NCBI GenBank assembly: GCA_035637115.1
Contig: DASPXV010000197.1
Location: 6,799-70,798, forward strand
Origin: Vicinamibacterales bacterium
Lineage (GTDB): Bacteria > Acidobacteriota > Vicinamibacteria > Vicinamibacterales > 2-12-FULL-66-21
DNA: 64,000 bases
Direction: 5' to 3'
The stretch's first letter is position 1. The number at the start of each line of letters is the position of its first letter. A program made the position numbers and the translations under genes. Of the stretch, positions 1 to 64,000 are shown piece after piece. The notes beneath the pieces are model-generated. The model saw nothing but the letters and a program-made list of their open reading frames with translations. It ran no database searches and was not told the DNA's origin.

Positions 1-654
1 GACGACCCGTCGCCATTTCGAACAGCATCACGCCGAGCGAGAAGATGTCCGATCGTGCGTCGGTGGGGCGCCCTTCGGCCTGTTCGGGCGACATGTAAGC
101 GATCGTTCCGAGGATCCGCCCGTCACCGGTAATCGGCACGGTTCCGGTTGAGACCATGCCGTCGAGCGCGGGCACCTCGTGCAGCTTGGCGAGGCCGAAG
201 TCCAACACCTTGACGCGCGTGTTGGCGGTCACGATCACGTTGCCGGGCTTCAGATCGCGATGGATGATCCCGCGCTGGTGCGCCGCCGCCACGGCGTCCG
301 CGATCGGGATGGCGATCGGCAGAAGTCGTTCCAGCGGAAGGCCGCTCGCCGGAATCTGCGAGGCGAGCGATGGACCCTCGACGTACTCCATCGTGAGGAA
401 CGCGATGCCGTCGGCTTCCTCGAACGAGAACAGGGTCACGATGGCGGGATGGTTCAGGCGCGCGGCCGCCTGCGCTTCGCGTTCCAGACGCAAGCGCCGT
501 TCGGCGTTGGCCGCGAGATCGTCGGGCAGGATCTTGAGCGCGACCGGACGCCCGAGCCGCGTGTCATTCGCGAGATAGACCTCGCCCATGCCGCCGCGCC
601 GAGCGCGGACACGATCCGGTAGGCGCCGAGCCGACGTCCAGCCGCGAGCCTCAC
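1..654 (-). pseudogene. Hanks-type Ser/Thr protein kinase, N-terminal part (continues off window); 1-nt frameshift in the Gly-rich loop
   Basis: GTG at 654 gives MRLAAGRRLGAYRIVSALGA. A second frame continues GGMGEVYLA..VALKIL..HRDLKPGN..KVLDFGLAK..GTIAYMSPEQ. One G is missing near 594 (ggc gcg [g]gc ggc atg), which could be a sequencing error. Confidence 0.8.
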
Positions 655-778
655 GTGGCGAGTGATTATATGAGTGTCGTCATGAAAGTACGTAATTCCT
701 ACGCAGCAAAATCAAACGCGCTGCAGTGCGATTGCCTGCGTTCTGCAGCGGTCCCCGGGCGGGAGTCGCCGGAAGATC

Positions 779-794
779 GGGAACCGGTGTTGCA
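779..794 (+). promoter_or_regulatory. possible sigma54 (-24/-12) promoter
   Basis: gGGAACcggtgTTGCa: GG(780-781)-N10-GC(792-793), resembling TGGCAC-N5-TTGC, just upstream of the ATG at 815. Confidence 0.35.
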
Positions 795-814
795 TGGATC
801 ACGCCCGGATCCCC

Positions 815-1768
815 ATGCACAATACTTTCGGCGCGCGACTGCGCCAGCAGCGTGAGAAGCGAGAGATATCTCTCAAGACGGTTTCCGAACAGACGAAGAT
901 CAAGCTGTCGCTGCTCGAGGGGCTCGAGCGGGATGACATCTCGCATTGGCCCTCGGGTATCTTCCGGCGCGCATACCTGCGTACGTATGCGTCCGCGATC
1001 GGCCTGAACCCGGACGTGGTCGCCCGCGAGTTTTTCGAACTGCACCCGGAGCCGGTCGAGCCCGTCGAACCGCCCGCGCCGCCACAGCCGCGTCTCCGCA
1101 GCTTCGTGGGCTCGGCGCTGGGTTCCCTCTCGCTGCGCCGCAAGCCCGCGAGAAATGAACCGCAATGGAGACCGCAGGGATTCGCGGTCAACCTGCCACC
1201 CGAAGAGCCTCCCGAGCCGCTGTTCGACTCGGAACCAGCCGTCGAACCGCCGCCTGCCGGGCCTGGCACGGCGCCGGAACTCGACATCCTGGCGGCCGCG
1301 CAGTTGTGCACGGACCTCGGCCGTGTCGAGGACCCAAGCCAGGTCCAGCCGCTGCTCCGTGAAGCCGCCCGGATCCTGGATGCACGGGGTCTCGTGGTCT
1401 GGGTGTGGGACGCGATTGCCGCAGAGTTGCGGCCGGCGCTGGTTCACGGCTACTCGGAGTGCGTCCGTTCCAAGCTTCCCTGCGTGAAGGCCGACGCGAA
1501 CAACGTGACGGCTGCCGCGTTCCGATCCGAGCAGACCTGCGCGATCAACGGTGACGACCGCACCGGCGGCGCCCTCGTCGTGCCGCTGCTGACGCCCGCC
1601 GCGTGTGCCGGCGTGCTTGCGCTCGAGCTGCCCTACGGCAGCGCGCAGGCGACAACCGTTCGCGCGGTCGCGACATTCATTGCGGCGATGCTCGCGCAGC
1701 TAGTGGGTGTCGCCACCGACGACGAACCCCTCCCAGCCGCGCCGGTCGAAGCCGAACAGCACGCCTGA
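815..1768 (+). CDS. RodZ-like (HTH_25) helix-turn-helix protein with Pro-rich linker and C-terminal GAF-like domain
   Basis: FGARLRQQREKREISL..TKIKLSLLEGLERDD..FRRAYLRTYASAIGL is a RodZ-type HTH. C-terminal ALVVPLLTPAACAGVLALE is GAF-like. Alternative start at 794. Confidence 0.75.
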   Translation: MHNTFGARLRQQREKREISLKTVSEQTKIKLSLLEGLERDDISHWPSGIFRRAYLRTYASAIGLNPDVVAREFFELHPEPVEPVEPPAPPQPRLRSFVGSALGSLSLRRKPARNEPQWRPQGFAVNLPPEEPPEPLFDSEPAVEPPPAGPGTAPELDILAAAQLCTDLGRVEDPSQVQPLLREAARILDARGLVVWVWDAIAAELRPALVHGYSECVRSKLPCVKADANNVTAAAFRSEQTCAINGDDRTGGALVVPLLTPAACAGVLALELPYGSAQATTVRAVATFIAAMLAQLVGVATDDEPLPAAPVEAEQHA

Positions 1769-1769
1769 C

Positions 1770-2096
1770 CTACCGGGTCACCGATCCGCACGTCCTTCGA
1801 TTCGAGCGGCAGCGTATACATGCTGCCGTCCTCGGCGATCGCCCACTCTCCGTGCCGCACATCCTTGATGCCGTCGGCGAAAAGCCGCCGCGGCAGGAAC
1901 CCGTCCGGCGCCGGCAGCAGGTGGTAGAAGACCAGGAGCTTCACACCCGCGTCGTTCGCAATCCGCGACGCCTGTTCCGGAGTGATGTGATAGTCCTCGA
2001 TGTTATGCATGATCGCGGCCGTGCCTTCGCGCCCCGCCGATCGCGCCGCTTTGCCAAGCGCGCGCGTCATGTTCACCGCGATCGCTTCAGAGATCA
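1770..2096 (-). pseudogene. C-terminal fragment of an RNase Z-like MBL-fold hydrolase
   Basis: EA..YHITPEQASRIANDAGVKLLVFYHLLP..AEDG matches the RNase Z/AtsA C-terminus. The N-terminal HxHxDH region is absent and the fragment abuts a palindrome at 2097. Confidence 0.7.
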
Positions 2097-2151
2097 AAAC
2101 GGGGACAGTCCCCGTTTCCGAGGCTGGGGAAACGGGGACTGTCCCCGTTTT
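2097..2151. repeat. REP-like palindrome doublet (GGGGACAGTCCCC / GGGGACTGTCCCC)
   Basis: aaaacggggacagtccccgtttcc...ggaaacggggactgtccccgtttt: two inverted copies, each self-palindromic. Confidence 0.85.
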
Positions 2152-2172
2152 GTGTAGTCGCGCGCCGTGCTG

Positions 2173-2697
2173 TTACTGTTTCGGTCGCCGCGCTGCCGCC
2201 CGGCCCCTACGTTTGCCAGGTGACGGTGCTCGATCCCGCCGGCGCGCGCGCGGCTTTCTGGCGAGTGCCGATTGTGATTGTCCGCTGACGCCAGCAAACT
2301 CGTACGCTTCCTGCAGCCAGTCGGTGATCGGCGCCTCGACCTCGTCGCGATGCTTGATGGGAACGATGTGTACGAACTTGGATTTCGACGACGCCTCGAC
2401 GCGGCGGATGCGCGGATGCTTCAGCGCCCGACCAAGAAAGACGCAGACCTCGAGGTAGCTCTTTTTCGGCCGCACAAAGAAGTAGCAGGATTTCCGCGCG
2501 AACATGATGGACTTGTGCGACGCGTAGATCCGCTGTTCGCCGAAGTCAGCCGCGGTCTCCCGTAACCGTTGCCACGCCTCCTGGAGATCTTCTGACAGAT
2601 CGCTGGTCAGCGCGGTCTCGGTCGTCGTCCAGCAGTCGTGTTCCTCTGCCGCGGCGACCCACTGCTTGCAGTGATAGCACTCTCGACCGGCGGCCAT
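2173..2697 (-). CDS. DUF5655-like protein with N-terminal Cys/His motif
   Basis: CYHC..HDC N-terminus; IMFARKSCYFFVRPKKSYLEV..WLQEAY resembles DUF5655. Confidence 0.65.
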   Translation of the reverse strand: MAAGRECYHCKQWVAAAEEHDCWTTTETALTSDLSEDLQEAWQRLRETAADFGEQRIYASHKSIMFARKSCYFFVRPKKSYLEVCVFLGRALKHPRIRRVEASSKSKFVHIVPIKHRDEVEAPITDWLQEAYEFAGVSGQSQSALARKPRARRRDRAPSPGKRRGRAAARRPKQ

Positions 2698-2700
2698 GGG

Positions 2701-3009
2701 CTAAAGCGTCTTCTTCTTCTCTTTCGCGTTCTCTTTCGCGTTCTCTTTCTCGGCCTTGAGGACGGCCTTGCGTTTCCGGTCCATGTCCTGCCACAGCGTG
2801 GTGACGACGTCACCGCGGCGGCCGAGTGAATTTGCGAGCCGCGACAGATTCTTCAGATCCTCGCGCGTAAGGTCGGCGAACTTTGTTCCTGTGGGCAGAT
2901 CCGAGGCGAGCGGCGGCAGCGCAACGTCTGCGGCGCTCCCTGCCTGTCCCGCCCGGTCCAGGTCGTCGATGAAGCGGTCCCACATCGCCTGAGGAGTCAT
3001 ATCAGCCAT
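2701..3009 (-). CDS. hypothetical protein with charged tail (12-bp tandem repeat encoding KENA)
   Basis: Plausible ORF MADMTPQAMWDRF.. ending 3 nt upstream of the next same-strand gene. Confidence 0.6.
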   Translation of the reverse strand: MADMTPQAMWDRFIDDLDRAGQAGSAADVALPPLASDLPTGTKFADLTREDLKNLSRLANSLGRRGDVVTTLWQDMDRKRKAVLKAEKENAKENAKEKKKTL

Positions 3010-3093
3010 GGCAGCGGTGTGATAATCGCACACCTCGATCTAGAATCCCCAGTCCGCCGCGCATTGTGCCAACGGCCGGGCTGGAGGATTGCC

Positions 3094-4383
3094 ATGCCGA
3101 CCAGACGCGAGTTCGTCCAGGTGACCGCCGCCGCGACGGCCGCCACCGTCCTTCGCACCCGCGGAGTGCTCGGCGCCAACGATCGGATCAACATCGGCAT
3201 CATCGGATGCGGCGGCCGCGGGCAGCAGGACTGGCAGCGCTTCCTGAAGCAGCCGGACGTCAATCCTGTCGCCGCGTGCGACGTCTACGAGCCGTTCCTG
3301 AAAAAAGCCACGGAAGGGACGCGTGTTGTTCCCTACAAGGACTTCCGCCGGCTTCTCGAGCGCAAGGACGTCGACGCCGTAATCGTGGCGACGCCCGATC
3401 ACTGGCACGCGTTGATTACGACGCTCGCGTGCGAAGCCGGCAAGGACGTCTACTGCGAGAAGCCTTTGTCGCTCACGATTCATGAGGGACGCGTGATGGC
3501 GGATGCGGCGCGCAAGCACGGGCGAGTCGTGCAGACCGGGAGCCAGCAGCGATCGGGTGCGCATTATCAAAAGGCCGTGAAGCTCGTGCAGGACGGCGCC
3601 ATCGGGCCCGTCCACAAGATCTCGGCCGGGTTCACGCGCAATGTCATCCCCGGATTCGTTGCCCGTGAGTTGAAGAACGGGCTGACGCCGGAGCTCGATT
3701 GGGACATGTGGCTCGGACCCGCGCCGTTCGTCGCGTTCAACCCGTACCGCTGCATCTACCATTTCCGCTGGTTCTGGAACTATTCCGGCGGCCAGATGAC
3801 GAACTTCGGCGCGCACGATCTCGATATCGCGCGCTGGGCGCTGCAGGCCAGGGCCCCCGCCTCCGTTGCTGCGTTTGGCGGACGATATGAAATGAAGGAC
3901 GGCGGTGAGACGCCGGACGTGCAGGAAGTCATCTACGACTTTCCCGACGCCATGCTTGGCGGCGGCAAAGGCTGCATCGTCAGTTGGACGGGACGCGAGA
4001 TCGGCACGAGTCCTGGCGAGCCGCTGGTGTTCCACGGGACGAAGGGGACGCTTTCCTTGAGCCGGCGCGGATTCAAGGTCGCTCCGGAAACGTGGAAAGG
4101 GGATCCGCCGAGCGACAAGCCCGCAATGGAACCAATGCAGGAGCCCGGCTCCGATATGGATGCGACGCACGTTCGCAACTTCCTGGACTCTGTGAAGAGC
4201 CGCAAGACGCCGATCGCCGAGATCGAGGAAGGGCACCGGACCGCTACGATGTGCCACCTCGGAAACATCGCGACGCGCCTGGGGCGAAGTCTACGCTGGG
4301 ACGCGCAGAAGGAAGAGTTCGTGTCGGACCCCGACGCCAACCGGCGTCTTCACTACGACTATCGCAAGCCGTGGAAGCTGTAA
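3094..4383 (+). CDS. Gfo/Idh/MocA family oxidoreductase, Tat-exported
   Basis: TRREF Tat motif, [27 protein letters not shown] Shine-Dalgarno before the ATG at 3094. Confidence 0.92.
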
Positions 4384-6719
4384 CCCGTCGCCGCTTTCTC
4401 GGAACGATCGGTGCGGCCGGGGCCGTCGCGGCGGTATCGCCGCACGCTTTTGTCAAAGCCGCGGAGCCAGGGTTCCGCGGAACCTTGTGCTTCTTCTCGA
4501 AGCACCTGCCGCGTCTCGACGGCCGCGGGCTTGGCCGCGCGCTCAAGCCGCTCGGATTCGCGGGAGTCGATCTGACCGTCCGGCCAGGCGGTCACATCGA
4601 TCCGAAACGCGTGGCGCAGGATCTGCCGCCGTACGTCGCGGACATCCGCCGCGAAGGGCTGTCGGTCCCGCTGATCACGACCGAACTCGTTTCCGATGCG
4701 GATCCTGCCGCACGTCCGACGCTCGAAACGGCGGCATCACTCGGGATTCCGTTCTTCAAACCCGGGTATTACAAGTACGCGTTTCTTGACGCGAGGAAGG
4801 AGGTCGAGGAAGCCACGCGGCAACTTCGCTCCCTCGCGGAACTCTCGGCGCATGCGGGCGTGCACCTCGGCTTCCACAATCATGCCGGTTACATCGGCGG
4901 CGGAATCTGGGACATCGCGCCCGCGATCGACACGCTCGATCCGAAGTGGACGGGTTACTACTTCGACGTGCGCCATGCGGTCGTCGAGGGAGGCGACGGC
5001 GGATGGCGCAGCGCGTTCAATGTGGTCGCGCCGCGGCTCTCAATGATCGCGCTGAAGGATTTCTTCTGGGAAAGAACCGCCACCGGCTGGCGCCAGAAGA
5101 ACTGCCCGATGGGCGAGGGCATGGTGCAGTGGAAGGCGTACTTCGCGCTCCTGGCCAGGGCGCAGTTCCACGGTCCGATTTCTCTTCACCTCGAGTACGA
5201 CATCCCGGGAGCGACGCCTGAAGAGCGCGAGGAGAAGACGCTCGCCGCAGCCGCTCGGGATCTCGCATTTGTGAAGGCGCGCATCGCGGAAGCGTACGGC
5301 GCCAGCGCCGCTCTCCCGGCTGCCCTGCCCGCCGCGATCATGGTGCCGCGAGCGACCGACATCCACATCGACGAAGTCCACCATGCCTACGAGGACTACG
5401 TGTATCGCGCGCCGTACAAGTTCGGCGGACGCGTTGTCGATCGCGTGACGCTCCTCAACGTCCGCTGCCGCGTCACGACCGGCGCCGGCAAGACCGCGTG
5501 GGGTTTCGGATCGATGACGATGGGGAACATGTGGGCGTTCCCGTCGAAGACGATGTCGTACGACACGACGCTGGATGCGATGAAGGGGCTCGCGGCGCGG
5601 ATCGAGCAGATCACAGCCGATTGCCGTGAGACCGGCCATCCGATCGATCTGAATCATGTTCTCGAGCCGGAGTATTTGAAAGCGGCACGCGACGTGTCGG
5701 CATCGCGCAAGCTCGACGAATCCATCCCCAAGTTGTGCACGCTCGTCGTGGCCAGCGCGTTCGATGCCGCAGTTCACGACGCGTTCGGGAAAGTGCACGG
5801 GCGAAACGTGTACGCGACCTACGGCGCCGATCTGCTGCCGCGGGATCTTTCCGCGTACCTCGGGAAGGAGTTCCGCGGCGAACGTCTCGACGCCGCGCTG
5901 CTCGCATCCGCTCAGCCGCGCATTCCGCTGTTCCACAGCGTCGGAGGTCTCGATCCGCTCGAGTCGAAGGACGTTCAAAAGCCGGTCGGCGACGGTCTGC
6001 CTGAAACGCTGCCCGAGTGGATTGCCTACAACGGTCTCGTCCGTATCAAGATCAAATTGAGCGGAGAGGACCTCGCATCGGACACGAACAGGATCCTCGC
6101 GATCGATCGCGTCACGACGGGCGTGCAGGCAGAGCGCGGCGTCAAGGACTGGTCGTACTGCCTCGACTTCAACGAGCGGTGCCCGAACGTGGACTACGTA
6201 CTGGAATGCCTCCGGCGCGTGCGCGCCGCATCACCCGCGGGGTTCGACCGCATTCTGTATGTGGAGCAGCCGACGGCGCGCGACCTGCGTGCCAATCGGC
6301 AGAATGTGATGCACGACGCGTCAAAGCTTCGCCCCGTCGTCATCGACGAATCGCTGACGGATCTCGAAAGCCTGCTGCTGGCGCGCGAGATGGGATATAC
6401 GGGCGTCGCGCTGAAGGCGTGCAAGGGGCAGAGCCAGGCGATGCTCATGGCCGCGGCGGCAAAAAAGTACCGCATGTTCACGTGCGTGCAGGACCTGACG
6501 TGTCCGGGCGCCTCGCTGATTCACTCCGTCGGCATCTCCGCCCATGTTCCTGGCGTGGCGGGCATCGAAGCCAACGCGCGGCAGTACGTGCCCGCCGCGA
6601 ACGAACCATGGGCGTCGCGGTTTCCCGGTATTTTTCAGGTGCGGGACGGCTACATGCGGACCGGCGAGATCAACGGGCCGGGTCTCGGAATTCCGGACTC
6701 CGTTCTGCGCTCCGCGTGA
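4371..6719 (+). CDS. fusion: Tat-signal sugar-phosphate isomerase/epimerase (xylose isomerase-like TIM barrel) plus mandelate racemase/enolase-superfamily domain
   Basis: GTG at 4371, TRRRFL; TIM motifs GFHNH, FDVRH, LHLEY; enolase-family motifs KIK, DFNE, EQP, DES, GPGLG. Confidence 0.8.
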
Positions 6720-6785
6720 TCCGCCCGTACAGTCGATCCGGTGCCGTCCAGCTGAGCACGCCGTGCACTGAACCGACGTTCTCCC

Positions 6786-8204
6786 TCAGGCCAGCGGCCC
6801 CCTGAGCGCCGCCTGCGCGGCGAAGTAGCCGCACATGCCGTGCACGCCGACGCCGGGCGGCGTCGCCGCCGAACACAAGTAAATGTCTGGCGCGGGCGTT
6901 CCATACAACCGCCATGACGGCCGCAGGAACAACTGCGGCCAATCCATCACGCCCATACCGATATCGCCACCCACCAGGTTCGGATTGCGCCACTCGAGAT
7001 CGGCCGGCGTGCTGATGTGCCTGGCGACGACGCGATCGCGAAAGCCCGGCGCGAATCGTTCGACTTGGGCTTCGATACGGGGCAGCATGTCCGCCGTGGA
7101 CCCGTGCGGCACGTGGCAATACGCCCACGCCGTGTGCTTGCCTGCGGGCGCCCGCGAGGGATCGAACAGGCTCGGCTGCGCGAGCAGGACGAACGGATGT
7201 TGGCTCACGCGGCCTTCCCACGCATCGCGTTCCGAGGCGCCGATCTCCGCAAGCGTTCCGCCGACGTGAACGGTGGCGGCTGACGCGACGCGGTTGTCCT
7301 TCCATGGAATCGGGCCGTCGAGCGCCCAGTCGACTTTGAAGACGCCCATCCCGTAGCGGTACCGCTCGAGCCGCGCGCGGAAGCGCGGCGGGAAACGATG
7401 TCCGGCTATGCGGAGGAGCGGCCGCGGCGAGAGATCGCACAACACCGCACGCGCCGGCGGCAGGTTGTCGACGTTTTCGATACGTCTGCCCGTGACGATC
7501 TCGCCGCCCAGCGATCGCAGCAACGCCGCGAGCGCGTCCGACAGGCGTTGTGCGCCGCCGCGCGGAAAAGGCCATCCGCCCATGTGCGCAAGAGCGAAGA
7601 AGATGAGCGCTATCGCGCCAGTGGGGAAGCGATCGAGCGGTGCCATCGCGTGCGCCGCCAGCCCGGCGAGCAACGCGCGCGCTGGCTCATCGCGAAACAT
7701 CCGTGTGGCGATCGCGGTCGCCGGCCGGATCGCGCGCAGACCGAATCGCGCAGCGGCCACGGGGTGCCGCGGCAACCGCGGCGGTCCGAGCACAATGCGC
7801 TCGAGACGAGGCCAGTTCCTGACAACGGGCCCGACCATGGCGCGATACGCTGTGCCATCGCGCCCGAGTTCCGCCACCGTCTGCTGGAGCGACCGCCATG
7901 CGATCGGCGCCGGTCCATCGTCCAGCGGATGCGCCACCTGCGCCGCCGGCGTCACCCACTCGAGTCCAAATTTGCCCAGGGGGAGCGTCCGCCAGAACGG
8001 GGAGCTCACCGCGAAAGGATGCACGGCCGAGCAGATGTCGTGAACGAATCCAGGCAGCGTCAGCTCGTCGGACGCGGAGCCCCCGCCGATCCGTCCCAGC
8101 GCTTCGAACACGACGACCGACCGTCCCGCTTGCGCCAGGGCGATTGCCGCGGACAGCCCGTTGGGGCCCGCGCCGACGACGATGGCATCAGGAGAAGCGG
8201 CCAT
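6786..8204 (-). CDS. phytoene dehydrogenase-family FAD-dependent oxidoreductase
   Basis: VVGAGPNGL, HDICSAVHP, TPPGVGVHGMCG. Confidence 0.9.
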   Translation of the reverse strand: MAASPDAIVVGAGPNGLSAAIALAQAGRSVVVFEALGRIGGGSASDELTLPGFVHDICSAVHPFAVSSPFWRTLPLGKFGLEWVTPAAQVAHPLDDGPAPIAWRSLQQTVAELGRDGTAYRAMVGPVVRNWPRLERIVLGPPRLPRHPVAAARFGLRAIRPATAIATRMFRDEPARALLAGLAAHAMAPLDRFPTGAIALIFFALAHMGGWPFPRGGAQRLSDALAALLRSLGGEIVTGRRIENVDNLPPARAVLCDLSPRPLLRIAGHRFPPRFRARLERYRYGMGVFKVDWALDGPIPWKDNRVASAATVHVGGTLAEIGASERDAWEGRVSQHPFVLLAQPSLFDPSRAPAGKHTAWAYCHVPHGSTADMLPRIEAQVERFAPGFRDRVVARHISTPADLEWRNPNLVGGDIGMGVMDWPQLFLRPSWRLYGTPAPDIYLCSAATPPGVGVHGMCGYFAAQAALRGPLA

Positions 8205-8227
8205 GCGATTGCTATTCCCTCGTTGCT

Positions 8228-9646
8228 ATGGTGCAGGAGCTGCCGGGCTACTGGTATTCCCGCTGGCTATTCGAGCGCGGGCTCGCCTTCATCTATCTGG
8301 TGGGTTTCCTCGTCGCCGTCCACCAGTTCCTTCCTCTCCTAGGCGAGCGCGGGCTCCTGCCCGCCGCCCGTTTTGTCCGCGAAGTGCCGTTCCGGGCGTC
8401 TCCCAGCATTTTCTATTGGTTCCCGACGGACCGCGCGTTCCAAATCGGCGCGTGGACAGGAGTCGCGCTGTCGCTCGTGGCGCTGTCGAGCGCCGCGCCG
8501 CGCGTCGGCGCGCTTGCGGCGGCGGCCGTCTGGGCCGCTCTTTACGTGCTCTACCTCTCGTTCATCAACGTCGGCCAGACCTTCTACGCCTTCGGCTGGG
8601 AGTCGCTCCTCGTCGAACTCGGGTTCTTCACGATTTTTGCCGGCGCGAGCACGAGCGCGCCGCACGCGTGGCTGAACTGGATCTACCGCTGGACGCTGTT
8701 CAGGCTGATGTTTGGCGCGGGTCTCATCAAGCTGCGCGGGGACGCCTGCTGGCGCAACCTCAGCTGCTTGGACGTGTTCTTCGAGACGCAGCCCATGCCA
8801 AACCCGGTGAGCTGGTACATTCACTACCTCCCGAAGCCGGTGCTGCACGGCGGCGTCGCCTTCAATCACTTCGTGGAGCTGGTCGTACCGTTCGGGTACT
8901 TTCTTCCGCAGCCATACGCAGGGATTGCGGGCATTTTCACGATCGTCTTCCAGGTGATTCTCATCATCGGCGGAAACCTGTCATGGCTGAACTGGCTGAC
9001 GCTCATCCTGGCATTCACGACGCTCGACGATCGGTTCCTGTCATGGCTGCCCGTCACGCCGCCGCCGCTGCAGCCAATCGCAGCGCCGCAGCGCGTTCTC
9101 ACGATGGGGCTGGCGGCGGTCGTCGCGCTGCTGAGCATTGCGCCAACCCTCAATATGCTCTCGCCCGGGCAGGTGATGAACACGTCCTTCAATCCGCTGC
9201 AGATCGTGAATACGTACGGCGCATTCGGCAGCGTCACGACGGAGCGCTACGAAATCATCGTCGAAGGCACCGACGCCGAGAACGTGACGGGCGGCACGCA
9301 ATGGCGGGAGTACGAGTTCAAGGCGAAGCCCGGAGATCCGGCGCGCCGCCCGCCGCAATACGCTCCCTACCACCTGCGCCTAGACTGGCTGATGTGGTTC
9401 GCTGCGATGTCCACGCCCGACGACTATCCATGGTTCCCGAAGCTGCTCGTGAAGTTTCTCGAAGGTGACCGGGGGGTCCTCAGCTTAATCCGATCGAATC
9501 CCTTCCCGGATCGCCCGCCCCGCTGGATCCGCGCGCAGCTCTACTTCTATCGATTTACTTCCGCCGAAGAGCGCCGGCGTACGGGCCGCTGGTGGAATCG
9601 GCGTCTCGTCGGTCCGTACTTTCCGGCGGTCCGCTTGAACCGCTGA
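8228..9646 (+). CDS. lipase maturation factor (LMF) family membrane protein
   Basis: FGWESLL.E, FRLMFGAGLIKLRGD, ETQPMPNP, PYHLRLDWLMWF. Confidence 0.9.
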   Translation: MVQELPGYWYSRWLFERGLAFIYLVGFLVAVHQFLPLLGERGLLPAARFVREVPFRASPSIFYWFPTDRAFQIGAWTGVALSLVALSSAAPRVGALAAAAVWAALYVLYLSFINVGQTFYAFGWESLLVELGFFTIFAGASTSAPHAWLNWIYRWTLFRLMFGAGLIKLRGDACWRNLSCLDVFFETQPMPNPVSWYIHYLPKPVLHGGVAFNHFVELVVPFGYFLPQPYAGIAGIFTIVFQVILIIGGNLSWLNWLTLILAFTTLDDRFLSWLPVTPPPLQPIAAPQRVLTMGLAAVVALLSIAPTLNMLSPGQVMNTSFNPLQIVNTYGAFGSVTTERYEIIVEGTDAENVTGGTQWREYEFKAKPGDPARRPPQYAPYHLRLDWLMWFAAMSTPDDYPWFPKLLVKFLEGDRGVLSLIRSNPFPDRPPRWIRAQLYFYRFTSAEERRRTGRWWNRRLVGPYFPAVRLNR

Positions 9647-9661
9647 ACCAGCAACCGGAGC

Positions 9662-10000
9662 TCAGGGCTCGGGTTGCAGTTGCCGTACGGGGCGCACCTC
9701 GACGCTGCCTTCACGCGCAGGCGGGATTTGCGATGCGATCTGTATCGCTTCGTTGAAATCTCTCGCATCGACCAGGTAGAAGCCTGCGAGCTGCTCCTTC
9801 GTTTCGGCAAAGGGTCCATCGGTGATCGTCGTTGCCCCGTTGCGAACGCGGATGGTGGCCGCGCCTGCGACAGGCTCGAGCGCTTCCGCGGCGAGCAGTC
9901 GGCCGCTCTTACGAAGCCTGTCCCCGCAGTCCGCGCACTCACGATCGGGCACGGCGTGCAGCTTCTCTCGCTCGAGATAAACGAGACACAAGTACTTCAT
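9662..10000 (-). CDS. YCII-related protein
   Basis: DGPFAETKEQLAGFY..VEVRP. Confidence 0.9.
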   Translation of the reverse strand: MKYLCLVYLEREKLHAVPDRECADCGDRLRKSGRLLAAEALEPVAGAATIRVRNGATTITDGPFAETKEQLAGFYLVDARDFNEAIQIASQIPPAREGSVEVRPVRQLQPEP

Positions 10001-11247
10001 GGTCCTCCCAGTTCCGCGAGCCGCCGCTGGAGGAAACGCCGCTCGGGCTCCTGCCGCGCGAGCTCGAGCGCGCGTTTGTAGGATCGGCGCGCGTCTTCCT
10101 TCCGCCCAAGCCGGCGGCAGAAGTCCGCGCGCGCCGCGTGTGCCAGCCGATAATCTTTCAACTCGCCCGCGTCGAGAATCGCCTCGATCAGCGCGAGCCC
10201 CGCGGCCGGCCCGTCCCTCATCGCGACCGCTACGGCGCGGTTCAGCGCGACGACCGGCGAGGGATCGATCCGCATCAAGGCGTCATACAGTCCGACGATC
10301 TGGGCCCAGTCTGTCGATGCCGCGGTTGGCGCTTCCGCATGCAGCGCCGCGATCGCCGACTGGATCGTGTACGGGCCGGCGCGACGTGACGAGAGCGCAA
10401 CCTGCACCAGCCGCACGCCCTCCGCAATCTGTTCGCGATTCCATAACGATCGATCCTGCTCGTCGAGCAGGATTAGATCGCCGGACGCCGACGTTCTCGC
10501 CGTGCGACGCGATTCGTGCAGCAGCATCAGCGCGAGCAGCGCCCGGGCTTCAGGCTCCGGAAGCAGATCGACGAGCAGCCGTCCGAGCCGGATAGCCTCG
10601 GCGGAGAGATCGCTGCGCGTCAGCGTCGTCCCGGAACTGGCGGAATATCCCTCATTGAAAACGAGATAAATGACCCGCAGAACCGCATCAAGCCGATCCG
10701 GCAGCTCCGCGGCGGATGGTACCTGATACGGGATACGCGCATCGCGGATCTTTGCTTTCGCGCGTACGATGCGCTGGGCGAGTGTCGGTGGCGCCGTGAG
10801 AAATGCCTGCGCAATCTCCTCGGTCGTCAGACCGCAGACCTCTCGCAACGTCAGCGCGACTTGCGCATCCTGCGCCAGCGCGGGATGGCAGCAGGTGAAG
10901 ATCAGGCGCAGACGGTCATCTTCGACGCTCTCATCGTCTGTCCAGGCCACCGGATCGACAACGCCGAGAGCCGCCGCATCGCCGACATCGTCGAGCGGAC
11001 GGAACCGCGCGCCGCGGCGCATGCTGTCGATCGCCTTGAAGCGTCCCGTCGATACGAGCCATGCGCGCGGATTGGAAGGCATGCCGTCGCGCGGCCACTG
11101 CTCGAGCGCCGCCCTGAATGCCTCGTGCATCGCCTCCTCCGCGAGATCGAAGTCACCGAGCAGTCGAATCAGCGTCGCGAGAACGCGCCGCGACTCGGCA
11201 ACGTACAAGGCATCGAGCGTCTGTTCGATCGGACCGGTCGCCCCCAC
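9997..11247 (-). CDS. ECF RNA polymerase sigma factor with C-terminal TPR-like extension (YCII-associated type)
   Basis: DLAEEA, DDRLRLIFTCCHPAL, YLVFNEGY, DQDRSLW. Confidence 0.9.
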   Translation of the reverse strand: MGATGPIEQTLDALYVAESRRVLATLIRLLGDFDLAEEAMHEAFRAALEQWPRDGMPSNPRAWLVSTGRFKAIDSMRRGARFRPLDDVGDAAALGVVDPVAWTDDESVEDDRLRLIFTCCHPALAQDAQVALTLREVCGLTTEEIAQAFLTAPPTLAQRIVRAKAKIRDARIPYQVPSAAELPDRLDAVLRVIYLVFNEGYSASSGTTLTRSDLSAEAIRLGRLLVDLLPEPEARALLALMLLHESRRTARTSASGDLILLDEQDRSLWNREQIAEGVRLVQVALSSRRAGPYTIQSAIAALHAEAPTAASTDWAQIVGLYDALMRIDPSPVVALNRAVAVAMRDGPAAGLALIEAILDAGELKDYRLAHAARADFCRRLGRKEDARRSYKRALELARQEPERRFLQRRLAELGGP

Positions 11248-11314
11248 GGCGACCGATCACATCACCAATCCGGCCGCGACCGCAAGGCTAGGCGGCCTGT
11301 TCGGTGTTCACTGC

Positions 11315-11740
11315 TCACTTCCTGCGGGCCGCGTCATTGCGCAGCCGTGCTTCCTGCTCGCGCAGTTCCGGCGTGAACTCGGCGCCAAAATCTTCCGCTT
11401 CGAAAATCTGCCGGATCTCGATCTCGGACTCCCCGGCATGCGGGTTCGGGCACCGCTTCGCCCACTCGACGGCCTCGTCCATCGACGCGACTTTCCAGAT
11501 CCAGAAGCCGGCGATCAGCTCCTTGGTCTCCGCGAACGGGCCATCGAACACCGTCCGATTCGTGCCCGAGTACTTGATGCGCTTTCCTTTCGAGGTCGGA
11601 TGCAGCCCTTCTCCGGCGAGCAGCACGCCCGCCTTGCCGAGCTCCTCATTGAAACGCCCCATTTCAGTGAGGATCTTTTTGTCCGGAAGGACCCCTGCCT
11701 CCGATTCCTTGCTCGCCTTTACGATCGTCATCACACGCAT
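11315..11740 (-). CDS. YCII-related (DGPF) protein
   Basis: MRVMTIVKA..DGPFAETKELIAGFWIW..EIEIRQ; GGAGA Shine-Dalgarno upstream. Confidence 0.9.
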   Translation of the reverse strand: MRVMTIVKASKESEAGVLPDKKILTEMGRFNEELGKAGVLLAGEGLHPTSKGKRIKYSGTNRTVFDGPFAETKELIAGFWIWKVASMDEAVEWAKRCPNPHAGESEIEIRQIFEAEDFGAEFTPELREQEARLRNDAARRK

Positions 11741-11797
11741 TTGATGTCTCCTTCTGACATGTTGTCGATCCAGGACCGTCCGGATCGACAATGGGGC

Positions 11798-12205
11798 ATG
11801 AATACATCCGCTGCGACCCGCTGGGCTGCTTTAGCCCCTTACTTGAAGAGCCTGCTCCGCATCGTCGCCGCCTTCACGTTCATGCAGGAGGGCACGATGA
11901 AATGGTTCGGATGGCCGATGGCGATGCCGGGCGGCACGCCAGCGCTTATGTCCCAGGTTGGTATCGCAGGCCTGCTCGAGATAATCGGCGGGGGCTTGCT
12001 GCTCGTTGGCCTGTTCACGCGGCCCGTCGCGTTCCTGCTTTCAGGGGAAATGGCGGTCGCGTACTTCCAGGCCCACGCACCTCATGGGCTGTGGCCCATC
12101 GTGAACCAGGGCCTGCCCGCCGTCCTTTATTGTTTCATCTGGTTATTCTTATCCGCCGCCGGCGCCGGACCCTGGAGCCTGGACGCGCTGCGCCGCAGAG
12201 GCTGA
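11798..12205 (+). CDS. DoxX family membrane protein
   Basis: LLRIVAA..GLFTRPVAFLLSGEMAVAYF..GAGPWSLD. Confidence 0.9.
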   Translation: MNTSAATRWAALAPYLKSLLRIVAAFTFMQEGTMKWFGWPMAMPGGTPALMSQVGIAGLLEIIGGGLLLVGLFTRPVAFLLSGEMAVAYFQAHAPHGLWPIVNQGLPAVLYCFIWLFLSAAGAGPWSLDALRRRG

Positions 12206-12211
12206 ACGGTT

Positions 12212-14662
12212 ATGAACCTGATTGCCGACCTTCGATTTGCTCTGCGCTCCCTCGCCCGTGCGCGAGGTCTGACGCTCACCGTCGTGATCACGCTCGCGCT
12301 TGGCATCGGCGCCAACGCCGCCATCTTCAGCGTTGTGCGTGGAGTGCTGCTGCGGCCGCTCGCCAACCGCGACGAGGACCGCTTGATCTACATCCGACAG
12401 AGCGCCAAAGGCATTGGCGCGGAGAACGCGAATTTCTCCGTGCCGGAGATCCGCGATCTCCGCTCCCGAGCGACCACGTTGTCGCAGTTCGGCGACTTCT
12501 CGGTGATCGAATTCACAATGATCGGTCTCGGCGATCCGCGCGTGGTCCGCGCAGGTGTAGTCGGCGGATCCTATTTCGACGTGATGGGTCTTCACCCGAT
12601 TGTGGGCCGTCTGCTTGACGCGACCGACGACGGCCCGAAGGCGGCAGGAGCCGCCGTGCTGACGCATCGCTTCTGGACATCGGCACTCGGCAGCGACCGA
12701 TCGGTCATCGGGAAGACGATCCGGCTCGGCGATCGGTCCGCGACGATCGTCGGCGTCCTTGAACCGTCCGTACCGTACCCATCGGCGACGGAGATCATCG
12801 CGAACGTCGTCACGAGCCCGCACCATCTGTCCGCGACGATGGTAGAAGGTCGCGTGCACCGGATGACAGAGCTGTTCGCGCGTCTTGCGCCGGGAGCGAA
12901 TCTCGACGCGGCGCGCGCCGAGCTGCGCACGATTCACACCGCAATGGTGCAGGACCACCCCGAGTCGTATCCGAAAAACGCCGACTTCCGCATCGACGCC
13001 GTCGGCCTGCGCGACCAGGTGACATCGTCCGCCCGGACGGTGTTGCTCGTCCTGCTCGCGGCGTCCGCGCTCGTGTTCGTGATCGCGTGTTCGAACGTGG
13101 CGAACCTGATCCTCGCGCGATCGGTGCGCCGGCAGGGAGAACTCGCGATTCGCGCGGAGCTCGGCGCGAGCGGCTGGGCGCTGCGCCGCACGCTCCTCGC
13201 TGAAAGCCTGCTGCTCTGCGGCGCTGGAGCGCTCCTCGGAATCGCGCTCGCGCGGCCAATGGTCGCCATCCTTGCGCGATACGCGGCGCGGTTCTCCGTC
13301 CGCGCGCTCGACCTGACGGTTGATGCGAGCCTGCTGTGGGTCGGCGTCAGCCTCGCGCTGGCTGCCGCGATCCTCCTGGCGTTCGTGCCACGTCTGCCCG
13401 CTGCAGAAGCATCGGGCAGCCTCGGGCTCTCGAGCGGCAGTGTCCGCATCACCTCGGGCACGAACCGTCGGCTGCGCGCGTTTGCCGTCATTCAGATCGC
13501 GGCGTCATTTGTCCTGCTCGCGGGCGCGGGGATGCTGCTCACCACACTGCTGGCGCTCCAACGTACGCAGACTGGCTTCGACACACGCCACGTTCTTGCG
13601 TTGAACGTGCCCGTCATCTCGTTCGAGCGCGCCCCGTACGAAGCCGCACGGCTTTACAAAGAAGCCCTGCGCCGCATCGGACAACTGCCAGGCGTGGAGC
13701 GCGCCGCGATCGGGACGCTCGTCCCGTGGAGAGACGCTGGAGGGTTCGGGCCTGGATTCCAGTTCTCCGTCGAAGGCTACGCAAAGGGCAACGGAGAGGA
13801 GGATCCACGCGCGAGGTTCCGAACCATCTCGCCCGGCTTCTTCTCTTCTCTCGGCGTACCCCTCATTGCCGGGCGCGACTTCAATGATAGCGATCGACGC
13901 GATGCCGATCGGGTGGTCATCGTGAGCCAGAGCCTGGCGCAGCGGATGTTCCCAAACCAGGACGCGCTGAACAGGCGGCTCATGTGGACGGATCCCGTGA
14001 TGAAGTTCATCTCGGTGAGCACCGAGGGACGGCGGATCGTCGGCATCGCAGCGGATATCGACGACGAGAACATCGTCCCGGGGCCTGCGCTGACCGTCTA
14101 TCATCCGTTCGAGCAGGAGATTGGCGGCGGACGGCTGTTCGTCCACGCCAGCACCGATCCGTACGCGCTCGTCACGCCGATCACGCGAATCATTCGCGAG
14201 CTGTCGGCGGATCAGCCGGTGGAGCAGCCCGCGACGCTGGAAGACATCAGGGCCGAGGTGCTCGCGCCGGATCGTCTGAACGCACTCGTGTTTGGCGGTT
14301 TCGCCGGCGTGGCGCTGATCATTGCGGTCGTCGGCGTCGCGGGGGTACTCGCATTCTCGGTCAGCGCGCGAACGCGTGAGTTCGGCATCCGGCTCGCCAT
14401 CGGATCCGCGCCGCGGCATCTGCTGACTCGCGTTCTTGGCGAAGGGACGGCGATCGCCGCGCTCGGGATCGTCGCCGGAGCGATTGGCGGGGTCCTGCTC
14501 GCAAAGGTTGTCGCCAGCTACATCCAGGACGTCCGCACGCCCGGCGCGCTCGTCATCGCGGCAGCAGCCGCGATCCTCGTCGCCGCGGCTGTCGGCGCAT
14601 CGCTGATGCCAGCCGCGCGCGCCTCTCGCGTGGACGTGATCCAGGCGTTGCGATCGGAATAA
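12212..14662 (+). CDS. ADOP-type duplicated MacB/FtsX ABC permease
   Basis: [39 protein letters not shown]. Confidence 0.9.
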   Translation: MNLIADLRFALRSLARARGLTLTVVITLALGIGANAAIFSVVRGVLLRPLANRDEDRLIYIRQSAKGIGAENANFSVPEIRDLRSRATTLSQFGDFSVIEFTMIGLGDPRVVRAGVVGGSYFDVMGLHPIVGRLLDATDDGPKAAGAAVLTHRFWTSALGSDRSVIGKTIRLGDRSATIVGVLEPSVPYPSATEIIANVVTSPHHLSATMVEGRVHRMTELFARLAPGANLDAARAELRTIHTAMVQDHPESYPKNADFRIDAVGLRDQVTSSARTVLLVLLAASALVFVIACSNVANLILARSVRRQGELAIRAELGASGWALRRTLLAESLLLCGAGALLGIALARPMVAILARYAARFSVRALDLTVDASLLWVGVSLALAAAILLAFVPRLPAAEASGSLGLSSGSVRITSGTNRRLRAFAVIQIAASFVLLAGAGMLLTTLLALQRTQTGFDTRHVLALNVPVISFERAPYEAARLYKEALRRIGQLPGVERAAIGTLVPWRDAGGFGPGFQFSVEGYAKGNGEEDPRARFRTISPGFFSSLGVPLIAGRDFNDSDRRDADRVVIVSQSLAQRMFPNQDALNRRLMWTDPVMKFISVSTEGRRIVGIAADIDDENIVPGPALTVYHPFEQEIGGGRLFVHASTDPYALVTPITRIIRELSADQPVEQPATLEDIRAEVLAPDRLNALVFGGFAGVALIIAVVGVAGVLAFSVSARTREFGIRLAIGSAPRHLLTRVLGEGTAIAALGIVAGAIGGVLLAKVVASYIQDVRTPGALVIAAAAAILVAAAVGASLMPAARASRVDVIQALRSE

Positions 14663-14721
14663 GCGGCGTTCCGCCACAAGACGGATGATGATCGCGGCAA
14701 TGCACGGAATTGGAGCGTGAC

Positions 14722-16674
14722 ATGCGGGGAATTCGCGCGACATTCTGTGCCGGCGCATTGCTGTGTGTCAGTCTGGGATCGCCGGCGGCGCACACGTCAT
14801 CGCAATCGAACCTGCCCGCACATCCGCGCCTGCTCTTCACGGCATCCGACTTACCCGCGATCCGTCAACGCGCGACGGTGCCGATTCTCCAGCCGGTCGC
14901 GCGACGACTGATCGAGCGCGCCGACCGCCACCTGCACGCACCGCCACTCGTGCCGTCGATCACCAAGCGTGGAGAGCCCGATCCTCCTGGCGAGCAGAAG
15001 GGACTGGCATGCGCACGCGCGCTGCAGGGGCGCGTGCTCACGCTGGCGATGGCGTTCACGCTCACCGGTGACCGGAAGTATCGCGATGCCGCGGTCGCGG
15101 AGCTGCGGCACGCGATCGACGATTGGCGGATCTGGGTGGACACGGCCCACGCTCCGCCGTTCGATCTCATGAACGGCGAACTGTGTCTCACGTTCGGCCT
15201 CGCGTACGACTGGCTTTACAACGACCTCACGCCCGACGAGCGCCGCGAGCTCAGGACCGGTGTGGAACGGCGCGGACTCAAGGCATATGTGGACGCGGTC
15301 ACCAGCGGCCGCCCGACGACGTTTTATGCGGCGAAGCACAACTGGAATCCCGTCTGTAACGGCGGCGCTGCGGTGCTCGCGCTGGCGCTGGAAGGCGAAA
15401 GCGACCTGTCCACGCGGGTGCTGGAGCTCGCGGTGCCCGCGATGGATCACTATTGGAACCATCTGGCGGACGACGGTGGATGGGACGAGGGGACGGGGTA
15501 CTGGACCTACGGTCACCGCTACGCGTTCATGGCCGCGGACGCGTTGCGGAGATCCGGACGGCGCGGAGGAGCGGAGCGGTTTGCGCTGCCCGGCGCCCGT
15601 GCAACGGGATACTTTCCAATCGTCTTCAATCCCGGGAAGACGCTGACAGCGGGTTTCGGCGATTCGAACAGCCGCGTGAGCGATCCGCTGCTGTACTTGC
15701 TCGGCCGCGAGTATCGCAATCCGGATTTCATCTGGTTTCAGGATCGCGCGCGCGTCTCTGCGATCGATCGCGACGGATGGCCCGAGGAAGCGCTGACGCT
15801 TCTCTGGCGTCCGGCGGGAGAGCCGTGGCTGCCGGAGAACCGCGCGGGATTTGCTCCATCGATCGCGCCGACGACGGTATTCCCATCGATCGGGTGGGCG
15901 ATGATGACGCCCGCGCAGCCCGATCCACCGTTCTTTCTCGCGCTGAAGAACGGCTCGCTCGCGGCGAACCACACGCATCTGGATCTGAACCACGTCAACG
16001 TCGGCGTCGGCAATGCGATGCTGCTCGCGGAGCTTGGCAGCCGGCCGTACCCCGCCGACTATTTCGGCGCGAACCGTTACAACTACTACGAGCTGACCAC
16101 TGCCGGACACAACACCGTGCTGATCGGCGGGCGCGGTCAGGTGCGTGGCAAGGCGGGCACTCTGATTGGGCCGACACGTGGACCGCGATTCGAAGAAATA
16201 GTCGGTGTTGCCGACAACGCCTACGAGCAGCCGGCGACACGCGCGCGGCGCCACGTCGTGTTCGTCGATCGGCGTTACTGGGTGCTGCTGGACGAGATCC
16301 AGACGCCGCAGCCGGAACAGCTCGAGCTGCGCTTTCATACGTCCGCCGCGGTGCAGGAGCTCGGGCCCGGACGCTGGCGCTACCAGGACGGAGACAACGC
16401 GCTCGAGCTCGCGTCGCCGCAGGAACTTACTTCGAGCATCGAGACGCCAAGCGGATGGATCAGGCCCTTCCGCGTACTCAGCCTGAAGACGCGCGACGCG
16501 TTGCGCGATCACGCGATCGTGACGGTGCTTCAGCCTCAGGCCGCCGGGTCGGCGGCGCCTTCAGTTGTCAGCGTGAAACGATCGGGAAACGATCTCCTCG
16601 TGACGGTCGGCCGCGATCGCGCCACGTTTCGTCTCGAACCAGATGGCTGGCACATGCGCAGCGCGGAGTTCTAG
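14722..16674 (+). CDS. heparinase II/III-like polysaccharide lyase
   Basis: Signal peptide, HPRLL, AYDW, HNWN, EGTGYW.Y, NHTHLD, GHNT. Confidence 0.8.
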   Translation: MRGIRATFCAGALLCVSLGSPAAHTSSQSNLPAHPRLLFTASDLPAIRQRATVPILQPVARRLIERADRHLHAPPLVPSITKRGEPDPPGEQKGLACARALQGRVLTLAMAFTLTGDRKYRDAAVAELRHAIDDWRIWVDTAHAPPFDLMNGELCLTFGLAYDWLYNDLTPDERRELRTGVERRGLKAYVDAVTSGRPTTFYAAKHNWNPVCNGGAAVLALALEGESDLSTRVLELAVPAMDHYWNHLADDGGWDEGTGYWTYGHRYAFMAADALRRSGRRGGAERFALPGARATGYFPIVFNPGKTLTAGFGDSNSRVSDPLLYLLGREYRNPDFIWFQDRARVSAIDRDGWPEEALTLLWRPAGEPWLPENRAGFAPSIAPTTVFPSIGWAMMTPAQPDPPFFLALKNGSLAANHTHLDLNHVNVGVGNAMLLAELGSRPYPADYFGANRYNYYELTTAGHNTVLIGGRGQVRGKAGTLIGPTRGPRFEEIVGVADNAYEQPATRARRHVVFVDRRYWVLLDEIQTPQPEQLELRFHTSAAVQELGPGRWRYQDGDNALELASPQELTSSIETPSGWIRPFRVLSLKTRDALRDHAIVTVLQPQAAGSAAPSVVSVKRSGNDLLVTVGRDRATFRLEPDGWHMRSAEF

Positions 16675-18170
16675 AATTCCCCGCGCGACACCTTTCCCGC
16701 TTCGACCGTGACCGCGACGCGGCGCTGGCCGCCGCGCATCGGCGCCGACACGCGGTAGCGTCCCGGTTTCAACCTGGCGCCAAAGTAGCCGTTCGCATCG
16801 GTGCGTGCGCTCGTTGCGCGCGAGAACGGCCAGAAACTCCTGCGCTTCATGGTAACCACGACGCCGTCGTTGTCGCCGGCCTGGGTGGCCGGCAGCACAC
16901 CCGCGATCCAGCCGCGCTCAGGGTGTTCAATCCACGGCATGACAGGTCCCGCATCAGGCGCGGCGAAAGGACCCGGTGTCCCGCCAGTTCCATCCGCGAG
17001 AAATGCGAAACGATCGACGCCGGCGGGCGCCGGTGCTGTCGTCGCAGCGGCATAGGAGTATAAAGAGACGCCTACTACACGGTTCCCATCGTCTGCGGTG
17101 CGCGCGCGCGCGACCTGTGCGAGCGTATTAATGGGCGTGTTTCGGTATGTGCCGATGCCCACGGCGAGGTATCGCCCGTGCGCATGCCGCTTCTCCCACG
17201 CAATCCAGCCGTTGAACCAGCCGCGCACGCGATCGTCCGTCTCGCTCGCATAGTTCATCGGCACCCCGAGATCCAGCCATCCGTCTTTCAGCCACTGATT
17301 CCAGTTCTGGAAGATGCGCTGCATCGGCGCGACCTCTGAGAAATCCTTCTCTGACGTTGGCGGCCGGCCCCATGGGATCAGCGCCGCGCTGATGACGATG
17401 CGCGGATTGATCGCGCGCGCTTCGATCGAGACGCGCCGTACCAGGTTCGTCACCTGTTCCCGCCGCCACGCCATCCACGCCTCGTCGCCCGGCGCAGGTG
17501 TGTCGGTGCGATGCGCTGCGCGCTGAAAGCGCGCGAGGTTGACGGCGTTGTAACCGACGGTCGCGCCGCGCGGCAGCTGTCCGGCAGTCTCAGGGTAGCG
17601 GACGTAGTCGAAATGAATCCCGTCCACAGCGTAGTTACGGACGATATTCAGGTAAATCTGCGCCAGGTATTCGGCCGCGGCGGGATGGCCGGGATCGAGG
17701 AAATAGCCGACCGGAAACTTCTGGCTACCGTCCGGAGCGGCGGTGAGCCAGTTGGCGTCGCCCGGCGCGGTCGGACCGTGCTGGTTGAAGACGTGACGCG
17801 GATCCTTTGGCGCAGCCTCGTCGCGCCAGACCGGCATCGCGTTCACCCACGCGTGGACCTTGATGCCCTCGCGATGCGCCGCGTCGACGACGTAAGCGAG
17901 CGCGTCGAACGCCGGGTCGTACGCGGGATCGTCGAGCGGCGGTTCGACACCTTTCGTATAGAGCGCATCCCCGCGTCGCCGGACCTGCACGAACAGGGCG
18001 TTGAGGTTCGCGCGCTTCGCTGCGGCGACGAGATCGTCTGCCTCCCGCGCGGAGCGGATGCCCTCGTGGAACGCATCCACCCACAGCGCGCGCAGCTCCT
18101 GCGCGTCAGCCGGGCCCGTACACGCGAGCAGAAGCACGAACAGGAGCGCCACCCGGGCAGGTCCTCGCAT
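16671..18170 (-). CDS. GHL10 / family-10-like glycoside hydrolase
   Basis: ELRALWV, QVRRRGDA, LDPGHP, YAVDGIHFDYVRYP. Confidence 0.85.
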   Translation of the reverse strand: MRGPARVALLFVLLLACTGPADAQELRALWVDAFHEGIRSAREADDLVAAAKRANLNALFVQVRRRGDALYTKGVEPPLDDPAYDPAFDALAYVVDAAHREGIKVHAWVNAMPVWRDEAAPKDPRHVFNQHGPTAPGDANWLTAAPDGSQKFPVGYFLDPGHPAAAEYLAQIYLNIVRNYAVDGIHFDYVRYPETAGQLPRGATVGYNAVNLARFQRAAHRTDTPAPGDEAWMAWRREQVTNLVRRVSIEARAINPRIVISAALIPWGRPPTSEKDFSEVAPMQRIFQNWNQWLKDGWLDLGVPMNYASETDDRVRGWFNGWIAWEKRHAHGRYLAVGIGTYRNTPINTLAQVARARTADDGNRVVGVSLYSYAAATTAPAPAGVDRFAFLADGTGGTPGPFAAPDAGPVMPWIEHPERGWIAGVLPATQAGDNDGVVVTMKRRSFWPFSRATSARTDANGYFGARLKPGRYRVSAPMRGGQRRVAVTVEAGKVSRGEF

Positions 18171-18224
18171 GCGCTCAGTCTAAACGCTTGCGCGGATGTT
18201 TACACATAATGTATAAAATGACGT

Positions 18225-18680
18225 ATGCCATCGGAAGATTACCGGGCGGCGCTGGCATCGGCGATCAAGGAATACGAAACGCTCGGCGAGCAGCGGCGAG
18301 ACATAGACACGCGGCTCGCCCAGCTCGCGCAGACGATCGGAACGTTGTCACGACTTCTCGGGCTGACACCGACGGTGCCGCCGAGCATCACCGACGCGGT
18401 CAGGCTCGCGATGCGCACCGGCGTGCCGATGACACCACTCGACGTCCGCGAGCGGCTGCTTTCGATCGGCATGGACCTTTCAATCTATTCGAACGATCTC
18501 GCGGTGATCCACACGGTGCTCAAGCGGCTGAACGAGGCCGGGGAGATCCGGGTGCTGCCGAAACCGGGAGGAAAGAACGCGTACCTCTGGGCTGCGCCGC
18601 CAAGGGTTATCGCCATCGGCCCCGAGATCGCGGAATTCATCCGCGGCATGCCCGCCGGCAAGGCGAAGAGGAGGAAGTGA
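18225..18680 (+). CDS. hypothetical protein: N-terminal coiled coil plus probable winged helix
   Basis: Heptad-like N-terminus; TPLDVRERL..IHTVLKRL..GEI; stop overlaps the next ATG (TGATG). Confidence 0.65.
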   Translation: MPSEDYRAALASAIKEYETLGEQRRDIDTRLAQLAQTIGTLSRLLGLTPTVPPSITDAVRLAMRTGVPMTPLDVRERLLSIGMDLSIYSNDLAVIHTVLKRLNEAGEIRVLPKPGGKNAYLWAAPPRVIAIGPEIAEFIRGMPAGKAKRRK

Positions 18681-19552
18681 TGGATCTCGCACTGCGGCGG
18701 CGCTTCTTTGCCGAAGAGATCGAGGCGGTCGCAAAACTCCGGTCGGCCGCGCTCGTCGATGCGTTTGCCAGCGTACCGCGCGATCGTTTCCTGCCGCCGG
18801 GGCCCTGGACGGTGCTCGCAGAGACGGACTTCGGCGCCGGGTCGGTGAAAACCCGCCTGACGCCGGACGCGGATCCCGCCCGCGTGCACCACAACATCGC
18901 GGTGGCCATCGACCCCGGGCGGCAGTTGTTCAACGGGCAGCCCGCAACGATCGGCGCGTGGATCGACGCGCTCGATCTCACGCCGGGCGGGCGTGCACTG
19001 CACGTCGGATGCGGCACCGGTTACTACACAGCATTGATGGCGCACTGCGTCGGTCCTTCGGGGCGCGTGATCGCCTTCGAGGCCGACGCTGCCCTCGCCG
19101 ATGCTGCGCGCGCGAACCTCGCGTCGACGCCGTGGGTCGAAATCCATCAGACTGCCGCCGCGGATTCGTCCGGCGAAACATTCGATGCGATCCTCGTGAA
19201 CGCGGGCGTCACACATCCGCTGCCCGCGTGGCTCGACTCGCTGTCGGTCGGGGGACGGATGATGCTGCCGCTAACGTCCACGATGGTTCCCATGGGCAAT
19301 ATCGGCAAGGGCCTTGTGATGATCGTAACTCGCGAGACGGACACCGACTTCACCGCTCGCGTTTCAGGCGTGGTCGCGATTTACTCGGCGGTCGGAATTC
19401 GTGACGACAGTCTCAACGAACGTGTCGGGAAAGCGATGATGGCGGGACCCCAGAAATGGATGGCGGTCTCGCGCCTGCGCCGCGACGCGCACGAACCGGG
19501 CGACGCGTGCTGGCTCCACGCCGAGGGATTCTGCTTCACAGTGGGCGCGTGA
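18680..19552 (+). CDS. protein-L-isoaspartate O-methyltransferase-like (PCMT family)
   Basis: AFASVPRDRFL, LHVGCGTGYY, FDAILVNAG, GGRMMLP. Confidence 0.85.
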   Translation: MDLALRRRFFAEEIEAVAKLRSAALVDAFASVPRDRFLPPGPWTVLAETDFGAGSVKTRLTPDADPARVHHNIAVAIDPGRQLFNGQPATIGAWIDALDLTPGGRALHVGCGTGYYTALMAHCVGPSGRVIAFEADAALADAARANLASTPWVEIHQTAAADSSGETFDAILVNAGVTHPLPAWLDSLSVGGRMMLPLTSTMVPMGNIGKGLVMIVTRETDTDFTARVSGVVAIYSAVGIRDDSLNERVGKAMMAGPQKWMAVSRLRRDAHEPGDACWLHAEGFCFTVGA

Positions 19553-19950
19553 CCGAAGACGGCTGGGACCCGACTCCGCGAATCGTATCGGTGTGGCCGG
19601 AATGGGACGGACGCGCGATCGTGTGGCGGCGCATTCCGGAAACCGGCCGTCTCGTCCGCGAAGACGTTCCGCTTCAGGCCATGGGTTCTGCTGGATCGCC
19701 TCGACTCCGTTCCTCAATCTGCCCGGAGCGGTAAGGCGGGACTTGCCTACCGCGAGCTGGACGGGCCCGGCGAGCTTCGTTACTTCGTTCACGCGGACGA
19801 TGGACGCTTCTTCCGCGCGTAGCGCGGTCTGCCGAAGGACCGCGCGCTGATCCTGCCGCCCGACGAGCAATACCTCGTCGCCACCGGGCGCACCGATCAG
19901 CACTACGTGCGGATCCTGCGCGAGATATTTGGGTGTGATCGTTCTGTAGA
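19549..19950 (+). pseudogene. collapsed remnant of a B-family DNA polymerase / RNase H-like exonuclease gene
   Basis: GWDPTPRIVSVW..VWRR, frameshift near 19670, FRPWVLLDRLD, YRELDGPG.LRY, in-frame TAG at 19820, then LPPDEQYLVATGRT joined directly to a C-terminal-type HYVRILRE. Family assignment is recalled from homologs, not searched. Confidence 0.6.
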
Positions 19951-19996
19951 AACCGCGCGGCGGGTGCCCGGAATCGTAATCCCGAGCACGATTCTG

Positions 19997-20866
19997 TTAC
20001 TGCATGCTCCGAAGCTTCGCGACGGCCCGATTCAGCGATCGCTGTTTCTTCCGCATGTCGGCCCACACATCGCCCGCTTTTTTGATGCGTGCCGGCATAT
20101 TCCGAAGCGTGAACGCGGAAGGACCGATATCCCCCTTGATGACTTCGTCCCACGTGCAAGGCGCAGACACCGGCGCCCCGGGCTTTGCGCGCACCGCGTA
20201 GGCCGCGGCAAACGTCGCGCTGTAATCGTTGCGTCCCGTGTCGACGAGAATCCGTCCGGCGCGATCCTTCTTGTGAAACTCCAGCGTGAGCTCTTTCGGA
20301 TAGCGCTTCACGAGCAGCCGCGCGACGCCATGCGCGAAGCTCGCTGCTTCACCCATGGCTGTGCTGCCGTCCAGCGACGTGACGATGTGAAAGCCCTTCG
20401 ACCCCGACGTCTTGATCCAGCAGGGCAGCCCGAGCTCGTCGAGCAGATCGCGGAGCGCAACGGCAGCCGCGCGCAACATGTCGGGATCATCCCGCGAAGG
20501 ATCGAGATCGAACACGCCGACGTCCGGGTGCATCAGGTCGGGCGCCCGCGAGACCCACACGTGCGGTGTGATCGTGTTCTGGTTTGTAATCCAGAGCAGC
20601 GATTTCACGTCGGTGACGAGCGGATGATGGACGACGCCGTCCTTCTTCGGGACTTCCACCCGTTTCAGCCACGAGGGAAAACCCTTGGATACGTCTTTCT
20701 GCCAGAACCCCTTTGCCCCGATGCCCGCCGGATAGCGCTCCATCGTGACCGGCCGATTGCGGATATGGGGCAGCATCACCGGCGCGACCGCTTCGTAATA
20801 AGCGGCAAGATCCCCTTTCGTGATGCCGTCGGCGGGGAACAGCACTTTCTCGGGATGCGTGATCAT
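19997..20866 (-). CDS. stand-alone LigD-type primase-polymerase domain (PolDom / Prim-PolC-like)
   Basis: ITHPEKVLFP, TKGDL..YY, RYPAGI, FDLDP, KTSGSKGFH, AYAVRA..APVSAP. Confidence 0.92.
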   Translation of the reverse strand: MITHPEKVLFPADGITKGDLAAYYEAVAPVMLPHIRNRPVTMERYPAGIGAKGFWQKDVSKGFPSWLKRVEVPKKDGVVHHPLVTDVKSLLWITNQNTITPHVWVSRAPDLMHPDVGVFDLDPSRDDPDMLRAAAVALRDLLDELGLPCWIKTSGSKGFHIVTSLDGSTAMGEAASFAHGVARLLVKRYPKELTLEFHKKDRAGRILVDTGRNDYSATFAAAYAVRAKPGAPVSAPCTWDEVIKGDIGPSAFTLRNMPARIKKAGDVWADMRKKQRSLNRAVAKLRSMQ

Positions 20867-21657
20867 GAGACCACTCGCAGCAGCCGCGGGTGACGGAGCT
20901 TTCCATGCGCGGTCCACTCGATAAAGGCGACGGAGACGACGATTTCCGGGCGCACCCAGTGCGCGCGCAGCCGCGGCAGCCCCTTGGACTTCGTGAACGG
21001 CGCCTTTGCGATCTCGATCACGTCCAGTCGTTTGCGCAGGTCGAGCAGCAGCTTGGTGTCGAAGCCCGTGCCGATCTTTCCGGCGAAGACGAACTCACCC
21101 TTGTCGTGATGGCCGACGAGGAGCGCACCGAGGCCCACGCGCGATCCCTGCGGATCGCTGAAGCCGCCTACGATGAACTCGTGGGTCAGCTCGCACTTCA
21201 TCTTGAGCCAGTTCTTCGAGCGGCGATGTTCGTACGGCGAGTCCCGCCGCTTTGCGATGACGCCTTCCCAGCCTTCGGCGCACGCGCGATCCCACGGCGC
21301 CGGTCCGTCGAGCTCGGTCACGCGCTGGAGCGGCGCGCGAAGCGGAAGGGCGGCCAGCAACGCGCGGCGTGCTTCGAGAGGTTCTTTCGTCACGTTCCCG
21401 CCGTCGATCCAGATAACGTCGAAGACGTGATACGCGCTCTGGCGATCCCAGGTGATCTCGCCGTCAAGGATCGCGTCGCGAACGGGCAGCTTCGCGATCG
21501 CCTCTTCGATTGCCGGCAGGTTCTGCCGCAGGCGGTTCCGCGAAAACAACCGGACGTCGCGCCCCTGCTTGAACGCGAGGAGCCGGATGCCATCGAACTT
21601 CCGTTCGAACAGCCACTCCGGGCCGGTGAAGCGCTCCTGCGTGAGCGTGGCGGCCAT
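20863..21657 (-). CDS. compact ATP-dependent DNA ligase (LigC/LigD ligase domain)
   Basis: ERKFDG, LDGE, FD, EGVIAK, WLKMK, GTGF, LRHP; homology appears to extend ~8 codons upstream (PFPEWVEP). Confidence 0.9.
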   Translation of the reverse strand: MAATLTQERFTGPEWLFERKFDGIRLLAFKQGRDVRLFSRNRLRQNLPAIEEAIAKLPVRDAILDGEITWDRQSAYHVFDVIWIDGGNVTKEPLEARRALLAALPLRAPLQRVTELDGPAPWDRACAEGWEGVIAKRRDSPYEHRRSKNWLKMKCELTHEFIVGGFSDPQGSRVGLGALLVGHHDKGEFVFAGKIGTGFDTKLLLDLRKRLDVIEIAKAPFTKSKGLPRLRAHWVRPEIVVSVAFIEWTAHGKLRHPRLLRVVS

Positions 21658-21698
21658 CGGCTCGACCCATTCAGGGAACGGCGTATCTGCCTCCCCGA

Positions 21699-22925
21699 CT
21701 ACTTCTTTGGAACGAGTTTGAGAATCCGGCCCTTGTCGTTGTCCGTCAGCAGGTAGAGCGCACCGTCAGGCCCCTGCCGCACGTCGCGAATCCGTTCGCG
21801 GTTTGGTTGCAGGTCGGTCAGCAGCCGCTCTTCGCCCGTCACGCGGTCCCCCTTCACATCAAGGCGCACCAGGTTCGTTGAGGCCAGTCCGCCGATGAAG
21901 AGGCTGCCTTTCCATTCGGGAAACAGGGTGCCCGTGTAGAACACCATGCCGCTCGGGGCGATGACCGGATCCCAGTAGTAGATCGGCTGCTCCATCCCTT
22001 GCTTCGCGGTGATGCCACCGGTGATCCGTCCACCCTGGTACTCGATCCCGTACGCGACCGTCGGCCAGCCGTAGTCTTTTCCCTTGCGCACGATGTTGAT
22101 CTCATCGCCTCCGCGTGTGCCGTGCTCGACTTCCCAGAGTTCTCCGGTTGTCGGGTGCAGCATTGCGGCCTGCACGTTGCGGTGGCCGATCGACCAGATC
22201 TCCGGTCGCACACCTGGTTTGCCGACGAACGGATTGTCCCTCGGCACCGTGCCGTCGTCATTCAGCCGCACGATCTTGCCGAGCAGGCTGTTCATCCGCT
22301 GCGCCTGCATGCGGCCCGGCGTGATCGAGCGCTCCCCCTGCGTCACGAACAGTGTGCCGTCGCGGTTCCACACCAGGCGGCTGCCATAGTGCATCGTGGA
22401 CTCCATCGAGGGCACTTGGTGATAAATCACCTGCACGTCTTCGATGCGCGGCTCCGCGCCATCGACGAACTTGCCGCGCGCCACGGCCGTGTTGGTCAGT
22501 CCTCCTTCGCGCGGCTCCGAGAAGCTCCAGTAGATCAGTTGATTCGAGGCGAAGCGCGGATGCAGCGAGACGTCCAGTAAGCCTCCCTGATTGCGCGTGT
22601 CGGTCGGAGGAATGCCCGCGACAGGGGGTGAGAGTTGCCCATCGGTCGAGACCACGCGCAGGCGGCCCATCTTCTCAGTGACGAGCATCTTTCCTGACGG
22701 GAGGAAGGCGAGGCCCCACGGCTTGTCGAGTCCCTCGGCAAACGTGACCACGTCGAAGCCCACGTTGGTCTTGTGCTCGGGGGCGCGCGTCTGGCCGGGA
22801 AACGCGGGGTGCTGGTTAGGGGCGTTCGGCGGATGCGGATCCACGCCCGCCGGTTGTTGCGCGTTGAGCTGGCAGGCGGCGCCTGCAACCAGCAGGCCCA
22901 TCGCGAGAGCTGCGCTCTTGACCAT
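21699..22925 (-). CDS. PQQ-dependent soluble sugar dehydrogenase (GSDH/YliI family)
   Basis: [48 protein letters not shown]. Confidence 0.92.
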
Positions 22926-22975
22926 GACGGCGATCTTATCGCGTCCGAACTTCAGAGACACGGTAGCATCGCGCG

Positions 22976-23635
22976 GTGACGTTCTCTCATGCTTCGCGCG
23001 GCCGGCTGACCACGCGCGACCTGGGGCGGTTTGCCGGTGACACGCTGTTCGATCGGATTGCCCGCGCCGTCTGCCAGGCCGGCTGTCTGCCACGCAAGGA
23101 ACTTTATGAAGCGTGGGAGATCGCGCGGCGCGCTCGACGTCTCTTCCGCGGCGGGCGCGTCGTGGACTTCGGCGGCGGCCACGGACTGCTCGCCCACGTG
23201 ATGTTGATCCTTGACGACTCATCGCCGGGGGCGCTTGTCGTCGACAAGGAGACGCCGCCATGCGCGATCGCGCTGCAGGATGCGCTGGTGACTGCGTGGC
23301 CGCGATTGTCAGGACGCGTCGTACGGTTCGAAGGGGATCTCGAGCAGGTCGATCTGCATTCACCGGACGTTGTGGTGGCAAGCCATGCCTGCGGCCGATT
23401 GACCGACGTTGTCATCGATCGGGCATGTGCTGCGGGGGCATCGCTCGCGATTCTGCCGTGCTGTCACGATCTGGAGGCGTGCGATGCAGCGGGCCTCGAG
23501 GGATGGATGGACGAAGCGCTGGCGATCGATGCGGTCCGTGCGCTGCGGCTGCGCGCGCGGGGCTACCGCATCTGGACGCAGGCGATTCCCGCGGAGATCA
23601 CGCCGAAGAACCGGCTGCTGCTCGCGGCGCCTTAG
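22976..23635 (+). CDS. SAM-dependent methyltransferase (Methyltransf_32-like)
   Basis: [27 protein letters not shown]. Confidence 0.85.
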
Positions 23636-23796
23636 CAGCCCGTGGTGAAAGTCTGGCGTTGCACCGAGACGGGCGAGGCGCCCCGCCGGCAAGGCGCGAC
23701 GACCGAGAATACCGGGAGTATTTGAGCGAGGAGCAACGCAGCCGGCGGGGATGGATCGACGGTCGAATGCAGCCAGCCTTTCACCACGGGCTGCTA
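23633..23796. repeat. 164-nt nested-hairpin / MITE-like element, copy 1
   Basis: 19-bp perfect TIR TAGCAGCCCGTGGTGAAAG; inner 10-bp stem CCCCGCCGGC/GCCGGCGGGG; homologous to 53669-53833. Confidence 0.85.
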
Positions 23797-25113
23797 CTAG
23801 CGGTTGAACGGCCGCTCCTGGATCCAGCTGAAGCCGCGATTGAGCAGGAGGAAGTTGCTGCGATCGTACAGGTGCAGGTCGAACCGCACCTTGTGTCCAT
23901 CCATTTCACCCTCGAGGACCATCCGATCCGGCGCCTGCTGCTGGATGGCAAACCGGGCCCCCCAGTTCTTGTCCGCAGCGTTCGTCAGGGCGAGCGTCTT
24001 TGCGTTCATGTCCGCTTTCGCGCCGTATACCTGGAATGAATCGTCCATGCGCTGGAACGAGATCGATGTCGGGTTCTGGAAAATCAAGCGGCGCCAGCGT
24101 CCGTAATCGCCGATCAGTCCGGCGCGGAGCACGCCATCCACCTGCATTTCTTCCACGTTCCAGATACCGTACAGCGGAGACTTGGGCGCGCCGCCGCCTC
24201 GCTGCATCCAGGCCTGTCGCGCGCTGTACAGGTTCATACCGATGATGTAGGCCGCGAATGCGAGTTGCAGCGCCATCGCGAGGCGGCGCGGCCTCGCGAC
24301 CACGATCGCCGATACCAGCCGCCGCACCTCCGGCGCCAGCAGGACGAGGCACATGACGATCAGGTGAAACGAGAAGAGTTTCACCGGTACGTCGTAGGTC
24401 ATGTTCAACGTGAAGATCTGGATCGAGTCGGCGAGCACCACCAGCGCGCCCAGTACCGCCAGCGGTGGCACGAACAGCAGTACTGCGCCGGTGAGCTCCG
24501 CAAACCCGGCGAACCGTTCGTAGGGGAACGACGCGCCGACCGAATACCAGAGCACGCCCATCGGCGAGAAGTTGCCGAACGGTTCCACGAGACGCTGCAG
24601 GCTCGGCGCCGGCATCTGCAGCGGGATCGCCTTGACCATACCGTATCCGATCATCGTCGCGCCAACCGCGAACCGCAGAAAAATCCGGAACCATTTGTTC
24701 AATCGCACGTAGTTCGCGCGCTTGCGGTCGGCGATCGACCACGCGGCACTCACCGCGACAGCGAAGACGAGCAGACAGAATGCGTGGACCCAGTCGACCG
24801 TCTTGTCGCCGCTCCCGGTGTTGATTGTCATGAACGGCGTGGTGACCTTGAAGACGTGCGTCGCGGTCCAGGACACGACCCCCTTCATGTAGCCCGTCGC
24901 GCCGAGATTCGGCAGGTTGCCGACCGGCAGGATCAACAGGCCTCCGAGCATCTGCGTGGTCAGCACGTACAGGCTGATGTAAACAAACGTCAGCCGAAAA
25001 GCGATCCGGGTCGCGAGGCGCCAGGGGACCTGCTGATCGTAAAAGACCGTGGGCTCCTGTTCCGCGGGAACTGCGTCCACCGGCGGCGTATCGATAGTCC
25101 TGAGGTCGAGCAT
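23797..25113 (-). CDS. DoxX-like multi-pass membrane protein with C-terminal soluble domain
   Basis: YGMVKAIPLQM, PMGVLW, N.TYDVPVKLFS, LYGIW, RGFSWIQERPFNR. Confidence 0.8.
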   Translation of the reverse strand: MLDLRTIDTPPVDAVPAEQEPTVFYDQQVPWRLATRIAFRLTFVYISLYVLTTQMLGGLLILPVGNLPNLGATGYMKGVVSWTATHVFKVTTPFMTINTGSGDKTVDWVHAFCLLVFAVAVSAAWSIADRKRANYVRLNKWFRIFLRFAVGATMIGYGMVKAIPLQMPAPSLQRLVEPFGNFSPMGVLWYSVGASFPYERFAGFAELTGAVLLFVPPLAVLGALVVLADSIQIFTLNMTYDVPVKLFSFHLIVMCLVLLAPEVRRLVSAIVVARPRRLAMALQLAFAAYIIGMNLYSARQAWMQRGGGAPKSPLYGIWNVEEMQVDGVLRAGLIGDYGRWRRLIFQNPTSISFQRMDDSFQVYGAKADMNAKTLALTNAADKNWGARFAIQQQAPDRMVLEGEMDGHKVRFDLHLYDRSNFLLLNRGFSWIQERPFNR

Positions 25114-25148
25114 GCGCGGCATACTACAATGACCGGCTGGACCGGTCC

Positions 25149-25811
25149 ATGACCAGATTCCGCGCAATTTCCGCCGCCATCGTCATACTCGGCGCGGCCG
25201 CCGTGGCCTCCTGCGGTGCCTCCACCGCGGCCAATGGGCCAGCGATCGTCCAACCGGGCGCGCCCGGCGAAGCAAGCAAGATCGTCCAGGCGGAGCAGGC
25301 TCGCGATCTCTCGAAGGTGCAGTTCACGCCCGCCGACGCGAAGTTCATGCAGGGCATGATTCACCACCACGCGCAGGCCGTGGACATGACGCAGCTTCTT
25401 GCCACGCGCACGAACAGCGAGGACATGAAGAAACTCGCGCTGCGCATCGAGCTCTCGCAGAACGACGAGATGAAGATGATGCGGCGCTGGCTCGCCGTGC
25501 GCGGACAGGAAGTGCCGGGCGAGCACGCGCATCACATGCCGGGGGCGCCAATGATGCCTGGCATGCTGAGCGCCGACGAGATGGTGCGTCTGGCCGCTGC
25601 GAAAGGCACCGAATTCGATCGGCTCTTCCTCGAAGGCATGATCAAGCACCACGCCGGCGCGCTGACGATGGTGCAGGAACTGTTTGCGACGCCAGGCGCG
25701 GGGCAGGACTCTGAAATCTACGCGTTCGCATCGGATGTCGACGCGGATCAGCGGATGGAAATCGATCGCATGGCCGCGATGCTCGCCGCCATCAAGGAGC
25801 AAAAGAAATGA
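25149..25811 (+). CDS. DUF305 (ferritin-like) lipoprotein
   Basis: Lipobox VASC; two MIxHH motifs. Confidence 0.9.
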   Translation: MTRFRAISAAIVILGAAAVASCGASTAANGPAIVQPGAPGEASKIVQAEQARDLSKVQFTPADAKFMQGMIHHHAQAVDMTQLLATRTNSEDMKKLALRIELSQNDEMKMMRRWLAVRGQEVPGEHAHHMPGAPMMPGMLSADEMVRLAAAKGTEFDRLFLEGMIKHHAGALTMVQELFATPGAGQDSEIYAFASDVDADQRMEIDRMAAMLAAIKEQKK

Positions 25812-27745
25812 AACGGGTCAGTGCAAGTGTGGTTGCCGTGTCAGCCGCGATCCTGGCGTTCACGATTCAGGGACGCGCGCAGGACAAGCCCGCGGCAGCG
25901 CTGTCGAACGATCCGCGCAGCACGCTGAAGCCGGGTTTCCGCGACGCCGGCCACGTGGCGCGGAACATCGAGCTCGTTGCGACGATGCCGAAGCCGTCGG
26001 GATTCTTCGATCCGAAGCAGCCCGCCGGATCGCCGGCTCCGCCCCGGACCACGCCCGCGCCGCCGGGCGCGCAGCCGAGTGCGCCGGCCACGACGACGAC
26101 GACAACCACGACGGACGCGCCGGCTACTCCCGCGCCGGCTACTCCCGCGCCGACTACGCCTGCGCCGCCGCCGAGCCAGGGGTTGAACTTCTCGAACTCT
26201 GATCTCGCGTTCCGCAAGGCGGACATGTTCATGGGCAACTTCAACGGGTTCAACACCTACGACATCGAGACGCCGAAGAAACCGCGGCTGCTTGCGTCCG
26301 TTGTCTGCCCCGGCGGACAAGGTGATATGTCCGTCTACGGAAACTTGTTGTTCATGTCAGTCGAGCAGACGCGCGGGCGCCTTGACTGCGGTACGCAGGG
26401 CGTGACCGAAACGGTCAGCAAGGAGCGCTTCCGCGGCGTCCGGATCTTCGACATCACCGACATCAGCAAGCCGAAGCAGATCGCCGCCATCCAGAGCTGC
26501 CGCGGTTCGCACACGCACACGCTCGTGACCGATCCCAACGACAAGGCGAACATCTACGTCTACGGCTCCGGGACCGGCGCCGTCAGGTCCGGCGACGAGC
26601 TCGAAGGCTGCTCGGGCAAGGGGCCCGACGAGGATCCGAACACCGCGCTGTTCAGCATCGACGTCATCAAGGTGCCGCTGGCCGCGCCCGAAAAGGCCGC
26701 GATCGTGAACAAGCCGCGCATCTTTGCGGATCCCAAGAGCGGGGCGATTGCCGGACTGTGGCAAGGAGGAAGTCACGGCGAAGGCACGCAGTCGTCGCGG
26801 ATCACCAACCAGTGCCACGACATCACGGTGTTCCCCGAGGTCGGCCTTGCCGCGGGTGCGTGCGCGGGCAACGGCATCTTGCTGGACATTTCTGATCCGG
26901 TGCACCCCGTCAGACTCGATCAGGTGACCGACAAGAACTTCGCGTACTGGCATTCCGCGACGTTCAATAACGACGGTACCAAGGTCGTGTTCACAGACGA
27001 ATGGGGCGGTGGCACGCAGCCGCGCTGCCGCGCGACGGATCCACCGACGTGGGGCGCCGATGCCGTCTTCGACATCGTCGACAAGAAGCTGAAGTTCGGT
27101 GGCTATTACAAGATGCCGGCGCCGCAGGCGGACACGGAGAACTGCGTCGCGCACAACGGCTCGATCATTCCCGTTCCTGGCCGCGACATCATGGTGCAGG
27201 CGTGGTACCAGGGAGGCGTCTCCGTGTTCGACTTCAGCGATTCGACGAAGCCGATCGAGATTGCGTACTTCGATCGCGGCCCGATCGACGACAAGAACCT
27301 GATCATCGGCGGCTACTGGTCCACGTACTGGTACAACGGCCGAATCTACGGATCCGAAATTTCCCGCGGCATCGACATCTTCCGGCTGCTGCCGAGCGAG
27401 TTCCTGACGCAGAACGAGATCGACGCCGCGGCGTCGGTGCGGCTCGACACGTTCAACGCGCAGATGCAGCCAAAGGTCACCTGGCCGCCGACGGTCACCG
27501 TCGCACACGCCTACCTCGACCAGCTGACGCGCAGCAAGGCGATCGATCCGGCCCGTGTCACGGCTATCAAGAGTGCGCTCGACAAGACTGTGAAAGACAA
27601 GGCTGCCAAGGGGGCCATCGATCAGCTCGATGCGCTTGCGAAGCAGCTCGATCAGGACGCCGGATCCGCGTCCGGCCGTGACGCCGATCGCCTGCGCGCG
27701 CTCGCGGCGACGCTGAAGGGACGCGCCACGCGGCTTCGTTCATAG
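25808..27745 (+). CDS. secreted LVIVD-repeat protein
   Basis: NSDLAF, CPGGQGD, GSHTHT, CHDITV, YWHSATF, ENCVAHNG; typical partner of DUF305. Confidence 0.85.
   Translation: MKRVSASVVAVSAAILAFTIQGRAQDKPAAALSNDPRSTLKPGFRDAGHVARNIELVATMPKPSGFFDPKQPAGSPAPPRTTPAPPGAQPSAPATTTTTTTTDAPATPAPATPAPTTPAPPPSQGLNFSNSDLAFRKADMFMGNFNGFNTYDIETPKKPRLLASVVCPGGQGDMSVYGNLLFMSVEQTRGRLDCGTQGVTETVSKERFRGVRIFDITDISKPKQIAAIQSCRGSHTHTLVTDPNDKANIYVYGSGTGAVRSGDELEGCSGKGPDEDPNTALFSIDVIKVPLAAPEKAAIVNKPRIFADPKSGAIAGLWQGGSHGEGTQSSRITNQCHDITVFPEVGLAAGACAGNGILLDISDPVHPVRLDQVTDKNFAYWHSATFNNDGTKVVFTDEWGGGTQPRCRATDPPTWGADAVFDIVDKKLKFGGYYKMPAPQADTENCVAHNGSIIPVPGRDIMVQAWYQGGVSVFDFSDSTKPIEIAYFDRGPIDDKNLIIGGYWSTYWYNGRIYGSEISRGIDIFRLLPSEFLTQNEIDAAASVRLDTFNAQMQPKVTWPPTVTVAHAYLDQLTRSKAIDPARVTAIKSALDKTVKDKAAKGAIDQLDALAKQLDQDAGSASGRDADRLRALAATLKGRATRLRS
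26090..26170 (+). repeat. in-frame Thr run and 3x 15-bp tandem repeat encoding a Pro/Thr/Ala linker
   Basis: (acg)n, then gcgccggctactccc x2 plus a variant at 26117-26161. Confidence 0.8.
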
Positions 27746-27755
27746 CGCGCATACC

Positions 27756-28420
27756 ATGTCCGCCGGAGTCGGAGATTCCTACGCTCTCTCCGGCGGCACA
27801 GAAACTCCGCCCCGATCGCTCTCGTCCGCGCTGAAGCGGATCGGTCCGGGCATCGTCCTCGCCTCCGCCATCGTCGGATCGTATTACCTGTGGTCGGCCG
27901 TGGGCGCAATCGACCTCGGCTACAGCACGAACGGCGTTTATTCCGTCAACGTTCGTGGCGAAATCCCGGGAGCGATCGCCCGCGCGGCGGACGCGCTTTC
28001 GGCGGATCCGCGCATCTCAGAGGTTGCGGTTACGGGCGGGAATCCACTGTTCATCGCCCTTAATGTCGCTGCGGCGCCCGCGGGTCTGCAGGCCGCTCGA
28101 CCGACCCGCTACACCTTCGTGTCGCCGGAGTACTTCACGGTGCTTCAAATCCCGATCGCGCGAGGTCGCGCATTTCGCGCCGACGAAGCGCGGTCGGCCG
28201 CGCGCGTCGCCATTGTCAGCGAGGCCACCGCGCGGACGTTCTGGGCGGGCGCCGATCCGATCGGGCAGAGGATCGGCATCGAGCGACCGACGGGCCCACG
28301 CCTCGACGAACTCACCGGCTACAGCGAAGTTACGGTGGTCGGCACAGTGCGCGACGTCGTCAGCGGCATGATGGTCGAGGGCACCGACGCTGGACACATC
28401 TACCTGGCGCCTTGGTTACG
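27756..28420 (+). pseudogene. chimeric remnant: Nramp-like transporter N-terminus joined to an internal ADOP permease segment
   Basis: PPRSLSSALKRIGPGIVLASAIVGS (Nramp-like start) then DLGY..VSPEYF.VL.IPI.RGRAF..VAIVSE..FW..DPIGQRI..VVG.V.D (MacB periplasmic domain); breaks off into a repeat. Confidence 0.65.
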
Positions 28421-28450
28421 ACCCCGAGACGTTCGAGGTGATTCCCCTCG

Positions 28451-28482
28451 GAATGCAGCCAGTCTTTCACCACGGGCTGCTA
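28451..28482. repeat. partial (right end) copy of the 164-nt hairpin element
   Basis: gaatgcagccagtctttcaccacgggctgcta, 31/32 identical to 23765-23796. Confidence 0.85.
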
Positions 28483-29922
28483 AAACACGCCGATCGTGGA
28501 CAACGCCGGGCACGCGCGGGATCGCACGATCGAGACGCGCAGGTGACGCGTCGTCAGGGGGTCGATGCGCACGATGCGCTTATGGCCGATCGTCGTGCCC
28601 GTCGCGACCTGGGTCCAGCCTGCCGGCTCTTCCGCTTCGATCGTCCACTCCTCGACACGCTGGCCGAGCGCGATCGCTTCCTGCAGCACGATGCGACCGA
28701 AAGTGATCGGTGCCGCCCACTCCAACTCGATTGATCCCGCTGTGACGCCGTCGTCCGTCGCCCAGTAGGTGTTCGAGTCGCCGTCAATGGTGCGCGCGGC
28801 GCCGAAGGTCGCGACGCCGCCGCGCGTGCTCGTCGATCGTGCGGCCGCCTTTCTGGCCAGATCGGTGCGATAGGTATCGGCGATTCGGCGGCCGAACTCG
28901 CGAAGCCGTTCCGCGTCCACGTCAGGTATCAGGCCGCGACGATCGGGCGGAATGTTGAGCAGCAGGTTCGCGCCGCGTCCGACCGATTGTTCGTAGATCT
29001 CGACGAGACGTTGGACGCTCTTCACCTTCTCGTCTTCAGCGGCGTGGTGGAACCAGCCCGGGCGAATCGACACGTCGACCTCCGGAGGCGCCCAGTTCGG
29101 CCCGTCGGGACTGCCCGCGGCGATCGTGGTGTATTTCGGGTGTCCAGGATAGATACGTGAGAGGTCGATCGGATTCCACGACGTCTCGAACGCGACGCCT
29201 TTCTCGTTGCCCACCCAGCGAACGTCGGGACCGGCGTCGCTGAACATCACCGCGTTCGGCTGCAGGGTCCGAACGAGCTGCCACGTGTTGTTCCAGTCGT
29301 AGTACGTCGAACCATCAATCCGCCGGCGCTCGCGCGCGCCACCGTAGTAGCCATCACCGCCATTCGCGCCGTCGAACCAGACTTCGAACACGGGGCCGTA
29401 CTGTGTCAACAGCTCGCGCAACTGGTTGCGGTAGTAATCCAGGTATGCGGGCCGCCCGTAGTCGGCGTGATTGCGATCCCACGGTGAGAGATAGACGCCG
29501 AACTTCAGGCCGTACTCCGCACACGCGCGCGCGAGATCGCCGACGACGTCCCCTTGTCCGTTCTTCCATGGACTGCGCCTGACCGAGTGCGCGGTGAATC
29601 GGCTGGGCCACAACGTGAACCCGTCGTGATGCTTCGCCGTGAGGATCAGTCCTTTCATCCCCGCATCGCGAGCGACGGAGGCCCATTGCCGCGCGTCGAG
29701 CGCCGTGGGATTGAAGACCTCCTCCGGTTCGTCGCCGTATCCCCACTCCTTGTCGGTGAACGTGTTCACCGTGAAGTGGATGAAGCCGTAGAACTCGAGC
29801 TCGTGCCATGCGAGCTGGCGCGGCGAGGGAAGCGCACCGACAGGAAGAGGGGGGCGGACCTGCCGCTGTGCCGCCAGCAGAAGTCCCGATGCGACGAGGA
29901 GTGCGAGCGCGCGCAGCCGCAT
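28480..29922 (-). CDS. alpha-L-fucosidase (GH29) with C-terminal F5/8-type domain
   Basis: FIHF, LTAKHHDGF.LW, YLSPWD, WFDGA, VRWVGNE, DVSIRPGWF, SVGRGANLLLN. Confidence 0.93.
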   Translation of the reverse strand: MRLRALALLVASGLLLAAQRQVRPPLPVGALPSPRQLAWHELEFYGFIHFTVNTFTDKEWGYGDEPEEVFNPTALDARQWASVARDAGMKGLILTAKHHDGFTLWPSRFTAHSVRRSPWKNGQGDVVGDLARACAEYGLKFGVYLSPWDRNHADYGRPAYLDYYRNQLRELLTQYGPVFEVWFDGANGGDGYYGGARERRRIDGSTYYDWNNTWQLVRTLQPNAVMFSDAGPDVRWVGNEKGVAFETSWNPIDLSRIYPGHPKYTTIAAGSPDGPNWAPPEVDVSIRPGWFHHAAEDEKVKSVQRLVEIYEQSVGRGANLLLNIPPDRRGLIPDVDAERLREFGRRIADTYRTDLARKAAARSTSTRGGVATFGAARTIDGDSNTYWATDDGVTAGSIELEWAAPITFGRIVLQEAIALGQRVEEWTIEAEEPAGWTQVATGTTIGHKRIVRIDPLTTRHLRVSIVRSRACPALSTIGVF

Positions 29923-29949
29923 GCGGCCGAATGATAACCTCCCCGATAC

Positions 29950-30573
29950 ATGCGCGTGGCGATCGTGGGAGGGCCCGGTATCGGCAAGAGCACGCTGGTC
30001 CGGCAGCTGGGCGACCTGTATCACAACGGCTCGTACGGCGAAGGGGAGAAGGGCGTCTGGGATCCGCGCGTGCTCGAGGACATCGAGCGCGGACGCAACC
30101 CGATCGGCGTCACGGCATATTTCGCGCGCCTCTATGACGCGAACTATCGCGACGCCGCGGCGCACGACGCGAACGGCAAGGTGATCTTTTTCGAGGGCGC
30201 GCGCATCACGCTCGAGGCGCACCTTGCGGAGTACGCCGCCGAGTACCACGCCGAACTGCGCAGAGTCCTCGCGATCGGCGACGCGTGGAATCCGGATCGC
30301 GTGATCGTGCTCACCTCCAGCACCGATACGATCGACAAGCACATACGCCAGCGTGCGCGCCCGTTCGAGAACGCCGAGAACATGGTGCGCCGCTTCCGCC
30401 TGATCGACGGCGAGTTCCGGCGTCTCGCGCCCTTATATCCAAATACCGTCGTCATCGATCGTGACAACAAGGAGTTCCACGAGCGCGAGGGGCTGCTCCA
30501 GATAATCAGGCTGGCCCGCCTCCCCCAGTTTAAAGAGATTCCTTACGAACAGATGGATCGATTCGGGGGGTAG
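29950..30573 (+). CDS. P-loop kinase, deoxynucleoside kinase-like
   Basis: AIVGGPGIGKST Walker A; PD.VI.L and R.RPFE lid-like motif. Confidence 0.65.
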   Translation: MRVAIVGGPGIGKSTLVRQLGDLYHNGSYGEGEKGVWDPRVLEDIERGRNPIGVTAYFARLYDANYRDAAAHDANGKVIFFEGARITLEAHLAEYAAEYHAELRRVLAIGDAWNPDRVIVLTSSTDTIDKHIRQRARPFENAENMVRRFRLIDGEFRRLAPLYPNTVVIDRDNKEFHEREGLLQIIRLARLPQFKEIPYEQMDRFGG

Positions 30574-30600
30574 GAGTATCATGGGCCGGACCTCCGTCCC

Positions 30601-31146
30601 ATGCTGAAACGTGTGTTTTTCGCCCTGCTTCTGCTGCTGAACCCTGCCCTCGCCCTGGCCTCCGGGCCCGATCAGAACCTGCAGGTCATCCCGCTGCCGC
30701 GTGACGGGGAAGTTCTCGTTTCGTTCAAGCTCGATGAAGCACTGACCGACGAAGTGCGGGCCGCCATTCATAGCGGTCTCACGATCAAATTCGTATACAA
30801 AGTCGACCTGCGGCGGAGCTCAGCCGTATGGATGGATCGCACCATCGCGTCCGCCGTAGTGACCGCCACTGTGCGCTATGACACGCTGACGCGGCTCTAT
30901 CACTACTCGAGAACACTCGACGGCCGCATCGAGTTTGCGGACACGACGGAGAAGGAAGACGTGGCGTGGAGCGCATTGACACGCGAGTTTCAGCGCCTCT
31001 CGCTGTTCCGGGGAACTCCACTCGAGGCGAACGCGGAGTACTACGTGCGCGTCCGCGCGAACGCCTCGCCGCACAGCAACGCCTTCGTCTGGCCTTGGCA
31101 GGGTGACGACGCGATGGGGTTCGCGAAGTTCACCTTCGTGAAATAG
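30601..31146 (+). CDS. DUF4390-like exported protein
   Basis: Signal peptide; AIHSGL..F.Y.V.L..W.D..VRYD.LT..Y. Confidence 0.7.
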   Translation: MLKRVFFALLLLLNPALALASGPDQNLQVIPLPRDGEVLVSFKLDEALTDEVRAAIHSGLTIKFVYKVDLRRSSAVWMDRTIASAVVTATVRYDTLTRLYHYSRTLDGRIEFADTTEKEDVAWSALTREFQRLSLFRGTPLEANAEYYVRVRANASPHSNAFVWPWQGDDAMGFAKFTFVK

Positions 31147-31148
31147 CC

Positions 31149-32246
31149 ATGAGCAGGTTCCCGCGGTTCCCAGTCGCCCTGCTCGTGGCGCTCGCTGTTG
31201 TTGTCGCTGCCGCCACAGTCACCTCCGGTCAGCAGCCATCGGTCTTCACGCCGGGCGGGATGCTGCCCGTTCTCGAATTGTACCTGGAGCCGCTGCGCCA
31301 GCAGGCGGGGATCCCCGGGATGTCCGCGGCCGTCGCGAGCGAGGGAAAGGTGATCTGGGAGAAAGGGTACGGCTTCCAGAACGTTGCCGCGCGCGATCGC
31401 GCGACGCCCGACACGCCGTATCTGATCGGCGACATGAGCGATACGCTGGCGGCAATCCTGCTGCTGCAATGCGTCGAGCAGCGCCGCGTCGGTCTCGACG
31501 ACCCGTTCGCGCGCTACGGATTGACGACGCCCGAACCGGAAGCCACGCTCCGCGGGCTCCTGAGCCACGCGGCGCCCGCATCTTCCAGGGAGCCATTCGC
31601 CTACAACCAGGAGCGCTTCGCCGCGCTGACTGGACTGATGGAATGGTGCGCGCCGCAGCCCTATCGCAAGAGCGTGGCGCACCGCCTGCTGGATCGCCTC
31701 GCAATGCAGGACTCCGTTCCCGGTACTGACCTGATCGACCCCGGTTTCGTGCTGGCAGATGGACTCTTCGAGGCGGAGGATGTGTCCCGGTATCGCGACG
31801 TGCTGAGCAGGATTGCTGTTCCCTACAAGGTCACCGGCCGGACGAAGGTGGACCGCTCGGATCTGCCACTTATTCCCATGTCGGCGGCGAACGGGCTCGT
31901 CTCGACCGTTCGCGATCTCTCGGTTCTCGACGGATCGCTCGACCAGGGCCTGCTGCTCGAAAACGAAACGCTGGCTGCGGCATGGACGGCCGTGGGAGAG
32001 CGTAATGGCACTCCGAGCCCGATGGGCCTCGGCTGGTTCGTCCAGTACTACCGCGGCGAACGCGTCGTGTGGCACTTCGGCTCGGTGCCGAACGCGTATT
32101 CTTCGCTGATTCTGAAACTCCCGCTGCGGAAGATCACGTTCATCCTGCTCGCCAACAGCGACGGGCTGAGCGCCCCATTTCAATTGCCTGCGGGCGACGT
32201 GACGCGTTCACCTTTTGCCAGCCTCTTCCTCAAGCTCACGACATAG
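31149..32246 (+). CDS. beta-lactamase-like serine hydrolase fold protein lacking canonical SxxK
   Basis: IPGMSAAV, GYG, TPDTPY, LLSH, GLGW, WHFG, LANS. Confidence 0.8.
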   Translation: MSRFPRFPVALLVALAVVVAAATVTSGQQPSVFTPGGMLPVLELYLEPLRQQAGIPGMSAAVASEGKVIWEKGYGFQNVAARDRATPDTPYLIGDMSDTLAAILLLQCVEQRRVGLDDPFARYGLTTPEPEATLRGLLSHAAPASSREPFAYNQERFAALTGLMEWCAPQPYRKSVAHRLLDRLAMQDSVPGTDLIDPGFVLADGLFEAEDVSRYRDVLSRIAVPYKVTGRTKVDRSDLPLIPMSAANGLVSTVRDLSVLDGSLDQGLLLENETLAAAWTAVGERNGTPSPMGLGWFVQYYRGERVVWHFGSVPNAYSSLILKLPLRKITFILLANSDGLSAPFQLPAGDVTRSPFASLFLKLTT

Positions 32247-32253
32247 GGCGCGG

Positions 32254-32859
32254 ATGCCGAGAACGGCTGCACTCTGCTGCCTGTGCGTGCTTGCCGGCGC
32301 AGGATCGGCGGCGGCGGAGTGGCACATCACGCCCATGGTCGGCCTGACCTTCGGCGGAAGCACGACGCTTCAGGATCCGGACAACGCAACGGGAGATGTG
32401 CACGCGTCGGTCGGCCTTGCGGGCACATGGTTATCGCCAGGGATTTTCGGCGCCGAAGCGATCGCCACCACGACGCCCGGCTTTTTTCAGTCCGACACGG
32501 GCACGTTCATCGACACCAGCCGTTCCACCGTCCTCATGGGCAACATCATCGTCACAGCGCCGCGAAGGTTCACGGAGTACTTTCTCCGGCCGTTCGCATC
32601 GGGCGGCTTTGGCGTGATCCGCGTCTCCGAGCGCGACATCAAGGCGGCGCTTGCAAGCCACGTCATCGACGTGAGGGCGAATCTCGCCGGCTTCAATATC
32701 GGCGGCGGCGCGATCGGATTCTTCTCGCAGGGCGTAGGTGTGAGATTCGACCTGCGCTACTACAGCACGATTCACGGTACGGATCAGGGCGCGAATGCGC
32801 TCGGCGAGGCGCACCTGCGCTACATGGTGGCGTCCGCCGGCCTCGTCATTCGCCGCTAG
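32254..32859 (+). CDS. outer-membrane beta-barrel protein
   Basis: Signal peptide; RPFASGGFG, NIGGG, GVRFDLRY. Confidence 0.75.
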   Translation: MPRTAALCCLCVLAGAGSAAAEWHITPMVGLTFGGSTTLQDPDNATGDVHASVGLAGTWLSPGIFGAEAIATTTPGFFQSDTGTFIDTSRSTVLMGNIIVTAPRRFTEYFLRPFASGGFGVIRVSERDIKAALASHVIDVRANLAGFNIGGGAIGFFSQGVGVRFDLRYYSTIHGTDQGANALGEAHLRYMVASAGLVIRR

Positions 32860-32920
32860 CCTTCCTCGAGGCCTGAGCCCCTTTACCAGCCCTTCGCGCC
32901 TTCCCCATTGAGGTGAAGCG

Positions 32921-33370
32921 ATGAGGGCGATGGCACTCGTCTCGGCCGTGTTGTTGTGTGCGGCTCCCGTAGCGGCCCAGGAAACGTTCAAGCAGGTGTG
33001 GGTGACGCAAGCCGACTCGGGCGAAGTGATCCGCGGACGGATTGTCGAGTTGAGCCGCGAATCCATGGCCTTGCTCACGCCGGACAACCGCCGGGTGGAG
33101 TTGCCGATCGATCGTGTCCTGCGGATCGAGACGCGTGGGGATTCGCTCAAGAACGGCGCCGCGATCGGTGCGGCGGTCATGGGAGGGATGGTTCTTCTCG
33201 CATGCCACGAGAGCGGTTGCCTGCCCTTCGTCGCGACCGACGTCGCGGTCGGCGCCGTGCTTGGTGCCGGCATCGACGCCCTGAACGGCGGCCGGACCGC
33301 GATCTACATCCGTCCCGCCACGGCCGCGACCAGCCGGAAAGCCGCGGTGCAGTTCAAGCTGCGCTTCTAG
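32921..33370 (+). CDS. hypothetical exported protein with Gly-zipper
   Basis: GAGGTG Shine-Dalgarno, signal peptide, DSLKNGAAIGA..GAGIDAL. Confidence 0.65.
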   Translation: MRAMALVSAVLLCAAPVAAQETFKQVWVTQADSGEVIRGRIVELSRESMALLTPDNRRVELPIDRVLRIETRGDSLKNGAAIGAAVMGGMVLLACHESGCLPFVATDVAVGAVLGAGIDALNGGRTAIYIRPATAATSRKAAVQFKLRF

Positions 33371-33942
33371 GCGCGGCCCGCGAACTCGCGCGTTTCGGTG
33401 TGGACCTTCACCTTTTCCCCCTCCTTGATGAACAGGGGCACGCGGATCTCGAGGCCTGTTTCCAGCGTCGCTGACTTCGTCACGCCGCCGCTCGCGGTGT
33501 CTCCGCGCACGCCGGGCTCGGTCGACGTGACGGTCAGCTCGATGTGCGGCGGGAACTGCAGCCCGATCGGACGGCCGTTGTATTTCTGCACCTGGACGAG
33601 GACGTTGTCGACCAGCAGGAAACGATCCTCGCCAACGATCTCCGGCCGCAGCGTCATCGTGTCGAACGTGTCCTGATCCATGAAGTGGTAGCCGGCGCTG
33701 TCGGCGTACTGGAACATCGCGTCCACCATCTCGAGGTCCGGTTCCGCGAACTTGTCCCCCGCTTTGAACGTCTTGTCGAAGACAGCACGCGTGAGCAGGT
33801 TGCGCATCTTGATGCGGACCAACGTCTGCCCGCCGCGCGCCGTCGGGCGCGACACGTCCACGTCGATGCAGTGGTAGGGCGCCCGCTCGTGCTCGAAGAA
33901 CATCTTCCGCTTGATCTCGATTGCTTCAATCAGCGCAGCCAT
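33367..33942 (-). CDS. efpL: elongation factor P family protein, EfpL/YeiP-type loop
   Basis: FMDQDTF, PGVRGDTA, ATLETG..VPLFI..GE; loop PTARG rather than PGKG. Confidence 0.75.
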   Translation of the reverse strand: MAALIEAIEIKRKMFFEHERAPYHCIDVDVSRPTARGGQTLVRIKMRNLLTRAVFDKTFKAGDKFAEPDLEMVDAMFQYADSAGYHFMDQDTFDTMTLRPEIVGEDRFLLVDNVLVQVQKYNGRPIGLQFPPHIELTVTSTEPGVRGDTASGGVTKSATLETGLEIRVPLFIKEGEKVKVHTETREFAGRA

Positions 33943-33963
33943 AGCCGTATATTGTAGCGTCCC

Positions 33964-34155
33964 ATGCCCGCCGTTCTGGAAACGAATGACCTGAGAAAGC
34001 ATTACCAGATGGGCGCGACCACTGTGCGCGCCCTCGACGGCGTCTCCCTCACGGTCGAGCAGGGAGAGTTCGTCGGGCTGCTCGGCACGTCCGGATCGGG
34101 CAAGTCAACGCTCCTGAATCTCATCGCCGGACTCGATCGCGCGACGGACGGACGC
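33964..34155 (+). pseudogene. truncated MacB/LolD-type ABC ATP-binding protein
   Basis: [29 protein letters not shown]; homology stops at ~aa 63, with no signature motif or Walker B. Confidence 0.75.
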
Positions 34156-34206
34156 TGCGCAGCTCCCGGCGTGACGTTTCGGGACGCACGACTGAGGCGA
34201 GTAACG

Positions 34207-35343
34207 CTAAGCGGGAGAGCCGGCTGGTTTCGCGGCCTTCGCATCCGCAGGCAGGCCGACATTGATCCCCGCGCGTTTCAACGCGGCATCGAAGCCCCCC
34301 TTGTCCACGGCTTTCGCGTAAGCCTCCGCCGGCTCGACAAGCTTCTTCATCACCAGCTCCATCAGCGCGTCGTTCAGGCTCACCATCCCGTTGGCCTTGT
34401 TGACCTGCATGATCGAGGGAATCTGGAATGTCTTCCCTTCGCGAATTAGGTTGCTCACTGCCTGCGTCGCAATCAGCACCTCGAGCGCGGCAATGCGTCC
34501 GCCGCCGATCTTCCGGCATAACGTCTGGGCGATGACGCCCTTCAGTGACTCCGACAGCATGATCCGGATCTGTGCCTGACGGTCCGCCGGGAACTGATCG
34601 ATGACGCGATCTACCGTTGACGCGGCCGTCGTCGTGTGAAGCGTCCCGAACACGAGGTGTCCTGTTTCCGCGGTCTCGATCGCGATCGCGACGGTCTCCA
34701 GGTCGCGCAACTCGCCGACGAGGACAATGTCCGGATCTTCACGCAGCGCCGCGCGCAGCGCGTCCTTGAAGGAGTCCGTGTGCGTCCGGACCTCGCGCTG
34801 GTTGATCAGGCACTTTTGGTTGTCGTGGACGAACTCAATCGGATCCTCGATTGTGATGATGTGATCCGGCCGCGACTTGTTGATGTGGTCGATCATCGCG
34901 CACAGCGTCGTCGATTTCCCCGACCCTGTCGGGCCCGTGACCAGGATCAAGCCCTTGTTCAGCGCGCACATGTTAAGAATGTGCGGCGACAGTCCCAGTT
35001 GCTCCGCGGTGAGGATCTTCGAGGGGATGACGCGGAAGACCGCGCCGGGACCGCGGCGGTCGGCGAACACGTTGGAGCGAAACCGCGCCAGGCCGGAGAT
35101 CTCGTACGCGAAGTCGGTATCGTGCCGCTCGGAGTATTCCTTCCGGTTCTTTTCCGGCATGATCGGCGCGAGCAGCTGCACGACGTCCTGTCCGCTCAGC
35201 ACGGTGGCCGCCGGATCGAGCACCTGCATGTGCCCGTCCTTGCGGATCATCGGCGGGGAGCCCACGCTCAGGTGCAGGTCGGACGCGCCGGCTTTCACCA
35301 TGGCGTGAAACAGCTGATCGATCAGGGGCGCGGTGTCGCTCAA
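34207..35343 (-). CDS. pilT: type IV pilus retraction ATPase PilT
   Basis: [46 protein letters not shown] start overlaps the upstream TGA. Confidence 0.92.
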
Positions 35344-35837
35344 GGTCCTTGTACCTCTGTAATGGCGGCGATGTGGGCGGCGTTCACGATGAGCGTCGAG
35401 TCGCCGGCTTCCACGTACCGGAACACTTCCGGTTGCCGCGTCCAGTCGCTCAGCCGATCGCGTCCTTCCGGGCGCGACACGCGGACGACGCCGTCGATGC
35501 GCTGTCCATTGGACAACATCACCGACACTTCGCGGGGCGTCGCGACCGCGTATCCGGGATCGCGTTTCTCCTCGCGATCGAAGATCTCGGCGAAGATCAG
35601 GTGCGCGCGGTTGTAGAGCACCGCCCGCGGCCCGGCCCGGTCGATCTCGAACGGAAAAAAACCAGCTTCCGAATTCAGGAGGTCCACGACGCGTTCGGGC
35701 CCATCGTGGCTCGCACTGCCCGCAACGAAGAAACATCCCTTCACGGTTTCTCCGCCTGCCAGAGTCAGAACCGCGTCCGCGCGCCGCTTTTCAAAGGCAA
35801 ACCCGGACTTCGCGGGTTCGGGAGTCATATCGGTCAC
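35340..35837 (-). CDS. hypothetical protein with two similar halves, coupled to pilT
   Basis: G..V.G..F..RV.DLLN and G..I.G.V..RLSDW halves; stop overlaps pilT start. Confidence 0.65.
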   Translation of the reverse strand: MTDMTPEPAKSGFAFEKRRADAVLTLAGGETVKGCFFVAGSASHDGPERVVDLLNSEAGFFPFEIDRAGPRAVLYNRAHLIFAEIFDREEKRDPGYAVATPREVSVMLSNGQRIDGVVRVSRPEGRDRLSDWTRQPEVFRYVEAGDSTLIVNAAHIAAITEVQGP

Positions 35838-35900
35838 TTATCGGCCGAACAATGATCGTTCAAAAGGGGTCTAGAATACTCGGCAATTCCGGAGGAACCA

Positions 35901-36905
35901 ATGCGCGTTGGTACGAAGATCGTAATCGTGGGCGTGATCATGTCGGGGAGCGCCGCCGTCGGCGCAGGCCATAACCGCACACACCTGAATCCCATGATCG
36001 AGCTCCACGCGCAGAAGAAGCCGATCTTCGGACTCTACGCACCGAGCAACGCGCGCGGTCGCAATCGAGGAACCGCCGCGCCAGGTACAACCGCGCCGGT
36101 CACGCCGCCGCCGGCGCCGCCCGTCCTCAAGACACCGGCGGAACTTGCGAAGGACGCGCTCGCGTACGACAAGAGCGACTTCGTCTTCGACGGGACGATG
36201 GAAGGAGGAGTCGATCGCGGCATTCCCGCATTCACCGCGTTCGTAAGTGCGATGGCGGATGAATCCGCTCCGGACGTGCGATGGAAACATCCGCTCTCCG
36301 TGAAGACGCCTGAGATTGCTCCCGATCCCGTAAAAGCGATCGACAACATCAGCCGCCAGTTGAACCTCGGCGTCAGCACGATCGTGTTCGTCGGCGTCGA
36401 GAGCGCGGATGAAGTGAAACAGGGCCTTGCGGCGATGCGCTTCAAGTCAAAGGGAGGCACGCGCCCTGAAGAAGTCGGCAGTGCGCCGAAGTACTGGGGC
36501 ATGTCCGATAACGAATATCGCGACAGGGCGGATGTGTGGCCGCTGAATCCGAACGGCGAGCTCACGAACTGGACGATCGTCGAGAGCAAGGTGGGACTCG
36601 CGCACGTGCGCGAGATCGCCGCGGTGAAGGGGATCAGTGTGCTCTTCCCTGGCGCAGGTACGCTGCGCGGCGTCTTCACCACGACCGATGCCGAGGGGAA
36701 GCGGACGTTTGATGCCGACGGCTGGGAAGCCGCGATCCAGCAGGTGCTCGCCGCGTGCAAGGAGTTCAACGTGCAGTGCGGCTATCCTGCGACGGAGACC
36801 GACATTGAAACCCGCATGAAGCAGGGTTTCAGCGTCTTCATCATGAACTGGGGCGATCCCGGATTCCGCGCGGTGGACATCGGCCGCAAGGCCGCCGGCG
36901 GCTAG
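35901..36905 (+). CDS. HpcH/HpaI aldolase-like protein
   Basis: GGAGG Shine-Dalgarno; VESADEV, IVES..G.., EIAAVKG, F.GAG.L. Confidence 0.75.
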   Translation: MRVGTKIVIVGVIMSGSAAVGAGHNRTHLNPMIELHAQKKPIFGLYAPSNARGRNRGTAAPGTTAPVTPPPAPPVLKTPAELAKDALAYDKSDFVFDGTMEGGVDRGIPAFTAFVSAMADESAPDVRWKHPLSVKTPEIAPDPVKAIDNISRQLNLGVSTIVFVGVESADEVKQGLAAMRFKSKGGTRPEEVGSAPKYWGMSDNEYRDRADVWPLNPNGELTNWTIVESKVGLAHVREIAAVKGISVLFPGAGTLRGVFTTTDAEGKRTFDADGWEAAIQQVLAACKEFNVQCGYPATETDIETRMKQGFSVFIMNWGDPGFRAVDIGRKAAGG

Positions 36906-39332
36906 CTACTCGTGCCGCAAGGCAATCATCGGGTCGACGCGCATCGCGCGGCGCGCGGGCAGCGCACAGGCGATCACGCCCACGATCATCAGCATCGCCG
37001 CGACGGCAGCGAACGCAATCGGATCGAACGCCGACATCCTCCAGACACTGCGCGCGAGGAGCCGTCCGGCCACGATGCTCCCGACGAGGCCGAGAGCGGT
37101 GCCCGCAAGCAGCAGGCGTGAGCCGCGCCCGATGATCATTCGCGCGATGGCGCTGGCATCGGCGCCAAGCGCCATCCGAATCCCGATTTCCTGCCGTTCC
37201 TGCGCGACGGCGCTGGACATCACGCCATAGACGCCTACGAGGGCGAGCGCGAGTCCTACCGCCGCGAATACCGATAACAGCACCAGGTTGAATTTCGGCG
37301 TCGCGAACTGGGTGTCCCGCAAGATCGCGTCGAGGGTCAGGATCGCCGTCACCGGCTGTCCCTTGTCAACCGCATAAATCTGGCTGACGACCGCGCGGCT
37401 TACGGCTGCGGGATCTCCGTGGGTACGGACGACGAGCAGGTTCGACATGCCGGCGGCGGTGAACGGAATGTAGATCTCCGGCATGACCGGATCGGTGAGC
37501 CCGGCGTTCAAGGTGTCGTGCACCACGCCCACGATCTGAAATGTCACGTTCGCGGCGGAAAAGGGCGCGTCCTTGAGCCGAGGGAGCCGAACGATCTGGC
37601 CAAGCGGCGAGGCGGTCAACCGGCTGCGCACGAAGCGCTCGTTGACCAGCGCGACCGGCTCAGCGCCGTTGACGTCCCCGTCGGTGAACAGGCGTCCGGC
37701 CGCCAGTCGGATGCCGACGACGTTGGTGTAGTCCGCACTCACGTGATGCACCTGCACGGGATCGGTGTTCGGCGCCTGTCCGGGAATCTCCGCCGCGGTC
37801 CACATGTTGCCCATCGGATGCAGCCCGCTGTTCACGGCGGCCGCCGCCACGCCCGGCACCGCGTTCACCTTCCGCAGCACCTCCTGAAAGAACGCGATCC
37901 GATGCGGCGCGTCCGGATACTTCTGAGGCGACAACGGCACACGCATCGTCAGCACGCGATCGGCCGGGACACCGAGAACCACCTGCTGCATCGCCACGAA
38001 AGCGCGCAGCAGCACGCTCGAGCCGGCAAGCAGCACGAGGGAGAGCGCCACTTCGGCGATCACCAGCGTCCGGCGAAGCAACGCCTGCCTCGAGTTTCCC
38101 GCCAGGCTCCGGCCGACCTCGCGCATCGAGCCCGCGAGATCGCGCCTGCTGCTGTGCAACGCCGGCGCGAGGCCGCACACGACACTCGTGAGCGCGGACA
38201 GCGCGAGTGCGAAGAGGAGCACACGCGTGTTGAGCGCGATCTCCGATTCGTCAGGAATCGTGCCGGGAGGCACGAGCGAGAGAATCGCCGGCAGGCCGCC
38301 GTACGCGAGCAGCGTGCCCAGCACACCGGCGCCGAGCGAGAGGATGAGGCTCTCGGTCAGCAGCTGGCGCACCAGGCGCCCGCGACCCGCACCGAGCGCC
38401 GCGCGCACGGTCATTTCGCGCTGTCGCGCCGCCGCTCTCGACAGCAGGAGATTCGACACGTTCGCGCACGCGATCAGCAGCAGCAGACCGACCGCCGCAA
38501 GCAGCACCCAGATGTCCCCGCTGATCCCGCTTCGAAACGTCTGTTTGAACGGGAGAAGACCGACGCGCCACGCGTCGGGGAACTGTCCCGGCTCCTTCTT
38601 CTTCAGGTCCGCGATGATCGGCCCCAGATCCGCTTCCGCCTTTGCATCCGTTACGCCCGGCTTCAGCCGTCCGAGCAGGTGCACGTTGCGGACCCCTTCA
38701 GTGATCCTTCCGCGCTCGAGCGTGATGGGCAGATACACGTCCGCGCCGCGCCACATGAAACGCTTCGGCATCACGCCGATGACCGTACGCATCGTGTCGT
38801 TGAGCCGAAGCTGGCGGCCGAGCACGTTGGCATCGCCGCCGAACTGGCGCTGCCAGAACCGATAGCCGAGCACGACGACCGGCTCGGCGCCAGGGCGGGC
38901 GTCCGCCGCCGTCGGTGTCCTTCCAATGAGCGGCGGAACGCCCATCACCTCGAAGGTATTGAACGTGCCGTGGTTCCCGCGCAATCGCTGCGGGTCGCCG
39001 TCTCCCGTCCACAGCACGTCGCTGATCGTCGAGGCGATGATTCCATCGAAGATCGTGCTCCGCTCGGCGATTTCGACGAACTGATCGACCGAATATCCGG
39101 TCCGGAAGCCGCGCCGCGCTGCGTTCGACACACGCACGCTCATGAGACGGTCCACGTCCTTGTAGGGAAATGGATCGAGGACGACCGCCTGGAGGACGCT
39201 GTAGATCGCGGTTGTGGCCATGATGCCGAGCGCCAGCGACATGACCGCGACCAGCGTAAATCCCGGACTGTGCAACAGCCCGCGCACGCCGAACTGAACG
39301 TCGCGCCAGAACTGATCGACCCATTGCCGCAT
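36906..39332 (-). CDS. ADOP-type duplicated ABC permease
   Basis: [35 protein letters not shown]. Confidence 0.9.
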   Translation of the reverse strand: MRQWVDQFWRDVQFGVRGLLHSPGFTLVAVMSLALGIMATTAIYSVLQAVVLDPFPYKDVDRLMSVRVSNAARRGFRTGYSVDQFVEIAERSTIFDGIIASTISDVLWTGDGDPQRLRGNHGTFNTFEVMGVPPLIGRTPTAADARPGAEPVVVLGYRFWQRQFGGDANVLGRQLRLNDTMRTVIGVMPKRFMWRGADVYLPITLERGRITEGVRNVHLLGRLKPGVTDAKAEADLGPIIADLKKKEPGQFPDAWRVGLLPFKQTFRSGISGDIWVLLAAVGLLLLIACANVSNLLLSRAAARQREMTVRAALGAGRGRLVRQLLTESLILSLGAGVLGTLLAYGGLPAILSLVPPGTIPDESEIALNTRVLLFALALSALTSVVCGLAPALHSSRRDLAGSMREVGRSLAGNSRQALLRRTLVIAEVALSLVLLAGSSVLLRAFVAMQQVVLGVPADRVLTMRVPLSPQKYPDAPHRIAFFQEVLRKVNAVPGVAAAAVNSGLHPMGNMWTAAEIPGQAPNTDPVQVHHVSADYTNVVGIRLAAGRLFTDGDVNGAEPVALVNERFVRSRLTASPLGQIVRLPRLKDAPFSAANVTFQIVGVVHDTLNAGLTDPVMPEIYIPFTAAGMSNLLVVRTHGDPAAVSRAVVSQIYAVDKGQPVTAILTLDAILRDTQFATPKFNLVLLSVFAAVGLALALVGVYGVMSSAVAQERQEIGIRMALGADASAIARMIIGRGSRLLLAGTALGLVGSIVAGRLLARSVWRMSAFDPIAFAAVAAMLMIVGVIACALPARRAMRVDPMIALRHE

Positions 39333-39342
39333 GGTTCGCCTC

Positions 39343-41814
39343 CTATTCGTGCCGCAGTGCCACCATCGGATCCACGCGCATGGCGCGGCGGGCCGGCAGG
39401 TAGCACGCGACGAGCGCGATGATCGAGAGCAGGGCAGTGACGAGGACGAACGTGGCGACGTCGAGCGAGCCCACGAGGAAGAAGAAGCGTGCGAGCGCGC
39501 GTGTCACGCCCGCGGCGATCACGAGGCCCGTAATGATCCCGCCGATGACGAGAATCGCTCCCTGGCGCAGCACGAGCCCGCGCACGATCGCCGGCTCCGC
39601 GCCGAGCGCGATCCGGATGCCCATCTCGCGCGTCCGCTGGCTCGCGCCGTACGACACGACACCATAGACGCCGACCACCGCGAGCAGCAGGCCCAGCACA
39701 CCCATGGCGGCGGCCTGCAGCGTGCCGACGCGGAAGAGCAGGAACCCCATTCCCCCTTCCACGACCTGCGTCAACGTCTTTACGTCGGCGACAGGTACTT
39801 CCGGATCCAGCACCTGGATTTCGCGCTGCACCAGCGGTCCCATCAACTCCGGAGGCGCGGAGGAGCGAATGTAGAGCACGCGCATGTAGAAGACGCTTTG
39901 ACGCATCGGAAAGTAGAGGTGCGGCAGCGGATTCTCGAAGACCGCCAGATACTTGCTGTCGCGCGCGACGCCCACGACTTTCCAGAGGCGTCCTTCGAAT
40001 CGCGGGATGACGAGCGTGCGGCCGATCGGGTCCTGGCCGGGCCAGATCCGCCGCGCCAGCGTTTCGTTGACGATCACCACGCGCGGCGATGATTCGTCGT
40101 CCTGCAGCGTGAATCCGCGTCCCGCGAGGATCGGAATCCGCATCAAGCCAAAGTAATCCGGCGTGACGGGGTTGCATCCGACATTGGATCGAGGCTCGTC
40201 GGCTGCCGCGATGTCTCCTTCCCGCGCCGCCACGCAGCCGTCGAAGATGTACCCCATCGGCACGCTAAACGCCATGGCGAACGACTCGACGCCCGGCAGC
40301 GCACGGATACGGCGCTCGAGCTCGTCGTAAAAGTTTTTGGTGCGCGGAAGATCATATCCGACCTGGTGCGGATCGATGCGCATCGTCAGCACGTTCGACG
40401 CATCGAAGCCCAGGTCCATCACCTGCGCGCGCTGGGTGCTGCGGATGCACAGCCCCGCGACGATGAGGAGCACGAGCGAACCCGCAACCTGGGCGACGAC
40501 CATCGCGCTGCGCAGGCGCTGGCGACCCGCGCCGGACGATCCGTGGCCCCCGTCGTGCAGCAGCGCCGTCACCTGCGCGCGCGATGCACGCGTCGCAGGA
40601 ATGAGTCCCATGAGACCGCCCGTGATGCCGGCGATCGCGGTCGCGTAAAGAAAGACGCGCCAGTCGTAGTGGAAATCGAGATTGAGCGGCAGATCGACAG
40701 CGACGTCGAGGCTCGCGACGAACAGGGACGTCGCCCACCGTGCGAGCACGAGCCCGGCTGCGGTACCGGCGAACGCGAGCAGCAGGCTCTCGACGAGGAG
40801 CAGGCGGATCAACCGCGCACGGCCGGAGCCGAGCGCCGCGCGCATTGCCATTTCGCGCTGGCGCGCCGTGGCGCGCACGAGCAGCAGGTTCGCGACGTTC
40901 ATGCACGCGATGAGCAGCACGAGACCCGCGAGGCCGAGCATCGAACCCTGGATGAGTGGAAGAATCTCTGACAGGAACCGCATCGGGATCGGCCGCGCCA
41001 TCGGTTCGGGCAGCACGCGCGCGGTCACGTTCCTCTCCTGTGGATACTCGTGCTGCAGCCGCTGTGCGATCACGTCAACGGCTCCCTGCGCGGTCCGGAC
41101 CGTGACGCCAGGCCGCAACCGCGCGATCATTGTCAGGAACCGGATAGTGCGGTCGGTGAACAGCCGTCCTGACTGCGCGGCGCGGCCCTGAAGCACGGTG
41201 AGCGGCGCGTATCCTTCGATCTCCGCGCCTTGGTACAGGCCATGAAATCCGGGCGGAGCGATGCCGATGATTCGTGCCGGCCGGCCGTCGAGACGAACGA
41301 CACTTCCCACGACGGACGCGTCACCGCCGAACCGGCGCTGCCAGAACTGGTAGCCGAGGACGAGCGCGATGTCGCCGCCGACATGCTCCCCTTCTCCCGG
41401 CTCGAATGCGCGGCCAAGAATGGGCGCGATTTGCAGCCCGCTGAAAAAGTTTCCGGTGACCGCGTGGTAGACGAACTGGGTCGTCTTTCCTCCCGTGGTC
41501 AGGCCGCCTATCCGCGTGTCGAACGCGAAGACGTCTGAGAAAACGCCTGTCTCGGAACGGTAGTCGGTCAGCGCTGGATACGAGAATCGGTATCGGAAGC
41601 CGGTTTCGTCGCCGGGCATTTCGGCGGCCACGACTACGATGCGGTCCGCCTGCGGCACCGGCAGCGGGCGCAGGTAGCCGTTGAGCAGACTGAAGATGCC
41701 GGTATTCGCCCCAATCCCGAGCGCGAGCGTCAGCACCGCGCTTATCGCGAACGCCGGCGCGCGCCGGATCTGCCGCAGCGCGAAGCGCACGTCCTGCGCG
41801 AGCGACCAGAGCAT
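39343..41814 (-). CDS. ADOP-type duplicated ABC permease
   Basis: [30 protein letters not shown]. Confidence 0.9.
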   Translation of the reverse strand: MLWSLAQDVRFALRQIRRAPAFAISAVLTLALGIGANTGIFSLLNGYLRPLPVPQADRIVVVAAEMPGDETGFRYRFSYPALTDYRSETGVFSDVFAFDTRIGGLTTGGKTTQFVYHAVTGNFFSGLQIAPILGRAFEPGEGEHVGGDIALVLGYQFWQRRFGGDASVVGSVVRLDGRPARIIGIAPPGFHGLYQGAEIEGYAPLTVLQGRAAQSGRLFTDRTIRFLTMIARLRPGVTVRTAQGAVDVIAQRLQHEYPQERNVTARVLPEPMARPIPMRFLSEILPLIQGSMLGLAGLVLLIACMNVANLLLVRATARQREMAMRAALGSGRARLIRLLLVESLLLAFAGTAAGLVLARWATSLFVASLDVAVDLPLNLDFHYDWRVFLYATAIAGITGGLMGLIPATRASRAQVTALLHDGGHGSSGAGRQRLRSAMVVAQVAGSLVLLIVAGLCIRSTQRAQVMDLGFDASNVLTMRIDPHQVGYDLPRTKNFYDELERRIRALPGVESFAMAFSVPMGYIFDGCVAAREGDIAAADEPRSNVGCNPVTPDYFGLMRIPILAGRGFTLQDDESSPRVVIVNETLARRIWPGQDPIGRTLVIPRFEGRLWKVVGVARDSKYLAVFENPLPHLYFPMRQSVFYMRVLYIRSSAPPELMGPLVQREIQVLDPEVPVADVKTLTQVVEGGMGFLLFRVGTLQAAAMGVLGLLLAVVGVYGVVSYGASQRTREMGIRIALGAEPAIVRGLVLRQGAILVIGGIITGLVIAAGVTRALARFFFLVGSLDVATFVLVTALLSIIALVACYLPARRAMRVDPMVALRHE

Positions 41815-41905
41815 TTGAGAAGGGTAGCCGATCAGCAGCCGGACGACTGCGCTGTTTCACAGCCGGGAATCTCGTCGACCCGGAGGAACACCACGCGATG
41901 ACCGG

Positions 41906-44329
41906 TCAGTCGCCCCGCAACGCGACGATCGGATGCACGTTCATCGCGCGTCGCGCGGGGAAGTAGCAGCCGATCAGCGCCGCCAGCGACATCGCCGCCA
42001 CGACGGCGCCCAGCGTCACCGGATCGCGCGGCGAGATGCCCCAGATCTGGCTGGCGAGCACGCGCATGACCGCGAGGCTTCCGAGGAGGCCGAGCACCAC
42101 TCCCGCGACAACGAGCCGCAGCGTCATGCCCATGACGAGACCGAAAACATCGGCGCGGCGCGCGCCGAGCGCCATGCGGATGCCGATCTCGTGGATCTGG
42201 CGCGAGACCGTGTAGGCGATCACGCTGTAGACCCCGACAGCCACGAGCAAGAGCCCCACGCCCGCGAACACGCTCAGGAGCGTGAGACTGAAGCGCGGCT
42301 CCGCGTACGAGAACTGCTTGAGAAACGCTGTGAGTGAACCGACGTTCGCGAGCGCCACAGTCCGATCGACGGTCCAGATCTCCTTGCGCACGCTGTTGAC
42401 CAGCGCCGTTGGTTCGCCTGCCGTCCTGACGAGAATGCCGCGCTGGAACGCTCCCGTCATCGTATAAGGAATCAGCACTTCGGGCACCGGCGGATCCTGA
42501 ATGCCGCTATTCTTCGCATCAGCGATGACACCGACGATGTCGAACAGCGGGTCGGGCACGCGTCCCTCCGGAACGCTCTCGAGAAACGACAGCTTGACGC
42601 GCTGCCCCAGCGGGTCCTCGGCTCCGAAGTACCGCTTCACCAGGGTTTCATTGATCACGGCGACCTTGCGTGCGCCGACAACGTCATCCGCCGACAGCAT
42701 GCGGCCCCGAGTGAGCCTCAGGCCCAGAGTTTTTGCGTACCCTTCGCTGACGAGTTGAAAGATGCCTGTCCATTTCTCCGTGTGTGTCTTGCCGGGCACG
42801 TCCAGGTCAGTGCCAATACCTCCGTACGGAGGCAGCGTCGTGGTCTCGGTCGCGGCAACTACGCCTGGCAGCGCGTGGACGCGCTGCAGCAACTGCTGAA
42901 AGAAGCGCTGCTTCTCTGCCGCTGTCTGGTACGTGCCGCGCTGGAACGGCAGCCGCACGACAAGGATGTTGTCGGGATTGAGGCCAAGATCGACGCGCTG
43001 CAACGCGACGAAGCTGCGCATCAGCAATCCCGCTCCTACGAGCAGCATCAGCGAGAGCGCGATCTCCGTCACGATCAACGCGCCGCGCAGCCGGCCGCCG
43101 CGAAAGCCGGCGCCGACCCCCTTCCCTGAATCCTTGAGCGGCTCGACGATGTTGCGCCGCACCGATTGAGTGGCCGGCACCAGGCCGAAAAGCACCACCG
43201 TGAAGACGGCGAGTCCGAGGCTGAAGGCGAGCACCGGCAGGTTCAGGCGGATGACGACTTCACGTGGAATGAAGCCATCGGGGATCAGCGGCACGATCGC
43301 CTTGATGCCGCCATACGCGAACAGGCAGCCGAATACGACGCCGCCGGCTGCGAGCAGCAGGCTTTCGATCAACAGCTGCCGAATCAGCCGCGAGCGGCTG
43401 GCGCCGAGCGATGCCCGAACCGCCATTTCCCTGGCGCGCGCCGTCGACCGCGCGAGCAGCATGATCGCCACGTTGAAGCAGGCGATCACGAGCAGCAATC
43501 CGACCGCGGCGGACATCGTGTATAGCGTCTTCCGGAACTGTCCCACGATGCTGTCGACCCAGCTGACGACAATCACATTGAACTGTTTGGGGTAGTTCTG
43601 CGGATTCGCGGCGGCGTACCGATGCGCGATGACGTCGAGATCCGCGGCGGCCTGGGCCAGCGTGACGCCGGGCTTGAGCCGTGCCTGGAACACGAAGAAA
43701 CGCTGCTTGACCAGCGGATCGCCGCGATTCAGGGCCACCGGCCTCCAGAGATCCGCCGCGATCTTCGTGAACCGCGCCGGCATCACGCCGACGACCGTCG
43801 TCGGCACACCATTGAGCACCAGCGTGCGCCCGACGATTGTTGGATCTGCGTTGAAATGCTTGACCCACATCTTGTGGGCCATCACGAATACTGGAGGCGC
43901 GCCGGTCGTCGCGTCAGCCGGCGTAAGCGTGCGCCCCAGCTGGGCCGCCACACCAAGGAACTGAAACGTGTTCGGCGTCACGGCGCCGCCAGTCAGCTGT
44001 TCCGTCCCCTCGGCCGTCGTCATCAGGACGTCTTCCCCCGTTCCCCCGATCACGTCTTCGAAGACGTGGTTCTGTTCGACGTAGTCCAGAAACTCCGGGG
44101 TCTGCAGCGCGGTTCGGCCGAACGGTTGTGGATTCGTGGCGTCATGAATCCTGATCGCCGCGACCCGGTCCGCATCCTTGTACGGGAAGGGATCGAGCAG
44201 CACGTTCTGGATGACGCTGAAAATCGTCGTCGCCGCGCCGATGCCGAGCGCCAGCGTCAGCACGGCGAGGGTCGTGAATGCGGGCTGCTTCAGGATCGCC
44301 CGAAGCCCGTAGCGGAGGTCCTGCCACAT
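41906..44329 (-). CDS. ADOP-type duplicated ABC permease
   Basis: [25 protein letters not shown]. Confidence 0.9.
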
Positions 44330-44359
44330 CTGTCACCCGATCCTTACGCGCTCGGGCGT

Positions 44360-44365
44360 TATAAT
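44360..44365 (+). promoter_or_regulatory. -10 box TATAAT, probable leaderless glnS promoter
   Basis: Perfect TATAAT 6 nt before the TTG at 44372; no Shine-Dalgarno. Confidence 0.55.
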
Positions 44366-44371
44366 CAAGAG

Positions 44372-46024
44372 TTGCTCGACTTCATTCGTACCATCATCGC
44401 CGAGGACCTGGCGGCCGGCCGCAACGCCGGCCGGGTGGCCACGCGTTTTCCGCCGGAGCCGAACGGGTACCTCCACATCGGACACGCCAAGTCGATCTGC
44501 CTGAACTTCGGAGTGGCGCGCGACTACGGCGGTACGTGCAACCTGCGTTTCGACGACACGAACCCGACGAAGGAAGACGTCGAGTACGTCGAGTCCATCG
44601 AGGAGGATGTCCGCTGGCTTGGCTTCGACTGGAGCAGCCTGCACTTCGCCTCCGATTATTTCGAACAGCTGTACGAATATGCCGTCTACCTGATCCGTGA
44701 GGGCAAGGCCTACGTCGACAGCCAGAGTGCCGATGAAATCCGCCGCAACCGCGGGACGCTGACCGAACCGGGCACGGACAGCCCGTTTCGGAACCGGACG
44801 CCGGCGGAGAATCTCGATCTATTTACGCGGATGCGCGCGGGGGAGTTCGCCGACGGCGAGCACGTGCTGCGCGCGCGCATCGACATGGCGTCGCCGAACA
44901 TCAACATGCGCGACCCGGTCCTCTACCGGATAAGGCGGGCGCACCACCATCGCACGGGCGATGCGTGGTGCATCTATCCGATGTACGACTTCGCGCATCC
45001 GCCATCCGACGCGCTGGAAGAGATCACACACTCACTCTGCACGCTCGAGTTCGAGGATCATCGGCCGCTGTACGACTGGCTGGTGGACAGCCTGCCGGTG
45101 CCGGCAAAGCCGCGGCAGATTGAGTTCGCGCGGCTGAACCTGACCTACACCGTCATGAGCAAGCGCAGGCTGCTCGAGATCGTGCAGGAAGGGCACGTGT
45201 CGGGGTGGGACGATCCCCGCATGCCCACGATCGTGGCCATGCGCCGCCGCGGCTACACACCCGATGCGATCCGCGCGTTCTGCGATCGCATCGGCGTCGC
45301 GAAGCGCGAGAACCTCGTGGACGTCGCGCTCCTGGAGCACGCGGTCCGCGAGGATTTGAACAAACGTGCGCCGCGCGTCATGGGCGTGCTGCGTCCGCTG
45401 AAAGTCGTCCTCGAGAATTACCCGGAAGGGCAGACGGAATACCTCGACGTCGTGAACAACCCGGAAGATGCCGAGGCGGGTACGCGGCAGGTCCCGTTCT
45501 CGCGCGAGCTTTACATCGAACGCGACGACTTCCGGGAGGATCCGCCGAAGAAATTCTTCCGGCTCGCGCCCGGGCGCGAAGTGCGGCTGCGCTGCGGCTA
45601 TTTCATTACCTGCCAGCGCGTGGTGAAGGACGCAACCGGCGAGGTCACCGAGCTGCGGTGCACGTACGATCCCGCCACGCGCGGAGGGGACGCGCCGGAC
45701 GGCCGCAAAGTGAAGGCCACCCTGCACTGGGTGTCAGCCGTGCACGCCGTCGATGCCGAAGTGCGGCTGTACGATCGGCTGTTCAGCGTCGAAGAGCCCG
45801 GGAAGGTCGAAGATTACCGGACGGTGCTCAACCCGGCGTCGCTGGTGCTCGTCACCGACGCGAAGGTCGAGCCCTCGGCCGCCACGGCGCCCGCGGGATC
45901 GCGGTTCCAGTTCGAGCGCATCGGCTATTTCTGCGTGGATCCGGACACGACACCGCAGCGGCCGGTCTTCAATCGGACGGTGTCGCTCAAGGACACCTGG
46001 GCGAAGATCGAAGGGAAGTCCTAA
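44372..46024 (+). CDS. glnS: glutaminyl-tRNA synthetase
   Basis: [46 protein letters not shown]. Confidence 0.96.
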
Positions 46025-46716
46025 TCGAATTCTCCGCTCGCAATCCGCTCCACGAGCTGATCAAGCGAACGCACGCGCGGGCAGTCGGCGTCCGGCCTGA
46101 GATCCGCTTCGTCAAGCATCACGCCGCGGAGACCGGCGCTGCGCGCGCCGAGCACATCGACGTGATACAGGTCGCCGACGTGGATGGTCGTGTCTTTCCG
46201 TGCGCCGCTGCGCGCGAGCGCGATTTCGAAAAAGCGCGGGTCCGGCTTTTCCACTCCCTCATCCGCTGAGTCCAGAACCCAATCGAACCGGCGGGTCAGA
46301 TCGATTCTGTCCATGTGCGCGCGGAGCGTTCCGTTCGCGTTCGAGACGACCACGAGGCGGAGATCGCGCGCGCGGAGCGCCTCGAGCGCGGGCACGACGT
46401 CGGGCGGAACGTACTCCCAGAGATTGCTCGCCGTGTGATATGCGTGTAAGTCCACGAGGGCAGCCCTGGTGCCGTCCGAGGGCATGACGCCGGCGTGCTT
46501 CAGAATCAGGTCGAAGAAAAGCCAGCCGCGACTTGCGTCGGTCGTGCCGCCAATCACGCGCCGGTCGTCCAGCTCGCGCCTGGCGACCGGATCGGCCTTC
46601 ATCAGGATTTCAGGGGAGGCGGAGACGCTGTGCGCCGCAAGGGCATCGGAGATCCGCCACCAGTTCGGATACATCAGGACGCCGCCGGCGTCCAGGAATA
46701 CCGTCTCGAGTGCCAC
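46021..46716 (-). CDS. HAD-family hydrolase
   Basis: FLDAGG, VSN, KPDP, HVGD. Confidence 0.9.
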
Positions 46717-46725
46717 GCGATAATG

Positions 46726-49197
46726 TTAGTCGTTCAGCGCAATCAGCGGATCGATGCGCGCGGCGCGGCGAGCGGGAACGGCGCATGCGGCAAAGGCGAC
46801 CAAGCCGAGCACCGCCGCGACAGCGGCGAGCACCACCGGATCCATCGGCTGCACGCCGAACAGCTGCGTCTCCATCGCTTTTCGGATCACGAAGGCACCG
46901 CCGAGTCCCACGCCCACGCCCGCGCCGAGCAGCCAGAGCCCCTCGGAGACGATGAGGCCGAAGATGCGGCGGCCGTCGCTGCCGAGCGCGATCCTGATGC
47001 CGATCTCCTTGCGCCGCTGTGCGACTTGGTACGCGAGCACGCCGTAGATGCCGATCGCCGCAAGAAACAATGCGATGCCGCCAAACAGCGACGCCAGCAG
47101 CATCGGCGTCTTCCGGCTCACGAGCGATTCGTCCACGCGCTGCTGCATCGGCTTGACTGAAAAAAACGGCAGCTCCGGATCGATCGCGCGTACCTGCTGG
47201 CGGATGCTGCCGGCAATGGACGACGGATCTCCCGCCGTCCGCGTCACGAGCGTCATTCCGCGTCCGACGTTCTGCGCGAACGGGAAGTAATACATGCCGA
47301 CGGGCTCCTTTTCGGTCAGCCCGCGCGTTCTGACGTTACCGACGACGCCGACGACGGTATAGAAACGGGTCTTCGGTCCAGGGCCGGCGGTCAATTCCCC
47401 GGCCGACTCCGGCTTCCACATGCGTCGTCCGATCGGATCCGCATCCTTCCAGAAACGAGTGGCGAGGCGCTCGTCGACGATCACGACGCTGGGCGCGCGC
47501 TCGTCGTCGGAATCGGCGAAGAGGCGGCCGCGCTTGAGCGGGATCGACATGGCCTCGAAATAACCGGCAGATACTGACGTGTTGTAGGGGGAGATGAGCG
47601 ACTCGCCTGGCGACATTGCGTAACCTTCCGCCAGGATCACGCTGTCGCTGTAATCGCCACCGAGCGGAATACCGCCTGCGATTCCCGCCGCGTTCACGCC
47701 GGGCAGCGCGCGCACGCGAGACAGGAGAGAGTTCCAGAAGCCGCGAAGCGCCGCATCATCCTTGTAACGCGCCGCGGGTGGGCTCACGATCCCCGTGAGT
47801 ACGTGACTGGCGTCGAAACCGGGACGCACCGCGAGCACACGCTGGAAACTTGCGAGCAGCAATCCGGCGCCAATTAGCAGCATGAACGCGAACGCAATCT
47901 GCGCCGTGACGAGAGAGCGTCGCGCGACACGGGCGCCGCGGCTTGCCGTGCCCGATCGTCCCTCTTGGCGGAAGGTCTGGCTCAAATTCAGGTGGCGCAA
48001 GCTCAGGATCGGAACGAGTCCGATCAGGACCGACAGGGCGAGTGCGAGCCCGAACGTGAACGCCACCACCGCACCATCCACGGTGACGGTCGTCCCCTGC
48101 GGCGTTGCGTCGAGGCTGAGCGACGACAGGACGCGGACGCCGGCGTATGCAAGGGCGAGGCCCAGCAGCGCGCCTGCAACGGAGAGCACGACGGTCTCCG
48201 TCAAAAGCTGTCGCGCGATACGCGCCAGTCCTGCACCGAGCGCGTGCCTCGTCGCCAGCTCGCGCGTGCGCGCGCTCGATCGCACGAGCATCAGGTTGGT
48301 GACGTTCACCGCCCCGACCAGCAGGACGAACACGACGCCTCCCCAAAGGAGATACAGCGTATTGCGGATGTCGCGGACGAGGTACGCCTGGAGCGGAACG
48401 ACGACGGTATGGAATCCGGCGTTGATCAGGATCTGTTTCAGCTTGGGAAACCGATCGAGGTTGCGGGCATTCAACGCGTCGATCTGCTGCCGCGCCTGCT
48501 CCACGGTGGCGCCCGGTTTCAGTCGCGCGACGTACGACCAGTTGTTGCTGTGGCGCGATTCGTCCGACTTCTGTTCGGCCGTGAACGCCACCGGCACCCA
48601 GACTTTCACGTCCGGTTCGAGGAAACTGAATCCGCGCGGCAGGATGCCGACCACCGTGTAAGGCTCCCCGCCGATGCGGACGTCGCGGCCAACCGCGTTG
48701 TCCTGTCCGCCGAACCACTGCTGCCATGAGGCGTAGGTCAGCACGACCTTGTGGGTCTTGCCGATCTCTCCTTCTTCATCCATAAAGAGACGTCCGCGGA
48801 TCGGCTGCACCTGCAAAAGGCGCAGCAGCGACGGCGTGGCCAGCATTGCCGTGATGCGTTGCGGTTCCGCATCACCACCCAGCGTCATGCCGCGAGTGTT
48901 ATAGAGCGCCTGCTCCTGAAAGACGTCCGTTTCTTTCAGCCTGTCGTAGTAGTCCGGAACCCCGGTGGAACCGCCCTCGTCGCTTACGCCGGCGCCCGGG
49001 TAGGCGTTGTACATGTAAACGAGCTGTCGGGCGTTGCGGACCGGCAGGGGCTGTAACAGGACGGCGTTGACGACGGCGAAGATCGTCGCGTTCGCACCGA
49101 TGCACACGGCGAGCGTGATGATGGCGGTGGTGGCGAAGCCGCGGTCCTTCCAAAGGAGCCGGCTCGCGAAACGCAGGTCTTGTAGAAGACGTTCCAT
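46726..49197 (-). CDS. ADOP-type duplicated ABC permease
   Basis: [33 protein letters not shown]. Confidence 0.9.
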
Positions 49198-49229
49198 TTG
49201 AATTTATACGAGCCCCGTTCGGGCGTTGT

Positions 49230-50261
49230 TCAGCGCATCGGAACACCGACGTTGGCGATCGTTTCTCCTTTGGTCATCGACGGGACGGCGCGGATGAAAA
49301 GAATGATGCCGCTCTCAGGCGCGCGCGCTTCGAGGATCGGCTTGCCAAGGTAGTCGGTGACGTATCCGACTTTCGCGCCTTTCTGCACGTATGACCCGCG
49401 CGTCACGAGTGGATAGAAAATGCCGGTGGCCTCGCTCGCGATCGTCGCGACCCGCTCGATCCACACCGGAGATTCGATGTTCGAAGGCGCGCCCGGCAGC
49501 ATCTTCAGGTAGCGCATGACGGAGATCGATCCGTTGACGAGCGCATCCACGTCGCGCGGCTCGACCGTGCCGGCGTGCCCCGCCTCGGCGGTGAAGGAAG
49601 GCTTGCCGCGGGTGGACGCCGTGTTCTCGAGGTAACGGGATGCGGCGGGATCTTTGGGACGATCCGCCGAGATGATGATCGTGTCGAGCCCGAACGCGAG
49701 CAGCATCTCTCGCGACATCGCGTCCTGCTTCTCGTTGCCCGTCTTCGTCCAGTACGAGTAGGGGCGCAGGCTTTCATCGAGATCGCCTCCGTGCAGGTCG
49801 ATCAGGTGGTCGCATTTCTCCACCACCTCGCGCGTCATCGCGAGCGACGCGCGTTCCGTCTGCGTTCCGTCGGCTTTGCCCGGATAAAACCGATTCATGC
49901 TCTTGCCGTCGACCGGGTTGACGTGCGCGATCTTCTGCTCGAACGACGGCACGTTGACGAGGGGTACGAGGATCACCGTGCCGCTGATCGCCTTCGCGTC
50001 GAGCTGCTGGATCAGCCGTTCGACGGCAATGATCGACGCGTACTCGGTGCCGTGCGCGCCGGAGACGATGGCGAGAACGGGACCGGGGCTGGCACCGTGG
50101 ACGACCGCGACGGGAATCGACAGCGCCGCATCGCTGCCAGCGGGAACTTCAATGGCGCCGCGGCCCGTTTCCCCGCGCGGTACGGCGGCGGTGCCGACGC
50201 GGAAGACGGAATCCTGCGAGCCGAGCAGTAGCAGCGTGGCGGAGAGAACGAGGGGGTGCAT
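49230..50261 (-). CDS. succinylglutamate desuccinylase/aspartoacylase (M14-like) metallohydrolase
   Basis: HGTE, NRFYPG, DLHGG, AEAG. Confidence 0.88.
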   Translation of the reverse strand: MHPLVLSATLLLLGSQDSVFRVGTAAVPRGETGRGAIEVPAGSDAALSIPVAVVHGASPGPVLAIVSGAHGTEYASIIAVERLIQQLDAKAISGTVILVPLVNVPSFEQKIAHVNPVDGKSMNRFYPGKADGTQTERASLAMTREVVEKCDHLIDLHGGDLDESLRPYSYWTKTGNEKQDAMSREMLLAFGLDTIIISADRPKDPAASRYLENTASTRGKPSFTAEAGHAGTVEPRDVDALVNGSISVMRYLKMLPGAPSNIESPVWIERVATIASEATGIFYPLVTRGSYVQKGAKVGYVTDYLGKPILEARAPESGIILFIRAVPSMTKGETIANVGVPMR

Positions 50262-50352
50262 GCGCCCTTGTACTCGATCGCGCCGAACGTTGCCAGCGAC
50301 TCTCATGTTGACGTCCAACATGAGACGGCATATGCTCCTGTTGGGAATCAAC

Positions 50353-50694
50353 ATGAACAAGGCAGACGTTCTCCAGGGCACGCTCGACCTGATGGTGCTG
50401 AAGACGCTCGAGTCGATGGGCCCGCTGCACGGCTACGGCATCGCGCAGCGCCTGCAGCAGGTGTCGGGCAGCCTTCTCCAGTTGAACCAGGGCACGTTGT
50501 ACCCGGCGCTGCTGCGGCTCGAGCAGCGTGGGTGGATCAGCTCGAAGTGGGGGACGTCGGAAAACAACCGGCGCGCCCGCTTCTACGCGCTGACTCGCGC
50601 GGGACGACGCCAGCTGCTCCGCGAGGCCGAAGACTGGCACCGCATGGCCTCAATCATGACGCGCGTCCTCGGCGGGACGGAGGAGATGCCGTGA
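50353..50694 (+). CDS. PadR-family regulator (Acidobacterial ADOP-associated type)
   Basis: LQGTLDLMVLK, HGYGI, GTLYPAL.RLE, WGTSENNRRARFY. Confidence 0.92.
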   Translation: MNKADVLQGTLDLMVLKTLESMGPLHGYGIAQRLQQVSGSLLQLNQGTLYPALLRLEQRGWISSKWGTSENNRRARFYALTRAGRRQLLREAEDWHRMASIMTRVLGGTEEMP

Positions 50695-50998
50695 TCGACT
50701 GGCGCGAACGCAGCCGGTCGTTCGAAAGCCTTGCGATGATGCGTTCGTGGGCGCCGACGCTTCTCACGAATGGTGAAGCGGAGCGGATCCCGGCGGTGCG
50801 CGTCAGCTGGAACTATTTCGACATGCTCGGCGTGCGGCCGGCGATCGGCCGCGGGTTTACGACCGACGACGACCGCCCCGACCACTGGCGAGTGCTGCTC
50901 CTGAGCGATCGTCTGTGGCGCTGGCGCTCGTCGCGCATTGGGTCCCCGTTCGGCGGGCCCTGCGGATCGATCCCGCGGACGCGCTGCGAGCGGAGTAG
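50691..50998 (+). pseudogene. internally deleted ADOP permease remnant
   Basis: DWRERSRSFE..LSDRLWR joined out of frame to the C-terminus ALVAHWVPVRRALRIDPADALRAE*; close paralogue of 51014-53671. Confidence 0.8.
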
Positions 50999-51013
50999 CC
51001 GTCCGGCAAGGTC

Positions 51014-53671
51014 ATGACTGTTCGGGAGCTCATCACGCGCTTGAAAGCTGTCGCCGGTTTCGGCCGTCGCGATGACGATCTCGCGCGCGAGCTCGCGTTC
51101 CACGCGCAGATGCTGGAGGAGCGCCACCGCGCGCGTGGCCTCACACCCGAAGCGGCGCGGCGAGCCGCGAGGCTGGAGCTCGGCGGCGACGCGCAGATTG
51201 CCGAAGAATGGCGCGACCAGCGCGGACTGGCGTTCGTGGATACGTTGAAACAGGACGTGCGGTACGGACTGCGTGTATTGCGCCGTACGCCCGGTTTCAC
51301 TGCTGCCGCGCTGCTCACGCTGACGCTCGGCATCGGGGCCAATACAGCGGTCTTTACGATCGTTTATGCCGTCATCCTGAAGCCGCTGCCGTATGCGGAT
51401 CCAGATCGGCTCGTTACGATCGCGGACCGGAACGCTGACGGCTCTGTGTCGGGTGTCGGGCTCGCGACGGTAACCGACTGGCGTGAGCGGAGTCGCAGCT
51501 TCGAGCAATTCGCGATGCTGCGTTTGTGGATGCCGACTGTGGTCAGTAACGGTGAAGGAGAGCGGCTCCCGGCCGTGCGTGTGAGCTGGAACTACTTCGA
51601 CGTCATGGGCGCGCATCCCGTTCTCGGCCGCAGCTTCACCCCAGAGGACGATCGCGAGGACGGCTGGCACGTGCTGGTGCTGAGCGATCGCCTGTGGCGT
51701 CGGCGTTTCCGCGCCGATCCGCTGGTGGTGGGACGCACGGTGGAGGTGAACGATCAGGCGTTCCGCATTATCGGCGTCATGCCGGCGTCCTTCGAACCTC
51801 TCGATGCGCAGCGCTACTTCAACACGTCCGCCGAAGTCTGGGTGCCGATCGGAGACGACCAGGCGGGGTGCCGTCTGCGCTGCCGACCCGTTTACGCGAT
51901 AGGGCGGTTGAAGGAAGGCATCACCGTGGCTGCCGCGATGACCGAGATGAACGGCATCCGAGAGCAGCTGCGCAGGGAATACCCGGCGGATTATCCCGCG
52001 GGTGCCATTTCGGTGATGCCGATGCACGAAGCGCTCACCGGTCACGTACGAACGGCCCTGAACGTCTTGCTCGCGTCGGTTGGCTTGGTGCTGCTCATCG
52101 CATGCGCGAACGTCGCGAACCTGCTCGTGGCACGCGCTGCCGCGCGCGGCCGCGAGCTCTCGCTGCGGGCCGCTCTTGGTGCCGGGCGCGGGCGGATCGC
52201 GCGTCAGCTCCTCACCGAGAGCCTGCTTCTCAGCGCCGGCGGTGCGCTGGGCGGGCTGCTTCTCGCGATGATCGCGATTCGCGGCCTTGCGTTGATCGCG
52301 CCCGTGACCTTGCCGCGGGTGGAGCACGTCGCGATCGACGGCCGCGTCCTGGTCTTTACGGCAGCGATCGCGGTGCTGACGAGCGCCCTGTTCGGGCTTT
52401 TGCCGGCCTGGCGCGCCGGCGCCACCGATGCGCAACAGGCGCTCGCGATTGACTCGCGGACCAGCGCTGGCGGTCGATCGCGGATCCGCGCCATCCTTGT
52501 CGTAGCGGACCTCGTGCTCGCACTCGTCCTGCTCGCGGGCGCGGGGTTGATGATCCGCACCGTCGCGGCCCTCACGCACGTCAGCCGCGGCTTCGACGCC
52601 GAACGCGTCCTGTCGCTGCAGTTCGCACTCACCGGCAAAGCCTTCGGCGACGATCGCACAATCGTCGCGTTTCAGCAGCGCGCGCTCGACAGGATACGGA
52701 CGATACCGGGTATCGAGAGCGCGGCGTTGGCCGGGCAGATCCCCTTCGCGCGAGCGGGAGGCGGCGCGGGCGACTGCTGGGGATTCCATGTCGCGGGGCG
52801 AATGAACGCAAATCCGGCGGCCGATCCCTGTGTCGAGCGGTTCGCAATCACGCCCGAGTACTTCCGCGTGCTCGGCATCCCTGTGCTGTCGGGACGCGCC
52901 TTCACCGCCGAAGATACGTCGGACGCGCAGCGTGTCATCGTGATCTCACACTCGATCGCGAAAGCGTTGTGGGGAACAGCAGATCCCATCGGCTCGCAGG
53001 TCCGGATCGGCAGCGCCGCGCGAGGCGCGTGGCGAACGGTGGTGGGCGTGGTCGGGGACGTGCACGTCGACGATCTCGCGGCTCCCGTCGTGCCCGCGAT
53101 GTACACACCGGAAACGCAAATCACATCCGCGTACCTGACGGCGATCGTCAAGTCATCGGGCGATGACGCGGCGTCACTGGCGCCGTCCGTCCAGCGCGCC
53201 CTCCACGAGCTCGATCCCGGCGTGCCGGTGTATGGTGTCGCCACGCTGACGTCGCTCGTCGACAAGTCCTCGGCGCAGCGCCTCTTCGTCACGCGGCTGC
53301 TCGCCGGATTTGCCGCGGCCGCCGTGCTGCTCGCGGCGATCGGTCTTTACGGCGTCGTCTCATACGGCGTCGCGCTTCGTACGCGCGAGGTCGGCGTCCG
53401 CGTCGCGCTGGGTGCGCAGCGCGCGGACGTGGTGCGGCTTGTCCTCACTGGTGGCTTGAAGCTCGTCGTGCTCGGCGTTGCAGGAGGGCTGGCCGCCGCA
53501 GCCGCGAGCACGCGCCTGCTCGCGACTCTCGTGTTCGGTGTTCGCCCGATCGATCCGCTCACATTCGCGGCCGCGGCAGGTCTGCTGACGCTGGTCGCGC
53601 TTCTCGCCCACTGGGTGCCCATCCGCCGCGCCCTTCGCATCGATCCCGCGGCGGCGCTGCGAGCCGAGTAG
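51014..53671 (+). CDS. ADOP-type ABC permease with N-terminal prefix domain
   Basis: DLARELAFH..RGLTPEAARRAAR prefix; IACANVANL; REVGVRVALGA. Confidence 0.9.
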   Translation: MTVRELITRLKAVAGFGRRDDDLARELAFHAQMLEERHRARGLTPEAARRAARLELGGDAQIAEEWRDQRGLAFVDTLKQDVRYGLRVLRRTPGFTAAALLTLTLGIGANTAVFTIVYAVILKPLPYADPDRLVTIADRNADGSVSGVGLATVTDWRERSRSFEQFAMLRLWMPTVVSNGEGERLPAVRVSWNYFDVMGAHPVLGRSFTPEDDREDGWHVLVLSDRLWRRRFRADPLVVGRTVEVNDQAFRIIGVMPASFEPLDAQRYFNTSAEVWVPIGDDQAGCRLRCRPVYAIGRLKEGITVAAAMTEMNGIREQLRREYPADYPAGAISVMPMHEALTGHVRTALNVLLASVGLVLLIACANVANLLVARAAARGRELSLRAALGAGRGRIARQLLTESLLLSAGGALGGLLLAMIAIRGLALIAPVTLPRVEHVAIDGRVLVFTAAIAVLTSALFGLLPAWRAGATDAQQALAIDSRTSAGGRSRIRAILVVADLVLALVLLAGAGLMIRTVAALTHVSRGFDAERVLSLQFALTGKAFGDDRTIVAFQQRALDRIRTIPGIESAALAGQIPFARAGGGAGDCWGFHVAGRMNANPAADPCVERFAITPEYFRVLGIPVLSGRAFTAEDTSDAQRVIVISHSIAKALWGTADPIGSQVRIGSAARGAWRTVVGVVGDVHVDDLAAPVVPAMYTPETQITSAYLTAIVKSSGDDAASLAPSVQRALHELDPGVPVYGVATLTSLVDKSSAQRLFVTRLLAGFAAAAVLLAAIGLYGVVSYGVALRTREVGVRVALGAQRADVVRLVLTGGLKLVVLGVAGGLAAAAASTRLLATLVFGVRPIDPLTFAAAAGLLTLVALLAHWVPIRRALRIDPAAALRAE

Positions 53672-53833
53672 TGTCCCGTGTCAGAAGTCCTGTGCCGCAC
53701 TGAGGGTGGCGATGCGCCCGGCTGGCAAGGCGCGACGACCGAGCATGCCGGGAGTATGTGAGGGAGGACCAAACGCCGTCAGGCGGGATGCAGCGCCAGC
53801 CGAATGCAACAGGACTTCTGACACGGGACACTG
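53669..53833. repeat. 165-nt nested-hairpin / MITE-like element, copy 2
   Basis: 24/25-bp TIR tagtgtcccgtgtcagaagtcctgt; core ggcaaggcgcgacgaccgag identical to copy 1. Confidence 0.85.
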
Positions 53834-53888
53834 GGGCCACAGACCAACACAGGCCGACGCGGAGTTTGATCGTTATGCTCTGTAGTCT

Positions 53889-56201
53889 GTGGTTGCGCTA
53901 CCGATCGATCCGTATCTGCCGCAGATTGTTGCCGCCGTCCGGTCACGGCGGGCGGTGATTCTGTCGGCGGCTCCTGGAGCGGGAAAGACGACGCGGGTGC
54001 CGCCGGCGCTGGCGGCGGATGGGGCCGTGCTCGTGCTGCAGCCGCGGCGCGTGGCGGCGAGATCGATGGCGCGGCGGATCGCTGCCGAGCAGGGATGGAC
54101 GCTTGGACGCGAAGTCGGATGGCACGTGCGGTTCGAGCGCAGGTTCACGTCCGAATCGCGCGTGGTGTTCGCGACGGAAGGGATTCTGACGGCGCGGCTC
54201 CAGCAGGATCCGCTGCTTGCGGATTTCACGACGATCGTCCTCGACGAATTCCACGAGCGCAGCGTGCACGCGGATGTCGGCCTCGCGCTCGCGCGGCAGG
54301 CGTGGCGCGCGCGCGACGATCTACGGCTCGTGGTGATGTCCGCCACCCTGGAGTCGAGCGCCCTCGCGGCGTTCCTGAATGAGTGTCCTGTCATCGCAGT
54401 GCCAGGGCGGCTGCATCCTTTAGATCTCGACTACCGGCCAGGGCAGTCCGTCACGGCCGCCGTTCGCGACGTGCTGCAGCAGACACTCGGAAACGTTCTT
54501 TGTTTTCTTCCCGGGGCTCCGGAGATCAATCGCGCATTGCCGGAGGTCCGCGCGGCGACAGATCCGTCGATCGACGTCGTTCCGCTGCACGGCTCGCTCC
54601 CGGCAGACGAACAGGATCGCGCTATCGCGGAAGCGGAACGGCGGCGCGTCATTCTCGCCACGAATATCGCGGAGACCTCGCTGACCGTTGCGGGCGTGAC
54701 CGCGGTGATCGATGCCGGCTACCAGAAGGTGGCGCGGTTCGATCCGGATCGCGGGATTGATTCGCTCGAGCTCGAACGGATTCCCGCTGATTCCGCGGAG
54801 CAGCGCGCCGGTCGCGCCGGACGGCTCGGTCCCGGCCGTGTGCGTCGGCTATGGGATCACGCCGATCGACTGCGCCCTCGCGGCGAGCCCGAGATCCATC
54901 GCATCGATCTGTCGGAAACCGTGCTCGACATCCTCGCGTGGGGCGGCGATCCGCGATCTTTTGAATGGTTCGATGCGCCGGACGCGGATCGTATCGACGC
55001 GGCGCTCGCATTGCTCGGGCAGCTCGGCGCCGTCCGCGACGGAAAGGTAACGGCGCTCGGCGTGCTGATGAAAGGGTTGCCGCTTCATCCGCGCCTGTCG
55101 CGGATGCTCCTCGAATCCGCTGGCAGCCGGCAGGTCGCGCTCGCGTGCGCGCTCCTGTCCGAACGTCACGCCTGGCCGCGGCATGGAACGACGACCACAA
55201 GCGACTTGCTGACAGCCGTCGATGATGCGCGCGGAGTGCCGCCGCACGCGCAGGAGGTTGCGCGGCGCATTGGCGATCTCGCGCGCGAAGCGATACAAGG
55301 CTCCCGCGCCACGAGTGGAGAAGCGGGCTTTCTGCGAGCCATCTTTACGGGATATCCGGATCGTGTCGCGCGTCGCCGCGAGCCTGGCTCGCCGCGGTTC
55401 CTGCTTGCGTCGGGGCACGGTGCGGTGCTCGGACGCGACAGCGGCGTGCGCGATGCGGAGTTCATCGTTGCGATCGACGTCCAGGCAGGACGCCGCGGCG
55501 AAGGCGCCGAAGCGTTGATTCGCATCGCCAGCGCTGTCGATCCTGGCTGGCTGGAGCCGACCGACATTCGGCTGGAGCACGCGATCGTGGACGGCCGCGT
55601 CCGCGCCACTGCGCGGACGTACTACGGCGCGATTCCGCTCGTCGAGCGGCCTGGTACGCCTGATGCGGCGGAGACGTCGCGTCTGCTCGCCGAGACATAT
55701 CGCGCGCGCGGTTGGCGATCGGATGATCAACAATTGTTCCGGCGCATGCGCTTCGCGCAGCTCGATGTCGACGAAGACAAGCTGCTGCTCCATGCCACTG
55801 CCGGAAAGAAAAGTCTCGATCAGATCGATCTGCCTGGCGCGCTCGAGTGGTCGTCAGCGCGCGAGCTCGATCGGCGCGCCCCGCAGACGCTTCCGCTTCC
55901 GAGCGGCCGTGCGGCGCGTCTCCTCTATCACGAGGACGGCAGCGTCAGCGCGGCGGTGAAGCTGCAGGAGTTGTTCGGCCTCGCCGAATCACCGCGGCTC
56001 GGGCCTGGCCACGAGCCCGTCGTCTTCGAGCTGCTGGCGCCGAACGGCCGTGCGGTGCAGACCACGCGCGATCTGCGCAGCTTCTGGAACACGACCTATC
56101 AGGGAGTGCGGAAGGAACTCCGCGGCCGCTACCCGCGCCACCCGTGGCCCGAAGATCCCTGGACCGCGCCGCCGACTGCGCGCGCAAAGCCGCATCGGTG
56201 A
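53889..56201 (+). CDS. hrpB: ATP-dependent DEAH RNA helicase HrpB
   Basis: GAGKTT, QPRR, DEFHER, SAT, TNIAETSLT, QRAGRAGR, C-terminal RKELRGRYPRHPWP. Confidence 0.93.
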   Translation: MVALPIDPYLPQIVAAVRSRRAVILSAAPGAGKTTRVPPALAADGAVLVLQPRRVAARSMARRIAAEQGWTLGREVGWHVRFERRFTSESRVVFATEGILTARLQQDPLLADFTTIVLDEFHERSVHADVGLALARQAWRARDDLRLVVMSATLESSALAAFLNECPVIAVPGRLHPLDLDYRPGQSVTAAVRDVLQQTLGNVLCFLPGAPEINRALPEVRAATDPSIDVVPLHGSLPADEQDRAIAEAERRRVILATNIAETSLTVAGVTAVIDAGYQKVARFDPDRGIDSLELERIPADSAEQRAGRAGRLGPGRVRRLWDHADRLRPRGEPEIHRIDLSETVLDILAWGGDPRSFEWFDAPDADRIDAALALLGQLGAVRDGKVTALGVLMKGLPLHPRLSRMLLESAGSRQVALACALLSERHAWPRHGTTTTSDLLTAVDDARGVPPHAQEVARRIGDLAREAIQGSRATSGEAGFLRAIFTGYPDRVARRREPGSPRFLLASGHGAVLGRDSGVRDAEFIVAIDVQAGRRGEGAEALIRIASAVDPGWLEPTDIRLEHAIVDGRVRATARTYYGAIPLVERPGTPDAAETSRLLAETYRARGWRSDDQQLFRRMRFAQLDVDEDKLLLHATAGKKSLDQIDLPGALEWSSARELDRRAPQTLPLPSGRAARLLYHEDGSVSAAVKLQELFGLAESPRLGPGHEPVVFELLAPNGRAVQTTRDLRSFWNTTYQGVRKELRGRYPRHPWPEDPWTAPPTARAKPHR

Positions 56202-56205
56202 GCCT

Positions 56206-56623
56206 TTGAACTCGAAGGAGTCGAAGGGATCGAAGAGTCTCGAAGGAGCTCTGTAAGATCACGTCGAAGGGTCGAAGGTCGAAGGAGCTTTGTAAATCAC
56301 GTCGAAGGTTCGAAGGTCGAAGGTTCTGGCGAGTCGTTAGAGACAACTTCGACCTTCGACGCTTCGAAGCCGAGCGGCGCCTTCGAGCTCCTTCGACCGT
56401 CGCACCTTCGACCTGATTTCGCAGAGATCCTTCGAGCGTCTTCGATACCTTCGCACCTTCGACCTGATTTTGCAGAGATCCTTCGACCGCTTTCGATACC
56501 TTCGATCCCTTCGAGTTCAATTACAAGCCCCGCAACTGCTAGCTCCGTCGACCTTCGCACCTTCGACGTGACCTGGAAAGCTCCTTCGACCCCCTTCGAT
56601 ACCTTCGATCCCTTCGAGTTCAA
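56206..56623. repeat. TCGAAG/CTTCGA-rich imperfect palindromic satellite
   Basis: About 29 TCGA by hand count; ends ttgaactcgaagg / ccttcgagttcaa; internal ~39-nt and ~51-nt sub-repeats. Confidence 0.85.
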
Positions 56624-57640
56624 TTACAAGGCTCGCAACTGCTCGATGCGCGAGCGCAGCGACGCCGTGAAGGACTCGACTTCCTCCGGGGTGGCGCCGC
56701 TCGCGCGGAGCGCGTCGCGCAGCTGGTTGTCGGCGATGCGCCCGAGGTACTTGCACAGCCATCGGACGTCGGCAACCGTGATGCTTGCGCGCGCGTCCGC
56801 GGTGCGCTGCCCGGTATAACCGAACTGCACGAATCCCTCAGTGACGCCGGTGACGAACTGCGGCGTCTGCGCCGCGAAGCCTTCCGGATCCCATCTTCCC
56901 CGCGTGACGACCGTGCCGCCCCACCTGCCCATCGATCCGCCCCAGTCGACGATCAGGTAACGCGCCTCGCGCCTCCAGCGCGATACGCGCGTGACGTAGA
57001 TCGCGGTGTTCGATCCGCGCGCCACGTCGCGCTGATCCTTGTTGTCCCAGTTCGAGATCAACATCAGGATCACCTTGAGGCCGGCGAGCTGCGGCGTCCC
57101 GACGAACGGATTCGACGTCCACGACCAGCTGTGCTCCTCGAACAGTTTCAGCACGTCCGGATCGTCCAGCTCGAACCGCGCGTCAGCGAACGCGCCGTTC
57201 TCATTCACACAGTGCGCGGCGCGCGTCAGCTTGCCCGCGCCGTCGATTGTTCCGGCAGCGACGCGATGCGTGACTTCGGCGAAGTAGCCGCACGCCCACG
57301 CGAGCCGCACCGCGAACGTTTCGCACGGCACCTCCTGCCCCCACTTCACTCGCCAGCGGCGCCCGTTCGCGTCGCGCACCGAGACGCACGGCTGTGAGCC
57401 CGACGAATGCTCTTCAATGAATTGAAACGGAGGTTTCGGCGCCTGCGCGGCGCCGCCTGGTCCTGACGACATGTCGAGCTCTTCGACAACGCCGGGATCG
57501 CGCCAGAGGCGATCGCGCACGCCGAACAACGGTCGCGGTCCCGCTTTGCGCAGCTTGTAGAAGCCGACGGTCCGCCAGAAGAGCAGCAGCCCGAGGTAGG
57601 CCGCGACAACGACGACGACGACCCACGCGACGTAGGACAA
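56624..57640 (-). CDS. membrane-anchored hypothetical protein, possible kinase-like fold
   Basis: N-terminal TM; W.VKWG..E..RL.W..GY; NWDNKD..SN; DWG; start codon uncertain. Confidence 0.65.
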   Translation of the reverse strand: MSYVAWVVVVVVAAYLGLLLFWRTVGFYKLRKAGPRPLFGVRDRLWRDPGVVEELDMSSGPGGAAQAPKPPFQFIEEHSSGSQPCVSVRDANGRRWRVKWGQEVPCETFAVRLAWACGYFAEVTHRVAAGTIDGAGKLTRAAHCVNENGAFADARFELDDPDVLKLFEEHSWSWTSNPFVGTPQLAGLKVILMLISNWDNKDQRDVARGSNTAIYVTRVSRWRREARYLIVDWGGSMGRWGGTVVTRGRWDPEGFAAQTPQFVTGVTEGFVQFGYTGQRTADARASITVADVRWLCKYLGRIADNQLRDALRASGATPEEVESFTASLRSRIEQLRAL

Positions 57641-57706
57641 AACCTTACCTGCTCAACGCGTGTCGATTGATTAAACCCGCATGCCGGCGGTGGAGTCTAA
57701 GGCTCC

Positions 57707-57919
57707 ATGCGCATCCTCCGCGGCCTGAGAAGCCGGCTGCTGCCGTGCGGCTGCATCGCGGGAATCTACGAGACGTACGACGGGGAAGTCGTAACTCTTC
57801 TCGACGAGCGACAGGCGACGTGCCAGGACAGCCGCCACGAGAACGGAAACAGGATTCCCGATCTCGCGGCGCCGTCCGGGTCATCAGAAGTAACTCTTCA
57901 CGCCGAACGTCAGCGCTAA
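57707..57919 (+). CDS. small hypothetical protein with CGC..C..H motif
   Basis: LPCGCIAGIYETYDG..C..H; overlaps the 3' end of the convergent gene. Confidence 0.5.
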   Translation: MRILRGLRSRLLPCGCIAGIYETYDGEVVTLLDERQATCQDSRHENGNRIPDLAAPSGSSEVTLHAERQR

Positions 57920-58429
57920 CCCTGACGGGTTGAAGTCGTTAATCTTCGACACGATGTGATACCGCGCTTCGCCTTTCACTGACACCGTATTCGACGTAAA
58001 GAATTCCGCGCCGCCGAAGATCGTTCCGCCCACCTTCGTCTCGCTGTCACCCACGTTGTGCCCGTTATCCCGGAACTGCAAAAAATACGTCCCGACTCCG
58101 GCGCCCACGAAGGGATGAACCTGCCCCCCTTCCCAGTTGTGTACGAGATCGACGCCGACGCGGATCTGTCGGAGCGAATCGCTCTTCTCGTGTTCGAACT
58201 TGGGATTGGCCCATCCCACGCCGAGCCGGACGCTGTCCCGCGCCGAGAGGTAGTACTCGTAGAACCCTTCAAGAGCCGGTCCTCTGGTCAGCGCGTCTTC
58301 CTTCGGCAGGAACACGCCAACCTCGCCGCCGATCGCGGCAGCACCCTTGTGCGGCATGCGTCCTTGGGCGAATGCCATCGCGGGCACCAGCCCCATGATC
58401 AAGGTCAATCCCAACAGTTGAGCTTTCAT
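57884..58429 (-). CDS. OmpA/OmpW-like outer-membrane beta-barrel
   Basis: Signal peptide, HPFVGAGVG, terminal YF. Confidence 0.82.
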   Translation of the reverse strand: MKAQLLGLTLIMGLVPAMAFAQGRMPHKGAAAIGGEVGVFLPKEDALTRGPALEGFYEYYLSARDSVRLGVGWANPKFEHEKSDSLRQIRVGVDLVHNWEGGQVHPFVGAGVGTYFLQFRDNGHNVGDSETKVGGTIFGGAEFFTSNTVSVKGEARYHIVSKINDFNPSGLALTFGVKSYF

Positions 58430-58506
58430 CACTATCTCTCCCTTCCCGTCGAGGTTCGACGGTCGCAAGTTGAATGCCGTCGCGGGACGATAGAATCGAA
58501 TTTCCG

Positions 58507-59256
58507 ATGAAAATCGCCACGTGGAACGTGAACGGCATCCGCGCCCGTCAGTCACAGGTGCAGGAATTGGTCGAACGGGAACGACCCGACATCGTCTGCC
58601 TGCAGGAAATCAAAGCGGTCTCCGATCAGGTTCCCGCGGCGTTGTGCGAGATGGAGGGCTACTGGTGCTACTGGCACGGCGCGAAGGGGTACTCGGGCGT
58701 CGGACTGCACGTGAACAAGTCCATTGCGCCTGAACGGCCTGCGTTCGCGCATCCGGACTTCGACTACGAAAGCCGGATCGTCACAGCGGAGGTGAACGGC
58801 GTGATGTTCGGTTCGATTTATGTACCGAACGGCGGAAAGGATTTTGCTGCCAAGATGCGCTTTCTCGAATCGCTCGAGCAGTTCGCGGCAGATCTGCACG
58901 CGTCCGGACGTCGGGTGGTGCTATGCGGCGATTTGAATATCGCGCGCGCGGAGATCGACGTGCACCCGAAGGAGCGGAAGCCACGCGCGATCGGCCAGCT
59001 TCCAGAAGAACGCGCGCTCCTCGAGCGCATCATCGGTCACGGCCTCGTCGACACGGGGCGTGCACTCGAGCCGGGAAACGATCAGATGTTCACCTGGTGG
59101 GCGCCGTGGCGCAACATGAAGCAGCGGAACATCGGGTGGCGCCTGGACTACGTGCTCGCGACCCAGTCGCTGTTCGACCGCGTGCAGGGCTGCGTCATTC
59201 AACGGGAGTTCGGCACGAGCGACCATGGCCCCGTCGTGGCCACGTTTGACGTCTAA
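58507..59256 (+). CDS. xth: exodeoxyribonuclease III
   Basis: TWNVNGIRAR, LQE.K, GYSGV, YVPNG, GDLNIA, GWRLDY, SDH. Confidence 0.95.
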   Translation: MKIATWNVNGIRARQSQVQELVERERPDIVCLQEIKAVSDQVPAALCEMEGYWCYWHGAKGYSGVGLHVNKSIAPERPAFAHPDFDYESRIVTAEVNGVMFGSIYVPNGGKDFAAKMRFLESLEQFAADLHASGRRVVLCGDLNIARAEIDVHPKERKPRAIGQLPEERALLERIIGHGLVDTGRALEPGNDQMFTWWAPWRNMKQRNIGWRLDYVLATQSLFDRVQGCVIQREFGTSDHGPVVATFDV

Positions 59257-59274
59257 TTCAGATCGGAGGGTGCA

Positions 59275-60039
59275 ATGAAGTCCGTTCTCGCCATGTATCT
59301 CTGTCTGGGCGTCGGTCCGGCGTTTGCGCCACAAGCGCAGGTGCCGCGCGATACACCACCGCCGATGGTGGAAGAGGCGCGGCGCGAACGCGATCTGCGA
59401 GCGACGATCGCTGCCGGAACGGCAACGAATCAAACCTACCTCGAGCTCGAGCGGCTGCTGTGGCAACGAACGCAGCGCTACGGCATCGACGAAGCCACGA
59501 AGCGTGAGTACCTCCGGCAGGCGATGGAGATCGCCGATACCGCGCTCCTGCTCGACCCGAAGACTCCGGATCAGCTTGTCTTCAAGAACATCCTTCTTCG
59601 CGCGCAGGCGGACATGGCGACAGATCCAGCCGAAAAGAAGCGCCTGACCGATGAGGCCAGCGTCGTCTCGAAGCGTGCTATGGAGGCAAAGGGGCAAGGA
59701 ACGGGATCGCCGTTCAGCGAGCCGTTCGAGCAAACCGTCGCCCGACTTCAGCCGCTGCGCGTCGGCGGCAATATCGTTGCGCCGACGAAAACAAAGGACG
59801 TGAAACCGGCCTATCCGCCCGAGGCGCAGACCGCTCACGTCCAGGGAGTCATGATCGTCGAGGCGTTAGTCGACGCGAACGGCAAAATGGCCAACGCCAG
59901 GATCCTGCGCTCGATTCCGATACTGGATGCGGCAGCGCTCGACGCGGTCAGTCAATGGGAGTTCACCCCCACGCTGCTGAACGGCGCTCCCGTCAGCGTC
60001 ATCATGACCGTCACGGTGAACTTCAGCATGATGGAGTAG
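59275..60039 (+). CDS. TonB C-terminal domain protein
   Basis: P.YP..A....VQG.., LD.AALDAV.QW.F.P..NG..V. Confidence 0.85.
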   Translation: MKSVLAMYLCLGVGPAFAPQAQVPRDTPPPMVEEARRERDLRATIAAGTATNQTYLELERLLWQRTQRYGIDEATKREYLRQAMEIADTALLLDPKTPDQLVFKNILLRAQADMATDPAEKKRLTDEASVVSKRAMEAKGQGTGSPFSEPFEQTVARLQPLRVGGNIVAPTKTKDVKPAYPPEAQTAHVQGVMIVEALVDANGKMANARILRSIPILDAAALDAVSQWEFTPTLLNGAPVSVIMTVTVNFSMME

Positions 60040-60051
60040 TCTGCACACTCG

Positions 60052-61881
60052 ATGCGAAAACACCTGATCGTCGCGGTCGCCGCGATCGCGGCCGTCGTGA
60101 CGGTCGGCGCGCAACAGGCGCCGCCACAGCAGCCGCCTGCCCAGACGAAGGCGCAGCCGCCCCAGCAGCCACCCGTATTCCGCGGCGGCACCAACCAGGT
60201 CCGCGTGGATGTCACCGTCTTGAACAAGAAGGGGGATCCGGTCACCGACCTGACGAAGGATGACTTCGAGGTGCGCGAGGATGGCGTCGTTCAGTCGATC
60301 GACAATCTGAAATTGATCGAAGCGACGGGCGCGGCGCCGGAGGACGACACATCGCTGCCGATCCGATCGCAGTATCACGCCGCGGCGGAGGCCGCTCGCG
60401 ACGACATCCGCGTCTTCGTCATCTTCTGGGACGAGTACCACATCGGCGAAATGGCGCCGGCGATTCGCGCGCGGGCGGCCCTCGAGAATTTCGTCCAGTT
60501 CGCGTTCGGCCCGACCGATCTGGTCGCGCTGATGGACCAGCTCACGCCGACCGACGCGATCAAGTTCACGCGCGATCGACGAGAGCTCGCCGAGCAGGTC
60601 CACAAGCTCAAAGGGCGGCAGGGGGTCTACGTGCCTGCGCGCAGCGCTGTCGAGGAGGCGCAGATGTATCGCGCGCGCGACCTCGAGATGTTGCGCGCGC
60701 AGGTGACCGCAACGGCGCTGGAGTCCACGATTGCATTTCTCGGATCGCTGAAGGAAGGGCGCAAGTCCATCCTGTTCGTGTCGCAGACGATCGGCCGCGT
60801 GGGTAACGGTCCCATGGATACGTTCTCATGGCTCAACGGTGCGATCCGCTCCGCCAACGCGAACAACACCACGATCTACGCCTTCGACCCGCGCGGACTT
60901 GATATGAGCACGCGGCCATCAGACATCCTGCACTCGCTGGCGGAGGAGACCGGTGGGCGGCAGATCTCGAACAACGAGCCGGCGATGTCCCTCCGCGAGG
61001 TCGTCAAGAACGCAAGTGCGTTCTACCTGCTCGGTTATGCGTCTGCGAAAAATCCGGCTGATGGGAAGTTCCACAAGATCGCGGTCCGCGTGAAGCGCCC
61101 CGGAATCGAAGTGCGGTCCCGTACCGGCTACTTCGCGCCGGCGCTCACTGACGTGGATGCGGCGAAAAAGGCCGCTTCCGCAAACGAACCGCCCATGGAG
61201 ATTTCTAAGGCGCTCGAGAAGCTCGTGGACGCGCCACACATGACTGTCACGGGCGACCTCTGGGCCGGTGCGTCTCCAGGCGCCGACGGCAGGCCGCGCG
61301 TGACGATCGCGTGGACCTCGCGCGACGCGGCAGAAGATGCCGTCTCGGTGCGCGCAAGCGGCGCCGACGGTCACGTCTATTTCGATGGGCCGCTGCGATC
61401 GAATCACGTGGAGTTCGACGCCGAGCCTGGGACGCTCAGGATTCGGCGCAGCCTGCTCGAATCGGATGGGTCAGTCTCCGACAAGCAGGAGATGATGCTC
61501 GACGTCCCCGACTTCGCAACGGCGCCGCTCTCAATCGGATCGCCGATCCTCTTCCGCGCGCGCACGCCACTCGAACTGCGCGCGATCCAGGCGGAGCCGA
61601 ATCCCGCACCCTTCGCCGGACGCCAGTTCGAGCGCACCGATCGGATCGTCGTCCGCTTCGGCGTCTATGGCTTGGCGGCGAAGGACGCGACCGTCACCGC
61701 CACTCTCCTCAGCCGGCAGGGCGCCAGGCTCGCGAGCATGCCGCTCAAGTCCGTCGCGACGGGAGGGTATGAGATCGATCTGCCGATCGGCTCGGTCGCG
61801 CGCGGCGAGTACGTCTTCGAGATCGCCGCGTCCCACGGCGCTGATCAGGCCAAGACGCTCCTCTCGTTCAAAGTGAACTGA
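60052..61881 (+). CDS. Acidobacterial VWA-domain protein
   Basis: VRVDVTV...G.PV.DL...DF...EDG, GRK, LAEETGG, YLLGY, RTGY. Confidence 0.88.
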   Translation: MRKHLIVAVAAIAAVVTVGAQQAPPQQPPAQTKAQPPQQPPVFRGGTNQVRVDVTVLNKKGDPVTDLTKDDFEVREDGVVQSIDNLKLIEATGAAPEDDTSLPIRSQYHAAAEAARDDIRVFVIFWDEYHIGEMAPAIRARAALENFVQFAFGPTDLVALMDQLTPTDAIKFTRDRRELAEQVHKLKGRQGVYVPARSAVEEAQMYRARDLEMLRAQVTATALESTIAFLGSLKEGRKSILFVSQTIGRVGNGPMDTFSWLNGAIRSANANNTTIYAFDPRGLDMSTRPSDILHSLAEETGGRQISNNEPAMSLREVVKNASAFYLLGYASAKNPADGKFHKIAVRVKRPGIEVRSRTGYFAPALTDVDAAKKAASANEPPMEISKALEKLVDAPHMTVTGDLWAGASPGADGRPRVTIAWTSRDAAEDAVSVRASGADGHVYFDGPLRSNHVEFDAEPGTLRIRRSLLESDGSVSDKQEMMLDVPDFATAPLSIGSPILFRARTPLELRAIQAEPNPAPFAGRQFERTDRIVVRFGVYGLAAKDATVTATLLSRQGARLASMPLKSVATGGYEIDLPIGSVARGEYVFEIAASHGADQAKTLLSFKVN

Positions 61882-61898
61882 CGGACCGGCGACCACTG

Positions 61899-62049
61899 GG
61901 GGTCAGGTCTGCAAATCGCCGCACCCTGGGGTCAGGTCTGTAAATCGCCCCACGGCGGGGTCAGGTCTGGAAATCGGTCGAGACATGGCACCAGCAAAGG
62001 CGATTTGCAGACCTGACCCCTGGTTCGGGCGTTGTTTAGACCTGACCCC
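61899..62049. repeat. REP/BIME-like cluster GGGGTCAGGTCT (3 direct + 2 inverted copies)
   Basis: Direct copies at 61899, 61928 and 61957 (29-nt period); inverted agacctgacccc ending at 62020 and 62049. Confidence 0.85.
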
Positions 62050-63271
62050 CGGGATGGGCCCAGATCTGCGTCAGCTCGACAATGACGGCGACGGCGGCCT
62101 CTAGGTCCTGACGCGACGTCCATTCGAGGCGCGAATGGAAGTTGTGCTCTCCGGCGAACAGATTGGGCGTGGGAAGTCCCATGAACGAGAGCCGCGAGCC
62201 GTCGGTTCCGCCGCGGATCGGGTTTTCAATCGGCGCCAGGCCGACGCGACGGATCGCCTCGCGCGCGCGATCGACGATTCCCGGATGCCGATCCAGCACC
62301 TCGCGCATGTTGCGGTACTGCTCCTTGAGCTCGAACTCGACGCGTGTGCCCGTCTCCGCCGCCACCGTGCGCGTCAGCGCCTCGAGCAACGCCTGCTGAT
62401 CGCGCAGCCCCGACGTCACGAAGTCGCGGAGCAGCACGCGCACCGACGTGCGGTCAACCGATGCCTCGATCTGGTACGGGTGGACGTAACCCTCATACCC
62501 GCTCGTCGTCTCCGGCGAAAGGCGCTTTCGCGGAAGCCGATCGACGAAGCGTGAGGCCGCCTTGATCGCATTGACCATCCGCCCGTGCGCGTAGCCGGGA
62601 TGTGTGTTGAAACCGAGGAAGGTGATCCGCAGCACGTCGGCGGAAAAGCTTTCGAACTCGAGCTCTCCCTTCTTACCGCCATCGAGCGTGTACGCGCACG
62701 TCGCGCCAAACCGCTGGACGTCGAATTTGTCCGCGCCGCGGCCGATCTCTTCATCGGGCGTGAACCCGATGCGGATCGTTCCATGCGGAATCTCCGGGTG
62801 CGCCATCAGGTGCGCAGCCGCCTCCACGATCGCCGCGACACCCGCCTTGTCATCCGCACCCAGCAGCGTCGTCCCTGACGCGGTCACGATGTCGTTCCCG
62901 ATCTGCTCGGCGAGATCCGGATAATCCGCGGCACGCAGGATTGCCGACGGGTCATCCGGCAGGACGATGTCGCTGCCGTCCCATGCGTGGTGAACGATCG
63001 GCGTCACGTTCGTGCCGGACATCTCCGGGGACGTGTCGACGTGCGCGATGAACCCAACGATCGGCGCGTCGTGCGAGATCGTCGCCGGCACGGTTGCCAT
63101 CAGGTAGCCGTTGCCGTCGAGGACCACGTCCGCAAGGCCGATGGCTCGCAGTTCGTCGGCGAGAAGACGCTGGAGGACCAGTTGCCCGGGCGTACTCGGA
63201 CACGTCGCCGAGCTTTCGGCGGCGCGTGTATCGATCGCGACGTAGCGCAGAAACCGATCAAGAACGGTCAT
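62036..63271 (-). CDS. pepT: peptidase T (tripeptide aminopeptidase)
   Basis: RFLRYV.IDT, PSTPGQ, AHVDT, LGADDKAG, TPDEEIG, PIRGGTDG, HNFHS. Confidence 0.95.
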   Translation of the reverse strand: MTVLDRFLRYVAIDTRAAESSATCPSTPGQLVLQRLLADELRAIGLADVVLDGNGYLMATVPATISHDAPIVGFIAHVDTSPEMSGTNVTPIVHHAWDGSDIVLPDDPSAILRAADYPDLAEQIGNDIVTASGTTLLGADDKAGVAAIVEAAAHLMAHPEIPHGTIRIGFTPDEEIGRGADKFDVQRFGATCAYTLDGGKKGELEFESFSADVLRITFLGFNTHPGYAHGRMVNAIKAASRFVDRLPRKRLSPETTSGYEGYVHPYQIEASVDRTSVRVLLRDFVTSGLRDQQALLEALTRTVAAETGTRVEFELKEQYRNMREVLDRHPGIVDRAREAIRRVGLAPIENPIRGGTDGSRLSFMGLPTPNLFAGEHNFHSRLEWTSRQDLEAAVAVIVELTQIWAHPGGQV

Positions 63272-64000
63272 CTATCCTGAACTCGAAGGAGTCGAAGTCT
63301 TCGAAGGACTTCGAAGGATCTCCTTCGACCTTCGGCCCTTCGAAGTATCGAAGATCGAAGGTGCTCCTTCGCCTTTCTTCGAGTCCTCCGACTCCTTCGA
63401 GTTGAGAAGAATCGCGAGCTGCTGCGATGACGACTCGTGGACGATCAGCTGGTCGCAACGGCGGATCGCCTCGCGCGGATTCCGATCCCGCGCGAGTTCC
63501 ACCGAGAAGACATCGTGACACGCATGCAGGTAGCGCACGATCGTGCCGAGCGCGTTTCCCTGGTACGCGAGCCAGGTTCCGAACAGCCTCGCGGCGAGCC
63601 ATCGTTTGACGGCGGGATCTTCGGGCGCCAGTTCGGCGGTCGGCGGCGGCGCGAGCATGCCGAATGCGTCGAGCACGGCGTGCTCCAGCGGGAGTCCCTC
63701 GGACGGCGTCCACTGTTCGATGCGCGCGGTGACGTCGGACAGCGCGCGCAAGGCAACACGCGGCGCGATGCCGCTGCGCGTCAGCAACTCGATCGCGCGC
63801 TGCTCCCACGCCGTGTAGCTCTCCAGATCCATCATGACGCCAGGGCGCAGCACCGGCGGCCAGACATCCCGCGCATCGAGTCCGTCGAGCACGCCGTCAC
63901 CTGTCAGCGATGCCGGTGCATCGACAATGCCCACAGGACCGTCGTCATCGAACAACATGCCGGCTGCCGTCGGGCAGTAATGCGACAACGAGATGAAGGT
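63272..64000 (-). CDS. hypothetical protein (possibly YkgJ/FliB-like Cys cluster), 5' end outside window
   Basis: SLSHYCPTAA motif; frame open to the window edge; abuts the pepT start. Confidence 0.5.
   Translation of the reverse strand, partial: TFISLSHYCPTAAGMLFDDDGPVGIVDAPASLTGDGVLDGLDARDVWPPVLRPGVMMDLESYTAWEQRAIELLTRSGIAPRVALRALSDVTARIEQWTPSEGLPLEHAVLDAFGMLAPPPTAELAPEDPAVKRWLAARLFGTWLAYQGNALGTIVRYLHACHDVFSVELARDRNPREAIRRCDQLIVHESSSQQLAILLNSKESEDSKKGEGAPSIFDTSKGRRSKEILRSPSKTSTPSSSG
63280..63403. repeat. second TCGAAG palindromic element, within an ORF 3' end
   Basis: aactcgaaggagtcgaag ... ctccgactccttcgagtt; same ends as 56206-56520. Confidence 0.85.

Follow-up and report, generated by a model that had tools for sequence, protein, structure and literature searches.

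A family of short intergenic elements in Acidobacteriota in which one hairpin core appears between the ends of unrelated IS families

Results

Two related elements start in the stop codons of their upstream genes

We analyzed a 64,000-nucleotide stretch of a Vicinamibacterales genome (contig DASPXV010000197.1 of assembly GCA_035637115.1), referred to below as the window. Two related elements lie in this window, one behind a methyltransferase gene (copy 1) and one behind a MacB/FtsX permease gene (copy 2), and each starts in the stop codon of its upstream gene (Table 1). A first-pass annotation of the same DNA had described two collinear copies with a series of paired blocks, and we found the copies and all of the listed blocks where it had placed them. 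Its location of the elements stands, but its boundaries do not: the terminal TAG that it included is target sequence, and at the same time the upstream stop codon, in both cases, and the true ends enclose 158 bp in copy 1 and 161 bp in copy 2. The target duplication is imperfect in both copies; in copy 1 this follows from the flanks CTAC and TTAG, which agree at only two of four positions.

Table 1. Coordinates of the two elements, their parts and a solo arm in the window
Feature	Position	Strand	Remarks
MITE copy 1 (type A, IS1182 ends)	23636..23793	+	158 bp, CAG...CTG
Copy 1 left target tetramer TTAG	23632..23635	+	Contains the TAG stop of the upstream methyltransferase ORF 22976-23635
Copy 1 left TIR	23636..23652	+	17/17 vs left end of the IS1182 at G000:C142:210-1665
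Copy 1 conserved core, 80 nt	23676..23755	+	Inner stem, AAG/CAA internal loops, G·A ladder, apical hairpin; 92 bits (covariance model)
Copy 1 ladder	23697..23733	+	Three tandem G·A/A·G pairs with covarying Watson-Crick pairs between; capped by the ATAC-CGGGA-GTAT hairpin
Copy 1 right TIR	23777..23793	-	16/17 vs the same C142 IS1182 left end; 13/17 vs its right end
Copy 1 right flank CTAC	23794..23797		Agrees with TTAG at 2/4
Solo right arm of a type-A element, without core or left arm	28451..28482	+	Terminal CTA holds the stop of ORF 28480-30342 (minus strand)
Copy 2 left flank TA	53669..53670		Part of the permease stop codon; right flank is TG
MITE copy 2 (type B, IS630 right-end TIRs)	53671..53831	+	161 bp, G...C
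Copy 2 conserved core	53712..53792	+	83.7 bits (covariance model)

The two copies are 79.5% identical across their central 112 nt, and, in agreement with the earlier remark, conservation is higher in the interior than at the ends. The arms of the window copies are complementary at 96% over 25 nt and 100% over 24 nt. Folding z-scores were -8.2 for copy 1 and -11.0 for copy 2, and none of 200 shuffled sequences was equally stable. We compared orthologous sites in genomes of the same genus, which are too diverged for the target sequence itself to be read. The same gene pair lacks the element at the copy 1 site in genome G114 and at the copy 2 site in genomes G040 and G114. Thus, both window copies are insertions. 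No IS1182 or IS630 transposase is encoded on the window's contig, which agrees, for these two families, with the earlier statement that no mobilizing enzyme is present. A scan of copy 1 found no sigma-70 promoter or terminator-like site. The window gave no Rfam match at the gathering score (best relaxed match for copy 1, E 0.51).

Four other repeats were seen in the window. A nested inverted-repeat array of TCGAAGG/CCTTCGA units lies between an HrpB helicase gene and a convergent ORF (56206-56623), and an imperfect palindrome of 130 nt occupies 63277-63406. At 61898-62053, in the space between convergent genes, inverted repeats of the GGGGTCAGGTCT type are clustered; they presumably resemble REP/TIRtron repeats. 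A perfect 25-bp inverted repeat with GGGGACAGTCCCC arms (2095-2152) fits the GGGGWSAS motif as given in the text of PMC3733652.

The elements are multicopy and concentrated in Acidobacteriota

Using a profile and a covariance model, we found 20 copies in the source genome of the window (G000, an assembly that is 85% complete). By their ends, two are of type A, two of type B, 14 of type C and two of type D. The covariance model matched 22 of 101 Acidobacteriota genomes, G000 counted, and copy number ranged from 0 to 138 per genome, with 138 in G001. A scan of GTDB genomes with the core pattern returned at least 120 loci; among the 120 matches listed, 114 were from Acidobacteriota, three from Thermodesulfobacteriota and one from Myxococcota, and two had no phylum. 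At least eight end types surround the same core while element length stays nearly constant. Partners were traced for types A, B, C, D, E and G; other end types include H, F and A'. Searching PLSDB plasmids with copy 1 (blastn) gave no match, and the core pattern had no match in IMG/VR. Related sequences do occur in RNA libraries: 24 runs contain 5-11% of the query words, and the four that we compared hold contigs of related copies. Since such contigs cannot show strand, ends or level, these runs carry no weight as evidence.

Several rearranged forms were observed. In L385 and L388 (genome G015), whole elements form head-to-tail tandem arrays with a 162-bp period and one common 4-bp spacer. Mini-palindromes collapsed end to end, which keep both TIRs and have lost the core, occur at G000:C228:16938-16968, C82:3641-3670 and C159:6867-6947 and in L164, L178 and L181. 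Larger elements with a second core-like hairpin were found in L237 and L252 (G295), and in L237 this hairpin is inverted. A REP-like hairpin of ~40 nt (CCGGGGTCCCC...GGGGTGGAG) is nested at two fixed inner-stem positions in copies with unrelated end types (L026, L069, L075, L093, L137 and RNA-library contigs). Only in this nested form, and in a subset of copies, was a REP-like hairpin seen.

The ends match three families of autonomous elements

The type A end is that found on the left of a complete IS carried by G000 contig C142. This IS codes for a 464-aa protein with PF05598 (DUF772, 1e-17) and PF01609 (DDE_Tnp_1, 1.8e-9) domains, from which we take it to belong to the IS1182 family; a second IS of the same kind lies on contig C82. 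Searching 251 genomes for type B ends returned non-MITE matches that include six complete elements of 1145-1192 bp coding for HTH + DDE_3 proteins (Pfam on two), which we assign to IS630 on the basis of these domains. The 5' end of copy 2 agrees with the right end of these IS630 elements at 18 of 20 positions at best, in L152, and PF13358 was found in its sister elements L149 and L153. Type C corresponds to the left ends of three of the IS630 elements. The type-C copy that we compared, one of the 14 in G000, matches an IS630 left end at up to 29 of 31 positions and the right end at 20 of 31. None of the three IS630 matches in the G000 assembly was an assembled element with B- or C-type ends. 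Type D is identical over 22/22 positions to the left end of a DUF4096 element in G189, presumably an IS5-family member judging from that Pfam domain, whose coding region is a 51-aa fragment at a contig end; G189 also holds 48 D-end matches. The type E end matches a PF13358 element on G000:C181 at 20/22 positions. Type G has a looser likeness (18-25 of 32) to the end of L264, which is called IS630-like from its translation only. A D-like end 186 bp downstream of an IS256-family transposase (L176, G274:C1:330531) has no matching second end and was not counted as a partner.

We compared the target duplications associated with each end type. A 4-bp duplication flanks 38 of 51 type-A copies, a TA duplication flanks 8 of 10 type-C and 2 of 5 type-B copies, and a 3-bp duplication flanks 5 of 6 type-D copies. 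Other lengths fit at most two copies of any end-type set. Copy 2 may depend on IS630: its ends fit those of an IS630, but the TA duplication is seen in only 2 of 5 type-B copies and is imperfect in copy 2 itself, and the matching IS630 is not among the elements assembled in G000. The first-pass annotation had proposed recognition through the core; because the duplications track TIR type, recognition instead appears to occur via the TIRs. Within type A, 27 of 51 copies combine one left-like and one right-like arm. Both arms come from a single IS end in copy 1 and in the compared type-C copy.

The core is not part of the autonomous elements examined. In 10 autonomous-IS loci, the best covariance model score was 16.5 bits, compared with 82-101 bits for true copies. 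When we looked for the core inside autonomous elements, L096 alone among 162 core loci of at least 1 kb matched the five transposase queries. The elements are short, non-coding, multicopy and dispersed, they have TIRs and target duplications, they share TIRs but no interior with ISs, and empty sites exist. These are the properties of type II MITEs, as the earlier proposal of a non-autonomous element had anticipated. Compared with IS1182, IS630 and IS5, they share the terminal 17-31 bp and the duplication length but have no transposase gene, and the core does not come from any of the 10 IS loci.

These results make it near certain that the elements are MITEs with borrowed IS ends. Judging from the sequences compared here, each end type is likely mobilized in trans by the matching transposase. 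The identity of the ends also changes how the outer stems are read. Differences between the outer stems of the window copies had been taken for compensatory RNA changes. Since these stems are the ends of different autonomous ISs, this covariation is simply the difference between an IS1182 TIR and an IS630 TIR. The first-pass annotation had added that such an outcome would make the elements ordinary MITE subfamilies. The TIR variants do equal the ends of different ISs, but that consequence does not follow, because partner ISs of three unrelated families flank one homologous core.

The core has a covarying, strand-specific fold

We aligned 84 distinct cores without gaps across 80 columns, leaving out 7 odd-length cores of 91; the search pattern had imposed the AAGGCGCGA, ATA and TAT columns. 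In this alignment, 92.6% of cells in the structure are paired, compared with 26-45% in slid controls, and there are 256 two-sided changes compared with 94.5 in shuffles, a count that can be inflated by relatedness of the cores. The check on a larger set of copies that had been suggested thus returned real covariation in the core, and the sequence described earlier as an invariant core itself covaries once more copies are compared.

At its center the core forms a ladder, 5'-C GA x GA yy GA G / T GA zz GA w GA G-3', built of three tandem G·A pairs with one Watson-Crick pair in the first gap and two in the second. We recounted with the ladder and apex unconstrained, which gave 139 distinct cores. 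The six G·A positions remain G·A in 99-130 of these, and the pairs between them vary. Among 49 distinct ladders whose two flanking G·A pairs are intact, 45 form a Watson-Crick pair at the lone x-w position (CG 24, GC 14, AT 4, TA 3). The apical stem covaries too in the unconstrained set. Two further pairs are near-fixed as G·U-type (81/84 and 66/84 cores). In one subfamily, G·A pairs have become Watson-Crick (columns 24-56 are A-T in 14/84). A CAAGGCG...CAACGC loop module is kept in distant members, in which apex and ends vary. K-turn and CsrA-site readings of the core were ruled out by inspection against the respective consensus sequences.

The fold belongs to one strand. With RNA parameters, the sense strand is the better folder in 78 of 84 cores and the asymmetry is -5.3 kcal/mol; with DNA parameters, the corresponding values are 64 of 84 and -1.1 kcal/mol. 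The complementary strand of the ladder would carry T·C mismatches. The G·A ladder and G·T pairs may therefore allow one strand to fold tightly while the duplex stays an imperfect palindrome. The core covariation is real and the fold is strand-specific, as the first-pass annotation had suspected.

Orientation relative to genes and replichores

We scored the orientation of copies relative to flanking genes in two samples, using crude codon-model gene calls. In the first (95 placed copies), co-directional sites were 11 sense and 16 antisense, and convergent sites outnumbered divergent sites 17:7. In the second (three long-contig genomes; 74 of 80 copies), co-directional sites were 23 sense and 10 antisense (p 0.035), and convergent and divergent sites numbered 8 and 6. 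Pooled, the co-directional counts are 34:26. The elements had been proposed to be a structured 3'-UTR RNA, and this is unsupported since many copies are antisense to flanking genes. A fixed 3'-UTR role is excluded; a partial orientation bias at the RNA level is possible.

We found no replichore bias in four long contigs (p 0.23-0.94; partial copy lists). In a separate genome, G002 (the source of L027), chromosomal core matches were 4 forward and 17 reverse.

Discussion

Ends have probably been exchanged around an inherited core

From the sequence comparisons above, the elements are probably type II MITEs of ~158 bp that have one hairpin core and the ends of IS1182, IS630 or IS5, each being moved by the corresponding transposase. 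Our best reading is that the hairpin core is the inherited unit of a MITE superfamily and that the ends have been exchanged among IS1182, IS630 and IS5. Because the folded center has been kept while the ends match three unrelated transposon families, the hairpin has likely been a passenger that switched mobilizing enzymes repeatedly. The interiors of IS1182-type and IS630-type copies can be as similar as those of copies that share an end type: the best A-B pair agrees at 102 of 115 positions, and within-type medians are 89 (A) and 97 (B). We examined the history of the interiors with a tree of 97 rows and 115 columns. End types cluster on this tree, with 8 changes of end type against a minimum of 6 and 49.7 in shuffles. 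Copies with IS630 right ends (B) fall among IS1182-ended copies, and copies with IS630 left ends (C) form a separate, well-supported group. The tree is weak, and monophyly was rejected for none of A, B and G (p-AU 0.35-0.59), so the number of swaps is only bounded from below. Whatever the tree, transposase families must have been switched at least twice.

How an end could be exchanged is suggested by the termini. ISs and MITEs share (C)TA(G)-like targets and have termini that are alike in register, so that an IS end could replace one MITE arm. An IS end that landed next to a MITE would provide the substrate, and recombination might then replace the adjacent arm. L096, in which an IS630 sits within the flanking CTAG of a type-A copy, shows the geometry required for end capture. 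Fold-back template switching could then copy the new end to the opposite arm, which would keep the length at 158-161 bp. Copy 1 and the compared type-C copy, with both arms from one IS end, suggest such arm-to-arm copying, but the mixed arms of more than half of the type-A copies indicate that this pattern is not general. Stepwise drift could explain some switches because the termini of IS1182, IS630 and IS5 are few substitutions apart. Such drift between similar termini is unlikely for the 31-bp match of type C, but it is possible for types A, B and D.

What the core may do

The function of the core is less clear than its ancestry, and we considered several explanations for its conservation. 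We tentatively favor the view that the core is selected because it helps the element itself to spread, and that it most likely acts as a hairpin of single-stranded DNA while DNA is replicated or transferred. Selection on spread is favored because new copies arise from master elements in either orientation. The single-stranded DNA form is weakened by the larger strand asymmetry with RNA than with DNA parameters and by the sense lean in one of our two orientation samples. These same observations count toward an alternative with identical MITE anatomy in which the core is selected as RNA. Co-transcription in the sense direction would produce a long hairpin that contains G·U pairs and sheared G·A pairs, and this hairpin might stabilize or process the host mRNA or bind a protein, making such insertions better tolerated. 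The two near-fixed G·U-type pairs fit this alternative, as do the excess of convergent over divergent sites in the first sample and the sense orientation of both window copies, which start at a stop codon. Correia and ERIC elements are described as having RNase III and RNase E effects (PMC10969869). However, the first sample leaned antisense at co-directional sites, convergent sites barely exceeded divergent ones in the second, and copy 1 has neither a promoter- or terminator-like site nor an Rfam match. We regard selection as RNA as possible but doubtful. The broader idea of an independent structured RNA or 3'-UTR motif, with selection on the full 165-nt fold including the outer stems, can draw on the strong folding z-scores and on the related contigs in RNA libraries (whose strand, ends and level are not readable). 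It has to contend with outer stems that are IS ends, duplications that follow the IS family, empty sites and a copy number of 0-138 per genome; it is largely refuted by the end and duplication data, and we consider it scarcely credible.

The core could instead have no function at all, with covariation produced by hairpin-templated repair or template switching and conservation reflecting descent from few master copies. The subfamily in which G·A became A-T is compatible with this, and the mini-palindromes and 162-bp arrays indicate that fold-back errors do occur. Block copying should erase mismatches, yet the G·A pairs are kept in most of the unconstrained cores while the intervening pairs change, and the CAAGGCG...CAACGC module persists in distant members with different apex and ends. 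A functionless core is therefore unlikely in our view. Another explanation is that the core is a portable single-strand initiation signal, similar to a primosome assembly site (pas), that would prime complementary-strand synthesis on a single-stranded form of the element. The core is a strand-specific hairpin with tandem G·A pairs, as a pas would be, although we wrote the ladder pattern post hoc, after ColE1 had been seen. This pattern matches G000 in these elements only (15 matches). It matches ColE1 once, ~45 nt beyond a DnaA-box-like site near the origin, whereas 1 of 2000 simulated ColE1-size sequences matches. Judging from its position, the ColE1 site is probably the n' pas. At least 5000 plasmids carry the ColE1 module, which is also found outside ColE1 contexts, and a single tandem G·A pair occurs in the F-G hairpin of phiX174. 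Several points speak against a pas-like role. GAAGCGG, which we understand to be the pas consensus, is in the ColE1 and phiX174 hairpins and absent from all 84 cores; phiX174 has no ladder; the ColE1 site gets no score from the covariance model, even at E 10; and the elements have no replichore bias. We consider a pas-like core quite unlikely. Apart from these arguments, we observed the origin-proximal G·A-ladder module of ColE1 at L143:1324-1362 and also in L286 and L290, unannotated in the rows listed.

Selection for the element's own spread, the reading that we favor, could take a more specific form. The core might be a transposase-independent selfish module, a G·A-ladder single-stranded DNA hairpin that attracts a replication or repair factor of the host, perhaps much as a pas does, and that survives IS turnover by capturing the ends of active ISs. 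We consider this version rather improbable as it stands, if somewhat less so than a functionless core.

Comparison with known elements

We compared the elements with known systems. Type II MITEs (Correia/NEMIS, ERIC, RUP, Nezha and Chunjie), as presented in the consulted sections of PMC10969869 and PMC3184786, are similarly shorter than 200 bp, non-coding and flanked by target duplications. They also form long hairpins, insert at gene ends and resemble ISs in their TIRs alone. Each of those families goes with a single end type, and according to PMC3184786 their cores have no similarity to each other, whereas here one homologous core bears IS1182, IS630 and IS5 ends. The nearest analogue is the coral CMITE group (PMC2872659; abstract and Discussion). 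CMITEs likewise have interiors that are more conserved than the TIRs, a core of unexplained origin, tandem arrays and a proposed role of the core in transposition. They differ in being eukaryotic, in the piggyBac terminal motif of all families, which places them with one transposase superfamily, and in that no covarying G·A-ladder fold is reported in those two sections. In open-access PMC and bioRxiv literature, we found no prokaryotic MITE with one core between the ends of unrelated IS families, though the census in bioRxiv 2024.01.18.576219, ISfinder and the Geobacter supplements may list these sequences. For multicopy families of Geobacter, neither the main texts of PMC2700814 and PMC2996986 nor 12 of the 19 supplements to PMC2700814 contained the core motifs; the "family of 24 short RNA elements" named in PMC2700814 could be a distant relative.

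The n' pas/ssiA of ColE1 and the phiX174 pas, in the parts of PMC3167613, PMC3640518 and PMC5778457 that describe them, are also strand-specific hairpins with tandem G·A pairs, and an n' pas lies near a dnaA box (PMC3640518, in part). The ColE1 site has 9 + 10 nt of the ladder in common with copy 1; beyond the missing GAAGCGG and the ColE1 site that goes unscored by the model, the apical and basal stems of the core differ from both. REP/RAYT and TIRtron repeats are dispersed intergenic hairpins that occur in Acidobacteria too, by the account in the available text of PMC3733652, but our elements have DDE-type TIRs and duplications and no terminal GTAG/CGTC tag. These ends and target duplications speak against a REP/RAYT or TIRtron identity.

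Implications

MITEs are usually regarded as shrunken ISs or as arbitrary DNA between the ends of one IS. In the elements described here, descent runs through the interior, and the ends can be drawn from any of three unrelated DDE families, each with its own target duplication. The combination of one core, three transposases and natural compensatory ladder variants makes the function and origin of MITE interiors testable. The elements also call for caution, because covariation in long intergenic hairpins can stem from swapped IS ends and not from RNA selection. If the core is indeed a selfish module that captures IS ends, these MITEs would represent a new class of "end-swapping" non-autonomous element that is found in Acidobacteriota and extends into Thermodesulfobacteriota and Myxococcota.
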